Shown: piece by piece, positions 1 to 64,000 of the stretch
Numbering within the stretch: the stretch's first letter is position 1
Layout: every line of letters begins with the position of its first letter
Source of the DNA: an uncultured Planctomycetaceae bacterium
GTDB taxonomy: Bacteria; Planctomycetota; Planctomycetia; Isosphaerales; Isosphaeraceae
Length of the DNA: 64,000 bases
Assembly: GCA_963833985.1 (NCBI GenBank)
Contig: CAWIAD010000001.1
Coordinates: 1,056,001-1,120,000, forward strand
Direction of reading: 5' to 3'
Notes under the pieces: model-generated
Seen by the model: only the letters and a program-made list of their open reading frames with translations
The model's database searches: none
What the model was told of the DNA's origin: nothing
Program-made: the position numbers and the translations under genes

Positions 1-1038
1 TCGAGCTGGCGGGCGACGTCCAGCAGCGGATCGTTGACGCCGAGCTGGGCAAGCACCTTGTCGGCGGCGCGCTTGAGGATGACGGCGCGGGGGTCGAAGT
101 TCTTGTAGACGCGATGGCCGAAGCCCATCAGCCGGAAGCCGCTCTTGGGATCCTTGGCCAGCTTGATGGCCTGTTCGGCGGACAACCCACCAGTGTGAAT
201 TTGATCCAGCATCTCCAGCACGGCCACGTTGGCGCCGCCGTGCAGAGGCCCCCAGAGCGCTCCCACGGCCGCGGCGCACGAAGCGAAGAGGTTGGCCTGG
301 CTGGAACCGACGACCCGGACGGTCGAGGTGCTACAATTCTGCTCGTGGTCGGCGTGCAGCAGCAAGATCAGGTTCAGGGCGTCTACCACTTCGGGAGAGG
401 CGACGTGCTGCTCGTAGGGCATGGAGAACATCATGTGCAAGAAATTGGCCACGTACGGCAGCTTCGGGTCCGGGTAGATGAACGGGAACCCCATGGATCG
501 GCGGTACGAGTAGGCCGCAATGGTGCGAACCTTGCTGATCAGCCGTGCGGACTCCTCATAAAACTCTCCCTCCTCCGTGGTCGGCTGCGGCTCGTTGCTC
601 CGCCTGGGAAAACACGACAGCGTGTTCACCATGGCGGAGAGGATGGCCATCGGCGGTGCGTCGACCAGGAAACCCTCGAAGTGGTGCTTGAACGCCTCAT
701 GCAAAGGTGCGTGATAAGTCAGCCGCTCGCGATAGCGGTCGAGCTCGGCCCTGGAGGGCAGCCGGCCGTGGATCAGCAGCCAGGCGGTCTCGGTGAAGGT
801 GGAATGCGCCGCGAGTTGCTCGATGGGAATGCCCCGGTACCGCAGAATGCCTTTCTCGCCATCAATGAAGGTGATCTTGCTGGTGCAGGCACCGGTGTTG
901 CCGTAGCCGGGGTCGAGCGTGATCAGACCGGTGCGCGCGGAACTCCGAGATATCGATCGCGAGCTCGCCCTCGGTACCCTCGATGACCGGTAATTCGATG
1001 GTTCGGCCGTCGAATGTCAGGGACGCGTGCCGTGTCAT
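1..1038 (-). CDS. gltA: Citrate synthase (runs off window start; frameshift near 935, likely a sequencing indel)
   Basis: MTRHASLTFDGRTIELPVIEGTEGELAIDISEFR joins TGLITLDPGYGNTGACTSKITFIDGEKGILRYRGIPIEQLA in another frame; downstream ADHEQNCST, GPLHGGAN and LMGFGHRVYKNFDPRA motifs. Confidence 0.92.
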
Positions 1039-1170
1039 CACCTCGATCTCCCAAGCGGTCCGGAGCCGCCACAAGTGGAGCAAATTTCGACATCGCCATT
1101 CTACACGCGCTGTCCCGGTGGGTGAATGACGCGGCGATCCTGAGCGAGGATTCCGATCGTCCGAGCTTTC

Positions 1171-2439
1171 CTAAAGCCCGCCGTCCAGCTCGGCACGCAG
1201 CGCCGGCAGGTATTTTTCGGCCGACGCCGTGTTCACCAGCACCACCCGGTCACCCGCGCGGACCAGCCCGCGATCTGCCAGTTCGGGAAGCGCCGCCAGC
1301 GTGGCGGCGCCTTCGGGCGACCAGGCGAACCTCCGCTGTAGCCACTCGGTGCGGATCACGGCGCGGATCGCCTCGTCGCTGACCGCCAGCGCCAGCCCGC
1401 CGGTTTGTCGCATGATGCGCAGGACGTTGATGTGCCCGATGTTCTGCGCGACGTTCAGACCCGTGGCGACGGTCGTTCCGGGCGGTCGTGGCGTGATATC
1501 CTGTGCATTCTGCGCGAGCGCGCCCACCAGAGGGTCGGTGGCCGTGCTCTGCACGCAGATCATCCGAGGTCTCTCGGGGCCGACGAGTCCCAAAGCCTCG
1601 ATCTCGTCAAATGCCTTGGCCATGCCCACCACCCCGGTGCCACCACCGGTGGGATAGACGATCACGTCGGGCAATTTCCATTGCCGGAGCGCCCGCCGCT
1701 CGCCGCGCGGCTCGGCCATTTCCAGCCCCAGCGTTTTCTTCCCCTCGGTCCTCCAGCCTGGTTCCTGGAACGTCGCCACGTTGAAGTAGCCCTCGGGCAC
1801 GTAGCTTGATTTCACCCGGCGACCGCACTCCATGATAGTGCCGGAGACAAGCTCGAGCCGGACGTGACGGGGATGGAGCTGGGCGTAGGCCGCAACCTTG
1901 CCCAGGACCGGGAGGTCCGTATCGGGTGACATCACAATCGCCGCTTCGATCCCTGCCGCGACCGCATACTCGGCAAGCGCATCGCCGGCGTTTCCCTGGG
2001 TGGGAACCGCCAGGCGGCTGATCCCCAGCGCCCGGGCCATCGAGACCGTCATTGCCATGCCTCGATCCTTGAACGACAGGGTTGGGTTGGCACCGAATCC
2101 GGAGTGGTGCCGCCCCTCGTCTTTCACCTCGAGCCGAAAACCGATGCGCTCGGCCAGCGCGTGGGGGTAATGCAGGGAAGGAGTGAACCCTTCTCCCAGG
2201 GACACAATCGAGCGCGTGTCCTCCGGGTCCGCGCTGTCCAGCGGCAAGAGCCCTCCAAATCGCCAGAGATCGAGGCGTTCCGGCTGCCACCAGCCGTCTT
2301 GCCCACGCTCGGCCCTGAGACGCTCGAGATCCATTACCACCTGTACGGGACGACCATCGTGTGGGCACAGGTTCATGACCGACCGGGACGGAAACTGGCT
2401 GCCGCAAACCGTGCATGCCAGATGAGATACGTAGCGCAT
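1171..2439 (-). CDS. thrC: Threonine synthase family PLP enzyme
   Basis: N-terminal CxxC...C Zn ribbon, LGEGFTP, NPTLSFKDRG (PLP lysine), EGKKT, PTGGG, PEGAA; start at ATG 2439 (MRYVSHLAC). Confidence 0.85.
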   Translation of the reverse strand: MRYVSHLACTVCGSQFPSRSVMNLCPHDGRPVQVVMDLERLRAERGQDGWWQPERLDLWRFGGLLPLDSADPEDTRSIVSLGEGFTPSLHYPHALAERIGFRLEVKDEGRHHSGFGANPTLSFKDRGMAMTVSMARALGISRLAVPTQGNAGDALAEYAVAAGIEAAIVMSPDTDLPVLGKVAAYAQLHPRHVRLELVSGTIMECGRRVKSSYVPEGYFNVATFQEPGWRTEGKKTLGLEMAEPRGERRALRQWKLPDVIVYPTGGGTGVVGMAKAFDEIEALGLVGPERPRMICVQSTATDPLVGALAQNAQDITPRPPGTTVATGLNVAQNIGHINVLRIMRQTGGLALAVSDEAIRAVIRTEWLQRRFAWSPEGAATLAALPELADRGLVRAGDRVVLVNTASAEKYLPALRAELDGGL

Positions 2440-2870
2440 CCGAATGTTCTCCAGGCACGGATCGAGGCTGGCATCGACCAGTCGTTCCTCGGCTCTGCCG
2501 GTGCGTGCAGGCACGGTCAGGATGACGCCGCGAGCCTCCTCTTGCAAGGAGGGACGGAGGACAAACCCGTACAAATCGCTCCGTAAGCGAAACCCGGTGG
2601 CACTACTGATCCCACTGAGCGATGTGAGCGCGAATAGATGAGGCACCAATCGCGTCTTGAACTATGGAATCCGCTCGATGACCGATCGAAATCGGCCTCA
2701 GCTGTGGACCGATGACGGTACGCCTACCAGTCGGCCTCGTGAGCTGTTCCGTGACGATCGCAAGCCCCTTTTCTCTGACCGACGGACTCAGAACACCCGA
2801 TCGCTCGACCTTCGAGGTCGACGGTCCCACGTGCCACTGAGAATCGTTCCACGTACCTTGCCGGAAAGGA

Positions 2871-4553
2871 GTGACACTGATGCGTCCTTTGTACTTTCAC
2901 CTTGGCCTGGCAGCCACACTCCTGGTGGGTTGTCCGCTGCTCGCTCCATCCCGGGCAGATGACACCGCGCCGCAGAAGGACTCCAGGGCCAGGAAGTCCC
3001 CGGCCGTCGATGAGAAAGCGATTCCCACCTACGGTCTGCTCGATGCCATGAGCGAGGGCCTGGTGGCCGTTCGGGCGAGCGGTCGCGGCGACGGCCGCAT
3101 GACCGTCGCGGTCACCAACAACACCAATAACCAGCTCCGGGTGGTCCTTCCTCCCGGCATCATTGCTCAGGGTGCCAGCGGCCAGTTCGGCGGCATGGGC
3201 GGCATGGGTGGTGGCATGGGAGGCATGGGCGGCGGCATGGGAGGCATGGGCGGCGGCATGGGAGGCATGGGCGGCGGCATGGGAGGCATGGGCGGCGGCA
3301 TGGGAGGCATGGGCGGCGGCATGGGAGGCATGGGCGGCGGCATGGGAGGTGGCATGGGCGGCGGAATGATGGGCCGGGGCGGTGGAACGATGCCGCCCAC
3401 CATGGGCATGATGATGCTTGCCCGCCTGATCATGTACCTCTGCGGCGATTACGATAGCTGGGACATGCGATCCATCTCCATCGGTATGATGGGCGGCATG
3501 GGCGGTGGAATGGGCGGTGGCATGGGAGGCATGGGCGGCGGCATGGGCGGCATGGGAGGCATGGGCGGTGGCATGGGCGGCATGGGCATGATGTCCGTAC
3601 CACCGACCGGTCTGCCGTTCGCGACCCTCAAGCCGGGGCAGAAGCGTGAGCTGCCCACCCGGCTGGTGAGCCTCTCGCAGCCGGATCCGAACTCGGAGAG
3701 CGGGCTCAGCTTCCCGGCCAAGGACGAGCCCCTGCAACTGGGCGATGTGTCCCAGACCAATGCCGATCCGCGAGTGCAGAAGGCCCTGAAGCGTCTGGCG
3801 GCCGACAAGGCGCCTGCGACGATCGCGCAACTGGTGATGTGGCGGCTGGCGGTGGGACTGGACTGGGAGCGGATCGCCGAGTTCTCCGCGCCGTGGGCCA
3901 ATCGGTTCGAGCTGGCTCTGGCGCGTCAGTTCGCCGACCACCTGGACAATCTGCCGGAGAGCGAGACCGGAGCGATCCTCTTCGAGGTGCAGGGGAGCGG
4001 CGCGACAGGGGAGGCGAATGCGGCCGCCTTCCGCAAGGAGCTGACGGACAAGGTGTTCCTGGGTCTGCGGAGCAAGCTGTCGATTCCGGCGCGTCCGGAG
4101 GAGCCTGCGGTGGGCTGCCGGGTGAAGTTCACGGGTCAGGAGGCGTTGGTGCAGGTGGTGTGCAGCGACGCGACGGTGACGAAGTGGGTGCCCTTCGGCA
4201 AGTTCGCGTTGCCGCTGTCGGGTGGTTCGGAGAAGTTCGCGGCCGGCAAGTTCGGCGAGGCGCTGGCGGAGGGAGTGCTGGGTCGGATGGTGCGTGCGCA
4301 GTACATGCGTGGTCCGACGGTGAAGGGGAAGGCGACGTACCAGGTGAGGATCGAGAACGCGTCGCCGCTGGTGCTCAATGGTCTGGCGGTGCTGGGCATC
4401 GAGGCGAAGCCGGAGGGTCAGCCGCAGCAGGTATCGGGAATCTGCATCGCCCCGCGTCGGAGCATGGCGGTGCCGGCGACCGAGGAGGTGGTCAAGACCC
4501 TGGGCCTGCGGAAGGGGATCCGCGTGGTCGCCGCCGACCTCAGCGGACTTTGA
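2871..4553 (+). CDS. Secreted Gly-Met-rich repeat protein, copy 1
   Basis: GGAG upstream; signal peptide (MRPLYFHLGLAATLLVGCPLLAPSRA-DD); two (GGM/GGGM)n loops; globular C-terminal region shared with copies 2 and 3. Confidence 0.9.
   Translation: MTLMRPLYFHLGLAATLLVGCPLLAPSRADDTAPQKDSRARKSPAVDEKAIPTYGLLDAMSEGLVAVRASGRGDGRMTVAVTNNTNNQLRVVLPPGIIAQGASGQFGGMGGMGGGMGGMGGGMGGMGGGMGGMGGGMGGMGGGMGGMGGGMGGMGGGMGGGMGGGMMGRGGGTMPPTMGMMMLARLIMYLCGDYDSWDMRSISIGMMGGMGGGMGGGMGGMGGGMGGMGGMGGGMGGMGMMSVPPTGLPFATLKPGQKRELPTRLVSLSQPDPNSESGLSFPAKDEPLQLGDVSQTNADPRVQKALKRLAADKAPATIAQLVMWRLAVGLDWERIAEFSAPWANRFELALARQFADHLDNLPESETGAILFEVQGSGATGEANAAAFRKELTDKVFLGLRSKLSIPARPEEPAVGCRVKFTGQEALVQVVCSDATVTKWVPFGKFALPLSGGSEKFAAGKFGEALAEGVLGRMVRAQYMRGPTVKGKATYQVRIENASPLVLNGLAVLGIEAKPEGQPQQVSGICIAPRRSMAVPATEEVVKTLGLRKGIRVVAADLSGL
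3213..3338 (+). repeat. Perfect 21-nt tandem repeat (ggcatgggaggcatgggcggc) x6 encoding GMGGMGG
   Basis: Read directly in the sequence. Confidence 0.9.
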
Positions 4554-4588
4554 GACTAGCCCCAAGCGGCCTTGGTGAATTCTCCTGG

Positions 4589-4619
4589 ACCTCGGGCGAC
4601 GATTCGCCCGAGGTTTTTT
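4589..4619 (+). terminator. Intrinsic terminator after copy 1
   Basis: acctcgggcga-cgat-tcgcccgaggt stem followed by a T-run. Confidence 0.85.
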
Positions 4620-4920
4620 GTGCGCCGCGTGTGGGCGGTCCAAATTCGCATGCAAAAAGACGAATAGCGGTGCGGCTGCCAGCGTCTTGCTGGTGGAGTT
4701 CCGCTCCCGGAGTGGTGGACCAGGGCGTGTGAGGCACCGGGAATCGAAGTGGAGTAGGGTGCCGTTACCTGGTCTTCATGCGCCGCAGCGCAATCCCCGC
4801 GTTCTGCCGTCTTGTGACCGTCGTTGACCAGGGTCATCAGGCTGCTCACAGCGCCACCCGTGCCGTCGGTTCGTCACGGTTGCACTCAAGCTCATCAAAA
4901 AACTGCAAAGGCATCCACAC

Positions 4921-6565
4921 ATGATCAAATCTCGTTCATCCATCAGTCTTGCTGCCGCGATCGTGGCAGCGTTTCCGCTGCTGGCGCCTGCGCGGAGACG
5001 ATGGCACTTCCCAGAAGGCGCCGCGCGGCAAGCCCACCGCGGTTGACGAGAAGGATATTCCGACCTTCGGGCTGATCGATGCCATGAGCCAAGGCCTGGT
5101 GGCGGTTCAGGCCAGTGGCCGGGGCGACGGCCGCATGACCGTCGCGGTCACCAACAACACCAGCAACCAACTTCGCGTCGTCCTTCCCCCTGGCATCATC
5201 GCTCAGGGTGCCAGCGGCCAGTTTGGCGGCATGGGAGGTATGGGCGGCGGCGGTATGGGCGGCGGTATGGGCGGCGGCGGTATGGGCGGTGGCATGGGCG
5301 GCGGCGGCATGGGCGGTGGTATGGGTGGAGGTATGGGCGGCGGCGGCATGGGTGGAGGTATGGGCGGCGGTATGGGCGGCGGCGGTATGGGCGGTGGAAC
5401 GATGCCGCCCACGATGGGCATGATGATGCTCGCCCGCCTGATCATGTACCTCTGCGGCGATTACGATAGCTGGGACATGCGATCCATCTCCATCGGCATG
5501 ATGGGCGGCATGGGCGGTGGAATGGGCGGTGGCATGGGCGGCGGAATGGGCGGCGGAATGGGCGGCGGAATGGGCGGCGGAATGGGCGGCGGCATGGGCA
5601 TGATGTCCGTACCACCGACCGGTCTGCCGTTCGCGATCCTCAAGCCGGGGCAGAAGCGTGAGCTGCCCACCCGGCTGGTGAGCCTCTCGCAGCCGGATCC
5701 GAACTCGGAGAGCGGGCTCAGCTTCCCGGCCAAGGACGAGCCCCTGCAACTGGGCGATGTGTCCCAGACCAATGCCGATCCGCGAGTGCAGAAGGCCCTG
5801 AAGCGTCTGGCGGCCGACAAGGCGCCTGCGACGATCGCGCAACTGGTGATGTGGCGGCTGGCGGTGGGACTGGACTGGGAGCGGATCGCCGAGTTCTCCG
5901 CGCCGTGGGCCAATCGGTTCGAGCTGGCTCTGGCGCGTCAGTTCGCCGACCACCTGGACAATCTGCCGGAGAGCGAGACCGGAGCGATCCTCTTCGAGGT
6001 GCAGGGGAGCGGCGCGACAGGGGAGGCGAATGCGGCCGCCTTCCGCAAGGAGCTGACGGACAAGGTGTTCCTGGGTCTGCGGAGCAAGCTGTCGATTCCG
6101 GCGCGTCCGGAGGAGCCTGCGGTGGGCTGCCGGGTGAAGTTCACGGGTCAGGAGGCGTTGGTGCAGGTGGTGTGCAGCGACGCGACGGTGACGAAGTGGG
6201 TGCCCTTCGGCAAGTTCGCGTTGCCGCTGTCGGGTGGTTCGGAGAAGTTCGCGGCCGGCAAGTTCGGCGAGGCGCTGGCGGAGGGAGTGCTGGGTCGGAT
6301 GGTGCGTGCGCAGTACATGCGTGGTCCGACGGTGAAGGGGAAGGCGACGTACCAGGTGAGGATCGAGAACGCGTCGCCGCTGGTGCTCAATGGTCTGGCG
6401 GTGCTGGGCATCGAGGCGAAGCCGGAGGGTCAGCCGCAGCAGGTATCGGGAATCTGCATCGCCCCGCGTCGGAGCATGGCGGTGCCGGCGACCGAGGAGG
6501 TGGTCAAGACCCTGGGCCTGCGGAAGGGGATCCGCGTGGTCGCCGCCGACCTCAGCGGACTTTGA
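4921..6565 (+). CDS. Secreted Gly-Met-rich repeat protein, copy 2 (frameshift at the signal-peptide junction, ~4990)
   Basis: ATG 4921 gives signal peptide MIKSRSSISLAAAIVAAFPLLAPAR; the mature part (GDDGTSQK...) is in the +1 frame and its C-terminal region matches copy 1. Confidence 0.85.
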
Positions 6566-6600
6566 GACTAGCCCCAAGCGGCCTTGGTGAATTCTCCTGG

Positions 6601-6631
6601 ACCTCGGGCGACGATTCGCCCGAGGTTTTTT
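6601..6631 (+). terminator. Intrinsic terminator after copy 2 (identical to 4589-4619)
   Basis: Same hairpin plus T-run. Confidence 0.85.
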
Positions 6632-6931
6632 GTGCGCCGCGTGTAGGCGGTCCAAATTCGTTTGCGAAAGGACGAATAGCGGCACGGTTGGCAGCGTCTT
6701 GCTGGTAGAGTTCCGCTCCCGGAGTGGTGGACCAGGGCGTGTGTGGCACCGGGAATCGAAGTGGAGTAGGGTGCCGTTACCTGGTTTTCATACGGTCGCA
6801 GCCCAATTCCTGTACTGTGCCGTCTCCTGACCGTCGCTGACGAGGCCATCGGGCTGATCACCGCGCCACCCCTGCCGCCGGTTCGTCACGGTTGCACTCA
6901 AGCTCACCTTGAAGTTGAAAGGTATGCACAC

Positions 6932-8567
6932 GTGACTATTCGGCGTTTCTCTTTTGGTCTTGCTGCCGCGATCGTGGCAGCGTTTCCGCTGCTGGCGCCT
7001 GCGCGGAGACGACGGCACTTCCCAGAAGGTGCCGCGCGGCAAGCCCGCCGCGGTTGACGAGAAGGACATCCCGACCTTCGGGCTGATCGACGCCATGAGC
7101 CGAGGCCTGGTGGCGGTTCAGGCCAGTGGCCGGGGCGACGGCCGCATGACCGTCGCGGTCACCAACAACACCAATAACCAGCTCCGGGTCGTCCTTCCCC
7201 CCGGCCTCATCGCTCAGGGTGCCAGCGGTCAGTTCGGCGGCATGGGCGGTATGGGTGGTGGCGGTATGGGCGGTGGTATGGGTGGTGGTGGTATGGGCGG
7301 CGGTATGGGCGGCGGTGGTATGGGCGGTGGTATGGGCGGTGGTATGGGTGGTGGTGGTATGGGCGGCGGTATGGGTGGCGGCATGGGACGTGGCGGCGGA
7401 ACGATGCCACCCACCATGGGCATGATGATGCTCGCCCGGCTGATCATGTACCTCTGCGGCGATTACGATAGCTGGGACATGCGATCCCTTTCCATCGGCA
7501 TGATGGGCGGCATGGGCGGTGGCATGGGCGGTGGCATGGGCGGCGGAATGGGCGGCGGAATGGGCGGCGGAATGGGCGGCGGAATGGGCGGCGGCATGGG
7601 CATGATGTCCGTACCACCGACCGGTCTGCCGTTCGCGATCCTCAAGCCGGGGCAGAAGCGTGAGCTGCCCACCCGGCTGGTGAGCCTCTCGCAGCCGGAT
7701 CCGAACTCGGAGAGCGGGCTCAGCTTCCCGGCCAAGGACGAGCCCCTGCAACTGGGCGATGTGTCCCAGACCAATGCCGATCCGCGAGTGCAGAAGGCCC
7801 TGAAGCGTCTGGCGGCCGACAAGGCGCCTGCGACGATCGCGCAACTGGTGATGTGGCGGCTGGCGGTGGGACTGGACTGGGAGCGGATCGCCGAGTTCTC
7901 CGCGCCGTGGGCCAATCGGTTCGAGCTGGCTCTGGCGCGTCAGTTCGCCGACCACCTGGACAATCTGCCGGAGAGCGAGACCGGAGCGATCCTCTTCGAG
8001 GTGCAGGGGAGCGGCGCGACAGGGGAGGCGAATGCGGCCGCCTTCCGCAAGGAGCTGACGGACAAGGTGTTCCTGGGTCTGCGGAGCAAGCTGTCGATTC
8101 CGGCGCGTCCGGAGGAGCCTGCGGTGGGCTGCCGGGTGAAGTTCACGGGTCAGGAGGCGTTGGTGCAGGTGGTGTGCAGCGACGCGACGGTGACGAAGTG
8201 GGTGCCCTTCGGCAAGTTCGCGTTGCCGCTGTCGGGTGGTTCGGAGAAGTTCGCGGCCGGCAAGTTCGGCGAGGCGCTGGCGGAGGGAGTGCTGGGTCGG
8301 ATGGTGCGTGCGCAGTACATGCGTGGTCCGACGGTGAAGGGGAAGGCGACGTACCAGGTGAGGATCGAGAACGCGTCGCCGCTGGTGCTCAATGGTCTGG
8401 CGGTGCTGGGCATCGAGGCGAAGCCGGAGGGTCAGCCGCAGCAGGTATCGGGAATCTGCATCGCCCCGCGTCGGAGCATGGCGGTGCCGGCGACCGAGGA
8501 GGTGGTCAAGACCCTGGGCCTGCGGAAGGGAATCCGCGTCGTCGCCGCTGACCTCAGCGGACTTTGA
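6932..8567 (+). CDS. Secreted Gly-Met-rich repeat protein, copy 3 (same frameshift, ~7002)
   Basis: GTG 6932 gives MTIRRFSFGLAAAIVAAFPLLAPAR; mature part in the +1 frame; same architecture as copies 1 and 2. Confidence 0.85.
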
Positions 8568-8594
8568 GGGCTGCAAGTCAGATCGATATGAGAG

Positions 8595-8632
8595 AACGCC
8601 CCGGGAGCCCTCTGCCCGGGGTGTTTTTGTTT
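8595..8632 (+). terminator. Intrinsic terminator after copy 3
   Basis: aacgccccggg...cccggggtgtt stem followed by tttgttt. Confidence 0.7.
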
Positions 8633-8841
8633 GCAGCATCCGGGAAACGGCAGGCGGGATCTGCTAGAATTCAGGGTAGAGGTCTGGCTGATCTCGAGAT
8701 CGAGAACCGGCCATGGCTGCCGATTCGCTCCCGATCGGTCCGCCTCAAAACTCCCCCGCTCATCGAGATCATCGCGATGCGCGGACGCACCGCGGCACCC
8801 TGACTTGGTGTGCTTGCGGAACATTGATCGGGAGGTTTGCC

Positions 8842-9696
8842 ATGCTGAGCAGCATCCTGGTGGGCCTGGATGGATCGGACTACAGCCAGAGCGCCGTCGA
8901 GGTGGGCATTGAACTGGCGCGGCAGACAGGCGCCATGCTGGTCGGGCTGGGGATCGTGGACGAGCCGACCATCCGCGACGCCGAACCACGCCTCGTGGCC
9001 GCGGGAGTTCCTTTTGCAGAGCCGGTCCTGTACCGGGAACGGATCGCCAGCGCCCGGCGCGAGGTCGAGCAGTTTCTGTCGCAATTCAGCCTCCGGTGCG
9101 CCAGGGCAGGGGTATCCTGCAAGGTTCTCGAAGAGGTGGGCATGCCGCACGAGCAGATCGAGCTCCAGGCCCAGCGGTACGACCTGATCCTCATGGGCCA
9201 GCAGACGCGGTTCCACTTCGAGACTCAGGAAGGTTATGACGACACGGTCCGCCGCGTGCTCAAGAGCAGCCCGCGGCCCGTGATCACCGTCCCATCAAAG
9301 CCAGGAATGAATTCGGACGAGCCCGGCCGCTCGGTGCTGGTGGCCTACGACGGCAGCCTTCAGGCTGCCCGTGCGTTGCAGGCCTTCCAGACGACCGGGT
9401 TGGCCGCCATCCACCCCATCGTCATCGTGAGTGTGAGCCCGGAACCGCACGAGGCGGCTCGCGTGGCGGAGCGTGCTGCCGATTTTCTGGGCATGCACGA
9501 CATCAAGGCCCGGGCCGAGCCGATCACGTCCGAGCGGTCGCCGGCTTCCGTCCTGATGGAAGCAGCCGAGAAACATCAAGCGGCGATGATGGTCATGGGA
9601 AGTTACGGCCGCCCGCGCCTGACGGAGCTGTTCATGGGCTCGGTGACGCGCAGCTTGCTGGCCGCCAGCCGCATCCCGCTCTTCCTGTACCATTGA
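8842..9696 (+). CDS. Universal stress protein (tandem USP domains)
   Basis: GGAGG SD; ILVGLDGS, DLILMG, VLVAYDGS, VMGSYG...MGSVT motifs. Confidence 0.9.
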   Translation: MLSSILVGLDGSDYSQSAVEVGIELARQTGAMLVGLGIVDEPTIRDAEPRLVAAGVPFAEPVLYRERIASARREVEQFLSQFSLRCARAGVSCKVLEEVGMPHEQIELQAQRYDLILMGQQTRFHFETQEGYDDTVRRVLKSSPRPVITVPSKPGMNSDEPGRSVLVAYDGSLQAARALQAFQTTGLAAIHPIVIVSVSPEPHEAARVAERAADFLGMHDIKARAEPITSERSPASVLMEAAEKHQAAMMVMGSYGRPRLTELFMGSVTRSLLAASRIPLFLYH

Positions 9697-9735
9697 GATC
9701 GTTGAGTCGGCGGCTCGAGCGCTCGTTTACTCCCA

Positions 9736-10782
9736 TCAGTTCCGGCATGCCGGTAGAACGCTTGAGCTCGCCGCGGTACGGATCACTTCGGGGTCAAGCG
9801 ACGTCATGGCGCGGATCTCGTTCCACCTCGCCAAGAACAGACATGCGCCCTCGAGACCGGAAGCGAGCATAAGTACGTGCATGCCCATCATGACCAGCGC
9901 ACCGTCAGGATGGCCCACCATATCAAAGAGTTTCCCGCCGACCTCTTCGGTCAAACCCAGAGCGCCCAGGGGAAGGGGGATAGCCATGATAAAGAAGGTC
10001 AAAGGCGCGATCAGGAAGTGCTGACCCAGGGTCGTCGACATCCCGGAGGAAAAAAGCATCACGCCGACGAGGTAGCAGACAATAACGTTCAGGGCATGGC
10101 CGAGGACCGAGAGCGCCAGGCTCACCGCCAGGAGTGCGCCGCAACGACGGTAATTCAGAAGCGCGGTTGCGAAGTTGGCCAGAACCGGCAGAATCCTGCC
10201 AGGTATCTTCTTGGTGAGACGCTCGTGTAGGCCGAGGAGGTGCGGTGACACCGGTACGACAAACGACAGGAACGCTACTGCGAGTGCGACCCACAGGATC
10301 AGGATAACGACTCGTACATCGCGTGAGGCCGCGCCCCACGTGGGGACACCTGCGGCTGCGGCGAGGACGAGAATTCCCAGCAGCCCGAGGATCCGGTCCA
10401 TCACCATGGATGCGAAGGCATCGGTCGTGCGGATCTTAATTCGCGCCAGGTAGGCGGCCTTGACGACATCTCCCCCCACGGCGCCAGGGGTCACCAGGTT
10501 GAAGAGATACCCGATGAATCCCAGCAGAACCGCCCAGCGATGAGGGAAACGCGGTTCGAACGCCCGTACTAGCAGCGACCAGCGTAGAAAGCTGAGTAGC
10601 AAGCTTGTCTGCGTGAGCACGAAGGCCGCTCCGATCAAGCGGAGATCGTGACGACGATCCAGCACCTGGCGGATCGATTCCTGATGCTGCCAGAGCACAA
10701 GCGCCATGAAGCCAAACGCCAGGCAGACAAGAGCGGCGTGGACACCGAGGTTTGTTCGTGCCGGCCGCGATGAAACAAGCAT
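9736..10782 (-). CDS. Lysylphosphatidylglycerol-synthase TM / flippase-like membrane protein (UPF0104)
   Basis: LRW, GYLFNLVTPGAVGGDVVKA, DRILG, PLPLGALGLTE motifs; multiple TM helices. Confidence 0.85.
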   Translation of the reverse strand: MLVSSRPARTNLGVHAALVCLAFGFMALVLWQHQESIRQVLDRRHDLRLIGAAFVLTQTSLLLSFLRWSLLVRAFEPRFPHRWAVLLGFIGYLFNLVTPGAVGGDVVKAAYLARIKIRTTDAFASMVMDRILGLLGILVLAAAAGVPTWGAASRDVRVVILILWVALAVAFLSFVVPVSPHLLGLHERLTKKIPGRILPVLANFATALLNYRRCGALLAVSLALSVLGHALNVIVCYLVGVMLFSSGMSTTLGQHFLIAPLTFFIMAIPLPLGALGLTEEVGGKLFDMVGHPDGALVMMGMHVLMLASGLEGACLFLARWNEIRAMTSLDPEVIRTAASSSVLPACRN

Positions 10783-10969
10783 TGAGACTTGAAGCTCCTT
10801 GTAAATCGCCCGCGGACCAGGATAAGTCTAGTACAGGTCTGGTCGCCTTGGGACGACGAGCCCGTTATCCACACGCTGGGCCGGATCGGCGAAGCTCCGG
10901 AGCATGTGCTAGTGTGTAGATGAAGGTGGCGATCGGATTCTCTTCGCGGTAGGGGCTCGACATTTCACG

Positions 10970-12505
10970 ATGGGCTGGCGAATTGCATGCGCAGGACTCT
11001 TTTTGACTGTGTTTGCCGCACTCGCGCTTTCGGGGCCGGGACGAATCGATATCGTCGATGGGCAAACCCGGTATGAGGTTGCGCGCAGCCTCGTCGAGCA
11101 CGGCGACTCGATCATCAGGGACCCGCGCGTCTGGTTCGCCGTATTCCCTGGACGCGACGGCCGGAATTACACGAACTACCGCATCCCCCAATCCGCCGCG
11201 GGAGCGCTGGCGATCCTGGCGGCCGATTGTTGCGGTCCGGCCCGGGAAGGCCGGCGCCGCTTTTTTTTCACCCTCACCGGCGCGCTCGCCGGCGGGCTGC
11301 TTGCCGCAACATACGCCGCGCTGTTCCGCTACTTGCGGCACAGTCCCCTGGAGTCGCTCTGCTGGGCGGCTGCGGGCGTGCTCTGCACTCCCATCTGGTT
11401 CTACGGCACCAGCACCTTCGACGATATCCTCGGCGCGCTGGCCGTGGTTCTTGCCATCACATGCGCCTTGGCGGGCCGGAACGGGCATCCCCACGCCTGG
11501 GCGGCTGGCGCGGGAGTGGCGCTTGGTCTGGCGTTTCACTGCAAGCAGCCACTGGGGATCTTCGTGGTACCTGTTCTGGCCGCACTTTACCATCCTGAGC
11601 AGGGCTGGCGCTCGCAGAAAGTACGGCTGGCGCTACCGTTGACGCTATTGACTGTGGCCGTTGTGCTTTATCTGGCTTACGATGACTACAAGTTTCCGGC
11701 ATCCTCTCGGGCTGGCCAGGCGGAACTATTGAAGAAGTACGTCCCGGTCTGGTCCAAGACCCCTCATGTCGCGCTGGCCGCGATGGCCCTGAGCCTGGGT
11801 GCTGGGGCGTTCTTCTACAATCCCGCCGGCTTGGTCTGCACGCGCGGCCTCCGTGCCTGGTGGAAGCAGCAGCCAAGGTTCTGTGGTTCACTGGCCGTTG
11901 CGCTGGCGGTGTACGTAGGTTTCATTTGCTGTTTGACCTTCTTCAAGGGCGACCCCACCTGGGGTCCTCGATACCTGACACCCGCCTTCGCGGTCCTTTG
12001 GATCTTTGCGCCGGCGGGGTGCAAGGTGATGAGGTGGTCGGTCGTCGTCGGCCTGCTGGGGCTCAGCCTGCTTGTCCAGGTTAGCTCAATCTGCGTCGAC
12101 CCACACCGGCTATTCATTGAGCGCTCGCTGCCGTCGGCGTTCTACCTTCACGACCCGGAGCTTTACTTTCACCCCGCCATCTCGCACCTGGTGAACCGGC
12201 CGCGGGAGATCATCGAGGTTCTTCAGGACCGCGGCAACCCGGCGCGCAGCTACACGCCGGCACCCACGCCCACGTTCGCTTTCCCGATCATCGACTACAT
12301 CGACAAAGGTTCGGTTGCGGTAAGCAAGTACCAGGTACTCAGCGGGCTGCGATTCTGGTGGGCGAGCTTCCGGTTCCTCAGCCCAGAAGAGCGGCCGATC
12401 AATCTTGTGCGCACGGCCCTGCTGCTACTCTTCGTCGCAGCCGCAGGGGCCGCCGCGCAGGTTTACGGCCTGCTCCTCATGAGGTATGAGCAGAGTGTCC
12501 GCTGA
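10970..12505 (+). CDS. Polytopic membrane protein, probable GT-C fold glycosyltransferase
   Basis: TM1 followed by an acidic loop (DIVDG), many TM helices, FDD and WGPRYL motifs. Confidence 0.6.
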   Translation: MGWRIACAGLFLTVFAALALSGPGRIDIVDGQTRYEVARSLVEHGDSIIRDPRVWFAVFPGRDGRNYTNYRIPQSAAGALAILAADCCGPAREGRRRFFFTLTGALAGGLLAATYAALFRYLRHSPLESLCWAAAGVLCTPIWFYGTSTFDDILGALAVVLAITCALAGRNGHPHAWAAGAGVALGLAFHCKQPLGIFVVPVLAALYHPEQGWRSQKVRLALPLTLLTVAVVLYLAYDDYKFPASSRAGQAELLKKYVPVWSKTPHVALAAMALSLGAGAFFYNPAGLVCTRGLRAWWKQQPRFCGSLAVALAVYVGFICCLTFFKGDPTWGPRYLTPAFAVLWIFAPAGCKVMRWSVVVGLLGLSLLVQVSSICVDPHRLFIERSLPSAFYLHDPELYFHPAISHLVNRPREIIEVLQDRGNPARSYTPAPTPTFAFPIIDYIDKGSVAVSKYQVLSGLRFWWASFRFLSPEERPINLVRTALLLLFVAAAGAAAQVYGLLLMRYEQSVR

Positions 12506-12647
12506 ATTGTCGCGAGTTTCGGCTCCTGGCCCTGGGCACGGAAACTGTCCTCGAGGCTCCGCTGAATCGCGCCACCTTCCACGATTAACAGGGCGATCAG
12601 TACTGACCGATGCGCTTTGCGCTGCGTCCACGCGAGATGAGGTTGGG

Positions 12648-13296
12648 TTGACAAAAAATCGAGGAAGAGCGGTTCCGATCCGATCGCTGTCGGCTTCCCT
12701 GGGCCCGCTATTAATATCTGGAGCGGTATTCCTGGGTAGCGCGGTTCGTGGCTGGCAAAACGAGTTCTCGACGTCGCTTGTAGAACAGGCTACGGCTCGG
12801 CGATTCTGGTCAGAGCTGGGTCGCCCAGGTGGATGGATTCGACGCATCAACCGAGGACGTCGAGACCGCAAGGAGTGGATCAAGCGTGTCCAACCTTGGT
12901 TTCGGGGTTGCAGCCGCTGAGTCATTGCCGGTTCGGGACGGGTCGTACGATATGTAATTGTCGTTCGAGACGATCGAGCATGTCGAGAACGGTGAAACAT
13001 TGCTCTGCGAGGCGCCAAGGGTAATCGGCCCCGCAGCGACTTTGATCGTCTCGACGCCCAACCGTGACCTGCTCGACCCCGAAACCACGCTTGGCGATCA
13101 GCCGTTTAACCGGTTTCGCGTCCGAGAGTACAGCGCCGGGGAGTTCGACCAGCGTCTGCTCGCGTATTTTCCCGCGATCACCCGGTATGGTCAGAAGCCG
13201 TATGCGCCGGTTGATGTCGAGGGTCCCGGGCACGTGGGCCGTCGCTCTCCGGCGCTGGCTCTCAAGCTGCGCCAGGCTCGAAAGCTCACGGGCTGA
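12648..13296 (+). pseudogene. Degraded class I SAM-dependent methyltransferase
   Basis: Fragments ERYSW, FVAGK/RVLDVACRTGYGS, SLPVRDGSYDM*LSFETIEHV, LIVSTPNR; in-frame TAA stops plus frameshifts. Confidence 0.75.
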
Positions 13297-13397
13297 CCCA
13301 GGGAGTGCCCCGCCCGACACGTTCCCTTACCGCATGCGACCGCGCCTGTTCTCTGCGAGGTGCTCATCGCCGTCTGCGAGCGGCAAGCCCGCTCGAG

Positions 13398-14396
13398 TCA
13401 GCTTTCCGTTGGAGCCGCGGCCGCGCCTGATGCTGTCGAGCTTCTGGCAAGTCCAATCCGGTAACGCGGCAGCGTGCGCTCGATGATCCGCGAATCCCGC
13501 AAATACTGATGCCAGCCGACTGGCCCGAGGGCAAGAAAGCGTGACACAAGAGCGAGCGGACTCGATCCCCGGTTGTGCACCAAAGCTGCCAGGCCGACAT
13601 TCACATCGATGGAAAAAAAGGCCACTCGCGCCCCCAGCGGCTGCTTGCAACCATGGCGCCGGACCACGCCTAGATGGCGAGCCAGCACCACCTCCTGCTG
13701 CTGTCGGAACTCAGTCACCCGCGCGCTCCCCTGAATCGTCTGCGCCTGCGGGTGAATCCGAAACGCGCTCAAGGGCCGGGGAATGTAAACGGTGCTGCCA
13801 GACGCGGCCAGCTTGAGCCAGAAATCCCAGTCGGCGGTGTACCAGAGTTCCTCGTCCAGGCCTCCCGCAGCCAGCGCAGCCTGCCGCGAGAACAGCGGGG
13901 CCGGCATGGCGATGAAGTTCTGAACCAGTAAACGGTCCACGACCAGTTCGGAGCCAAGCGCCACGCCACGGGGCAGGGGGCACCGCCAGGTGCCCACGCG
14001 CTGGCCCGTGGGATCGATGAACCAGGACGGTAGCAAGAACAACGTAGTGGCGGGCAGCCTGGCAACCCATGACCGAAGCACGGCCAGGCGTTGCGGCAGC
14101 CAGAGGTCATCGTGATGCAAGAACGAGACATAATCTCCGCGGGCCAGCATCAGCCCATGGTTCGACTTTGCGACCCAGTTTCGCAGCCCCTCGCGCACCA
14201 TGACTTGCATGGGAAGCCGGTCCGCGTAGGTTCGGGCAATCTCGATCGACCCGTCACTCGACCCGCCGTCGATGACGAGGACCTCGATGCCGCCGGCAGA
14301 CTGCACCAGGATGCTGCGGAGCGCGAAATCCAGGTAATTCGCGCCGTTGTAGACCGGCATCACCACGCTCAACCAGGGCCGGTCGCTCGTTGTCAT
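13398..14396 (-). CDS. Glycosyltransferase family 2
   Basis: SVVMPVYN, VIDGGSSDGS, FLHHDD, DWDFWLK. Confidence 0.92.
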   Translation of the reverse strand: MTTSDRPWLSVVMPVYNGANYLDFALRSILVQSAGGIEVLVIDGGSSDGSIEIARTYADRLPMQVMVREGLRNWVAKSNHGLMLARGDYVSFLHHDDLWLPQRLAVLRSWVARLPATTLFLLPSWFIDPTGQRVGTWRCPLPRGVALGSELVVDRLLVQNFIAMPAPLFSRQAALAAGGLDEELWYTADWDFWLKLAASGSTVYIPRPLSAFRIHPQAQTIQGSARVTEFRQQQEVVLARHLGVVRRHGCKQPLGARVAFFSIDVNVGLAALVHNRGSSPLALVSRFLALGPVGWHQYLRDSRIIERTLPRYRIGLARSSTASGAAAAPTES

Positions 14397-14397
14397 T

Positions 14398-15609
14398 TCA
14401 GGAACCGCCATCGCCTTGCCGCTTGCCTTCGTGGCGCAACTCGAGGATGCCTACCAGGAAACCGGCGGCCGCGGCTTCCAGTCCAACCGAGAAGATCGTA
14501 CCGGCGAAGATCCACAGTCCGGGCACGGGAACCTCCATGGTCCGCAGCCAGTGTCCGAGTACCGGAACGCCCATGGCCACGCCCGCGGCCATCAGCGAGA
14601 CGCCTAGCGTCATGCCCCGCTCCACCGTGAAGAACGCCACCACCCGTTCCACTCCCGGGTCACGGAAGACCGGGTCGGAAAGGTGGGCGTAATACCTGGC
14701 CAGCAGCCCGAAGACCAGGAGATGGAACCCGCTCATGGCCACCAGCGAGGCGGTGTACATGAAGTTGGGGCCGAGCACCCCGCTGTAGGCTCCGAAGCCC
14801 GCCGCGACCACCACCGGAATCGCACCCAGTCCCAGCAGAGTCAGGAACAGCCCCGGCAAAATAAATAAATACAGTGGCGTGCACATGAGCATATAACGGA
14901 GATGCCGCCAGCCGTCGCGGAAGCTCCGCAGGTGGGGCGGCCGGTCGCGCCCGTCGGGATGCAGCACAATTGGCACCTCGGTCACCTTTTGATGGCTCAG
15001 GCACGCGCGCACGACCATCTCGCTGGCGAACTCCATTCCCGGCGACGCCAGCCCCAGCTTGGCGTAAGAGTCCTTGCGGAACGCCCGCAGACCGCAATGG
15101 GCGTCACCAATCGGAGTCCGGAAGAAGAGGTTCAAGATTCCCGTCAGCACCGGGTTGCCCACGTAGCGGTGCAGCCAGGGCATGGCGCCGGGGCGAATTC
15201 CACCACGGAACCGGTTGCCCATCACCAGGTCGTAGCCGTCCCGAAGCCGCTCGACGAATGGCTCCAGCACCGTGAAATCATACGAGTCGTCCGAGTCTCC
15301 CATGACGATGAACCGGCCACGCGCGGCCTGGATTCCCGCCCTCAGGGCATGTCCGTACCCCTTGCGCTCAACCTCGACCACACGCGCGCCGTGCTCGCGC
15401 GCAATCTCTTGCGAGCCATCGCTGCTGCCGTTGTCGGCGACGACCACCTCGCCGGTCGCTCCCAGCCGCTCGATTGCCCCTAGCGCCTTCTCCACGCAGC
15501 GTCCCACAGTCCGGGCCTCGTTCAGGCACGGCATGATCACGGAGATCTCGACCTCGGATCCGGCCGCTTGCGGAGAACCCTCGACCCGAGCCACCACGGT
15601 CATGTTCAT
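14398..15609 (-). CDS. GT2 polyprenol-phosphate glycosyltransferase (DPM1/GtrB-like) with C-terminal TM helices
   Basis: SVIMPCLNE, ADNGSSDGS, GYG, MGDSDDSYD, DAHCGLRAF, MEFASE; TM tail. Confidence 0.88.
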   Translation of the reverse strand: MNMTVVARVEGSPQAAGSEVEISVIMPCLNEARTVGRCVEKALGAIERLGATGEVVVADNGSSDGSQEIAREHGARVVEVERKGYGHALRAGIQAARGRFIVMGDSDDSYDFTVLEPFVERLRDGYDLVMGNRFRGGIRPGAMPWLHRYVGNPVLTGILNLFFRTPIGDAHCGLRAFRKDSYAKLGLASPGMEFASEMVVRACLSHQKVTEVPIVLHPDGRDRPPHLRSFRDGWRHLRYMLMCTPLYLFILPGLFLTLLGLGAIPVVVAAGFGAYSGVLGPNFMYTASLVAMSGFHLLVFGLLARYYAHLSDPVFRDPGVERVVAFFTVERGMTLGVSLMAAGVAMGVPVLGHWLRTMEVPVPGLWIFAGTIFSVGLEAAAAGFLVGILELRHEGKRQGDGGS

Positions 15610-15925
15610 GATGCCGTCTCCCAGGCAGGTCTCGGGGCGCCCATGCCACGGGCCGTGCCCGCGACGCTCCCTTGAGAGTCTAGGACACAAACGGCGCGGG
15701 CCGCCGGCCGGAGCGACGCTAAGCACCTGGACTGAAGCACCGGTCGCATTCGCGAGCCAAGAATGGAATCTTATCCCACGACGGTGGGACCAGATTGGAA
15801 CCACGAACTACCTGAGAAGTGTGAGGGGGCAACCGGTCAGGCGAGCCAGCGCACATGTGGTCTCCGGGCCCCATTCCCTGGTTCCACATGACATGGCTGC
15901 GGCGGTCCGCCTCCAATGATTCGCG

Positions 15926-17446
15926 TTACGGAGCAGGCTCTCTGCGACTGCTCGATTCGAACCGCGCGGGTCGAATTGCCGTGCGTCCCGCATCCTGGCC
16001 CGGCATGAGCGCGGCATCACGATCTGGTCTTGCGTCGGCCATCGGCCCGGGCGCGTCGTGTGAGGGCGCGCTGAGTCTCTGCACCTCCCGGTAGCGATCA
16101 TCCGCCTCGATCCGATCCGAGCGATCCGGGATTGCCTCCCGGCTTCCCTGGTAAACCAGTCCGGCGTGCCGTCCGAGGGCGGCGAGAAATGTGGGGTCTT
16201 CTGTCCGTGCGGCGACGATGGCGATGGTCTCAAGCAGGCGGAGCGTCACCGCGGCGTTCCCTCTGGCCGCCTGGCGAATCTGGTGAAACGCCGCGTCCAC
16301 GATCCCCGACACGGTTGACCCCTCGGCGATCGCGCGCAGCCGGCCGTCGTCGTCGTAACGGCAGGGCGAGGGGATCTGCCTTCCGGCGAGGGCACAGAGC
16401 GCCTCGCCCAGCCGCTCTACGCAGGCGATCGCCGTGAACGGGTCGTTAACCCCTGGCGAGAGGGCCCGCACGGCCACCTCGACGAGCTGGTCGATCGCGA
16501 ACTCGACATCCTGTGTCAGGTTCCGCTGAGAACCAATGTAGAAGGCTCCCCGGATGGCATGCTCGAGCGCATCCTCCTGCCGGTCGCCGGGCCAGACACG
16601 CGCGAGCTCGCCGCCTTGAACGATGAATTTCCCCGGCCTGGTGGTAACCCGGAGGATGAGATCGCGTTCAACAGCCAGCGACAGCAAACCGTCAACGTCG
16701 ATCGCCTGAATATATCCGCTTGACGATGATGGGATCGACCGTGAATCGCTGTCGAAACCTGCCGGCAAGTCAGCCATGGCCTCCTTGCCGTTGCCTGCGG
16801 GACGACCGCGCCCCAGCCCCTCGGGGAAGAGCCGTTCCATGGCGTTGTGCAACTCGCGCGTGACCTCGGCGATGATGTTGTCGGCCTGGATCGAGGCTGC
16901 CGCATGGTGAAAGAAGTAGATGAGCATCCCCAGGCTGGCCAGGGCCAGCAACAGCCCGATGGTCACTGAAAGGTGCGGGACGAACTCCTCCGTTTCGGTC
17001 CCGTTCACCGTACGCAGGACCAGCAGGCAGTAAGTGAAGGTGGCGATGAACGTCCCGAGCGCGGCCTGGTTGACCCGGTCGCGCATGAAGTTGCGCAGCA
17101 GCCTCGGGCCGTACTGGGAAGAAGCAAGCTGGAGGGCGACGATCGTGATCGAGAACGCCACGCTGGTGATGGTCATCATCGATCCGGCGATGGTCGAAAG
17201 CACCGCCCGCGAACCCTCCGGCCCACGGGTGAACGTCCAGCCGAGGGTCGCGATCCAGTTTGCTTCTGCTGTCGCCCGGTCCAGCCGGGTCGTCGCCAGC
17301 GACAGCAGCACCGCACCCGCGACCATGACCGAGGGCACGAACCAGAAATTGGTCCGGAAATCCTCCCATCGATTCACCAGCCAGGTTTTCACTGACGTCC
17401 CCGGTCCTGTCGGTTCACCAGCAATCGTGTCGGCGCGGTCACACAC
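15926..17446 (-). CDS. DUF2254 family membrane protein
   Basis: LQLASSQYGPRLLRNF, SGYIQ, RALSPGVNDPFTA motifs. Confidence 0.88.
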   Translation of the reverse strand: MCDRADTIAGEPTGPGTSVKTWLVNRWEDFRTNFWFVPSVMVAGAVLLSLATTRLDRATAEANWIATLGWTFTRGPEGSRAVLSTIAGSMMTITSVAFSITIVALQLASSQYGPRLLRNFMRDRVNQAALGTFIATFTYCLLVLRTVNGTETEEFVPHLSVTIGLLLALASLGMLIYFFHHAAASIQADNIIAEVTRELHNAMERLFPEGLGRGRPAGNGKEAMADLPAGFDSDSRSIPSSSSGYIQAIDVDGLLSLAVERDLILRVTTRPGKFIVQGGELARVWPGDRQEDALEHAIRGAFYIGSQRNLTQDVEFAIDQLVEVAVRALSPGVNDPFTAIACVERLGEALCALAGRQIPSPCRYDDDGRLRAIAEGSTVSGIVDAAFHQIRQAARGNAAVTLRLLETIAIVAARTEDPTFLAALGRHAGLVYQGSREAIPDRSDRIEADDRYREVQRLSAPSHDAPGPMADARPDRDAALMPGQDAGRTAIRPARFESSSRREPAP

Positions 17447-17490
17447 CTCGATTCACCGGCTTCCGTCCGCACTTGCCGGACCAATCCAGC

Positions 17491-18783
17491 TCAAAAACGT
17501 CGCAGGACCAGTGTCGTGTTCTGGCCGCCGAAGCCGAAGCTGTTGGACATTGCAACGTCGATGGTTCGCTCGCGGGCGGCGTGGGGGACGTAGTCGAGGT
17601 CGCAGTCGTCGTCCGGGTGGTCAAGGTTCACTGTCGGCGGCACGACTCCGTCGCGGATTGCCAGCAGGCAGGTGATGGCTTCCACGATCCCGCCGGCCGC
17701 GATGAGGTGGCCGGTCATGCTCTTGGTACTCGACACCGGCACCCTCCACGCATGGTCTCCGAGGGCGAGCTTCAGCGCCAGCGTCTCAACCGAGTCGTTC
17801 ACCTTGGTGCTCGTACCATGGGCGTTCACGTAGTCCACGTCCTCGGGGCCAAGGCCGGCGTCGTCGAGGGCCAGTCGCATGGCCGCAACCGCGCCCCGGC
17901 CCTCGTCGTGGCAGTCGGTGAGGCGGAAGGCATCGGTCGTCGAGGCGTGGCCCGCGACCTCAGCGTGAATCATGGCGCCTCGCGCCCGGGCGTGGTCGAG
18001 CGCCTCCAGCACGAGCATCCCGCCTCCCTCGCCCAGGACGAATCCGTCGCGATCCCGGTCGAAAGGGCGGCTGGCACGGGCCGGCTCGTCGTTGCGCTTC
18101 GACATCGCCGTCAAGAGGATGAACCCCGTGAGGCCGAACGGGTGGATCATGCTATGGACTCCACCTGCGAGCAAGACATCCACGGCGCCGCTGCGGATCA
18201 ACTCGGTCGCCTCGCCGATCGCCTGGGCGCTGGCCGCGCAGGCCGTCAGGCACGAGAAGTTCGGGCCTTTCGCTCCGAAGGCGGCCGCGAGGTGGCCGGC
18301 AGGCATCCCCGGCTCCTGCTCGGCCTCAAGCAGTGGATCGAGCTGCCCGATCCCCGCGCCGGTGAAGCGCCGGGTGTCCACCCGCCCGCGATCGGTCGAC
18401 CGGTGGATGAGGTCGACGAACCGGGAGAAGTCTGCTTGTCCCTCGCCCGAACCGAGGTAGACACCGAACCTCGTACGGTCGATCTGTGCGCCGTCGAAGA
18501 GGCCGGAGTCCCGAACGGCCTGAGCCGCAACGGCGAGCGCAATCTGCGTGTTCCGACCGTGGCGCTGCCACCGTGGCGCGTCGTCGCCGAGGTCCCGCGA
18601 CAGGTCGAAGCCCTTCAGCTCGGCAGCGATCCGGGTCGCGAAACTGCCGGCGTCGAACCGCGTCACCGGTCCCACGCCCCCACGACCCTCGCGGAGCGCC
18701 TCCCACGAGGACTCCACGTCAAGCCCCACGGGCGTGACCATCCCCATCCCCGTCACCACGACTCGCCTGCCTGCTCGGTCCAT
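17491..18783 (-). CDS. fabF: Beta-ketoacyl-ACP synthase II
   Basis: RRVVVTGMG, TACAAS (Cys), NAHGTST, KSMTGHL, SNSFGFGGQN. Confidence 0.93.
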   Translation of the reverse strand: MDRAGRRVVVTGMGMVTPVGLDVESSWEALREGRGGVGPVTRFDAGSFATRIAAELKGFDLSRDLGDDAPRWQRHGRNTQIALAVAAQAVRDSGLFDGAQIDRTRFGVYLGSGEGQADFSRFVDLIHRSTDRGRVDTRRFTGAGIGQLDPLLEAEQEPGMPAGHLAAAFGAKGPNFSCLTACAASAQAIGEATELIRSGAVDVLLAGGVHSMIHPFGLTGFILLTAMSKRNDEPARASRPFDRDRDGFVLGEGGGMLVLEALDHARARGAMIHAEVAGHASTTDAFRLTDCHDEGRGAVAAMRLALDDAGLGPEDVDYVNAHGTSTKVNDSVETLALKLALGDHAWRVPVSSTKSMTGHLIAAGGIVEAITCLLAIRDGVVPPTVNLDHPDDDCDLDYVPHAARERTIDVAMSNSFGFGGQNTTLVLRRF

Positions 18784-19141
18784 CGATCGGTCCTCCAGCT
18801 CACCACCCCGATCAGCCAGGCCCGTGCCGCGGCCGGGTCGCCGTCACCGGTAAGGGCCTTTGTAGACGTCCGTGTCGAACTTGCCGGGTCGCCGCTCGAA
18901 AGCGGCCCGGACATCAGTAAAGTCTTGAGCCGACGTCCTCCCGAGATGGACCATAGAGCAATGGGATGCGAACATGACGTGGCCTCCCACCAGGAACGAC
19001 GTCGGCCTGATCACCTGTTCTTCGGCCACCTCCGTAACGGCCGGGCGAATGAACGGAAGCACCGGGCCGTCCCTTTCGGTTGGTCCACTTTCCGGCATCT
19101 CCGGACCATGATGCCGGCAGCTCCGCAGCAGCGACAGCAAT

Positions 19142-19153
19142 ATGCATATGCAT
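19142..19153. promoter_or_regulatory. Palindromic putative MarR operator ATGCATATGCAT
   Basis: Perfect palindrome upstream of the fabF region; near-copy at 19622-19633. Confidence 0.55.
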
Positions 19154-19172
19154 GTAACTGAGCAAAAAAAAG

Positions 19173-19616
19173 TCAAGACCGGGCCGAGACGCGCGCGACC
19201 TCCGGGAGTATTTCCATGAGGTCACGCCAGGCGCCCTCTGGCAACAGGGCCTGGATTCGGGTTTGTGCCCGCTCCCAGGCGGGTCGGGCTTCGTCGAGCT
19301 TCGCCAACCCGCCAGCGGTGATGGCCAACCACTTCTCGCGACGGTCTTCCCCGGTCCGGACGATGACCCAGCGGGCCTCCACCAGCGGGCGGAGGCCGCG
19401 AGTCAGCGACGTCTGATCGTGCAGGGTCAGTCTGGCCAGGTCCCGCTGCCGGACCTGGCCAGAGCAGCGCAGCAGTTGAAGCAGCGAATACTGGGTCGTG
19501 CGCAGCCCGATGCTGCGAAGCTCCTCGTCATAGAGCCGGCTGACAGCCCGCGACGCCTGCCGCAGGGCGAGGCACAGGCACGGGATGCTCCCCGTGGGTG
19601 CTTTGTCGACGCTCAT
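19173..19616 (-). CDS. MarR family transcriptional regulator
   Basis: CLCLALRQASRAVSRLYD, TQYSLL, LTRGLRPL, DRR, W..AQ. Confidence 0.9.
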   Translation of the reverse strand: MSVDKAPTGSIPCLCLALRQASRAVSRLYDEELRSIGLRTTQYSLLQLLRCSGQVRQRDLARLTLHDQTSLTRGLRPLVEARWVIVRTGEDRREKWLAITAGGLAKLDEARPAWERAQTRIQALLPEGAWRDLMEILPEVARVSARS

Positions 19617-19651
19617 ATTAAATGTATATGCAGCTAATTGGGCCACGTCAA
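19617..19651 (-). promoter_or_regulatory. Putative sigma70 promoter (TTGACG-17-TATACA) overlapped by operator ATGTATATGCAG; probably leaderless marR
   Basis: -35 at 19651-19646, -10 at 19628-19623, ATG 7 nt downstream, no SD. Confidence 0.55.
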
Positions 19652-19914
19652 GGGGTCATCCGCAATGGACGACTCGACCCGTCGAGCCACGGGGGCGGGC
19701 CCAATAGAATTCCTCGGCAAGCAACCCGGGCCGGCTTCATCCGTGATGTGCCGGGGGCCGCAAGACGACGTTGTGCACAATGCCCGTCATCGAAGCGCGT
19801 GGGAACCTCCGGCCGATAACGGCCGGTCACGAGGCTTTCCATGACACCTCGCCCGTGACCGGCGTCGCTCTCTTCACATTCCCGGGAAGACTCGCCAGAA
19901 ACGACTGGTCGTAC

Positions 19915-21312
19915 TCAGTACTCCTGAGTTTTGGTGATACCAGGGTTGGGAACCGGATACTTGCCGTCCTTGTCGGACTTGAGTGGCGCCGGCGACTCGG
20001 CGTTGAGCTTGTCGATGCCCGGCGCGAATTCATGCTTGCAATGCAGCATATCGTTGTACGTGATCACCTGGCCGGTGTGCGCGGCCATGCGACCCATCGA
20101 GGTCACCAGGCTGGCCTCGACGCCGCGCTTCACCTCGTTGTACGGCTTGTCCTTGCGGATAGCTTCGATGAGGTCGTTCCATTCGTTCAGGTACGCATCC
20201 TGCTCCTCGGGCTTGATCTTCGACTCCCAGACGAGGTCCGGGCGCCTCAGGCTCTGGGTCTTGTAGATGCTGGAGGGCTGGCCGATGTCGCCCCCCTTGG
20301 AGACAGTGGCCGCGCCCTTGGTACCGTGCAGGTGGCTCGAGTAAATCTGTTCGCAACCGAGCATGCAGCGTCCGTCGAAGAAGAACTTGGTACCGTCGGC
20401 ATAGGTGTATTCCACCGAGTAGGTATCGAAATTCTGATCGATGAACGGGATGCCCTCGGGGCTCTTCTTGTAGTGGCGGCCGCCGAGTGCCTGGGCCTTC
20501 ACCGGCCAGGCGTTCTTCATCCAGCACAGGTGGTCGATAATGTGGATGTAGAAATCGCTGAAGTTTCCGCCGCTCGCCCAGAGGAAGCTGTGGAACCGCT
20601 GGATCTGGTAGAAAAGCTCCTTCGTTCCCTGGGGGGTGGGCAATGACTCGAAGTAGCCACCCGGCCCATGCATGCGGTAGCCGCGCTGGAGGACGATCTC
20701 GCCGATCGCGCCGTCGTGCACCCGCTTGGCCAGTTCTTGCATCGCCCGGCTGTGCCGGGACATGAGCCCGACGCCGACCTTGAGGTTCTTCTTCGTTGCG
20801 GCCTCACCCAGCTCCATCATGCGCTTCGAGGTGGGCCCGTCCACGGTCACCGGCTTCTCCATGAAGACGTTCAGGCCCTTCTGGATCGCGTATGTGAAGT
20901 GCACCCAGCGGAAGGCCGGCGGGGTGGCGAAGATGGCCACGTCGCCCGGCTTCAGACAGTCCATCGCCTGCTTGTAGGCGTCGAACCCGACGAACTGCCG
21001 CTCGATCGGCACGTCGATCTTGTGGTACAGGCCCTTGTCTTCGTGGAGGTTCTTGTAGCTCTTCCAGAGCTTGTCCTCGAACAGGTCCGCCATGGCGACG
21101 AGCTGGATCGGCCCGCTGTTCGTGGACAGTGCATTGGCGGCCGCTCCCGTGCCACGCCCGCCACAGCCGATCAGGGCCACCCGGATCAAATCGGACCCCG
21201 CCGCGTGGACCGAGGGTACGGCCACGCTGGCAAGGGCGGAGGCAGCCGCCAGGCGGCCGGTGTTTTGCAGCAATTCACGGCGTGAGGAAACTGGACGGTT
21301 TACGTCCTTCAT
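19915..21312 (-). CDS. Gfo/Idh/MocA oxidoreductase with Tat signal
   Basis: SRRELL; IGCGGRGTGA; ATPPAFR; EKPV. Confidence 0.92.
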   Translation of the reverse strand: MKDVNRPVSSRRELLQNTGRLAAASALASVAVPSVHAAGSDLIRVALIGCGGRGTGAAANALSTNSGPIQLVAMADLFEDKLWKSYKNLHEDKGLYHKIDVPIERQFVGFDAYKQAMDCLKPGDVAIFATPPAFRWVHFTYAIQKGLNVFMEKPVTVDGPTSKRMMELGEAATKKNLKVGVGLMSRHSRAMQELAKRVHDGAIGEIVLQRGYRMHGPGGYFESLPTPQGTKELFYQIQRFHSFLWASGGNFSDFYIHIIDHLCWMKNAWPVKAQALGGRHYKKSPEGIPFIDQNFDTYSVEYTYADGTKFFFDGRCMLGCEQIYSSHLHGTKGAATVSKGGDIGQPSSIYKTQSLRRPDLVWESKIKPEEQDAYLNEWNDLIEAIRKDKPYNEVKRGVEASLVTSMGRMAAHTGQVITYNDMLHCKHEFAPGIDKLNAESPAPLKSDKDGKYPVPNPGITKTQEY

Positions 21313-21702
21313 GGTCGGGCTCCGATTGGGGAGGGTCCGTGCCCTGCGGTCGGTTCAGCGGGCCCCCAGGGTGGTAGGCGGGGAAACCAGGTAGGATCGC
21401 CAGGCGCGACGACCTTGCGTGACTGGAACATAGGGCCGCAGGCACCCTTCTGTCAAGGAGGGCGAGAGGCAATGCCCGCTCCGCCCGAGACCGCCCCAAC
21501 CGGGAGTGACAAGCGTCATGGCAGCAAGCCCTGGGGACGCGTATTGCGACGTCGGCCCGTGTGTCATCGCGTCGTCCCGCTCGCCCGAATGCCCCGGTCC
21601 CCAGGAGGGCAGAGGATCGACCGGGAAAACAAGTCTGCCGATGCCGCTTGCACGACGGCAAACTCAAGCGGCCGGAAGTTCATCGGGAAAGTCCTACTTG
21701 TC

Positions 21703-23304
21703 CTACTCCGGACGATAAACGTCGGGCACTTTCTCGACCTCGCCCAGCATCTCAAGTGCATGGTCCACGAGTTTTTCCAGCTCTTCGAGTTTTCCGTCCC
21801 TCGCCAGCGGCTGGGCGCCTTCCATGAGCTTGCCCACGGCCGAGGGATCCTTACCGCTGCCGTGCCAGCGCTCAACCCCCGCGCGCACGCGCTTCATCTT
21901 TGCCTGAATGCGGAACTGCGGTTGATCCATGGTGAGAGCCTTCTCCACCAGCGGTTGTCCCGCGAGGAACTTGCGATAGGCCGTGATGGCTTCCTGACTG
22001 TAGGCACTGTCCCGCAGGCGCCTGGGGAGATCCTCGCCGGTGGCCCCCATATTCACACCCATGAGAACGCAGCCGTGGTTGTAGTGCCAGGCGAGGTAAG
22101 TCTCCCAATCCACGACGGAGCCGGGAATGCCGGCGTTTGCCTCGACGCCCGCCCATGCGGGATTCCCGTGCTTCGCCAGCTCATCATAGATGGGTTTGAA
22201 GCTCTCCCCGAGAACACCGACCGCATAGGTGGTCCAGCCTGGCCGGGAGCACTTGTTGAAGGCCGTCCAGATGGGAGCGTTCATGACCTCGATGGGTGCG
22301 GGCGCGGCGACGTGGGGGTAAAGCTGCTCCGCGGGGATGCCGGCAGCGACGAACTGCTCGCACCAGAACGCGACGGTTTCCTGAATGACCGCCGCGAGGG
22401 CCTTCCGAAAATCCTCAGGTGGATTTGCTGCGCTGAAGCCGCGATCCAGGAGCGCCCTGTAGCCGAGCGGTTTCGCGGGCGCATCATCTTCTTTCATCAT
22501 CCTCTTGAGGTCGGAATTCGGGCTAGAGTAGTCGTCGATGCTTGGCTCCGAACCCACCAGCACTCCCGCGAAAAGAGCTTCCTTGCCTTCTGCCTTGAGC
22601 CTGGCGACCTCCTCGCGGAGGACCGGCCCGATGACGCTCGAGACAAGCCGCGTGACCTCGGCTCGCATCCGTTTGCTCGTGAAGCACATGTTCGGTGGCA
22701 GGCGCTCCAGCACACCATGGTTCAGGTAGTGCACCTTGTTCGGAGGTCCGTCCCAGCCGTGCCACTCGACGTTGAACTTGTTGTTCGGGTTGTAACCCGG
22801 CCTGTGCGGGTCGAACCAGTTCCAGAGGTCCGGGCGGCTCTTCCAGGCAAGATGGAGATCGAAATGCAGCATCACCGCCATGTCGTGCGCATGCGCCGCG
22901 GTGAATGCGCTGCGAATCAGCCTGGGCAATTGCTTTTCGAGCTCATAGGTCGCGATGGGGAGGCCGAAGCCCAGCAGCCGGGTCTTGCCGTCGCCCTTCA
23001 CGCCGACCCGCTCGGCCAGTTCCCCTGCTTTCTCCGGGTCACTCCAGAAGATGAGGTATTTTGGTTTTCCCGGCGTGGCAGGTGCCTTGCTGCCCGCAGG
23101 CGGGTCCAGAGTGCCTGGCTCCCGCGCATCTGCCGGGGCACAGGCCAGCAAAGAGATGACCAGCTCCATCACGGTCCACGCGGTCCCTGTCCGTCTCCCG
23201 TCGAGGACACGATGCGAACGACGAAGCAGCGAATGCACCAGGCGGTCCGGCTTGTGACCTCGAAAGCATTGAGAGTGACTTCCGCTCGTCTCGACTTTGG
23301 CCAT
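21703..23304 (-). CDS. Hypothetical secreted protein, possible TIM-barrel glycoside hydrolase (start uncertain)
   Basis: Long ORF with Trp-rich motifs (RPDLWNWFD, VEWHGW), GSEP and VEAN; divergent from the GH35 gene. Confidence 0.55.
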   Translation of the reverse strand: MAKVETSGSHSQCFRGHKPDRLVHSLLRRSHRVLDGRRTGTAWTVMELVISLLACAPADAREPGTLDPPAGSKAPATPGKPKYLIFWSDPEKAGELAERVGVKGDGKTRLLGFGLPIATYELEKQLPRLIRSAFTAAHAHDMAVMLHFDLHLAWKSRPDLWNWFDPHRPGYNPNNKFNVEWHGWDGPPNKVHYLNHGVLERLPPNMCFTSKRMRAEVTRLVSSVIGPVLREEVARLKAEGKEALFAGVLVGSEPSIDDYSSPNSDLKRMMKEDDAPAKPLGYRALLDRGFSAANPPEDFRKALAAVIQETVAFWCEQFVAAGIPAEQLYPHVAAPAPIEVMNAPIWTAFNKCSRPGWTTYAVGVLGESFKPIYDELAKHGNPAWAGVEANAGIPGSVVDWETYLAWHYNHGCVLMGVNMGATGEDLPRRLRDSAYSQEAITAYRKFLAGQPLVEKALTMDQPQFRIQAKMKRVRAGVERWHGSGKDPSAVGKLMEGAQPLARDGKLEELEKLVDHALEMLGEVEKVPDVYRPE

Positions 23305-23562
23305 GTTTCGAGCTACCGAATGCAGGTGTCGAATGGGCGTTGGCCTCTGTTGCCCGCCGCCGGGCGACCGGCTCCGGCCCGTCTGGCTACCAGTCTAACA
23401 GGACGCTGTCCCGCGGCGATCACTTGACGCGCACGACCGTGACGCCGAGCTCGCCGACCGGAAGTCAGGCGACAGGCGTCTTGTTGTGAGCCGATTGTAT
23501 TCCCCGGACGGTTTTCGGATGATCGGGACGCCCGAAGCCCCGCAAACCCCACGGACTCTGCC

Positions 23563-25914
23563 ATGAGCCCGAAAAGAATCGCTCTGCTTCTGCGGCTGAT
23601 CCTGGCACTTTCGGTTGCATGGCTGGCACCGGCCACCCGGGGCGCCGGACTGCCGACGAGGTCGCCGCACACCGTCGCCATCGGCCCGCGTGACTTCCTG
23701 GTCGACGGCCAGCCGCTCCAGATTCGCTGCGGCGAGATGCACGCCCCGCGTGTGCCCGGGGAGTACTGGCACCACCGGCTGAAGATGCTCCGGTCGATGG
23801 GGCTCAACGCCGTTTGCGCCTATCTCTTCTGGAATCTTCACGAGCCGCGCCCGGGACAGTTCGTGTGGGAGGGTCAAGCCGACGCCGCGGCCTTCTGCCG
23901 GGCCGCGCAGGAGGAGGGCCTCTGGGTCCTCTTACGCCCCGGGCCGTACTCCTGCGCCGAGTGGGAGATGGGCGGCCTCCCCTGGTGGTTGCTCAAGCAC
24001 GACGATATCAAGCTGCGCACGCGCGACCCGCACTTCCTTGGCCCTGCCACCCGCTACCTCAAGGAGGTCGGCCGGCAGCTCGCGCCGCTTCAAGCCACCC
24101 GCGGCGGGCCGATCCTGCTCGTGCAGGTGGAGAACGAGTATGGGTCCTACGGCGCTGATCCCGCTTACATGGGGGCACTGCGTTCCGCACTCCTCGAGGC
24201 TGGATTCGACGTGCCCCTCTTCGCTTGCAATCCGCCGGGCGACCTCCGGCGCGGCTACCGTGACGACCTGCTGCCCGTTGTGAACTTCGGCTCCGACCCG
24301 GCCGGCGGATTCAGGGCACTGCGTGCGCTGCGGCCCGCGGGCCCGCTCATGTGCGGCGAGTTCTACCCGGGCTGGTTCGACACATGGGGCTTCCCGCATC
24401 ATCTCGGCAACACCGAGCGCTACCTGAAAGACCTCGCGGTCATGCTCGAAGCGGGCGCCTCCTTCAGCATCTACATGGCGCACGGCGGGACGACGTTCGG
24501 CCTCTGGTCGGGGGCCGACCGGCCGTTCAAGCCCGACACCTCCAGCTACGACTATGACGCGCCGATCTCCGAGGCTGGCTGGCCGACCGCCAAGTTCACC
24601 AGGACCCGCGACCTGATGAGAGCATACCTCAAGCCGGGGGAAACACTCCCGGACCCACCCGCACGTAACCCGGTGATCGCCGTGGCGGCGGTGGCGGCGC
24701 AGGAGCGAGCGCTGTTGCTCGAGAATGAGAATCTGCCCGAGCCGATCCACGACGCTTTGCCCCACACGATGGAGCATTACGACCAGGGCTTCGGCTTGAT
24801 CCTCTATCGCACGCGACTCCCCGCAGGCCCCGCTGCCACGCTGGAGGCGGCAGCGGTCCATGACCTTGGCATCGCCTCTCTCGACGGCCGCATGGTCGGC
24901 GTGATGGACCGGCGCAACCGTTCCTTCCGGCTCACGCTCCCCGAACGGAAGGCCCCGGCAGTTCTCGATCTGCTCATCGAGGCCATGGGCCGCGTGAACT
25001 TCGGACCGGAAGTCCACGACCGCAAGGGGCTGCACGCGCCCGTGCGGCTCGCCGGGGAGCCACTCTCGGGCTGGGAGGTGTATCGGGTTCCGCTGGAAGC
25101 GGGCCCGCCGTCCGGCCTCAAGTTCAAGGCTGCGGGCCCGGATCGGAACGGTGCGGCCTTCTCGCGCGTGGCGCTTCATGTGCCCGCGCCGGGCGACACG
25201 TTCCTCGACATGTCGCCCTGGGGTAAGGGGGTGGCCTGGATCAACGGCCACTGCCTCGGGCGGTTCTGGAACATCGGGCCAACGCAAACGATGTACGTCC
25301 CCGGCCCATGGCTCAGGCGAGGACGCAACGAGGTGGTGATCTTCGACCTGATCGGGCCCCGGGAGGCGGTCGTCCAGGGGTTGAAAGTGCCGGTACTTGA
25401 CCGACTGCGGCCCGAGCTCGATCCTTCGCACCGCCAGCGCACGGCCTTGAACGGCACGGTCGTCGGCGTGACCGCATTGAGCGGGCAATTCGCCCCGGGT
25501 GCCGACGCGCAGGTCGTCCGATTTGCCAGGCTCGTGACTGGCCGGTACGTCGCGCTGGAGTCCCTCAGTGCCCACGACGGCAAGCCGTATGCTGCGATCG
25601 CCGAGCTCTCGCTGCTCGACGCCAGTGGGACGCCGCTCCACCAGGAAGGTTGGGCCGTCGCGGGGGTCGATAGCGAGGAACTCTCACGCGAGGACGGCTC
25701 CGCCGAGAACGCACTGGATGGCCAGGCGGCCACCTTCTGGCACACTCAGTGGAGCGATGCTGCGCCCGGCCACCCGCACCGGCTGGTGATCGACCTGGGC
25801 GTAAGCAGGGCCATCGGCGGTGTGCGATACTTGCCGCGCCCCGGTGCCGGCGCGGTCGGTGGCCGCATCAAGGACTACCGCGTGATCATCGGCGACCGGC
25901 TGATCCGCCCCTGA
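23563..25914 (+). CDS. Beta-galactosidase GH35 with C-terminal F5/8 (CBM32-like) domain
   Basis: GEMH, YLFWNLHEP, RPGPYSCAEWEMGG, QVENEYG, GEFYPGWF, YMAHGGT, SYDYDAP, NALDG...FWHT. Confidence 0.95.
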   Translation: MSPKRIALLLRLILALSVAWLAPATRGAGLPTRSPHTVAIGPRDFLVDGQPLQIRCGEMHAPRVPGEYWHHRLKMLRSMGLNAVCAYLFWNLHEPRPGQFVWEGQADAAAFCRAAQEEGLWVLLRPGPYSCAEWEMGGLPWWLLKHDDIKLRTRDPHFLGPATRYLKEVGRQLAPLQATRGGPILLVQVENEYGSYGADPAYMGALRSALLEAGFDVPLFACNPPGDLRRGYRDDLLPVVNFGSDPAGGFRALRALRPAGPLMCGEFYPGWFDTWGFPHHLGNTERYLKDLAVMLEAGASFSIYMAHGGTTFGLWSGADRPFKPDTSSYDYDAPISEAGWPTAKFTRTRDLMRAYLKPGETLPDPPARNPVIAVAAVAAQERALLLENENLPEPIHDALPHTMEHYDQGFGLILYRTRLPAGPAATLEAAAVHDLGIASLDGRMVGVMDRRNRSFRLTLPERKAPAVLDLLIEAMGRVNFGPEVHDRKGLHAPVRLAGEPLSGWEVYRVPLEAGPPSGLKFKAAGPDRNGAAFSRVALHVPAPGDTFLDMSPWGKGVAWINGHCLGRFWNIGPTQTMYVPGPWLRRGRNEVVIFDLIGPREAVVQGLKVPVLDRLRPELDPSHRQRTALNGTVVGVTALSGQFAPGADAQVVRFARLVTGRYVALESLSAHDGKPYAAIAELSLLDASGTPLHQEGWAVAGVDSEELSREDGSAENALDGQAATFWHTQWSDAAPGHPHRLVIDLGVSRAIGGVRYLPRPGAGAVGGRIKDYRVIIGDRLIRP

Positions 25915-26007
25915 GCGAGGCAAGGAGGTCAAGGGAAATTGTAGGTCCGAGGGGGCTTTCTTGATCATCCATCGCAGAATGAGCATTTGAAGCGGATATT
26001 CGGACCT

Positions 26008-26278
26008 GGGCAGACAGGAATGTCTGCCCCCCCTCTGTCAGCTCAGGGGGACAGGCATTCCTGCCTGTCAACTCTGGCAATGGGGCAAAGTGTGAACCTG
26101 GGCAGACAGGAATGTCTGCCCCGCTCTGGGCTGCTGGGCTGGGGGGACAGGCATTCCTGCCTGTCAACTTTCTGCCTGCCTGTCAACCTTCTGTCATTGG
26201 GGCCATGTGTTATTCCTGGGCAGACAGGAATGTCTGCCCCCCTCTGACAGCACTGGGGGACAGGCATTCTTCCCTGTC
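26008..26278. repeat. REP doublet (REPIN/BIME-like) array, left: 3 pairs
   Basis: Alternating palindromes gggcagacaggaatgtctgccc and gacaggcattcctgcctgtc in inverted orientation. Confidence 0.9.
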
Positions 26279-26299
26279 GATTTCGGGGAGGCGAGCCGC

Positions 26300-26764
26300 A
26301 TGAATCCAGAAATCGAGCCCACACTCCACAAATCGCGGAGATGCCTGCCTCACTGGGAGCTTTCGGGCAGCACGTACTTCGTGACCTTCCGGCTCGCCTG
26401 TAACACTCTCTTACCCGAGGAACGCGGGCTTGTTCTGGACCATGTCCGGAGTGGAGCGGGAAGTTATTATCGGCTGGCGGCGGTGGTGGTGATGCCAGAT
26501 CATGTGCACCTGGTCTTGCGGCCCGAACATGGTTTCACGCTGTCCCGGGTCCTCAAAGGTATCAAGGGGGTTTCGGCTCGGTTGCTTAACCAGCGCCGAG
26601 GGCTTCGGGGAGCCGTCTGGCAGGATGAGTCCTGGGACCGGATCATCCGCGATGAGAAGGAGTTCGTGTCGGTGCTTCAGTACCTTGAAGAGAACCCGGT
26701 CCGTACGGGCCTCTGTCAGAGTCCTGAGGAATACTCATGGCTTTTCATTGATAAGGACCTCTAG
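26300..26764 (+). mobile_element. REP-associated tyrosine transposase (RAYT, HUH/Y1)
   Basis: RRCLPHW, YFVTFRL, VVMPDHVH (HUH), WQDESWDRIIRDE, YLEENPV; flanked by REPs. Confidence 0.92.
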
Positions 26765-26981
26765 CATTCCTGCCTCTCAATCTCCGGACAGTTGGGCAAT
26801 GTGTCAACTCCTGGGCAGACAGGAATGACTCCCCCCTCTGGGCTGGGGGGACAGGCATTCCTGCCTGTCAACCTTCTGCCTGACTGCCTATCTTCTGTCA
26901 TTGGGGCCATGTGTTATCCCCGGGCAGGCAGGAATGTCTGCCCCCCCCTCTGGGCTGGGGGGACAGGCATTCCTGCCTGTC
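26764..26981. repeat. REP doublet array, right: 2 pairs plus a partial unit
   Basis: Same two palindromes; spacer ttctgtcattggggccatgtgttat is shared with the left array. Confidence 0.9.
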
Positions 26982-26991
26982 AACCTACGGC

Positions 26992-28029
26992 TTAGCCAGA
27001 GGCTTCCAGGCGGCGTCCCAGCTCGTCGAAGGTGGAGGGGACGTCGCGATCAAACACGAACTGAGCGGGCATGCCGACGATGCGGCTGGCCCCGAGCGCC
27101 AGAAGAGGCCGCTGGCAGGCGGAGAGCTTGCGGGCGGGGACCAGGGCGGTGACCCGCCAGCCCGGTTGGCCTTCGTCGTCCCAGACCTCGCCACGCACCA
27201 GGTGCTGTGCACCCTGGTCGCGCAGGAAGCGCGCCGCCTCGATGGCAGGCCCGGGTCCCGGCCCGGGAGCGGCCGGGCCGCCCACGACCTCCAGATGCAG
27301 CAGTTCCTCGGATCGCCGCACGCCGTCGATGGCGTCCAGCAGCAGAGCCAGCGGACCGCTCTCCCCCTCGGCCATCAGCGCCGCCAGCGAAGGCGCGTGC
27401 CCGATCAGGCAGGCTGCCGACTCCAGTACCGTCCCGCCTTTGATCTCGCGCAGGCGATTGTCCTTGAGGGTCGTGCCGGAGCTGGTCAGGTCCACGATGA
27501 TGTCGGCGATGCCCAGGCTGGGATGAAGCTCCAGCGCGCCTTCGGAGTCGATCAACTGGTAGTAGTAGATGCCCCACTTGCGGAAGTACTGCCGTACCAG
27601 AGCAGGGTACTTGGTGGAGACGCGGAAGGTCTTGCCGGCGATCTTGAACTCGGTCGTCAGGTCTACCAGGTCCATGATGTGGCTGACGTCGATCCAGCTC
27701 TCGGGCACTGCGACGACCAGCCGGCAGCCCCCGTAGCCCAGATCGGGCACGACGACCGTGGTCTGCTCGGCCTCGAAGGCCTGTTCCGCGTACACGTCCA
27801 TGCCGGTGACGCCCAGGTGACACCGGCCCTCCTGCACCTGGATCACGATGTCCGAGGGCCGCATGAAGACGACGTGGAACCGGCCCTGACCGGCGATCGT
27901 CGCCTCGTACTGGCGGTCGCTGGTCCTGCGGACCTTGTAGCCGGCAATCCGCAGCAGCTCCACCACGCCGTCGTAGAGGTGCCCCTTCGAGGGGATGGCC
28001 AGGCGAATGGGGTCCACGGCAAGGCTCAT
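26992..28029 (-). CDS. hisG: ATP phosphoribosyltransferase
   Basis: IRLAIPSKG, RPSDI, GVTGMD, LGYGGCRLVVAVP, STKYP, GALE, DIIVDLTSSGTTLKDN. Confidence 0.93.
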   Translation of the reverse strand: MSLAVDPIRLAIPSKGHLYDGVVELLRIAGYKVRRTSDRQYEATIAGQGRFHVVFMRPSDIVIQVQEGRCHLGVTGMDVYAEQAFEAEQTTVVVPDLGYGGCRLVVAVPESWIDVSHIMDLVDLTTEFKIAGKTFRVSTKYPALVRQYFRKWGIYYYQLIDSEGALELHPSLGIADIIVDLTSSGTTLKDNRLREIKGGTVLESAACLIGHAPSLAALMAEGESGPLALLLDAIDGVRRSEELLHLEVVGGPAAPGPGPGPAIEAARFLRDQGAQHLVRGEVWDDEGQPGWRVTALVPARKLSACQRPLLALGASRIVGMPAQFVFDRDVPSTFDELGRRLEASG

Positions 28030-29585
28030 GGTCGGTCGCCCCGGAATACGGCCAGGCGGGCGCGCATCTGGTCAATCAGCTCGCCCTCGCGGACCGAGCG
28101 TACCTCGCCATTCTCCAGGTTCCAGAGGTCGATCGCCCGGCCGACGGTGACCACCGCGTGGTAGCCCAGGGCGCGGGCCTGGTCGATCGCGGCCTGGAAT
28201 TCGAGACCGGACACCACCACGGGCAGCTCGATGCGCTCACGCAAGAACGTCGCCAGGTCGATCGTCGCGGGAGTGATGTCGTCCTGCCTGCCGCTGGTCA
28301 CCAGGTAGCCGCGGAGGCCCCTGGAGGCTGCGCTGGCTGCGCGTTCGCGCATTTGCAGGACCTCGTCGAGCCGTTCCAGGCCGAAGGCGAAACCCGCGCC
28401 GCGGTCGTCGCGCGAACTTCCCAGCACGCGTGCCAGGCCGTCGTAACGGCCCCCACCGCACACCTCGACCGGTCCCGCGGGAGTCGGCACCACAACCTCG
28501 AAGATCATCTGGGTATAGAAGCCGATCCCGCGGCCGAAGCCCAGGTCCAGCTCGACGCGGTCCGGATCGACCCCGTGGTGCCCCAGCATGTCGCAGAGGG
28601 CACGAAGCGCCGCGACGGAATCCGGGGCGTGCGAGGCGTATTCGCTCTGGAGATGGTCCAGTACGGCGACAGCCGGCCCGCGCAGGTCGGCCAGCTGGTG
28701 CACCTGATTGCGCACCTGCGCCAGCACCGTGCTCAGGCAGTGGCCGAGGTCCCATTTGCGCCTCAGCCGGTCGATGATCTCGCCCGCCGAGCGACGGCCG
28801 GTGACGTCGGGGACAAGCTGGCGGAAGAGGCGGTCCGCCACGGGTGCGTCGCCTGGCCCGGCGTCCGGCGGCCAGTTCGTTGTGGGGTCCTGCTCGGTCT
28901 GCAACCAGCCGGAGAGGCGGTGCAAGGCCGATTCGATGGCCCGCACGCTCTGGCCGTCGGCCGCGGCCTCGCTGAGCGACTCGACCAGGGCCGCCGTGGC
29001 CGCGGGAGGAAGGCCGGACCGGCTCAAAAGCTCGAGGATCAATCCCACATGGCCAATGCGGACGGCCGCATTGCCGATCCCCAGCGCCCGCAGCGTCCAG
29101 TCGGCCAGCCAGATGACCTCGGCATCGAAGGCCGGCCCGCCGACGCCAAGCAGCTCAACGCCCACCTGGGTGAACTCGCGATCGCGCAAGGGGCCCGTGG
29201 GCTGAAACCGGAATACCGGCCCGGACATGCTCACGCGGGCGGGCAGGGGGGGGGACACCCTGGCCTCGGCATAGGCGCGCACGATGCTGGCGGTGAGCTC
29301 CGGCCGCAGACAGATCGCACTCGTACCGCCGCCGGCGATCTCGAACAGCCGGGCCACAATTCCCGCGCCGCTCTTGCGCTCATGCAGCTCCGAGAACTCG
29401 AGGACAGGGGTCCGCATGGGCTCGTAGCCGGCCCGGCGGAACTGATCGAGCAGCAGCCGCTCGAGCGTGGCCAGCCGGCCAAAGTCGCCCGGGAGCCAGT
29501 CTCTGGTACCGCGCACCTGGCCGACAGGGCGTTCGCTGGCAACAGCCGGGTCGGACGCGAAAGGCTTGGCTGTGCTGGCGTTCAT
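28026..29585 (-). CDS. hisZ: ATP phosphoribosyltransferase regulatory subunit (HisRS paralog)
   Basis: LRPELTAS, REFTQVGVE, RGIGFYT, GGGRYD, GFAFG; lies between hisS and hisG. Confidence 0.8.
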   Translation of the reverse strand: MNASTAKPFASDPAVASERPVGQVRGTRDWLPGDFGRLATLERLLLDQFRRAGYEPMRTPVLEFSELHERKSGAGIVARLFEIAGGGTSAICLRPELTASIVRAYAEARVSPPLPARVSMSGPVFRFQPTGPLRDREFTQVGVELLGVGGPAFDAEVIWLADWTLRALGIGNAAVRIGHVGLILELLSRSGLPPAATAALVESLSEAAADGQSVRAIESALHRLSGWLQTEQDPTTNWPPDAGPGDAPVADRLFRQLVPDVTGRRSAGEIIDRLRRKWDLGHCLSTVLAQVRNQVHQLADLRGPAVAVLDHLQSEYASHAPDSVAALRALCDMLGHHGVDPDRVELDLGFGRGIGFYTQMIFEVVVPTPAGPVEVCGGGRYDGLARVLGSSRDDRGAGFAFGLERLDEVLQMRERAASAASRGLRGYLVTSGRQDDITPATIDLATFLRERIELPVVVSGLEFQAAIDQARALGYHAVVTVGRAIDLWNLENGEVRSVREGELIDQMRARLAVFRGDRP

Positions 29586-30952
29586 GGCCGCGTTCCTTCT
29601 TGCCCCAGGATCTCCAGGGCGCTTTGCACCGAGTCCTCGAGCACCGACCAGGACAGGCCCCGGTCCTCCTGGCGGGACGCGAGGTCGCGGAGGTTGAAGA
29701 CCTCCCGGCCGGCCTCGTCCGGCCCCACGATCACAGCGAGCTTGTGGCCGCGGCTCGACCCGTAGCCCATCTGCTTGCCAATCTGGATCGGATCTGGATA
29801 GACCTCCGCGCCGATGCCCGCATTCCGCAGCCGCGCCGCGAGGCGAAAGGGAATGACCGGATCGGTTCCCGGGAAATTCGCCACCAGTACGGGCGCCGTG
29901 GTTGTGGATGAGCCGAGCTTCCCGGCCTCGTCGAGCAGGGCCAGCAGGCGGTCCAGGCCGATCGATGCCCCGACACCGGGCAGCCGCCGGCTGGTGAACA
30001 GGCTGGCCAGGTTGTCATACCGCCCTCCGGAAGCAACGCTGCCGTATTTCTCCCATCCCTGGAGCGTGGTCTCGAAGACGATGCCCGTGTAATAGTCGAG
30101 CCCGCGCGCCAGGCCCAGGTCGATGGCGATGCGCGCCTGTGGTACGCCTGCGGCCTCGAGCAGGTCGAGCACGGTGCGCAGGTTGGCGATCCCCTGGCCG
30201 GCACGCGGACTCGAACCGAGCGACGTCTCGGCCTCGCGCAGCACATCCACGCCCCCGCGGCCGGTCTCGACAAAGTCCAGGACCGCCGACGCCTGATCGC
30301 CTTCCAGGCCCGCGCCCCCCTGGTCCGGCGGCTTTTGTAGCTCGGCGGCGACGGCCTCGCGGCCAATCTTCGCCAGCTTGTCGAGGCCCCGCAGGACGGG
30401 ACCGCTCTGTCCGGCCAGCCCGAGCCGGTCGAGCATGCCGTCGAGGATCTTGCGGTCGTTCAGGGTAATCGTGAAATCCTGGACCCCGGCGCTCTGAAGG
30501 GCCGAATGGATCACCATGGCGGTCTCGGCGTCGGCCAGCACGTTCTCGGTGCCAATCGTGTCGAAATCGCACTGGACGAACTCACGCAACCGCCCCTTCG
30601 CGGGACGTTCGCCCCGGAACACCGATCCGATGGCGTACCGTTTGAACGGCAGGCCAAGCTCGTCCACGTGCCGGGCGACGAATCGGGCCAGGGGAACGGT
30701 CAGATCGAACCGCAGCGCGAGCTCGCCGGGCGTTCCCCCCTTGTTTGTGACCTCGAAGATCTGCCGGAGCACCTCGTCGGAGCCAGCCCCCTTGCCGGTA
30801 AGTACCTCCATGCGCTCGATGTGCGGGGTCTCGATCGGGACGAAGCCGAAGCTGGCGAACGTACGGCGGAACGCGTCCAGCATCCGCTCGCGCGGGATCA
30901 TCACCGCGGGAGGCAGGTCACGCAGCCCGCTGGCGACGCGGGGATCAATCAT
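29582..30952 (-). CDS. hisS: Histidyl-tRNA synthetase
   Basis: LRFDLTVP, FRGERP..GRLREFVQCDFD, RGLDYYTG, GGRYD, anticodon-binding domain. Confidence 0.95.
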   Translation of the reverse strand: MIDPRVASGLRDLPPAVMIPRERMLDAFRRTFASFGFVPIETPHIERMEVLTGKGAGSDEVLRQIFEVTNKGGTPGELALRFDLTVPLARFVARHVDELGLPFKRYAIGSVFRGERPAKGRLREFVQCDFDTIGTENVLADAETAMVIHSALQSAGVQDFTITLNDRKILDGMLDRLGLAGQSGPVLRGLDKLAKIGREAVAAELQKPPDQGGAGLEGDQASAVLDFVETGRGGVDVLREAETSLGSSPRAGQGIANLRTVLDLLEAAGVPQARIAIDLGLARGLDYYTGIVFETTLQGWEKYGSVASGGRYDNLASLFTSRRLPGVGASIGLDRLLALLDEAGKLGSSTTTAPVLVANFPGTDPVIPFRLAARLRNAGIGAEVYPDPIQIGKQMGYGSSRGHKLAVIVGPDEAGREVFNLRDLASRQEDRGLSWSVLEDSVQSALEILGQEGTRP

Positions 30953-31309
30953 GGATCTCACATCCTCAGAGCCGCGGAATGACGAGCCCAGGACCACAAA
31001 GTCATGGGAAATATTGTACCATCTTGCCGGCACGCGGGACCGTGGATTCCTGCCCGTGCCAGGCCGTGGACTCCTCCTCGCGCCCCAGGCGGCAGGAAAC
31101 GGTCACACGGGAGTACACGGGACGTGGGTTTCCGTGCAGCAGTGGAAGGTCGAATGGATCTCTTTCTCTGCCGCTCCTTCCCTTACAGTCCGATGCTGGC
31201 CGCGTTCAATGATTACCCAGGGGGATTGCCGGCAGCCGGCACGGTGAGTCAATACCCTGTGGTCACCGGCCCGATCCAGGATACGAGGCAGTAACAGGGC
31301 AAAAGAACC

Positions 31310-31735
31310 ATGATCAAGAGCTTCTTACGCACTCTTGCCGCGTTTGTTGTCGGAGTTTTCCTGGCGTTCGTCCTGATCGTCGGCGTGGAGGGTTTCAGCG
31401 CCGTGGTGCATCCTTTCCCCAAGGACTTCGGGGGGACGGCGGAAGAGGTGTGTCGGCACGTGGAAAGATACCCCCAATGGGTGCTGGCCGCGGTCGTTCC
31501 ACTGTGGGCCATTGCGGCACTGGCCAGCACATGGGTGGCGCAGCGGATTGGCAACCTCTACTCTTCTGGATTTGTCGGGCTCCTGTTGCTATCAGCTCTG
31601 ATCTTCAATCTCTCCATGCTGCCCTACCCGAACTGGTTCAAGGTCGTGAACCCGCTCGTGATCTCAGCCGCAATCGTGGCTGGCATTCGTTTCTCAGCAC
31701 GGCGACGGACCGCTGTGCGAGCTGAGGTCCGCTGA
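31310..31735 (+). CDS. Hypothetical membrane protein (about 4 TM helices)
   Basis: Hydrophobic ORF with HPFP and PYPNWF motifs. Confidence 0.7.
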   Translation: MIKSFLRTLAAFVVGVFLAFVLIVGVEGFSAVVHPFPKDFGGTAEEVCRHVERYPQWVLAAVVPLWAIAALASTWVAQRIGNLYSSGFVGLLLLSALIFNLSMLPYPNWFKVVNPLVISAAIVAGIRFSARRRTAVRAEVR

Positions 31736-31885
31736 GCACCTCCGGCGCGGTCCACCCGTTGACGACTTTTGGTGGTTGCTGACTATGATGTTCGCCATGG
31801 ACGGCCGGAGAACGTTCTAGAGTGCACCCATGGGGCATACTTGCACGAAGACCCCGGCGCGGGGGCGTGGGGAGGCTCAAACAGG

Positions 31886-33726
<1,841 letters not shown>

Positions 33727-33728
33727 AC

Positions 33729-33850
33729 CGGGCCTGCAATCGCACGAAACGAGAAAGGCAGACCGGAAACCCCGGTCTCCGGCCCTGTCGACCCGTCGTG
33801 CGGGCCTGCAATCGCACGAAACGAGAAAGGCAGACCGGAAACCCCGGTCT
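33729..33850 (-). repeat. Two 50-bp direct repeats, each with a terminator-like hairpin
   Basis: cgggcctgcaatcgcacgaaacgagaaaggcagaccggaaaccccggtct at 33729 and 33801; stem agaccgg/ccggtct with a U-rich tail on the minus strand. Confidence 0.85.
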
Positions 33851-33946
33851 GCCCCCTGGAATGCTAGTGGTGCAATCCGCTCGTGGGTCGCATTTCTATC
33901 CAGAACTTCCCCTCCGAGTCAGGATGCAGGCACCGAATCGCGTTTT

Positions 33947-34612
33947 TCAGCGTCCGCCGCCACCGCCACCCGGGCGCGGCTCATACTTGATCTCGAAGGA
34001 GCTGCCGAGCATTTCCTTGTAGGTGGTCTTCTGCTCGTCGGTCAGCTTGCCTTCGATCTTGGTGACGGTTTCCTTGCGGTGCTCGGCGATCTTGGCGCGG
34101 GTGCCCTCGGGGTCGCTCTGCATGTTCTGGAAGAGCTCGCGCATCTCGGTGTTCGAGGTCTCAAGAATGGAGCTGATGTCGCTCTTCTGGGTGTCGGTCA
34201 GCTTGAGCCGGCCCTGGACGTGCTCGTCGGCAAAGGCCTGGGGGCCCTGGACCTGATGCTGGATCTGGTGCAGGCGCTTCAATTGCTCGGGCTTGAGGAA
34301 TTCCTTGGCGGCGGTATTGGCCTCGGTATTCAGCGCCGTGCTCATCTCACGCATCTTGGTGAAGCGTTCCTGGCCTTCCAGCCCCTCCGTGGCCTGCTGG
34401 ATCTTCTCTCGTTGCTTCGTGACCAGGTCCTTGGCCTTCTCGATCTGGGTGGAGTCGAGTTTCAGCTCCTGCTGTACACTGGCATTGGAAAGCAGCATGC
34501 CGATGCCGCCGCCGAAGCCACGCCCGCCACCGCGACCCTGCTGGGCCAGTGCGGGACCTGCCATGAGAGCAACCAGTCCGAGTGCGACGACCGTCTTGGA
34601 GAGCGTCCTCAT
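33947..34612 (-). CDS. Secreted helical protein (LTXXQ/Spy-like repeats)
   Basis: Signal peptide ending ALA-QQ; VQQELKL, LKPEQLKRL, LTDTQK, LTDEQK. Confidence 0.75.
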   Translation of the reverse strand: MRTLSKTVVALGLVALMAGPALAQQGRGGGRGFGGGIGMLLSNASVQQELKLDSTQIEKAKDLVTKQREKIQQATEGLEGQERFTKMREMSTALNTEANTAAKEFLKPEQLKRLHQIQHQVQGPQAFADEHVQGRLKLTDTQKSDISSILETSNTEMRELFQNMQSDPEGTRAKIAEHRKETVTKIEGKLTDEQKTTYKEMLGSSFEIKYEPRPGGGGGGR

Positions 34613-34939
34613 TGCGTCAAACTCCGCTGCAGGCACCAGGCCAGCTCCGCGCCCCCGGAAGGTCTCGACTACGATGAGCCAGGCGGAAGGTTCCGGAGGT
34701 CAATGGACGGAGGGTCTTCGCGATGCCTGATAGCAGAATAAGCGACAGCATCGCCCCGTTCGACCTTTTTTTCGATCGCCGGCAGCGAGAAATCTGAAGG
34801 AATCTCAGGTAGCCGACGACGGAACAGGAAGGCACTGGCCGAGCGCTTTCCCGTGGCCGCGCGCACCCGCACGGCGGCAACCATGCGAGGGCGGGCAAAC
34901 GGTCCAGCCCGCCAGGGACCGCAATGCAGCGCCGGATCG

Positions 34940-35548
34940 TCAGGTCGGCTTCTTGACTTCCTCTTCGATCAGCTTGAGGAAGTCGTCGTCCTCCTTCTTG
35001 TCCTGCTTCTTCGGCCTGGGTTTGGCCCCGCTCTTGAAGTGCTCGGGCACCGTGTCGTCGAACTCGGCCTCGTCGGCCGAGAGCCGTTCGATCAGGGCGG
35101 GTGCGGACTTGGGCCGGGCGAGGCGGTTGGGCTTGTCCTCGTCGGTATCAAGGCCGGCCAGTTCCATGAGCGAATGCCGCTTCCGCTCCTCCTGCACCTC
35201 CTCGTCCAGCACCCTGTGGGTACTGATGAACGCTTCCGGACCGCTCGGCACGTAGTCGATCGTGAAGAGATGATCGGCAATCCCGACCTCGTCGTCGGGC
35301 ATCACGGTTTGCTGACTTGACAGCCGCGAGCCATTCACCGTGGTGCCGTTGGTCGAGCCAAGGTCGCGCACGTGCCAGACGCCGTTGATGAGCTGGAGCG
35401 TGCAATGCTTGCCGGAAACGTTCTCAAATTCCAGCCGGACGTCGCAGCCAGGCCGGCGACCCACCGTCAGCATGGGCTTGACCATCGGAATGGGGTCCCC
35501 TCCGCCGACCGGCACCAGGGTGCCCAGAAGCTCGCTTTGAGGCGGCAT
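34940..35548 (-). CDS. FHA domain protein with acidic tail
   Basis: VGRR, VSGKHC, DLGSTNGT; GAGGAG SD. Confidence 0.9.
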   Translation of the reverse strand: MPPQSELLGTLVPVGGGDPIPMVKPMLTVGRRPGCDVRLEFENVSGKHCTLQLINGVWHVRDLGSTNGTTVNGSRLSSQQTVMPDDEVGIADHLFTIDYVPSGPEAFISTHRVLDEEVQEERKRHSLMELAGLDTDEDKPNRLARPKSAPALIERLSADEAEFDDTVPEHFKSGAKPRPKKQDKKEDDDFLKLIEEEVKKPT

Positions 35549-35763
35549 ATCTCTCTCCTCGTGTCGCTCGCACGGTGCTTGCTGGCGGGCCTTCGGACGA
35601 CCCCACTTTCTCGAATCTACCAGACCGCTCCGGCATGGCTCAAGGACCGTGCTGAAATGGATCACCAGAAGCCGGTCCCCGCTGTCTACTGGAAGCGCCG
35701 CAGCGCATGCGTTAGCCTCGCTGCGTTGGGAGCGGATCGTCAAAACTGTCGGGAGAACCTGCC

Positions 35764-36636
35764 ATGATTCCTGCACGCAACGAACCCAAACCGAATCGCC
35801 GCGAGGTCCTGGCCGCGGGCCTGGCGGCCTCCGGGTGGCTGCTGGGCAACCGGCTGGTCTCGGCCGGTTCCCTGGCCGAGGGAGACTACGGGCCTTTCAA
35901 GATGGGGCTGCAAAGCTACTCGTTGCGCGGCCTCACCAGCGGTGGCCAGGCGGATCTGAAGAAGGCTCTGGCGGCCACCAGGGAGCTGGGCGTGCACTAC
36001 TGGGAAGCATTCCCGGCCCATATTCCCCTGACCGATGACCGCGACAAGATCCACGCCATCAAGGACGAACTTCAAGCCTCGGGCGTGCATGCGGACGGGT
36101 GGGGCGTGACGGGACTCGGGAAGGATGAGGCCGCCAACCGCAAGGTCTTCGAGTTCGCGCGTGCCCTGGGCCTGAGCTATGTCTCGGCCGATCCCGAACC
36201 GGACAGCTTCGACGCGCTGGACAAGATGGTCGAGGAGTACGGTATCGGCGTCGGCATTCACAACCACGGCCCGGGTCACAAGTACGCACTGATCGACACC
36301 ATCGCCAGGGCGATCCAGGATCATAGCCCGAAGATCGGCTGTTGCATCGACACCGGGCATTTTCTGCGCTCGCGGCAGGATCCGGTGCACGCGGTCGAGG
36401 TCTTCGGCAAGCGGGTCTACGGTGTTCACCTCAAGGACGTCAAGAACGCCGAGACGTTCACGGTTCTGGGCCAGGGAGACCTGCGCACCGTGGACCTGCT
36501 CAAGGCGCTGGCGGGCAACAAGTATGACCATTGCCTGGCCATCGAGTACGAGGAGAAGGAGGAGAACCCGCTCGAGGACATCAAACTCTGCCTGGCCGAA
36601 GTCCGGAAGTGCATCGCCGCGATCGGCACTGCCTGA
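35764..36636 (+). CDS. Sugar phosphate isomerase/epimerase (xylose isomerase-like TIM barrel), Tat signal
   Basis: NRREVL; IHNHG, DTGH, HLKD, IEYE. Confidence 0.9.
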   Translation: MIPARNEPKPNRREVLAAGLAASGWLLGNRLVSAGSLAEGDYGPFKMGLQSYSLRGLTSGGQADLKKALAATRELGVHYWEAFPAHIPLTDDRDKIHAIKDELQASGVHADGWGVTGLGKDEAANRKVFEFARALGLSYVSADPEPDSFDALDKMVEEYGIGVGIHNHGPGHKYALIDTIARAIQDHSPKIGCCIDTGHFLRSRQDPVHAVEVFGKRVYGVHLKDVKNAETFTVLGQGDLRTVDLLKALAGNKYDHCLAIEYEEKEENPLEDIKLCLAEVRKCIAAIGTA

Positions 36637-36718
36637 GCGCGAAACCGCACGGAGCGAGCGCCGGCCGCGCTCGCTCCGGGGCGCGCCGCAGTCCCAAAAA
36701 AGCCGCCCGGCCGCGACC

Positions 36719-37872
36719 TCAGAGAATTCCCGCCGTGATCTCGGCGAGTGCCTCCAGGAACCGGTTGATCTGCTGCGGCGTTGTGAATGGCCCGGGGCTG
36801 AGCCGCAGGGTCCCGTCGGGAAAGGTTCCCAGGGCGCGGTGGATGTACGGAGCGCAGTGCAGCCCAGGCCGGACGGCGATCTCGAAGCTGACGTCGAGGA
36901 TCGACCCCAGGTCCTGCGGTGTGAGCCCCTCAGGCGCGATCAGCGACAGGGCGCCGACGTGGGTGGCCGGGTCCCAGGAGCCGGCGATCCGCCACGCCCC
37001 GTTCGCCTCCACCCAGTCGACGACCTGCTGCAAAAGATTGACCTCGTGCTGTCTCAATGGGTCGGGCCCGCGCTCCAGAACCCATTCGATGCCGGCAGTC
37101 AGTCCCGCGAAGCCCAGGACGTTGGGAGTTCCTCCCTCCAGCAGGAAGGGGAGCTGGACCGGCTGCGTCTCGCTCGCGGAGTCGCCCCCCGTACCCCCCT
37201 CCCTCCAGGCTCGGAGCTCCCCGTCGGTCCTCGGCCCAGCGTAGAGGGCGCCGGTGCCAGTGGGTCCGTAGAGGGCCTTGTGGCCGGGGAACGCCAGCAG
37301 GTCGATGAAAGTGGTGCCAAGGTCGATGGGAACCACTCCGGCCGACTGCGCCGCATCCACCAGGAAGAACGCCCCCGCCGCGCGCACCAGGGGGGCAATC
37401 TGCTCAATCGGCTGCACGGTCCCCAGCACATTGGCGGCGTGGGTCATGACAACGAGCCTCGTGTTCGGCTCCATCCCTGCCTGGATCGCACTGGCAGTGA
37501 CGTAGCCGTGTTCGGAGGCGACCCGGGTCAGGCGGATGATCCCGTTCTTTTCCAGGCGCGCAGGGGCCGGCTGACCGAGTTGTGTTCCAGGTCGGTGGTC
37601 ACCACGTGGTCGCCAGGGCGGAGCAGCCCCTTGATGGCGAGGTTGAGCCCATCGGTGCAGTTGTATGTGAGAATCCAGCGCTCGGGTGCGGCGCCGCGGA
37701 AGAGCTGATTCAACCGATGCCTGGCCTCATCAAGGGCCCTCTCCGCGGCGATGGCCATGCGATGTCCCGCGCGCCCGGGGTTTGCCAGGCTGGTCCGCGC
37801 GAAGCGATCGAGCGCCTGGTACACCGGCTCGGGCTTGGGAAAACTGGTGGCGGCGTTGTCGAGATAGATCAT
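36719..37872 (-). CDS. Cysteine desulfurase family protein (frameshift ~37555)
   Basis: MIYLDNAATS, EHNSV, VDAAQ, PGHKALYGP, EGGTPN, RPGLHCAP. Confidence 0.9.
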
Positions 37873-37933
37873 GGTGCGTTCCGCAGGCTCGAGGTCGATG
37901 ATCGATTTCTCTAGGGTTGGTCCGGAGTCATCC

Positions 37934-38981
37934 TCAGTTCCCCACGAACTGCGCGTAGAGCGTGCGGGCCCTGGCGATGTCGTTGGTTCCCTTGATGATG
38001 GCACGGCCGTCGGGGAAGACGGTGAACTCGTAGCCTTCGGTGGCGAACCGCAGCATGAAGGCGTTGTGCCGCACCTCGCCCAGGGGAGCCATGCGGCGGG
38101 CCAGCTCGGAAAAGTCCAGCGGTTCCGGACGGCGCGCGGCCACCTGGACCGCGTTGCGGCCGCAAAGGGTGGTGGTGTGCGAGCCCAGGCCGCCCTCGAG
38201 CCACTCGAAGCGGCGATGCTGGCAGCAGGGGCAGTCCACCTTCCCCAGCAGGCCGGCAATCTTGAGCTGGCGGAAGGTCCAGTCCCACAGGTCCACCATG
38301 ATCAGGTCGCGGTTGAGTGCCTCGTGCTTGCCGCCGAGCAGCTTGATCGCCTCGACTGCTTCCAGCGAGGCGATGACCGCGACGGCCGGTCCCAGCACGC
38401 CGGCCGTTTCGCAGGTGGGGGTCATCCCGGGCGGCGGAGCGGACTCGATCACGCAGCGCAAGCAGGGCGTCTTGCCCGGCACGATGGTCATCGTCTGCCC
38501 CTCGCTGCCGATCACCCCGCCGAACACCCAGGGCTTGCCCAGCTTCACCGCGGCGTCGTTGATCAGGTAGCGGGTCTCGAAATTATCGGTTCCGTCCAGT
38601 ATCACGTCCGCGTCGGCCACCAGGTCAAGGATGTTCGTGTGGTCGATATCAGTGACCACCGGATCGATCGTGATGGTGCTGTTGATTTGCCGCAGCTTGC
38701 GCGCGGCCGCCTCCGCCTTGGGCAAGGAGTCGCGCACATCCTGCTCGTCGAAGAGGACCTGGCGCTGGAGGTTGTGCGTCTCGATGAAATCGCGGTCGAT
38801 GATCCGCAGGAAACCCACGCCGGCCCGCGCCAGGTGGTTGGCCAGCACGGTGCCCAGAGCACCACAGCCGCAGAGCGTGACCCTGCTACCCAGGAGGGCG
38901 GCGCTGGCCAGCCTCTCCCAGGGCGGGGAAGCGAACCTGGCGGGAGTAGCGGTCGAGCGGGTCGTGGTTCGGTTCAGGCAC
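37934..38981 (-). CDS. moeB: ThiF/MoeB adenylyltransferase without rhodanese domain (frameshift ~38895)
   Basis: DRYSRQ, GCGALG, DRD..E..NLQRQ, DGTDNF, CLRC, CPCC, CGRNAVQ. Confidence 0.88.
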
Positions 38982-39255
38982 CCGGCGCTCCTCCCGCGAC
39001 CGCGGGGATGATGCTGATCTCGTCGCTCTCGACCACCGGGGTGGCCAGCTCGTCGAGAAACCGGATGTCCTCGTTGTTGAGATAAACATTGACGAACCCG
39101 CGCAGCTCCGGACCGTCGAAGAGCCGGTCGTGGAGCCCGGGGAACGCGGTCCCCAGGTTCAGGAGGATCTCGCCCACCGTCGCGCCGGCGGTTTGCAGTC
39201 GATCCTGACCGCCGGCATGGGGACGGAGCGGGCCGGGGATGCGTACCGTTGCCAT
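38974..39255 (-). CDS. MoaD/ThiS/CysO-like ubiquitin-fold sulfur carrier with C-terminal GG-APGA
   Basis: VRIPGPLR, FVNVYLNNEDIR, SIIPAVAGG. Confidence 0.92.
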   Translation of the reverse strand: MATVRIPGPLRPHAGGQDRLQTAGATVGEILLNLGTAFPGLHDRLFDGPELRGFVNVYLNNEDIRFLDELATPVVESDEISIIPAVAGGAPGA

Positions 39256-39339
39256 GATGCGTGGTTCTCCTTCAGGGGCTTTCTGGCCCTTCTACAGTGA
39301 TTCGGTCCATGTTATCCCGTGAGCGGCTCGTGGCATACC

Positions 39340-40632
39340 TCACGCCTCGCTGGCCGCCAGGGCCCCAGCTTCGCTGGCGGCGGGCGAGTCGCCGCGAGAG
39401 TCGAGAAGCTCGTCAAACGCTTCCAGGGTGGGCTCGATCAGGGCCGGCGGGGCGAGCCTGCCCTGCACGGCCTCTTGCGTCTTCAGGCCGTTGCCGGTGA
39501 TGCACAGCACCGTGCTGCCGTCGCGGTCGATCCGGCCCTGCTCGATGAGTTTTTGTGCCACGGCAAGAGTGACGCCGCCGGCGGTCTCGGCCCAGATGCC
39601 CTCGGTCTCCGCCAGCAGGGACATGGCGGCCACGATGGCGTCGTCGCCGACGTCCTCGCTCCAGCCGCCCGTCTCGCGGATCAGCCGCGAGGCGAAATAG
39701 CCGTCAGCCGGGTCGCCGATCGCCAGGCTCTTGGCAATGGTGCGGGGCTGGCGCACGGGCTTGACCCGGGGAGCGGCCGTCTTCACCGCGGCCGAGATCG
39801 GGTTGCAGCCGGCCGCCTGTGCGCCGAACATCCGTGTCCGCACCGAAGATTCCAGCAGGCCAAGCTGCTCGAGCTCGCGGAAGCCTTTGTAGATCTTGCC
39901 GATCAGACTGCCGCCGGCCATGGGGGCCACAACCTGATCCGGCGCGCGCCAGCCCAGGTCCTCGGCGATCTCGAAGCCCATCGACTTCGATCCCTCGGCA
40001 TAATAGGCGCGGAGGTTCACGTTGACGAAGCCCCAGCCGTGGCGGAAGGCAATCTGCGAGCAAAGCCTATTGACGTGGTCATAATTGCCGCGGACGGCAA
40101 TGACCCGGGCGCCGTAGATGCTTGCGCCCAGGACCTTGCCCTGCTCGAGCCCTTCGGGAATGAGCACGTAGGCGTCGAGTCCGGCCGCGGCCGCGTTGGC
40201 CGCCACGCTGCCGGCAAGGTTGCCGGTGGAAGCGCAGCCGACGATCTGGAACCCAAATTCCACCGCCTTCGAGAGGGCCACGGCCACGACGCGGTCCTTG
40301 AACGAGAGCGTGGGATGGTTGACCGCGTCGTTTTTGAGGTACAGCTCGCGCACGCCCAGCGCACGGGCCAGGCGGTGGGCCCGCACCAGCGGCGTGCCGC
40401 CCACGTGCACCCCCACCGCCGGGTCACCGTCGATGGGTAATAGCTCGCGATAGCGCCACATCGTCCGCGGACGCCTGGCGATCGCCTCCCGCGTCAGCGT
40501 CTGCCCCATCACCTCATAATCGTATGCCACTTCCAGGGGCCCGAAATCCTCGGTGCAGAAGTTCAGGGCCTCCCCGGGATAGTGCTTCCCACAGAGACGA
40601 CATTTCAGCCCCGTCACGCGTTGTGCTGACAC
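39340..40632 (-). CDS. Threonine-synthase-like PLP enzyme (candidate O-phosphohomoserine sulfur-incorporating enzyme)
   Basis: NHPTLSFKDR, ASTGNL, NVNLRAYYAEGSK, SLAIGDPADG, ITGNGLK; lies between a SAM riboswitch and a sulfur carrier. Confidence 0.85.
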   Translation of the reverse strand: MSAQRVTGLKCRLCGKHYPGEALNFCTEDFGPLEVAYDYEVMGQTLTREAIARRPRTMWRYRELLPIDGDPAVGVHVGGTPLVRAHRLARALGVRELYLKNDAVNHPTLSFKDRVVAVALSKAVEFGFQIVGCASTGNLAGSVAANAAAAGLDAYVLIPEGLEQGKVLGASIYGARVIAVRGNYDHVNRLCSQIAFRHGWGFVNVNLRAYYAEGSKSMGFEIAEDLGWRAPDQVVAPMAGGSLIGKIYKGFRELEQLGLLESSVRTRMFGAQAAGCNPISAAVKTAAPRVKPVRQPRTIAKSLAIGDPADGYFASRLIRETGGWSEDVGDDAIVAAMSLLAETEGIWAETAGGVTLAVAQKLIEQGRIDRDGSTVLCITGNGLKTQEAVQGRLAPPALIEPTLEAFDELLDSRGDSPAASEAGALAASEA

Positions 40633-40793
40633 CAGCCTGGCTCCTCTCTTCAGAACATGCGCTGCGATCGTGCGGCTCGTGAGCCGGACAGCAAAACCAG
40701 AGAGTCACGCAGCTTTCCAGAGGAGCGGGCGGCGGGCGGGAAACGCGACAAGGACGTTCGATGTGGGTGCGAGACAGCACTTCACGATCGACC

Positions 40794-40951
40794 ATCTTAT
40801 CTGTCCCACGGTGTGTTCGGCCGATTGGCTCGTCACGGATGACGGACCGGCAAACTCACACTGGGCAGGAATTAGCACCAGCATCCACCGGGACGGCGGA
40901 CCGGTTGCTGTGGCGTCACAGGGCCTTTCCCTCAGCCACTCTGGATAAGAT
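40794..40951 (-). ncRNA. SAM-I (S-box) riboswitch with extended P4
   Basis: Minus strand AUCUUAUCCAGAG-UGGCUGAGGGAAAGGCCCUGUGACGCCA-CAGCAACC...GGUGCUAAUUCC...GAUAAGAU; P1 AUCUUAUC/GAUAAGAU. Confidence 0.92.
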
Positions 40952-41157
40952 GCGCACCAAATTATGAGTTTCCGAGTGTAGGGGTGTCGGGACGTATCCG
41001 TCAAGACCATGCCCGAGGCCGTCACTGTCCATGTTGCTGGTTTCCTGCGTGCCGCGGGTCCTGGCGCCTGGACACCCCGCATAGAATCCCGATGTCCTGG
41101 CTGCGTCGGTCGGGCAGAGCAGGCCGAAATCGGTTTGTACAAGGTGAGTCATCCGCG

Positions 41158-42134
41158 ATGAACAGGCGAGAATGGATGCAAGCGGGGCTGGGGACTGCGG
41201 GCCTGATGTTGGCAAACGGCCGGGCGCTTGGAGGCCAGCCCCCGGACGACTCCGATCCGGCACCTCTGCTCGCCAGGATGGGTCCGTTGATGGAAAAGAT
41301 CGCGATCGAGACGACCGAGCTTGCGCCGGATTGCACCTGATCCAGGGGCCAGGAGGCAATATCGCCGTGCTCGACGGACCGGACGGCCTGACGGTCGTGG
41401 ACTCGGGCGTCCCGATACGGGCCAGGGACGTGTTCGAGGCGGTCAAGCGGGCTGGCGGCAAGCCCGTCTCACGGCTGATCAATACCCACTGGCATTTCGA
41501 TCACGCCGGCGGCAACGAGGTCTTCGCCCGTGGTGGGGCGACAATTCTGGCAACCGCGGCTACGCGAAAGCGGCTCGCGACCGATCAATATACTGAAGTC
41601 TTCAAGATGACGACTCCGGCCTCGCCTCCCATCGCCCTGCCCACCTTCACGTCGGATGCGTTCGAGCTGCACGTGGGCAGCCAGGTCATCGAGCTGACCG
41701 CGGTTCCCCCCGCGCACACCGATGGCGACCTCATCGTTCATTTCAGGTCGCATGACGTGATCCACACGGGCGACCTCTTCTCCAACGGCATCTACCCGAA
41801 TATCGACGGCTCGAGCGGGGGCTGGATTGGCGGCATGATCGCCGCCGCCGACCGCATACTCAAGCTCGCCGGTCCCCGGACGCGCATCATCCCCGGTCAT
41901 GGCCCCCTGGCCACGGCTGAGAACCTCGCGGCCTTCCGAAGCATGCTGGTGAAGGTTCACGACCGCCTGGCTCCCATGATCGACTCCGGAAGAACCATCC
42001 GCGAGGCGATCGATGCCCGGCCCACGAGCGACCTGGACGCGGTCTGGGGCAAGGGATTTTTTACCGGCGGCATGTTCACCCGGGTCGTTTACCAGGGCCT
42101 CGCCAACCCGCGGGCGGCCAGTCGGACCCGCTGA
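41158..42134 (+). CDS. MBL-fold metallo-hydrolase (cyclase-like), Tat signal (frameshift ~41330)
   Basis: MNRREW; GGNI, VDSG, THWHFDHAGGN, AHTDGD, TGD, PGHG. Confidence 0.9.
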
Positions 42135-42358
42135 CCGCTGTCACGCCACCCTCGAAGACCGCCTTGTCGCCGCGCTCTCGCGCAAGCGGGCTCGCCGGCC
42201 ACCAGCTCGGGCAGGTAGGTCCAGCGCGGCAAGCAGGTATCGAACCTACGGTGGGCTTGCGCCCGCTAGCACCGCCAGGTGCTCCCCCAGACCTCCGGTC
42301 GCCGCTTTTTCTTTAATAAGTGTAGAGCATCGAACCGGGCCGAAGCAACAATCCACTC

Positions 42359-43581
42359 CGGAGTAATGGTTCACCGGGAAATAGAGAACCCCGGGGTCCA
42401 ATAATAAGGCAGAGTGAACACTCCCACAGATGGACCGATTTTCCGCCTTCTTACCGATCCCGAAGGAGAAGACAGTGCGGCATCGTGCCGCCCCCTTCGG
42501 TCTTGGTCCCTGGGTCGTCGCTCAGGTCCTGTCGCCACGTTGGCCTACCCTTCGCCCAGACCATTTCACATCGTAACCGCACCGAGCTGCACGAGACAAT
42601 CGCTTCCTTGTGATCAACCCCATCGCTCGGGTCCTCGCACGCACCTGTTCCCTCGTTTCACGGGCGGGATTCAGCTTACGGACGCGGTCGGCGAAGATCG
42701 CTGGACCACGGCCGGCTAGCTTGTCGGCCGGGGCGATGTAATCCATCGCAAAATGAAGACGCACTTGATTGTAGTGATCAATACGACGCTCCACGAGACG
42801 CGACTTCTGGAAGCCTCTGCCATTGAGTGAAGGTTTGCTGTTGTGACGCTTCATCAATCAGGCGTCACAGATCACGCGATAGACGCTGTAAGGGCTGACC
42901 GCGACGACATCGCTGTCGGGCATCATGAACGCCAGTCGCCGGTGGCCTTCGACGGGATGGTCCTTGTGGAACTCGATGATCGCTCTCGCTTTTCCCACGG
43001 TTTCAGCCACCAACCGCGTGGAACCAAGGCCTTGTGCTCGTTGGCCAGTCCATAGCGAGTCTTCCAGTTCTGGAACTTGCTGGCTGCGATCCCCAGCCAG
43101 GTGATGAACCTGGCGACGGGGATCCCGGTTCGCTGTGACCATCGCCTGACGAAATCAACGATGCCGTCGCGGGTATTATCGTGGAGAACCCATGCCGTGG
43201 TTAGAGCTCCCCAGGCTCTTTCTAAGCTGGATGTGTTCGTAGATCAGCTCGGCGACGACTTCGTTCTTGCGCTGGAGCTTGTCGCGGAGGGTTGCGATCG
43301 TGCGGAGGTGCTGGCTCTCACAAGGTCCGTTCTTGCGCTCGAAGGCTGCCGTGCCCCTTCGAAGAAAGGCTTCTGCAAGAGGTCGAACAACGTGGGCAAC
43401 AGCTGGTGCTCGTCGCAGAGGTCGGAAACGGCGCCGCGGTCGATCAGGTGAGGCCGGAGGATGGGGACCTTCCCGACAGGCGGCACAGTTCTTGCGGGGC
43501 TTTCGCATGGTGAAACTCCTTCCGAGTTGTCGTATAACTCGGCTGGGACGTTTTTCCATTTCCGGCTGAACCAAGACTGCG
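42359..43581 (-). mobile_element. Decayed IS3-family element (OrfA/OrfB fragments, DDE core apparently deleted)
   Basis: Imperfect terminal IRs (23/30 match) at 42359 and 43581; OrfA (VSDLCDEH, LRDKLQRKNEVVAEL); OrfB pieces (GHRRLAFMM, HYNQVRLH); stops and frameshifts. Confidence 0.8.
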
Positions 43582-43755
43582 GTTTCCCTGAGATCATCCA
43601 GAACCTTTGACTAACGAGCGACCGTCTGGTTCGCCTCTTGATAGTGCCCGAGGAGAATGCCGTTACATTCTCCCCGAGCTTCTCCCTTGGGAGATGAGAC
43701 AGCTGCCAAGGTTAGGGAATGCGCCGCCCACAAGCCAGAGGGATCAAACGGGCGT

Positions 43756-43878
43756 TTACGTGCCGGACTTCTTGCCGTGCTTGAGGGGCTTGGCGGCAAC
43801 GGCGGCGGTGCGTTTTTCACGGAGCTTGACCCATTGCTTGAGGTCCTTCTGTTGCTTGGAAACGACGGGTGCGGTCAT
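43756..43878 (-). CDS. Small basic protein, 40 aa (not in ORF track)
   Basis: GAGGA SD, then MTAPVVSKQQKDLKQWVKLREKRTAAVAAKPLKHGKKSGT*; high-GC3 codons. Confidence 0.55.
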   Translation of the reverse strand: MTAPVVSKQQKDLKQWVKLREKRTAAVAAKPLKHGKKSGT

Positions 43879-44343
43879 TCTATGGTTCCTCGGGTTGGAG
43901 GGCATCCATGACATTCATTCGATGCCCACCTGAACGATTAATCTCAATTTATCAATATATCAGGAAGATTTTTAGAGTGCAATGAGTTGCCCTGCCTTGT
44001 CTGCAGAATTGCTGTCCACGTGTCAGTGGGCGACGAACATCAGGCACCGGTGGCCGCGCGAAAAACGACGAGGAACCGCATCCATCGGTCAGGAAGGTCA
44101 GATCAAGCGGGCGATTCTTGGCATTCCGAGATTTTTGCCCGGTTACTCATTTCATTTTGTATGCAGTATTGTTATACTTCAATAGGTTGGTCTGACGACT
44201 GAGTGGACACCTTCGGTTCTCATCGAATCGCTCTTTGCTTCCCCCTCTCGCCTTTCCCACCTTCAGGGCTCCATTGCGTGCCCCTTTCTTCTCGACCCCG
44301 AAAGCATTCATGGGGTCGAAAACCTTGCCACAAGGAGAATCTC

Positions 44344-44684
44344 GTGGGAAAGAAATTGTATGTTGGGAACTTGACCTATTCCGCCACTTCCTCCGATCTA
44401 CAAGGGTGGTTCACTCCGTTTGGCACCGTGCAGAGCACCAGGTCATCTCAGATCGAGACACGGGTCACAGCAAGGGGTTCGGCTTCGTCGAGATGGACAC
44501 CGACGCCCAAGCTCAAGCGGCGATCCAGGGGCTCCATGATCAGGATCACGAGGGGCGTCGTCTCACGGTGGACGAAGCGAAGCCACGAGTAGCCCGAACC
44601 AGAGGCTTCGCTGGCGGTCGCCTTGACGGGAGTGCCCGTACTGGTGGTGATGGTTATGGAGGCGGTGACGGTCGGAGTTATTGA
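44344..44684 (+). CDS. RRM RNA-binding protein with Gly-rich tail (frameshift ~44438)
   Basis: AAGGAG SD; KKLYVGNL (RNP2), SKGFGFVEM (RNP1), LTVDEAKPR. Confidence 0.9.
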
Positions 44685-44963
44685 TCGTCCACCATCTCGT
44701 TGGGTTTCGAGGGGATCAATCGTGCGGTCCCTCGATCCCTCCGATACTGCCGATGATTCGGGACTCTCGGTTGGCTCACCGTCTTTGTGGTCTCTCGCCT
44801 GCCGACCATGAGGATGGGAGGAATCCGAATCAATCATCCTGACTGGCCAGGAGCAGGCGGAATGAGTCCCGTGCTATCCCGCCGTCCACTCCTGCTGAAG
44901 TCACCTTCCGGGAACCATCAACAGGCAGTTGATTGAAACACCATTCATGGTCCGGAGTCTCAA

Positions 44964-45302
44964 GTGAACAGTTACCCTGCCAGCGAACAAAAGATAAGGG
45001 ATGTTGAGAGAGGTCGGATCTGCAACGCAATTCTCCCGATGCCTCGTGCAAGAACGCTTTCTGCTGGCGATTCCATCCACTTCGACCTCGCTTACTCACA
45101 GGCTGGCCAAGAGCCCTCTTACGTCAAGTGTGGGGATTCGGTGTGTGTCTCGCTCACCGAGGTCACTGACCTGGTAGCAACTGATCCCGTCTCCGGGGAA
45201 GCCCTCTTTCGAGTCTCCTGGAAACCACTCGGTCAAAGCGATTCTCCCAGCAATATCATCAAGCGTGTCGTGAAGTCCCGTGGCTTTTTTGCGAGGGGCT
45301 AG
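44964..45302 (+). CDS. Hypothetical protein, possibly ASCH/PUA-like
   Basis: GGAG SD; pattern IRDVERG...LSAGDSIHF...GDSVCVSLTEV. Confidence 0.5.
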   Translation: MNSYPASEQKIRDVERGRICNAILPMPRARTLSAGDSIHFDLAYSQAGQEPSYVKCGDSVCVSLTEVTDLVATDPVSGEALFRVSWKPLGQSDSPSNIIKRVVKSRGFFARG

Positions 45303-45447
45303 CAGGGCGCGCTGGTCGGGATTCGACAGAGCAGCCACAAAAGCCCTTTGTCTTTGATGTCTGCTGCACGAACCTGGTGAAGAGCAGGACCGTCTGGGCT
45401 CCATCATCGAAGCTCCCGCCAGCTTGATCACATACCAAGAGGCTCTG

Positions 45448-45624
45448 ATGTTTCCCAAGTACCGCCACACGCCGATCTTTGATTCCGAAAGGAAACGCTG
45501 TTCCGTCTGCCGTCAAGCCGTTTATTCGCTGGCGGGCATTCATCCTCAATGTGCGATCAATCGAGCAGTTGCCCAGGAATCAAAGAGCAAGAGGGAGGCA
45601 GCAGCCAGGGCCAGCGCACACTAA
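45448..45624 (+). CDS. Small putative Zn-binding protein
   Basis: GAGG SD; CSVC...HPQC. Confidence 0.55.
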   Translation: MFPKYRHTPIFDSERKRCSVCRQAVYSLAGIHPQCAINRAVAQESKSKREAAARASAH

Positions 45625-46078
45625 AGCGACATGATCGAAGCAGATACGTTGGACGTCCGTCATCGAAAACTCTCCGCGGAAATAGAGTCTGGAATCACGG
45701 AGAGGCAGATACACCAATCAATGGCTGATCGCGCAAGCGTTATATTCTCCCAGAATTGCCTGGAGGGCTCAGGCCCTGCTTGAAGGGGGGATGTTTCTTC
45801 CTTTCGCCGTCTGGGCAGCACGGGCCGGAACCTCATGACTCACACCTCATGATCCCGGGTTGCACGGGTCCACTTCGCCCGGAGGCTGGCGGTGTGCTTC
45901 CTGTGCCCTTGCCCGCGGACCGGCCACCCCTTATAACCGGATGTCCTCGGCGACGCCGCTGGCGCCAAGGGCGCCGTCAACCTCGGTCTGGGCGGATCAA
46001 GTTACTGAAGAGCCGGCAAATCGAACGAAGCGCATCTCTCGCTTCGGAACACTCCAGGGAGTCTGCGACAACGTCACC

Positions 46079-47301
46079 ATGAGCTTGAGAGTCTTCCACA
46101 CAGCGGGTCTGGGCCGAATCATCGAGGCACACGAGTACTGGAAGCGGCACGAGCATTTCCCCAGCGAGGTGACGATCACCTTTTCCAGCCAGTTCGAGCA
46201 GTTCTGCCAGGACCTGGGTGCCGCGGCTTATATCGTCGGCTACCATTCAGAGAAGCGCATCCTCAGGGATGGCGAGTTCACGATCGAGCAGCGTCCCAAG
46301 CCGTTTCGGGGAGCCGGCGGGGGGTTGTACCACCTCGGCGAGGTGCTCTACGGGCTGGGCCTGCTGGTGACGGCCCTGCGATTTGGGGCCAACCTGGCGG
46401 TGATCGACTCGGGAACCACCCACTATTTCGTGACTGCACTGTTCCGGCTCTTCGGCATTCCCGTGGTGCCGGTCCTGCACAACACGATCTGGCCGCACGG
46501 GTTCCCTCCCCGCCGCCGCATTTCGCGGCTCATCTGCCGCCTTGACGCCTGGTTCTACCGGCACGCCGCTTCGGCAGTGATTGGCGTTTCCCCGGAATGC
46601 GTCCGCCAGGTGGAGCAACTGGCGGGCAAGCGGCATCCCCCGCTGTACCAGATCCGCGCCCAGTTCCGTCCCGAATACTTCGCGCAGATCCTGCCCCCGC
46701 CGCCCTTTGAGGAGCGCCCGTTCCGGATGATGTTCCTGGGGCGGGTGAACCGGGACAAGGGGGTCTTCGACATCCTGGAAATGGCCAGGAAGATCGAGGC
46801 CACCGCCCCAGGTCAGGTGCGCTGGGAGATCTGCGGATCGGGCCCGGACCTGGACGAGATGCAACGTCGGCGGGCGGCGATGGGGCTGGAGTCCATCGTC
46901 ACGCTGCACGGCTGGACCTCGCTGGAGGACCTGATCAAGATTTATGCCCGGAGTCATGCCTCGATTGTTCCCACCCGCAGCAGCTTCATTGCCGGGCTGG
47001 AAATGACGGCGGCCGAGGCCATCCTGGCGGGCCGCCCGCTGGTCACCAACCCCGTGGTCCCGGCCCTGGAGGTGCTTCGACCCGCGTGCGCCGAGGCCCG
47101 GACCAACGATGTGGACAGCCACGTCGAGGCCGTTTTAAGCCTGCTTTCCAGCCGCGAGCACTACGAAACGCTGCGCGAGCCTGCCCGGCGCTGGCCCGCC
47201 CGTTCTACGACCGCGAGCAGGGACTGACCGCCGTCCTGAAACGCGTCGCCGAGCAGATCCATGGAGCAGACGCACGCGGTCTACCGCAATCTTCCTCGTG
47301 A
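46079..47301 (+). CDS. Glycosyltransferase family 4 (frameshift ~47180)
   Basis: FLGRVNRDKG, ICGSGP, EAILAGRP. Confidence 0.85.
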
Positions 47302-47389
47302 GCCGCGGCTCGATTACGATGTGGTTGATGGTGGAGAATCGTCACGGCGGCAGGCGCGGTCCTCGATCTCCATGGACTTCAGGACGGCT

Positions 47390-48262
47390 ATGATGGTTCC
47401 TTCACAGGAACAGATCGAACGAGCGGCCTACGAGCGCTGGGAGCGCCGGGGCCGGTTTCACGGATCGGACCGCGACGACTGGATCGCAGCCGAGATGGAT
47501 ACCCTGTTCGATCTCAATTATCAGCCCATCGTCGAGTTCGCGCTGAACGAGCAGGTCGAGCGCATCATCGGCGACGTTCGCCGCCCGCATTGCCGGTTCT
47601 GCGAGCAGTCTCCGCCCCGCGCGGCATTCTCCTTCCTCCGCCCCGTGGTCCCCCAGGAGATCGGCAACAGCTCCCTCTTCACGCGCGAGCTTTGCGATGA
47701 GTGTGCCACGCACTTCGCCGACACGACCGACACGGAGCTTCTGCGGTTCTGGGAGGCACTCGATCCGCTCCGTAGCGGGCAGGGTTCGTTCCGCGAATTG
47801 CGGCTCCCGACGGCCATTCCGGTCGCGGCTTACAAGGCGCTCGTGCGCATGGCGCTCTCGATCATGCCGGAACAGCACGTGGGACACTTCACCGACACCA
47901 TCGAATGGGTGAGCAACCCAGACCACGACTTCGATCGCAGTCTGTTCGACAACTCGGGCTCTCTGGTCTACCAGGCCCATGTCCCCTACCAGCATTCCTG
48001 GGTCGGCCTGAGCTGCCGCGCACAGGCGGACGCCCCGTTTCCTTTCATGCTTTTTTTCCTGGGTGTGCAACGGCTGGTGCTCCAGACACATCTGCCACTC
48101 TGCACACTCGACGACGATCTGGACGGCGAGCCGATGCGCTTGCCCCAGCGGTCGTTCTCCACCGGCAGCGGGGCCGATCTGAAGATCAGCACCGCGCTGG
48201 TTATGCCGCTGAAATCGGCCGTCGATCCCTCTCACACGCGAAGGTTCCGGCTCTTCTGGTGA
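47390..48262 (+). CDS. DUF2934 domain fused to a degenerate HNH-like Zn domain
   Basis: EQIERAAYERWERRG..GSDRDDWIAAE followed by CRFC...VVPQEIGN...CDEC. Confidence 0.7.
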   Translation: MMVPSQEQIERAAYERWERRGRFHGSDRDDWIAAEMDTLFDLNYQPIVEFALNEQVERIIGDVRRPHCRFCEQSPPRAAFSFLRPVVPQEIGNSSLFTRELCDECATHFADTTDTELLRFWEALDPLRSGQGSFRELRLPTAIPVAAYKALVRMALSIMPEQHVGHFTDTIEWVSNPDHDFDRSLFDNSGSLVYQAHVPYQHSWVGLSCRAQADAPFPFMLFFLGVQRLVLQTHLPLCTLDDDLDGEPMRLPQRSFSTGSGADLKISTALVMPLKSAVDPSHTRRFRLFW

Positions 48263-48298
48263 GAGCAAAGTCCGTGGGGTCCGGTGAAAGCGACCGGA

Positions 48299-49918
48299 TC
48301 ATGGCTTCGCCGTCGTGCTGCAAGCCTCGGGGTGGACCAGCAGCTCCAGGGCGTTTTCAAGCCAGGCGCGGACCGGGGTGGATGGCAGCCGCACCAGGAG
48401 CAGAGCAATATCCTCGCTGGACAGCCGGGTCTCGAACTGGCGGCTGAGCGGCGAGGCCAGCAGGCGCTGCGGCCACTCGCCGATCAGCCTGCGGAGGAAG
48501 AGAGCGGGGAGCAACTGGTCCACCCGTACGTCCGACGACACGTCGGTCAGAACGCCGTCCAGGGTCAACAGGCTCTTCCTGAAGAGGATCAGGTCGCCGC
48601 TGGTGCGCAGCCGCGCTCGCAGGACGGCGTCATCAAGCATGCCCATGAGCCAGGAGAACCCCGGGAAGGTGCCTTTGCGGACCTCTCTCAGCCAGTCCGC
48701 GATCACGAGGTTGAGTGCCTCATGGTCCAGCTGGCTCTGCCGATCTGCGGCCAGATCGAGCAGCCCCTGGCGCACCTGGCCAGAGTTCAGGCTGAGGCCG
48801 CCCAGGATCAGTTGCGTCATCGCCACCCGTTCGCTCTCGCCGAGATTTCCGGTCAGGCTCCAGTCCAGGATCGCCAGCCGCCCTTCGGGCGTTGCGAACA
48901 GGTTGCCGGCATGAGGATCGGCATGAAACGTTGCCCGGGGCGCCGGCGACCAGATCGGCCCCGCGATCAAAGCCTCGACGATCAGCTCGGCAAGGCGCCT
49001 GCGATCCCAGCGGTCAAGCTCGCCGGGCTCGGTCACTTTCTGGCCGTCGATCCGCTCCATCGCCGTGACACGGCTGGTGCAGAAAGGGTACAGCCGCGGT
49101 ATGCACACCTCCGGCTCACTGGCATAGTTGAGCGCGGCCTGCTCCAGGTTTCGCTGCTCCTCGCGGAGCTGAATCTCGGTCGCCAGCTTCTCCCGGACCT
49201 GGTCGAACACGTCCCGGTACGCGAGTTCGGGAATGCCGAAGGCATGGCAGCGGTCGTCCAGCAGGCAGCCGACCTCGCGGAGGATCTCCAGCTCCAGGTG
49301 CAGCCGCTCCTCGATGCCGGGCTTGAGAAGCTTGAACACGCCACGCCGCGGAAGGTCGTGCCGGCAACCGCCGTCGTACCGGCTATGGTCGTTGTACTGG
49401 AACGGCACCACGACAGCCACGCTGGCCTCTGCCAGCGCGGCTGGCTCGAGCACGATGCCCAGGCGATCGAGCGGGCCGAGCTCGCTGTCCAGCACCTGCT
49501 GGATGATCGCCATCGGGGTGACGGCCGGCAGCGACTCGAGCCGTTGCAGGTGATGTCTCAGCTCCGGGGCCAGGCGCCGGTCGCGGGCGAGGATCTGCCC
49601 CAGCTTGTGCAGCGCGGGGCAGCGCTCGGCGAGCGCGACGAGCCGTTGCTCGGCCGATGCGCCCACCGGCAATGCGGCCTGGTCGGCAAGAATCTGGGCG
49701 ACATCCGGCGCGGGCAGACGGCTCAGGAACAGGCGGAGACCTGCAACGATGGGCTTGCGATAGCCCGCGTAGGAGGCAGGCAAGAGCGCCGCGATGACGG
49801 CATCGCCGATCAGCCATTCCCAGTCGAGCATCTCCGGTCTCGCAATCTGTCGAACCCGGCACCTCGGGCACGGAACGGGCCCTGGTTGAGGCCGAGGGGT
49901 AACCCGGCGATCGCTCAC
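48299..49918 (-). CDS. ABC1/UbiB (AarF) atypical kinase
   Basis: HKLGQIL, AEASVA, VFKLLKPG, FHADPHAGN, LDW. Confidence 0.88.
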   Translation of the reverse strand: MSDRRVTPRPQPGPVPCPRCRVRQIARPEMLDWEWLIGDAVIAALLPASYAGYRKPIVAGLRLFLSRLPAPDVAQILADQAALPVGASAEQRLVALAERCPALHKLGQILARDRRLAPELRHHLQRLESLPAVTPMAIIQQVLDSELGPLDRLGIVLEPAALAEASVAVVVPFQYNDHSRYDGGCRHDLPRRGVFKLLKPGIEERLHLELEILREVGCLLDDRCHAFGIPELAYRDVFDQVREKLATEIQLREEQRNLEQAALNYASEPEVCIPRLYPFCTSRVTAMERIDGQKVTEPGELDRWDRRRLAELIVEALIAGPIWSPAPRATFHADPHAGNLFATPEGRLAILDWSLTGNLGESERVAMTQLILGGLSLNSGQVRQGLLDLAADRQSQLDHEALNLVIADWLREVRKGTFPGFSWLMGMLDDAVLRARLRTSGDLILFRKSLLTLDGVLTDVSSDVRVDQLLPALFLRRLIGEWPQRLLASPLSRQFETRLSSEDIALLLVRLPSTPVRAWLENALELLVHPEACSTTAKP

Positions 49919-50283
49919 GACTTCAAGCGAATGATCGAGAAAAAGGCCCCATCGGGATCCTGCACAACGGCGAAGCGTCCCACGGAGATGTCTGTCGGCG
50001 GCACACAGACCTTGCCACCGTGCTCGGTGATCTTCGCTGCACCGGCGTCACAATCATCGACGGCGATATAGGGCATCCAGTGCGGCTTCGTGCCTCCCCA
50101 CTCCGCGGTCATCTGGAGCATTCCCGCCACCTGCGTCTCGCCCTTCTTGAAAATCGTGTAGATCATCCCCCCCGCCTCCTGGTCTTGCGCGGCCCAGCCG
50201 AAGACGGCACCGTAAAACTCCTTGCATGCCGCAGCGTTCTTTGCGTTCAGCTCGTTCCAGCAGAAGGTGTTGAGATCGACCAT
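49915..50283 (-). CDS. VOC/glyoxalase family protein
   Basis: FCWNEL, FYGAVFGW, WMPYIAVDD, GRFAVVQDPDGA. Confidence 0.9.
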   Translation of the reverse strand: MVDLNTFCWNELNAKNAAACKEFYGAVFGWAAQDQEAGGMIYTIFKKGETQVAGMLQMTAEWGGTKPHWMPYIAVDDCDAGAAKITEHGGKVCVPPTDISVGRFAVVQDPDGAFFSIIRLKS

Positions 50284-50622
50284 TGTGAGACTCTCCGTTT
50301 TCTGGCCTGGTACGGGAGGTGCAGCAGGGTTTCGCGGCGTTTGTCGGGCAGATCGACAAGAGCGCTCCATGACGCGCTTCCCCAGGGCGACGCGCTGCAA
50401 AGCGGCAAGGGGGAAACCTGATCCTACATGAGGCCAGCGGTGCCTGCCAGCGGCTGGGTCAGTGTGTTTCGAACGACGCCTGAGCGCACTATTCTCACTC
50501 ACAAGTTGCCCTGCCTCTGGACACAGGAGGTTTGCGAAACAATCCTGATGGATGAAGCGGGCGAAGAGCGATGGTAATTGATGAATCGGGTTGCGGTCGT
50601 CCAGAGCGATGAAGGGAGGGCC

Positions 50623-51180
50623 ATGAGAGTCAACGCGGCCGGATCCACGCTCCGAGTCAGACGCACGGCCTCGGGCGTCCTCGTCCAGGTGGAGGGTCAC
50701 GGTACACTGGGCCAGAGCCCTTCCCTCCATGAATTCGCGGTCCAGTGGCTTGAGGCTCAGTTCAGGACCGGCACTGTCGTCGTCGACCTGTCCGAGTGCG
50801 ACTATCTGGACAGCACGTTCCTGGGTTGCCTGGCGGGCCTGCACCGCAAGTATAACCGGACGGTGCCTCACTGTTTTATCGTGGCGGCGCCGAACGACAA
50901 GAGCCGGAAGCTTCTGGCCCCGACTCATCTCAACGAAGTGCTGGATGTGACCGACGTCTGTCCGGCGCCGATTGGCGAGAGCTTCGTACTGACTGGCCCG
51001 ATGCTCTCCACTGTCGACCGGGGCCGGCATGTCATGGAGTGTCATCGCCTGATGGCGGAGCTGGGGGGATCCCAGGCGGCCTCCTTCCGATCGGTCGCCG
51101 ATGGGCTGGCCCGCGAGCTCGGCGTGGCTCCGATGGAAGCCGTCCCGTTGACGGACAAGCTCGAAGACCACCAGGGCTGA
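50623..51180 (+). CDS. STAS domain (anti-anti-sigma) protein
   Basis: GGAGG SD; VVDLSECDYLDSTFLG. Confidence 0.88.
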   Translation: MRVNAAGSTLRVRRTASGVLVQVEGHGTLGQSPSLHEFAVQWLEAQFRTGTVVVDLSECDYLDSTFLGCLAGLHRKYNRTVPHCFIVAAPNDKSRKLLAPTHLNEVLDVTDVCPAPIGESFVLTGPMLSTVDRGRHVMECHRLMAELGGSQAASFRSVADGLARELGVAPMEAVPLTDKLEDHQG

Positions 51181-51481
51181 GCAGTCGTCGGTCCAGGGAA
51201 CGTGCCCTGCTCGAGTCATTCCGGTCGCCGTCTGGCGGCCTTTCGTCAGTCTCGTTTCAATACCAGTCCAACACGCGTCACACGCGGAGGGTGTTCCAGC
51301 GGCTGGGCGTGCCCGCGCCGTTTTCCATGTCGAAGCGCACCTCACGGGCGTGGCGGTTCACGAGCGGCCAGCGCCCGGGCAGAGTGTCGAGGCATGCCAG
51401 CGGATCGCAGGGTCGGAATCAAGCCGTCAGGAGCACTGCGCGCGGGTGTGTCGATCATGGCCGTGGAATGCGGCGTGCCCG

Positions 51482-51904
51482 TCAGCGGCGGCTTGCCTTC
51501 GCGGCAGCCTTGAACTCGTCCGGAGTCATCTTCTTGACCGTCGTGCAGTCCTGCATCAGAACATTGCCACCCTCCTCGGGCACCGACTTCGTGTAAGCCA
51601 GGATTGTGTTTTCAGATTCCCCCTCGGCGGAGACCGGGGCGCCCCACTGTACGATGAGATCGCCCGACTTGATCATCTCCACGGCGATGGGATAATTCTG
51701 CCCCTTGATGCCGAGTTCCTTGAGGTCATGTGGTCCCCGTTTCTTCTTCCTGGCAAAGTAGCCGTAGACCTGGCCCAGCTCCCTGAGCCCCCGCTCGTCG
51801 TTCGCGATCGGATGGGCTTCTGGTGTGGTTCCGCATCCCGCCAGAAAGAGGCCCAGTGAGCCAGTAAGCATCGCACGCCGTGTCAACGATGGTCGTGGAG
51901 GCAT
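51482..51904 (-). CDS. Hypothetical Tat lipoprotein
   Basis: TRRAML...FLAG-C lipobox; ILAY...GGNVLMQD. Confidence 0.65.
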   Translation of the reverse strand: MPPRPSLTRRAMLTGSLGLFLAGCGTTPEAHPIANDERGLRELGQVYGYFARKKKRGPHDLKELGIKGQNYPIAVEMIKSGDLIVQWGAPVSAEGESENTILAYTKSVPEEGGNVLMQDCTTVKKMTPDEFKAAAKASRR

Positions 51905-52268
51905 CTCGACCTCATTACTGGGTATCATGTTCTCATAAAGGAGCGGCATCTCGACCGATCGAAACGGAGCGTGCCGTCCAGGCCGCGCAGAATCCGCCAG
52001 GGCCAGATGAGCCCCAGCGTGGTCACGAAGACGATGCCGAAGAATTCCACAAATCCCGGAGGATGCAGGAACAGACCACGGGGGCGCCACGGTCGCAGGT
52101 GGGCCAGCCGAGCCAGATGGCGCCCTCATCGAGCGAATGTATGGGGGCAGGCCTGGGAGAAAGCCCTGCGTCAGGATCTCCCCGGGTCGCCAGCCAGCCG
52201 AGCTGGCTCAGCGCAGCAGGCCGACGGGAACCTTGGGATGACGGGTCCATCGGCACGCGCCCATGGGC

Positions 52269-52739
52269 TTACTTGCTTGGCTCCTCGGCCTTGGCCGAAC
52301 CTTCGCCGATCGCCTTGGCCATTGCGCGACAAGCCGCCTCGCATGCGTTGCACGCGGCGGCACATTCTTTCATCTGCGGATCCTCGTGCTTGGAGCACTC
52401 GGCCGCGCACGTCTTGCACGCGTCGGCGTTGGCCAGGCATGCGATCGACATCAGTGGGCTCTCGCGGGCCATGAGCTCTGAGGTCAGGCCGCAGAATTCC
52501 TGGCAGTCGATCGCCAGAACCGCGATCACGTGGTGATCGGCGTGGCCGTCCTTGACCTTCTCGAAGCAGTGATGGAAGGTCTCGTTGCAGATCGTGGCGC
52601 ATGCGGCGCACGCCTTCAGACATTCGCCGTGGTATATGTCGTGGTGGTGAGGATGCTGGGCACGGGCTTCACGCCCCGACGCGGCGATCAGGCCGACGGC
52701 TCCCGCCCCGATGACGCCCAACAAATCGCGACGATCCAT
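52269..52739 (-). CDS. Four-helix-bundle copper storage protein (Csp/DUF326), Tat-exported
   Basis: AAGGAG SD; MDRRDLL; 15 Cys in CxxxC/CxxC spacing; His-rich N-terminus. Confidence 0.88.
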   Translation of the reverse strand: MDRRDLLGVIGAGAVGLIAASGREARAQHPHHHDIYHGECLKACAACATICNETFHHCFEKVKDGHADHHVIAVLAIDCQEFCGLTSELMARESPLMSIACLANADACKTCAAECSKHEDPQMKECAAACNACEAACRAMAKAIGEGSAKAEEPSK

Positions 52740-53084
52740 GGTCTGCTCCTTCGTGTGAGGTGGATTCAACAGGTCGTAACGGGAAAACAGAGTTGCGCTC
52801 AAAGCATCCCCACCAAGCGACACCTGGGAAGCTCGCGCAGCTCGACGTTGAAGCGGTCTGCCCACGTGCCGCTCGAGGGCACAGGGTGCAGGCACCGCAC
52901 AGAACCCGAGTGCGGACACATGACCGGCCATACCGCGTCCTGTCGACGCAGTGGCCGGGTTGGGCGGCGGGATGGTCCCGTCCCACGCGCCTGGCTTTCA
53001 CTTCCCGAGGCGTTGCGAGTGACTCACCGGGAACGGTGCGAACTCAGTCGCTCGGGGCGCTCTTGCGGGCGGGTGGTGGCAACC

Positions 53085-53429
53085 TCAGGCAAGGGGTGGG
53101 GCGCGGGGGAAGGAGGGACGCTCGACGTCCGCAGGAAAGGCGAGAGTTGAAACTGTTGTAGGACGAATGCGGACCACATCGATGCAGCAGCAAGCAGCGG
53201 GATCAGCGATGAGCTGTCCTTGAGCGTGGAAGTGGCAGATCGGGCAGTTGTCGGTCGCGGCGTTTTCCTGGTCGGCGCCAGCGGGCGCCTTGCCAGCGTC
53301 CGTACTCAGCGCAGACGAGCAATGGCTGAAGCCGGGCAGCGCGTGCAGCGCCGGGCCTACCAGGGTCATGACACCATAGAGGCTCAAGATCGTGGCCAGC
53401 AGGAGCTGATTCGCGCGGTGACGGATCAA
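53085..53429 (-). CDS. DUF2946-like protein (N-terminal TM, CxxC, C-terminal RAPP)
   Basis: Hydrophobic N-terminus, ALH, NCPICH, ...FPRAPPLA*. Confidence 0.75.
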   Translation of the reverse strand: MIRHRANQLLLATILSLYGVMTLVGPALHALPGFSHCSSALSTDAGKAPAGADQENAATDNCPICHFHAQGQLIADPAACCCIDVVRIRPTTVSTLAFPADVERPSFPRAPPLA

Positions 53430-53842
53430 GGTCCGGGAGCCTCGAATTGACGGCGGCGAGTCAGGTACGAAACATCACGCCGAAGACGCCTGACAGGGAG
53501 CTCAGGCTCGATCACAGGTACTTTGGGCAGATTTCCTGCACCCTGTCAACCGGCGACCGTCGTGGGTGTTGAATTGTCATGGATCACGCTGAGATGGAGA
53601 AGCCGGGGGTCAGGGGGGAGTAAGCGGGCACCGACGGCCAGGGCTGGCAGCATTTCGAGGCCCTTCACCGTGACCGGGCGGGATGGCAACCGAGCCATAG
53701 GTTTGGCCGCTTCGTCTTTAACGTTCGTCGCGCCGGCCGTCCTCTGGTCGGACATCCGGTTCAGGCGGTGCGTGCGGCCCGCATGGCCAGCAGGCGCGGG
53801 CCACTCTCATGATAGGGCCGAGACTTCTGGGCCCGTCCTTGC

Positions 53843-55507
53843 TTATTTCCGGCCGAACGCCACAAGGGTGATGTCGTCGAACTGGCTGCGGCCGGCGGCG
53901 TGGTTCTGCACGTTCTGGAAGAGCATCTCGCCGGTGGCGGAGGGTCCGGCGGGCGCGCTTGCCAGCATGGTCCGCAGCGCCGCCTCGCCGAGCCGGTCGC
54001 CTTGCGGGTTGAGGGCGTCGGTCACACCGTCAGTATAGAAGATGACCACGTCTCCGGGATCCAGAGTGGTCTCGACCGTCTCGTATTGCCAGTCTCCCTG
54101 GATGGCCAGGGGAAGCCCCGATCCCTCCTTGCCGAACTCCTCGACGCGGCCGTCCCGGCGGTGGATCAGGGGAGCAGGGTGTCCGGCGTTGCAGAGCAGC
54201 AGTCGGTGCTCGGAAAGGTCGAGCATGGCCAGCAGAAACGTGATGTACATGTCCAGCACGCCGTTTTCCCAGAGCTGGTTGTTGAGCCGCGTGACCACCT
54301 GCGCAGGGTCGCTCTGGCCTTGCAAGAAAAGGCGGATCTCGGCGGAGAGCTTGGCGGTCACGAGTGCAGCAGGCAGCCCCTTGCCCACCACGTCGCCCAC
54401 CGCGATGGCCCATTTCCGCGCCGATTTGCTGTCGGTATGGAGTGTGTCGCCCAGTGGGATGAATCCGTAGTAATCGCCTCCCACGTGCCGGGCGGGCTCG
54501 TAACAGTCCCAGAATTCGTAGCCCGGCACTCCGGTCGGCCGCTCGGGGAGCAAGGCCTGCATGACCTGGCGTGCCACCTGGAGCTCGCGCTCCATCTCGC
54601 TCTGCTTGATCGCCTCGCGGTGGAGCTTGGCGTTCTGGACGGCCACGCTGACCTGATGCGCCACCGAGACCAAGACGTCGAGGTCTTCCTGTTCGAAGCG
54701 GGCGCGCCCGTCCCGCGTGTCGATCTGGATGAGCCCGATGGAGCGCTGCTTCTGGTCCTGGATCGGCACGCACATGAGCGAGCGGATATGGCTTTCCGAG
54801 ATGCTGTCGCTGTTCGGGAACTCCCCCGGCAGATCCTTGCTCAGGACCGCCTGGCCGTTCTTGAGCACGCGCTGGAGGATTGACTTGGAGATCTTCAGAT
54901 TGCCCGCCGGACCGCTTCGTGTATGCACGGCCTCGGGAGTGAGCGTCTGGCGCTCGCGATCCTCCAGCAGCACGAACCCCCGCTCCGCCGAGGGAAAGAT
55001 CTCGAAGAGCGTGGTCAACACTTTTTCGAGGATCTCGCCCAGCACCAGCGTGCTGCCGAACGCCTGCGTGATCCGGTGCATGGCGCGCAGCTTCACCTCG
55101 GGCTTGACCACCGGCAAGTAACGATCGCTCGGGGTGGTCATGTCGATCGAGGCGAATACGGTGGATTGATCCTGTTCCCCATCCTGGATCTGAACTGACT
55201 GAGCCTTGAACACGAACTGAACATCGCCAATCTGAATGACGTTGCCGTTGCGCAGCACCACGGGCTGGGTGAGCCGCAGACCATCCACGTAGGTGCCCCG
55301 CGTGCTGCCGATGTCCTTCATCACGTACTCGCCGTTGCGGTGCACGATCGCCGCGTGCTTGCGCGAGACGGATTTCGGCTCGAGCACCAGATCGCAGTCC
55401 GGATTGCGGCCGATGATCAGCACGTCGCGATCAACCTTGTACACGCGGCCGCAGTGTGGACCCGAGGCCACCTGAAGAAATGGCACAATGCTTTGATCAG
55501 GTTCCAT
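53843..55507 (-). CDS. FHA-GAF-PP2C (SpoIIE/RsbU-type) phosphatase
   Basis: IGR..VSRKH..GSTRGT; GAF (SLMCVP); VGGDYY, GDVVGKG, NAGH, YTDG, DDIT. Confidence 0.92.
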   Translation of the reverse strand: MEPDQSIVPFLQVASGPHCGRVYKVDRDVLIIGRNPDCDLVLEPKSVSRKHAAIVHRNGEYVMKDIGSTRGTYVDGLRLTQPVVLRNGNVIQIGDVQFVFKAQSVQIQDGEQDQSTVFASIDMTTPSDRYLPVVKPEVKLRAMHRITQAFGSTLVLGEILEKVLTTLFEIFPSAERGFVLLEDRERQTLTPEAVHTRSGPAGNLKISKSILQRVLKNGQAVLSKDLPGEFPNSDSISESHIRSLMCVPIQDQKQRSIGLIQIDTRDGRARFEQEDLDVLVSVAHQVSVAVQNAKLHREAIKQSEMERELQVARQVMQALLPERPTGVPGYEFWDCYEPARHVGGDYYGFIPLGDTLHTDSKSARKWAIAVGDVVGKGLPAALVTAKLSAEIRLFLQGQSDPAQVVTRLNNQLWENGVLDMYITFLLAMLDLSEHRLLLCNAGHPAPLIHRRDGRVEEFGKEGSGLPLAIQGDWQYETVETTLDPGDVVIFYTDGVTDALNPQGDRLGEAALRTMLASAPAGPSATGEMLFQNVQNHAAGRSQFDDITLVAFGRK

Positions 55508-55878
55508 GACGGCTGGCTTCCCGCTTCGAATGCAGCGCCGCACCGAGATCGTTGCAAACTCCCGCGAGCGCTCGGAAACGTGCGGCGGAGCGCGACTTCG
55601 CTTCTCTATTGTATGCGTTTCGGCCGGAAAACGAATCAGCGTTCTCAAATCGGCTGCCACTGTGAAAGGCAGGATCAAGCTCGGGTAGGCGGAAGCCCCG
55701 ATGGAGTTGTCCCGCTCCCTTTCACGAAGCCCGGACGTCGCCTATCCCTGCGTCTCGAACCGCTAAATTGCCCGCGCGAGCGGTTTTTGTTGGCGTTGAC
55801 CCGTTTCTACTGCTATTCTTTCGGTCAGATCGGGTTCCTTTTGAAGCGAGTCCTGTCGCCGATCCGGAGTGCCAGTCG

Positions 55879-56508
55879 ATGAATTCGATCGGATCGCTGA
55901 CGCGGTATGTGCATGAGCTCAGGTCACCGGATGCCCGCATGCGCGACGAGGCGGCCCGGGTGATCTGGGAACGCTTTTCCCCCAGGCTCAAGAACCTGGT
56001 CCGCCGCCATCTCGACAACCGTATCCTCCGCCGCGAGGACGAGCAGGACGTCCTGCAAAGCATGTTCGCGAGCTTCTGCCACGGTCAGACGACCGGGAAG
56101 TCACCGCCGGCGAGCCGCGAGGAGCTCTGGAAGCTGCTGGTGCGGATCACGATGTGCAAGGTCATCAATACCGCCCACAAGCACATGGCCGACCGGCGCG
56201 ACGTCCGCCGCGAACGCTGCGACCCCTGGGGAGACGTGAGCGATCCCCATTTCCCTCGCTGGATGCTCGAGCGCGTCGATCGCTCGCAACCCGATCCGCA
56301 AGAAAAAGTCGCCGTCGTGGAGGAAGTTCAGCGCCTGCTCAAGCTTCTGCCCGATCCGCTCCGCCAGATCGTGTTGTGGAAGCTCGAGGGATTCACCAAC
56401 GCCGAGATCGCGTGCATGATCGGCAGGACGCTCCGTTCCGTCGAGATCAAGCTTCAGCTCATCCGCAAACATCTCCAGGGGGAACTTGGCGACGTCGATC
56501 CAGAATGA
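55879..56508 (+). CDS. ECF-type sigma factor (planctomycete type)
   Basis: GSLTRY...IWERFSPRL, DEQDVLQS, LWKLL, EGFTNAEIA...RSVEIKL. Confidence 0.88.
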   Translation: MNSIGSLTRYVHELRSPDARMRDEAARVIWERFSPRLKNLVRRHLDNRILRREDEQDVLQSMFASFCHGQTTGKSPPASREELWKLLVRITMCKVINTAHKHMADRRDVRRERCDPWGDVSDPHFPRWMLERVDRSQPDPQEKVAVVEEVQRLLKLLPDPLRQIVLWKLEGFTNAEIACMIGRTLRSVEIKLQLIRKHLQGELGDVDPE

Positions 56509-56573
56509 GATCTCCATCTGGCCGGGAACACGCCCCGGCCCGGTCCGGCCCTGCGCCCGCCTTGCCCCGGCGA

Positions 56574-57386
56574 TCAGCCAGAGCCGACCTCCCTGGCCGG
56601 CTTCGTGAGATGGTAAAGCAAGATCCCCGCGGCTACGGCCACGTTCAGCGAGCCGGCACCGGGACGCATCGGGATCGTTATGGACCGTCCGCAGCGCTCG
56701 AGCCACCCGGCATCGACGCCCTGGTCCTCGTCGCCCAGAACCAGCCCCAGCCGGGCGGGCCGCGATAACCGCTCGAAGGCCTGCGCGGCCGGGTCGGCCA
56801 CGGCGGCCCAGAGCTCCACGCCACGGGAGACCAGCCAGTCGGCTGTCTCCAGTGGCTGCCCGGCCACAAGCACCGGAACCCGCAGCGCCGAGCCCATCGA
56901 CACGCGGAGCACCCTTCGCGACAGCGGATCCGGACAGCTTGGCCCGGCCACGATGGCGTCGATTCCGAAGACGTCGCCAAGGCGGGCGATCGAGCCGAGA
57001 TTCTCGGGGTTGCTCAACCGCGGGCATAGAACCAGCGTGCACGAGCCGTGGTCAGGCAGCAGCATCTCCTCCAGCGCGGGCCAGGCCACCCGCTGCCCGC
57101 AGCCGAGAACGCCACGGTGGAACGGAAAGCCCACCAGTTCGTGCACCTGCTCGTGTGGGACCACATACACCGGCACGTCCGCCGCCAGCGCCACACTGTT
57201 CCGGACCAGGTAGCGGTCCGTCGCCAGGACGGAGACGAGAGGAAAGCGGCTTGCCGCCAGCCGCTCCACCAGCTTCTCGCCCTCGACCACGAATTGATCC
57301 AGTCCGCGTGTCTGGTTCGTGGCCTTGAGTGCGCGATAGACCGCGATCCGGGGGTCGTCAAGGTTGGTGATCGGGACGCGTGGCAA
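56574..57386 (-). CDS. TrmH/SpoU RNA methyltransferase
   Basis: FVVEG, NPENLGSIAR, RVSMG, LGDEDQG, IPM..SLNV. Confidence 0.92.
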   Translation of the reverse strand: MPRVPITNLDDPRIAVYRALKATNQTRGLDQFVVEGEKLVERLAASRFPLVSVLATDRYLVRNSVALAADVPVYVVPHEQVHELVGFPFHRGVLGCGQRVAWPALEEMLLPDHGSCTLVLCPRLSNPENLGSIARLGDVFGIDAIVAGPSCPDPLSRRVLRVSMGSALRVPVLVAGQPLETADWLVSRGVELWAAVADPAAQAFERLSRPARLGLVLGDEDQGVDAGWLERCGRSITIPMRPGAGSLNVAVAAGILLYHLTKPAREVGSG

Positions 57387-57456
57387 TGGCGTTTCCCGTC
57401 GTGAGTGAGCTCGTTGTCATTTCCCTCCACACTGTCTCCGGCTGTCGCGCGGCAGG

Positions 57457-57882
57457 TCAACCGCTAAGCCTCGTCATGATGGTGAAAAAGGGAAGGCCAA
57501 ACGCCACGATGATCAGGACGATCAGGCACAGCGGGGTTGCGAGCATGAAGATCGACCACGCCCGCGCGGCTCCCTCATGGCCGCGCAGCATCTGAAGCAT
57601 GAGGGTGTCGCAGGCCAGAACAAGCGCCAGCACCAGCGTGAGACCCGCAAGCGACGTACCTGGCCGGACCAGCGCATGAGACGCCTCGATCAGGCCAATC
57701 GTCGCTCGAGGCAGCGGGATGCCGAAGTCCTTGAGGATCGCCTCGACCCTGGGGACTCCGAAGCGGAGCGTCACGAGAAGCAGCCCCCAGGCGCATCCAT
57801 GGACCATCAGCCGAGCCGGGTGCGGGCCTATCGCTGGAGGATCAGCGAGCGGTGAGCCATCGGACTGTTCCTTGCTCATCAT
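57457..57882 (-). CDS. Hypothetical membrane protein resembling a PilC/GspF TM segment
   Basis: VPRVEAILKDFGIPLPRAT...LPFF. Confidence 0.5.
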   Translation of the reverse strand: MMSKEQSDGSPLADPPAIGPHPARLMVHGCAWGLLLVTLRFGVPRVEAILKDFGIPLPRATIGLIEASHALVRPGTSLAGLTLVLALVLACDTLMLQMLRGHEGAARAWSIFMLATPLCLIVLIIVAFGLPFFTIMTRLSG

Positions 57883-57914
57883 GGCGTCCTCTCGTAGGGG
57901 TATTGAACGGAGCC

Positions 57915-59781
57915 TTACTCCGCCCGGGCGGTGACACGCTCGAGGATCGTCTGCTCCCGCTGGTGCAGCAGGCCTCCCTGCCAGCCGAGCACCCACGCGT
58001 AAACTGTCGCAACGACCGCGCACTGCACCAGGGTCAGTACAAGGCAGAGAGGCAGCCTTGGAGTTTGCCCGGTCAGGTCCAGAAGGTATTCCGCCCCGAG
58101 CGGGAGCAAGGTCAGCGACTGGACCGCCGGGAAGAGCACCATCAACGTCAACATCTGGAGCAGGGCTGTGCTCAAGGTTGGCTGGGCGGGCCGGAGCGAC
58201 CCGGAGGGGACGTGAACCGGGGCGAAGATCGACATCATGTTGGTGATGATGCAGCAGAGAAGATACATGGAGACGTACTGGGCTGGCATGGCCAGCAGGT
58301 GATCCAGCCGCATGGGACGGAACACCTGCACGAGCAGCAGCAGCGCGAATGCGACCCCGAACGCCAGTGGTGCGAGGGCCAGGTTCTTCCCCATCAGGAT
58401 GTCGCGCCGCCGCGCCGCGCTGAGCACGAATACCTTGAAGCCGTCGCGGTCGAGGCCGAACTGGTTGGCCATGACGTTGGTCAACGAGAAGAGCACCAGG
58501 AGCATCGCGCCGATCCCGGCCAGGGGACGGCTCCAGAGCGGAGACTGCGACCCGTTCCGCATCACCATCGAGCCGAAGACGGCGACCATGATCAGCGAGC
58601 CCAGGAGCATCATCTTCGCTTCCGGGGCACGCACCAGGGAGCGAAAACCTGCCAGGGCGATCGCCGAGACCGGCTCGGATAGCCCTGGAAGCCGGGCCTC
58701 GAGTATCAGCCGGCCCGGCCGGGACGTGGCCGGCGAAGTAGCCGCTATCCGGACAGGCTCCGTGGCACCCACCTGCGCCGGCGGCGGCTTCTCGTTGGTT
58801 GGCCCCCCCTTGTAGAGCTGCATCGTTCCCAGGTAAGCCCGGCGCAGGCTGACCACTCCAATCAGCCCCATGCCCGCGAAGCCAAGCACCGAGGGCAGCA
58901 CGTTTCCCTCAGAGGCATCCATGACACCCAGGGGCAGCCAGCCGACCGGCAGCACCATGTTCACCACCCGGGCGATCCGCGCATAACGCTCGATCGTCTG
59001 CTCGTTTGCCAGGCGCTCCGCCTCCAGTCCCGTGGCCTCACGCGACCGCCGCTGCCGTTCGAACTCGACGACGTCAATCTCGCCGGATTCAACCCGCTTG
59101 ACCAGCTTGACCACCTCCGCGGGGTCTGCATGCGGGACGCCCGGCTCGTGGTGCTGCCAGGGTGCGTACAGGTTCACCAGGTTGGGAATCTGCAAGACCA
59201 GAATGAACAGCCCTGTCGCGGCCGCGACGACGGTCCGCTTCGTCCGCGGATTGCTCATGAGCGACGCCACCCAGCCGCGGAACTGGTAGTTGAGCGCGGT
59301 GATCATGAGCAGAAAGGCCCCCAGCCCCGCCAGCGAGGGGAGCATGACGGCTCCCTTGACCATCACCAGCGCCAGGGCGAAGGCCAGCATGATCGGTGTA
59401 AAGACGATGAGGCTGAGCGACAGCAGCGAGCTGAGGAAGTTGATCAGGAACGCCCCGGACGGGGAGACCGGCAGGTGCAAAAACCTGGAAAGTGCCAGCG
59501 GCTCGGACCGCTGGAGGTCCGTCAGCAGACCGGCGCTCCAGAAGCAGAGGAAGTTGAGGAGGAGCACATCCCAGGCTGCCAGCAGGTGGAGGGGGAGGGC
59601 CCGGGGAATCGCCTGGAGGCCGAACCAGAGGCAGCCCGCGAAGAGCGGGATGGCCGTGGCGAGGGCGGCCACGCTGAGCATGATCATGAGTGCCGCGTTC
59701 AGCCGGCCCGCGCGCCGCCACTGGTTGACTGAGAGCCGCCAGCGCAGCCAGATGAAGGTTTCGAAGATGCTGGAGGTTCAT
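57915..59781 (-). CDS. ABC-2 type exporter permease (frameshift ~59760)
   Basis: Many TM helices, LHLPVS, NQFGLDRDG, ILMGKN; directly follows the ATPase. Confidence 0.8.
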
Positions 59782-60548
59782 TTCGAGGCTTCCTCCAGCC
59801 AGTTCAACTTGCGCGTCGCCTCAGGGTCGGCGCCCGCGCGTTCCAGAAAGCGGTCCTCCAGAGTGCCCTCGCGACGGATCTCCTCCAGCGAGCACTGCTC
59901 GACGAGCTGCCCCTTGACGATCATTCCCACGTGGGTGCAAAGACGCTCCACAATCTCCAGCACGTGGGACGTGAGAAAGACGGTCGAGCCCCGGGCGACG
60001 AAGCCAGCCAGCAGGTCGCGGATCACCCGCGAGGTCACCGCGTCCACCCCCTCGAATGGCTCGTCCAGGAAGAGCAGGTCGGGGTTGGGCAGGAGCGCGG
60101 CCGCAATGGCGAGCTTCTTCTTCATGCCATGCGAGTACTCGAGCGTGAGCTTCTTCTCCTCGTTCTCCAGGCCGAGGATCGCCAGCAGCTCGGCGCTGCG
60201 GTCTCGGATCACCTGTCGCGGCATGAGGTGGATGCGGCCAACGAAGGTGAGGTACTCGCGGGCCGTCAGATTGTCGAAGAGGGCCAGGTCCTCCGGAATG
60301 ACCCCCATCCGCCGCTTGGCCTCGAGCGCCTCCTGCGGGTTCACCATGTTCCGGCCCAGCACCCGGATGGAGCCGCTGGAGGGGGCGAGCAGCCCGGTCA
60401 GCATCTTGATGGTCGTGGACTTGCCCGCGCCGTTGGGGCCCAGGAAGCCGTAGAATGTGCCGCACTCGACGGCGAGGTCGATGCCTTGCACGGCGAGCGC
60501 GCCGTGGAAGTAACGCGTCAACTGGTGAGTCTCGATGGCACGGCTCAT
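59778..60548 (-). CDS. ABC transporter ATP-binding protein
   Basis: GPNGAGKST, YSHGMKK, LDEP, TSH. Confidence 0.95.
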   Translation of the reverse strand: MSRAIETHQLTRYFHGALAVQGIDLAVECGTFYGFLGPNGAGKSTTIKMLTGLLAPSSGSIRVLGRNMVNPQEALEAKRRMGVIPEDLALFDNLTAREYLTFVGRIHLMPRQVIRDRSAELLAILGLENEEKKLTLEYSHGMKKKLAIAAALLPNPDLLFLDEPFEGVDAVTSRVIRDLLAGFVARGSTVFLTSHVLEIVERLCTHVGMIVKGQLVEQCSLEEIRREGTLEDRFLERAGADPEATRKLNWLEEASK

Positions 60549-60668
60549 GGTCGTCCGTCGCGGAAGAGGTCTGGCTGAAGACCATTTCACGATAGCACGA
60601 CCACGGCGCGGCCGCAGGGGGAGAACCTTCCGGAATCTCGCCGCGGCCGCGCGCACCGGCCGCTCTCA

Positions 60669-61672
60669 TCAGACCAGGGGCGAGCTGTAGGACTGGATCG
60701 TCTTGACGTAGTTGGCACGCTCGAACGCCGTCGGGTCGGGGCTGTTGCGCTGGCTCATCGAGCCCTTCATCTGCTGCACCGAGACGTACTCCTTCTCCTC
60801 CAGCCAGGTGCGCAGGCCGACGAGCAGGTCCGAGATCAGGCCGGGCCCTTGCTTGAGCACGGCCGAGGTGGTCATCGCCACGTCGGCCCCGGCCAGCAGC
60901 AGCTTGATCACGTCCTCTGGGGTGTGCACGCCGCTGGTGGCCGCCAGCGACTCGTCGAAGTACGACCGCAAGATGGCGATCCAGCGCAGGGGGAGCCGCA
61001 GCTCGTCGCTGGTGGAGAGCACCAGCCGCGGCTCCACGGCCAGGTTTTCCAGGTCGATGTCGGGCTGGAGAAACCGGTTGAACAGCACCAGCCCGTCCGC
61101 ACCAGACTGAAAGAGCTTGCGCGCCATGTTGGCAATGGAGCTGAAAAAGGGCCCGATCTTCACGGCCAGGGGGATGGAGACCGCGCCACGGACCGCGGAG
61201 ACCAGCTCCAGGTAGCGGTTCTCCACCTCCAGGGCCGTGGTCTCGGGATCGGTGGGCAAGTAGTAGATGTTCAGCTCCAGGGCGTCGGCCCCGGCCTCCT
61301 CGATCATCTTGCCGTAGTGGATCCAGCCGCCGTTGGAGGTGCCGTTGAGGCTGCCGATCACCGGGATGGTGAGCGACTGCTTGGCCTGGCGCACCAGCCG
61401 GAGATAGCTCTCCGGGCCGGTGTGGTAGTCGGACATCTCCGGCAAGTACGACTGGGCCTCGGCGTACCCTTCATTGTTGAAGTCGTAGAGCAGGGCGATC
61501 TCCACTTCCTCGCGGGTGATCTGCTCCTCGAAGAGCGAGGGGAGCACCACGGCCGAGGCGCCCGCCTCTTCCAGCTTCATGAGCGACTCGATACGGCCGG
61601 TGAGCGGCCCGGCCGAGGCCACCAGCGGGTTCTTCAGGTCCAGACCCAGGTACTTCGTACGCAGGGAAATGC

Positions 61673-61676
<4 letters not shown>
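60669..61676 (-). CDS. Dihydroorotate dehydrogenase-like protein
   Basis: NPLVASA, SLFEEQ, ELNI, AVKIGP, LFNRF; coupled to PFOR. Confidence 0.88.

Positions 61677-64000
<2,324 letters not shown>

Follow-up and report, generated by a model that had tools for sequence, protein, structure and literature searches.

A SAM-I riboswitch-preceded planctomycete operon predicted to encode a MetM/MetO-type route to homocysteine

Does an operon that automated annotation reads as a threonine synthase gene followed by cofactor genes serve instead in the synthesis of homocysteine? The question is raised by a locus on the minus strand of a 64,000-nucleotide stretch of DNA (the window) from an Isosphaeraceae planctomycete, in which a SAM-I riboswitch, a ThrC-like PLP enzyme, a ThiS/MoaD-type sulfur carrier, a MoeB lacking a rhodanese domain and a TIGR01977 desulfurase are all co-oriented. 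This five-element layout had been claimed in a first-pass annotation, and every element was recovered on the minus strand by matches to RF00162 and to domain and family profiles. The layout is far above chance according to the counts in same-class loci, where the carrier and moeB are each present in 25 of 25 and the desulfurase in 22 of 25. A thiocarboxylate route composed of MetM, MetO, MoeZ and Mec has been described in Streptomyces albulus (Hasebe et al. 2024, AEM 90:e01247-24, according to PMC13759103 and PMC12172450); the central MetM/MetO chemistry is already published, and it is included in GapMind 2026. Our literature searches, with most subscription papers outside their reach, returned no paper describing the planctomycete gene layout. 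Gene content, motifs, distribution and orthology to a riboswitch-linked Streptomyces enzyme were observed directly. We consider it quite probable that the operon encodes a SAM-repressed MetM/MetO route, predicted to convert O-phosphohomoserine to homocysteine via the carrier thiocarboxylate, since the enzyme resembles the Streptomyces one and has its signature, falls outside ThrC and is preceded by the riboswitch, and since relatives outside the genus carry its gene without MetX, MetY or MetA.

The riboswitch and its leader

The SAM-I aptamer (40793..40951, minus strand) has a long variable P4. The Rfam match covers positions 40853-40951 with 58.4 bits (E 6e-11), over the RF00162 gathering threshold of 44.4 bits, and P1-P4 are intact; the full aptamer extends to approximately 40793, since the true 3' P1 strand sits past the long P4. 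Both P1 strands, AUCUUAUC at 40951-40944 and GAUAAGAU at 40801-40794, are near-invariant across 12 aligned leaders. A sigma70-like promoter candidate, CCGACA-18-CATAAT (40961..40990, minus strand), one of two overlapping candidates and identified by its match to the consensus only, stops 10 nt upstream of the aptamer. The expression platform (40633..40792, minus strand) comprises the SD sequence GAGGAG at 40646-40641 and a conserved CUURUC-like element, a possible competitor for the 3' P1 strand. A search of the leader for an intrinsic terminator found none, and in all three folding tests the SD sequence stayed paired, with no SD switching seen. Binding of SAM to the leader would lower expression and, given the lack of an intrinsic terminator, would probably act on translation or by way of Rho. 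Of 26 loci at class level, 25 have a SAM-I riboswitch ahead of the gene, and the remaining locus is truncated by the edge of its contig; in other classes the riboswitch is present at 10 of 15 loci, and it also precedes all 8 of the tested actinobacterial genes that encode proteins 51-55% identical to the ThrC-like enzyme.

The MetM-type enzyme and its carrier

The ThrC-like gene (39340..40632, minus strand) encodes a PALP protein of 430 amino acids, annotated as threonine synthase, which we predict to be a MetM-type homocysteine synthase using O-phosphohomoserine and the carrier thiocarboxylate. It is 51-55% identical to 80 of 80 actinobacterial proteins, each followed by a carrier gene, whereas the two other ThrC paralogs of the genome reach only 26-31% against the same proteins; the comparison is with riboswitch-linked Streptomyces orthologs and not with the S. 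albulus sequence itself, orthology being drawn from the riboswitch and the carrier synteny, and S. albulus MetM (A0A059WBP2) was absent among the matches listed (15 of 1810 cluster members). The enzyme and the actinobacterial proteins have in common the signature STGNL, VNVNLRxYYxEGSK, P(M,I)A(G,S)GS(L,Q) and LAIG(D,N)PADG, in place of the canonical ThrC counterparts STGNT, NSVNPxRxEGQKT and PVGNAGN, and they form one clade (SH-aLRT 98-100), while its grouping with canonical ThrC is rejected (p-AU 1.75e-9). With the canonical ThrC of Thermus thermophilus (1uim/1v7c), Aquifex aeolicus (2zsj) and Mycobacterium tuberculosis (2d1f) it shares membership in the fold-type II PLP family, the SFKDR lysine, the STGN motif and the presumed substrate, but it has an N-terminal CxxC...C extension and belongs to a separate clade. 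In the alignment to 1uim, Thr88, Asn157, Arg160 and Gln164, which we take to be phosphate-binding residues, are replaced by Leu, Arg, Tyr and Ser, respectively.

Identity, signature motifs, clade and SAM-I context together support well the earlier proposal that this "ThrC" is a carrier-dependent homocysteine synthase. The misannotation foreseen in that proposal is also widespread: the enzyme passes the TIGR00260 thrC model (281 versus a cut-off of 167), and in databases its homologs are usually named "threonine synthase" and those of the carrier "molybdopterin converting factor small subunit", names which the MetM reading corrects. Outside the operon, the gene at 1171..2439 (minus strand), put forward as a separate threonine synthase, does score as a PRK08197 "threonine synthase", but the canonical ThrC motifs are missing and we rejected it as the housekeeping ThrC; that role likely belongs to the gene with canonical motifs which adjoins dapB.

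The carrier gene (38974..39255, minus strand) lies 84 nt downstream and encodes a MetO-type protein of the ThiS family, 38-45% identical to the actinobacterial carriers. The protein ends in AGG-APGA and not at GG, and its gene overlaps the start of moeB, both of which had escaped the first-pass annotation. The tail arose by deletion of the stop codon and spacer between GGAG repeats; 110 of 119 close homologs terminate at AGG, and a short tail after GG is present in 20 of 80 actinobacterial carriers. The APGA tail would be removed, exposing GG, by a Mec-like JAMM peptidase whose gene adjoins cysK. MoaD and ThiS have separate genes in this genome, next to moaE and thiG, respectively.

Proposed sulfur delivery and pathway partners

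O-Phosphohomoserine would be made by HomK, encoded at C1:528348 (TIGR02535, 483 versus a cut-off of 446); ThrB of either type was sought in the genome and not found, the TIGR00191 match being rejected as ThrB since the gene is IspE. MoeB would adenylate the carrier, and the MetM-type enzyme would eliminate phosphate on PLP and then add the thiocarboxylate sulfur at C-gamma, after which homocysteine would leave the carrier, probably through Mec. The predicted Mec is a Prok-JAB protein encoded at C2:3991255, frameshifted in the assembly and containing an E...HSH...SRTD motif; the gene beside it encodes CysK (TIGR01139 over its cut-off). Outside family f1, Mec is found in 7 of 7 genomes with MetM versus 2 of 9 without it, a co-occurrence which we set aside as weak, since fusions of ThiS to ThiG might also depend on this peptidase; a literature search on ThiS-ThiG and JAMM proteins returned unrelated papers only. 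The notion of a self-contained route was not supported, since HomK and the Mec-like peptidase are encoded elsewhere in the genome, MoeB and the desulfurase are found throughout the class, also in 9 of 9 other-family relatives without MetM, and the genome additionally carries a canonical metY-metX pair.

The moeB gene (37934..38981, minus strand) encodes a MoeB/ThiF E1-like adenylyltransferase, and a rhodanese domain looked for in its intact ortholog was absent, as had been claimed. Three ThiF-family matches are present in the genome, namely the operon MoeB, a nif HesA-like protein and a JAB-linked E1, with no MoeZ-type fusion of E1 and rhodanese recovered among them, and the operon MoeB is the only general E1 of the three. 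It is probably a shared E1, also for ThiS and MoaD, because MoeB and the desulfurase are class-wide even in genomes without MetM; the desulfurase, too, probably serves ThiS and MoaD.

The last gene (36719..37872, minus strand) encodes a class-V protein of the TIGR01977 cysteine desulfurase/selenocysteine lyase family, with the PLP lysine in a GHK motif and the active cysteine in RPGLHC. Split by a frameshift, it scores 111 + 242 bits versus the cut-off of 377; intact orthologs exceed this cut-off or come close to it, exceeding it in 27 of 41 genomes, and neither residue varies among the 19 orthologs aligned. The match to the SclA model is below cut-off. The desulfurase would form a persulfide from cysteine, and the sulfur would reach the adenylate either directly or via a rhodanese in trans; this is the least certain step, and we put it at about even. 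That the co-encoded desulfurase may be the sulfur source for MoeB is suggested by the conserved gene order. A single-sequence AlphaFold model (pLDDT 40) was discarded.

The main competing explanation, to which we give a real but minority weight, accepts MetM and MetO and regards moeB and the desulfurase as co-located housekeeping genes, with a different desulfurase or a free-standing rhodanese providing the carrier's sulfur and the TIGR01977 protein perhaps acting mainly on selenocysteine. Every one of 23 high-quality genomes has a TIGR01977 match, and each of the 9 metM-negative genomes examined, all from other families, has a MoeB ortholog; nine rhodanese-domain matches, other class-V enzymes and a tRNA-Sec are present in the genome; the family, described as one of probable selenocysteine lyases, includes EF2568 from a selenium-metabolism context (PMC2276186); and most MetM loci of family f28 are without both genes. 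However, the order metM-carrier-moeB-desulfurase persists at 22 of 25 loci of the class, recurs in two distant families and is lost where metM is absent, moeB and the desulfurase gene being separated in no fewer than 7 of 9 metM-negative genomes. In the distant classes, their link is kept in 3 of 15 loci and the desulfurase is not adjacent in 12 of 15. The class-wide presence of TIGR01977 would also suit sulfur chemistry better than a role restricted to selenium, and binding of E. coli IscS to both MoeB and MoaD has been reported (PMC8300815). Compared with EF2568 and SclA, the family cut-off passed by intact orthologs and the invariant lysine and cysteine are shared, while the context described for the family is selenium metabolism (PMC2276186) and here it is a SAM-controlled carrier operon. 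More tentatively, a single hub might load all carriers in planctomycetes, with the TIGR01977 desulfurase passing sulfur directly to the rhodanese-less MoeB and on to MetO, MoaD and ThiS, and one Mec-like peptidase unmasking all three, among them a ThiS produced as an in-frame ThiS-ThiG fusion; if true, TIGR01977 would gain a sulfur-side function, and the sulfur supply for thiamine and molybdopterin would lie behind a SAM riboswitch.

Integrity, distribution and relation to known systems

In comparison with relatives, moeB contains an additional base near 38895-38900, and a base is missing from the desulfurase gene near 37555, neither of which the first-pass annotation had noticed. Both are probably assembly errors, but together with the lost carrier stop they could be genuine, and the operon would then be decaying in its own genome as metY-metX took over. 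A check for metX and metY did find the canonical pair, a second homocysteine route in the genus where metX is present in 12 of 13 genomes, so that the operon is not needed in its own genome; the preponderance of carrier homologs that end at AGG would also fit decay. We nevertheless deem it improbable: when 55 orthologs were compared with those of a near-complete relative, 9 showed a change of frame in this assembly, and glmS, the Mec-like gene and thiG are likewise affected; the operon dN/dS is 0.09-0.30, similar to 0.13-0.24 for pairs of intact relatives; 11 of 13 genus members keep the operon; and its MoeB is the sole general E1. One DNA sequencing run covered 5% of words and left the desulfurase frameshift uncovered, and its contigs were short and mostly less than 90% identical.

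Outside the genus, MetX, MetY and MetA are present in none of 15 metM-positive genomes, and at the phylum level MetX is found in 0 of 19 metM-positive versus 35 of 111 metM-negative genomes, counts which are correlated by kinship, the 19 positives falling in a handful of families. The distribution of metM is complementary to that of MetX/MetY, and in the many planctomycetes without MetX, MetY and MetA the operon is the sole homocysteine route found in the searches made. The least probable explanation, an ordinary or bifunctional threonine synthase with a carrier, MoeB and desulfurase for molybdopterin or thiamine, could draw on the thrC model score, the database names and a Microcystis homolog (51.6% identity to MetM) which reportedly produced threonine and alpha-ketobutyrate in vitro without a methionine rise in cells (PMC12172450), but against it stand the SAM-I riboswitch in 25 of 26 loci, the replaced motifs, the rejected ThrC clade, the canonical ThrC by dapB, the separate MoaD and ThiS genes and the complementary distribution. 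The predicted MetM/MetO operon suggests a function of the TIGR01977 family that can be tested and provides a compact four-protein system for studying carrier thiocarboxylation without a fused rhodanese.

In the CysO/CysM/Mec/MoeZ cysteine route of Mycobacterium and the HcyS/HcyF/HcyD system of Wolinella, the thiocarboxylate of a ubiquitin-like carrier is the sulfur donor, with activation by an E1 and trimming or release by a JAMM peptidase; the acceptors are O-phosphoserine for CysM and O-acetylhomoserine for Wolinella MetY. The operon follows the same carrier, E1 and JAMM logic, but its PLP enzyme and acceptor differ, and the cysteine synthase next to the Mec-like gene is CysK and not CysM. 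The S. albulus route has in common the SAM riboswitch upstream, the ThrC-like PLP enzyme followed by a ThiS/MoaD-type carrier in which a short tail after GG is possible, and a Mec-like JAMM peptidase whose gene lies elsewhere; it differs in using MoeZ where the planctomycete has a rhodanese-less MoeB/ThiF, and ThrB where phosphohomoserine here probably comes from HomK. The planctomycete genome additionally has metY-metX, and its operon includes moeB and the TIGR01977 desulfurase gene, neither of which was found within 3 kb in the 80 actinobacterial loci. What sets the operon apart from Streptomyces is that a shared activating enzyme and a cysteine desulfurase likely load the carrier, in place of a single fused enzyme.

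Organization and reading frames of the operon

According to our analysis, all five elements described in the first-pass annotation are found on the minus strand of the window in the same orientation: a SAM-I riboswitch (40853-40951, minus strand; RF00162, 58.4 bits), a 430-aa PALP enzyme resembling threonine synthase (ThrC; 39340-40632), a ThiS-family sulfur carrier (38974-39255), a ThiF/MoeB protein (37934-38981), and a class-V desulfurase (36719-37872) whose closest model is TIGR01977. The nearest named homologs come from Isosphaeraceae (78-83% identity). By folding and alignment, the aptamer extends to about 40793 via a long P4; promoter-like sites lie directly upstream of the leader, and this is the sole SAM-I match in the genome among the candidates scored (150 of 893). 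No intrinsic terminator was found in the leader, and its folding revealed no switch.

The source genome is 96% complete. Relative to its counterparts in related genomes, moeB carries one surplus base near 38895-38900 and the desulfurase gene is one base short near 37555, frameshifts that we read as assembly errors. Frame changes affect 9 of the 55 orthologs tested in this assembly (126 query genes of a relative, G004), and at least three further class-V genes are broken across frames. The dN/dS of the operon genes against relatives is 0.09-0.30, similar to the 0.13-0.24 between intact relatives, although very recent decay is conceivable. Elsewhere in the window, glmS (31886-33726) is broken across two frames, like many genes of this assembly. 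The carrier as assembled ends in AGG-APGA, a tail that may or may not be genuine, since the stop and a spacer of ~70-110 nt are absent between two GGAG repeats; among 119 close homologs the C-terminus ends in AGG in 110 and bears a tail in 9.

Identity of the ThrC-like enzyme

Starting from a Nonomuraea match, we compared the best 80 of 583 confirmed actinobacterial loci, all 80 of which contain a carrier. The window enzyme is 51-55% identical to the enzymes of these best 80 of 583 and 26-31% identical to the two other ThrC paralogs of the source genome. SAM-I precedes all eight actinobacterial genes tested and was not found at the metY-metX, cysK-mec, thrC-dapB, or Streptomyces thrC locus. 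The metM/metO layout reported for Streptomyces albulus in PMC12172450 is that of the actinobacterial loci; we therefore treated the actinobacterial enzymes as MetM orthologs, an assignment made by layout.

The window enzyme has motifs common to these MetM orthologs and unlike those of canonical ThrC. In the alignment with 1uim, Leu, Tyr, and Ser occupy the positions of Thr88, Arg160, and Gln164, respectively, which we take to be phosphate-binding residues. In quick maximum-likelihood trees the enzyme clusters with the MetM orthologs (SH-aLRT 98-100), and its grouping with ThrC was rejected (AU test, p=1.75e-9). It is thus predicted, with good confidence, to work in the MetM/MetO route. Counting against the MetM reading, a cyanobacterial homolog is described in PMC12172450 as a threonine synthase and deaminase.

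The gene at 1171-2439 of the window, initially taken for a separate threonine synthase, is indeed a ThrC paralog but was rejected as the probable housekeeping ThrC, since it lacks the canonical motifs, which are present in the ThrC adjoining dapB (contig C1:2119334). It is of PRK08197 type, with a long branch and altered motifs (PTQGNAG, QEPGWRTEGKKT).

Conservation and distribution

The operon is genuine and conserved. A MetM-like gene occurs in 26 of 40 relatives, with SAM-I upstream in 25 of the 26 loci; in 25 longer loci from the same class, the MetM-like gene is followed by the carrier and moeB in all 25 and by the desulfurase in 22, two of the misses being contig ends. Outside this class, a MetM-like gene occurs in 19 of the 130 genomes, and the 15 loci fetched contain SAM-I (10/15), the carrier (10/15), moeB (4/15), and the desulfurase (3/15). 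In family f44 (loci L070:3615-4166, L071:4333-4911, and L072:3517-4077), the C-terminal end of the carrier bears a fused NIL domain; moeB follows at all three loci and the desulfurase at two of them. Family f28 (L066, L067, L069, L078, and L079) displays SAM-I-metM-carrier without moeB or desulfurase, and its carrier tails after GG are N, NS, NYNI, SDCV, and HQKFFVIRY. At L073, L075, L076, and L085, neither SAM-I nor an adjacent carrier was detected beside the MetM-clade genes, which may have a different function.

MetX, MetY, and MetA were not found in any of the 15 genomes outside the source genus that carry the MetM-like gene (nine of them at least 90% complete), whereas MetX and MetY occur together in 5/9 genomes from other families without it. 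At phylum level, MetX is present in 0/19 gene-positive versus 35/111 gene-negative genomes, a distribution we consider supportive and give no statistic for, because kin are not independent. The source genus is the exception (metX in 12/13, metY in 10/13): the source genome has an intact metY-metX pair and a further MetB/MGL-family gene that falls under all cut-offs. At the thresholds applied, G026, G029, G031, and G036 (94-99% complete) yielded no MetM-like gene, MetX, MetY, or MetA, leaving an apparent gap in methionine synthesis.

Partners, sulfur supply, and comparison with MetM/MetO

The first-pass annotation regarded the route as self-contained, which does not hold, as HomK and a Mec-like JAMM protein are encoded outside the operon and MoeB and TIGR01977 proteins also occur in genomes without MetM. 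HomK (TIGR02535; C1:528348) forms O-phosphohomoserine in Bacteroides according to GapMind (bioRxiv version of PMC13759103); ThrB was not found in the source genome. The Mec-like JAMM gene lies downstream of cysK. The source genome has three ThiF-family matches: the operon MoeB, a HesA-like gene within a nif cluster, and an E1 linked to a JAB gene. The operon MoeB therefore probably serves ThiS and MoaD as E1 too, and translational control at the first gene would leave this shared MoeB unaffected. The JAB-linked locus (L049, G000:C2:389330-390897), where an E1-like gene adjoins a JAB-domain gene, resembles a bacterial ubiquitination-like module, and the Isosphaeraceae nif locus (L061, G000:C1:3131000-3137000) contains nifS-like, nifZ, and HesA-like E1 genes, with nifV fused or frameshifted to nifW. 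MoeB orthologs (52-60%) and TIGR01977 proteins are found in 9/9 gene-negative genomes, their genes lying apart in at least seven (two are blurred by contig ends); the pair is thus clustered with MetM and scattered without it, which favours a functional link with MetM rather than dedicated genes.

In 27/30 loci from Isosphaeraceae and two other families (G000:C2:5059473-5059976 [L058/L202] and L203-L231), the ThiS reading frame continues past VGGG into ThiG, a count biased to fusions because the loci are best matches to a fused query. A protease would have to free ThiS from such a protein, and the Mec-like JAMM protein is a plausible candidate. MoaD (L059:2927-3172), adjoining moaE, ends in GG-GGA, so that all three main carriers of the source genome have masked C-termini; given the ThiS-ThiG and MoaD ends, a trimming peptidase is likely required anyway.

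In the proposed route, which we consider the most likely, HomK would first provide O-phosphohomoserine, Mec would trim the carrier C-terminus, MoeB would adenylate it, desulfurase-derived sulfur would yield carrier-COSH, and MetM would perform the gamma-replacement, followed by homocysteine release. For direct sulfur transfer from the desulfurase to the carrier we put the chances at about even; the sulfur may instead come via a rhodanese, nine rhodanese-domain matches being present in the source genome, or the desulfurase may belong to the selenium side, in line with the tRNA-Sec of the source genome (G000:C2, aragorn entry 19, c[3521345,3521443]).

We found no paper on the planctomycete layout, though the distribution tables or supplements of Hasebe 2024 may already list planctomycete homologs. 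Most likely, the operon encodes a version of the established MetM/MetO pathway that differs from the Streptomyces one in having MoeB and a TIGR01977 desulfurase in place of MoeZ.
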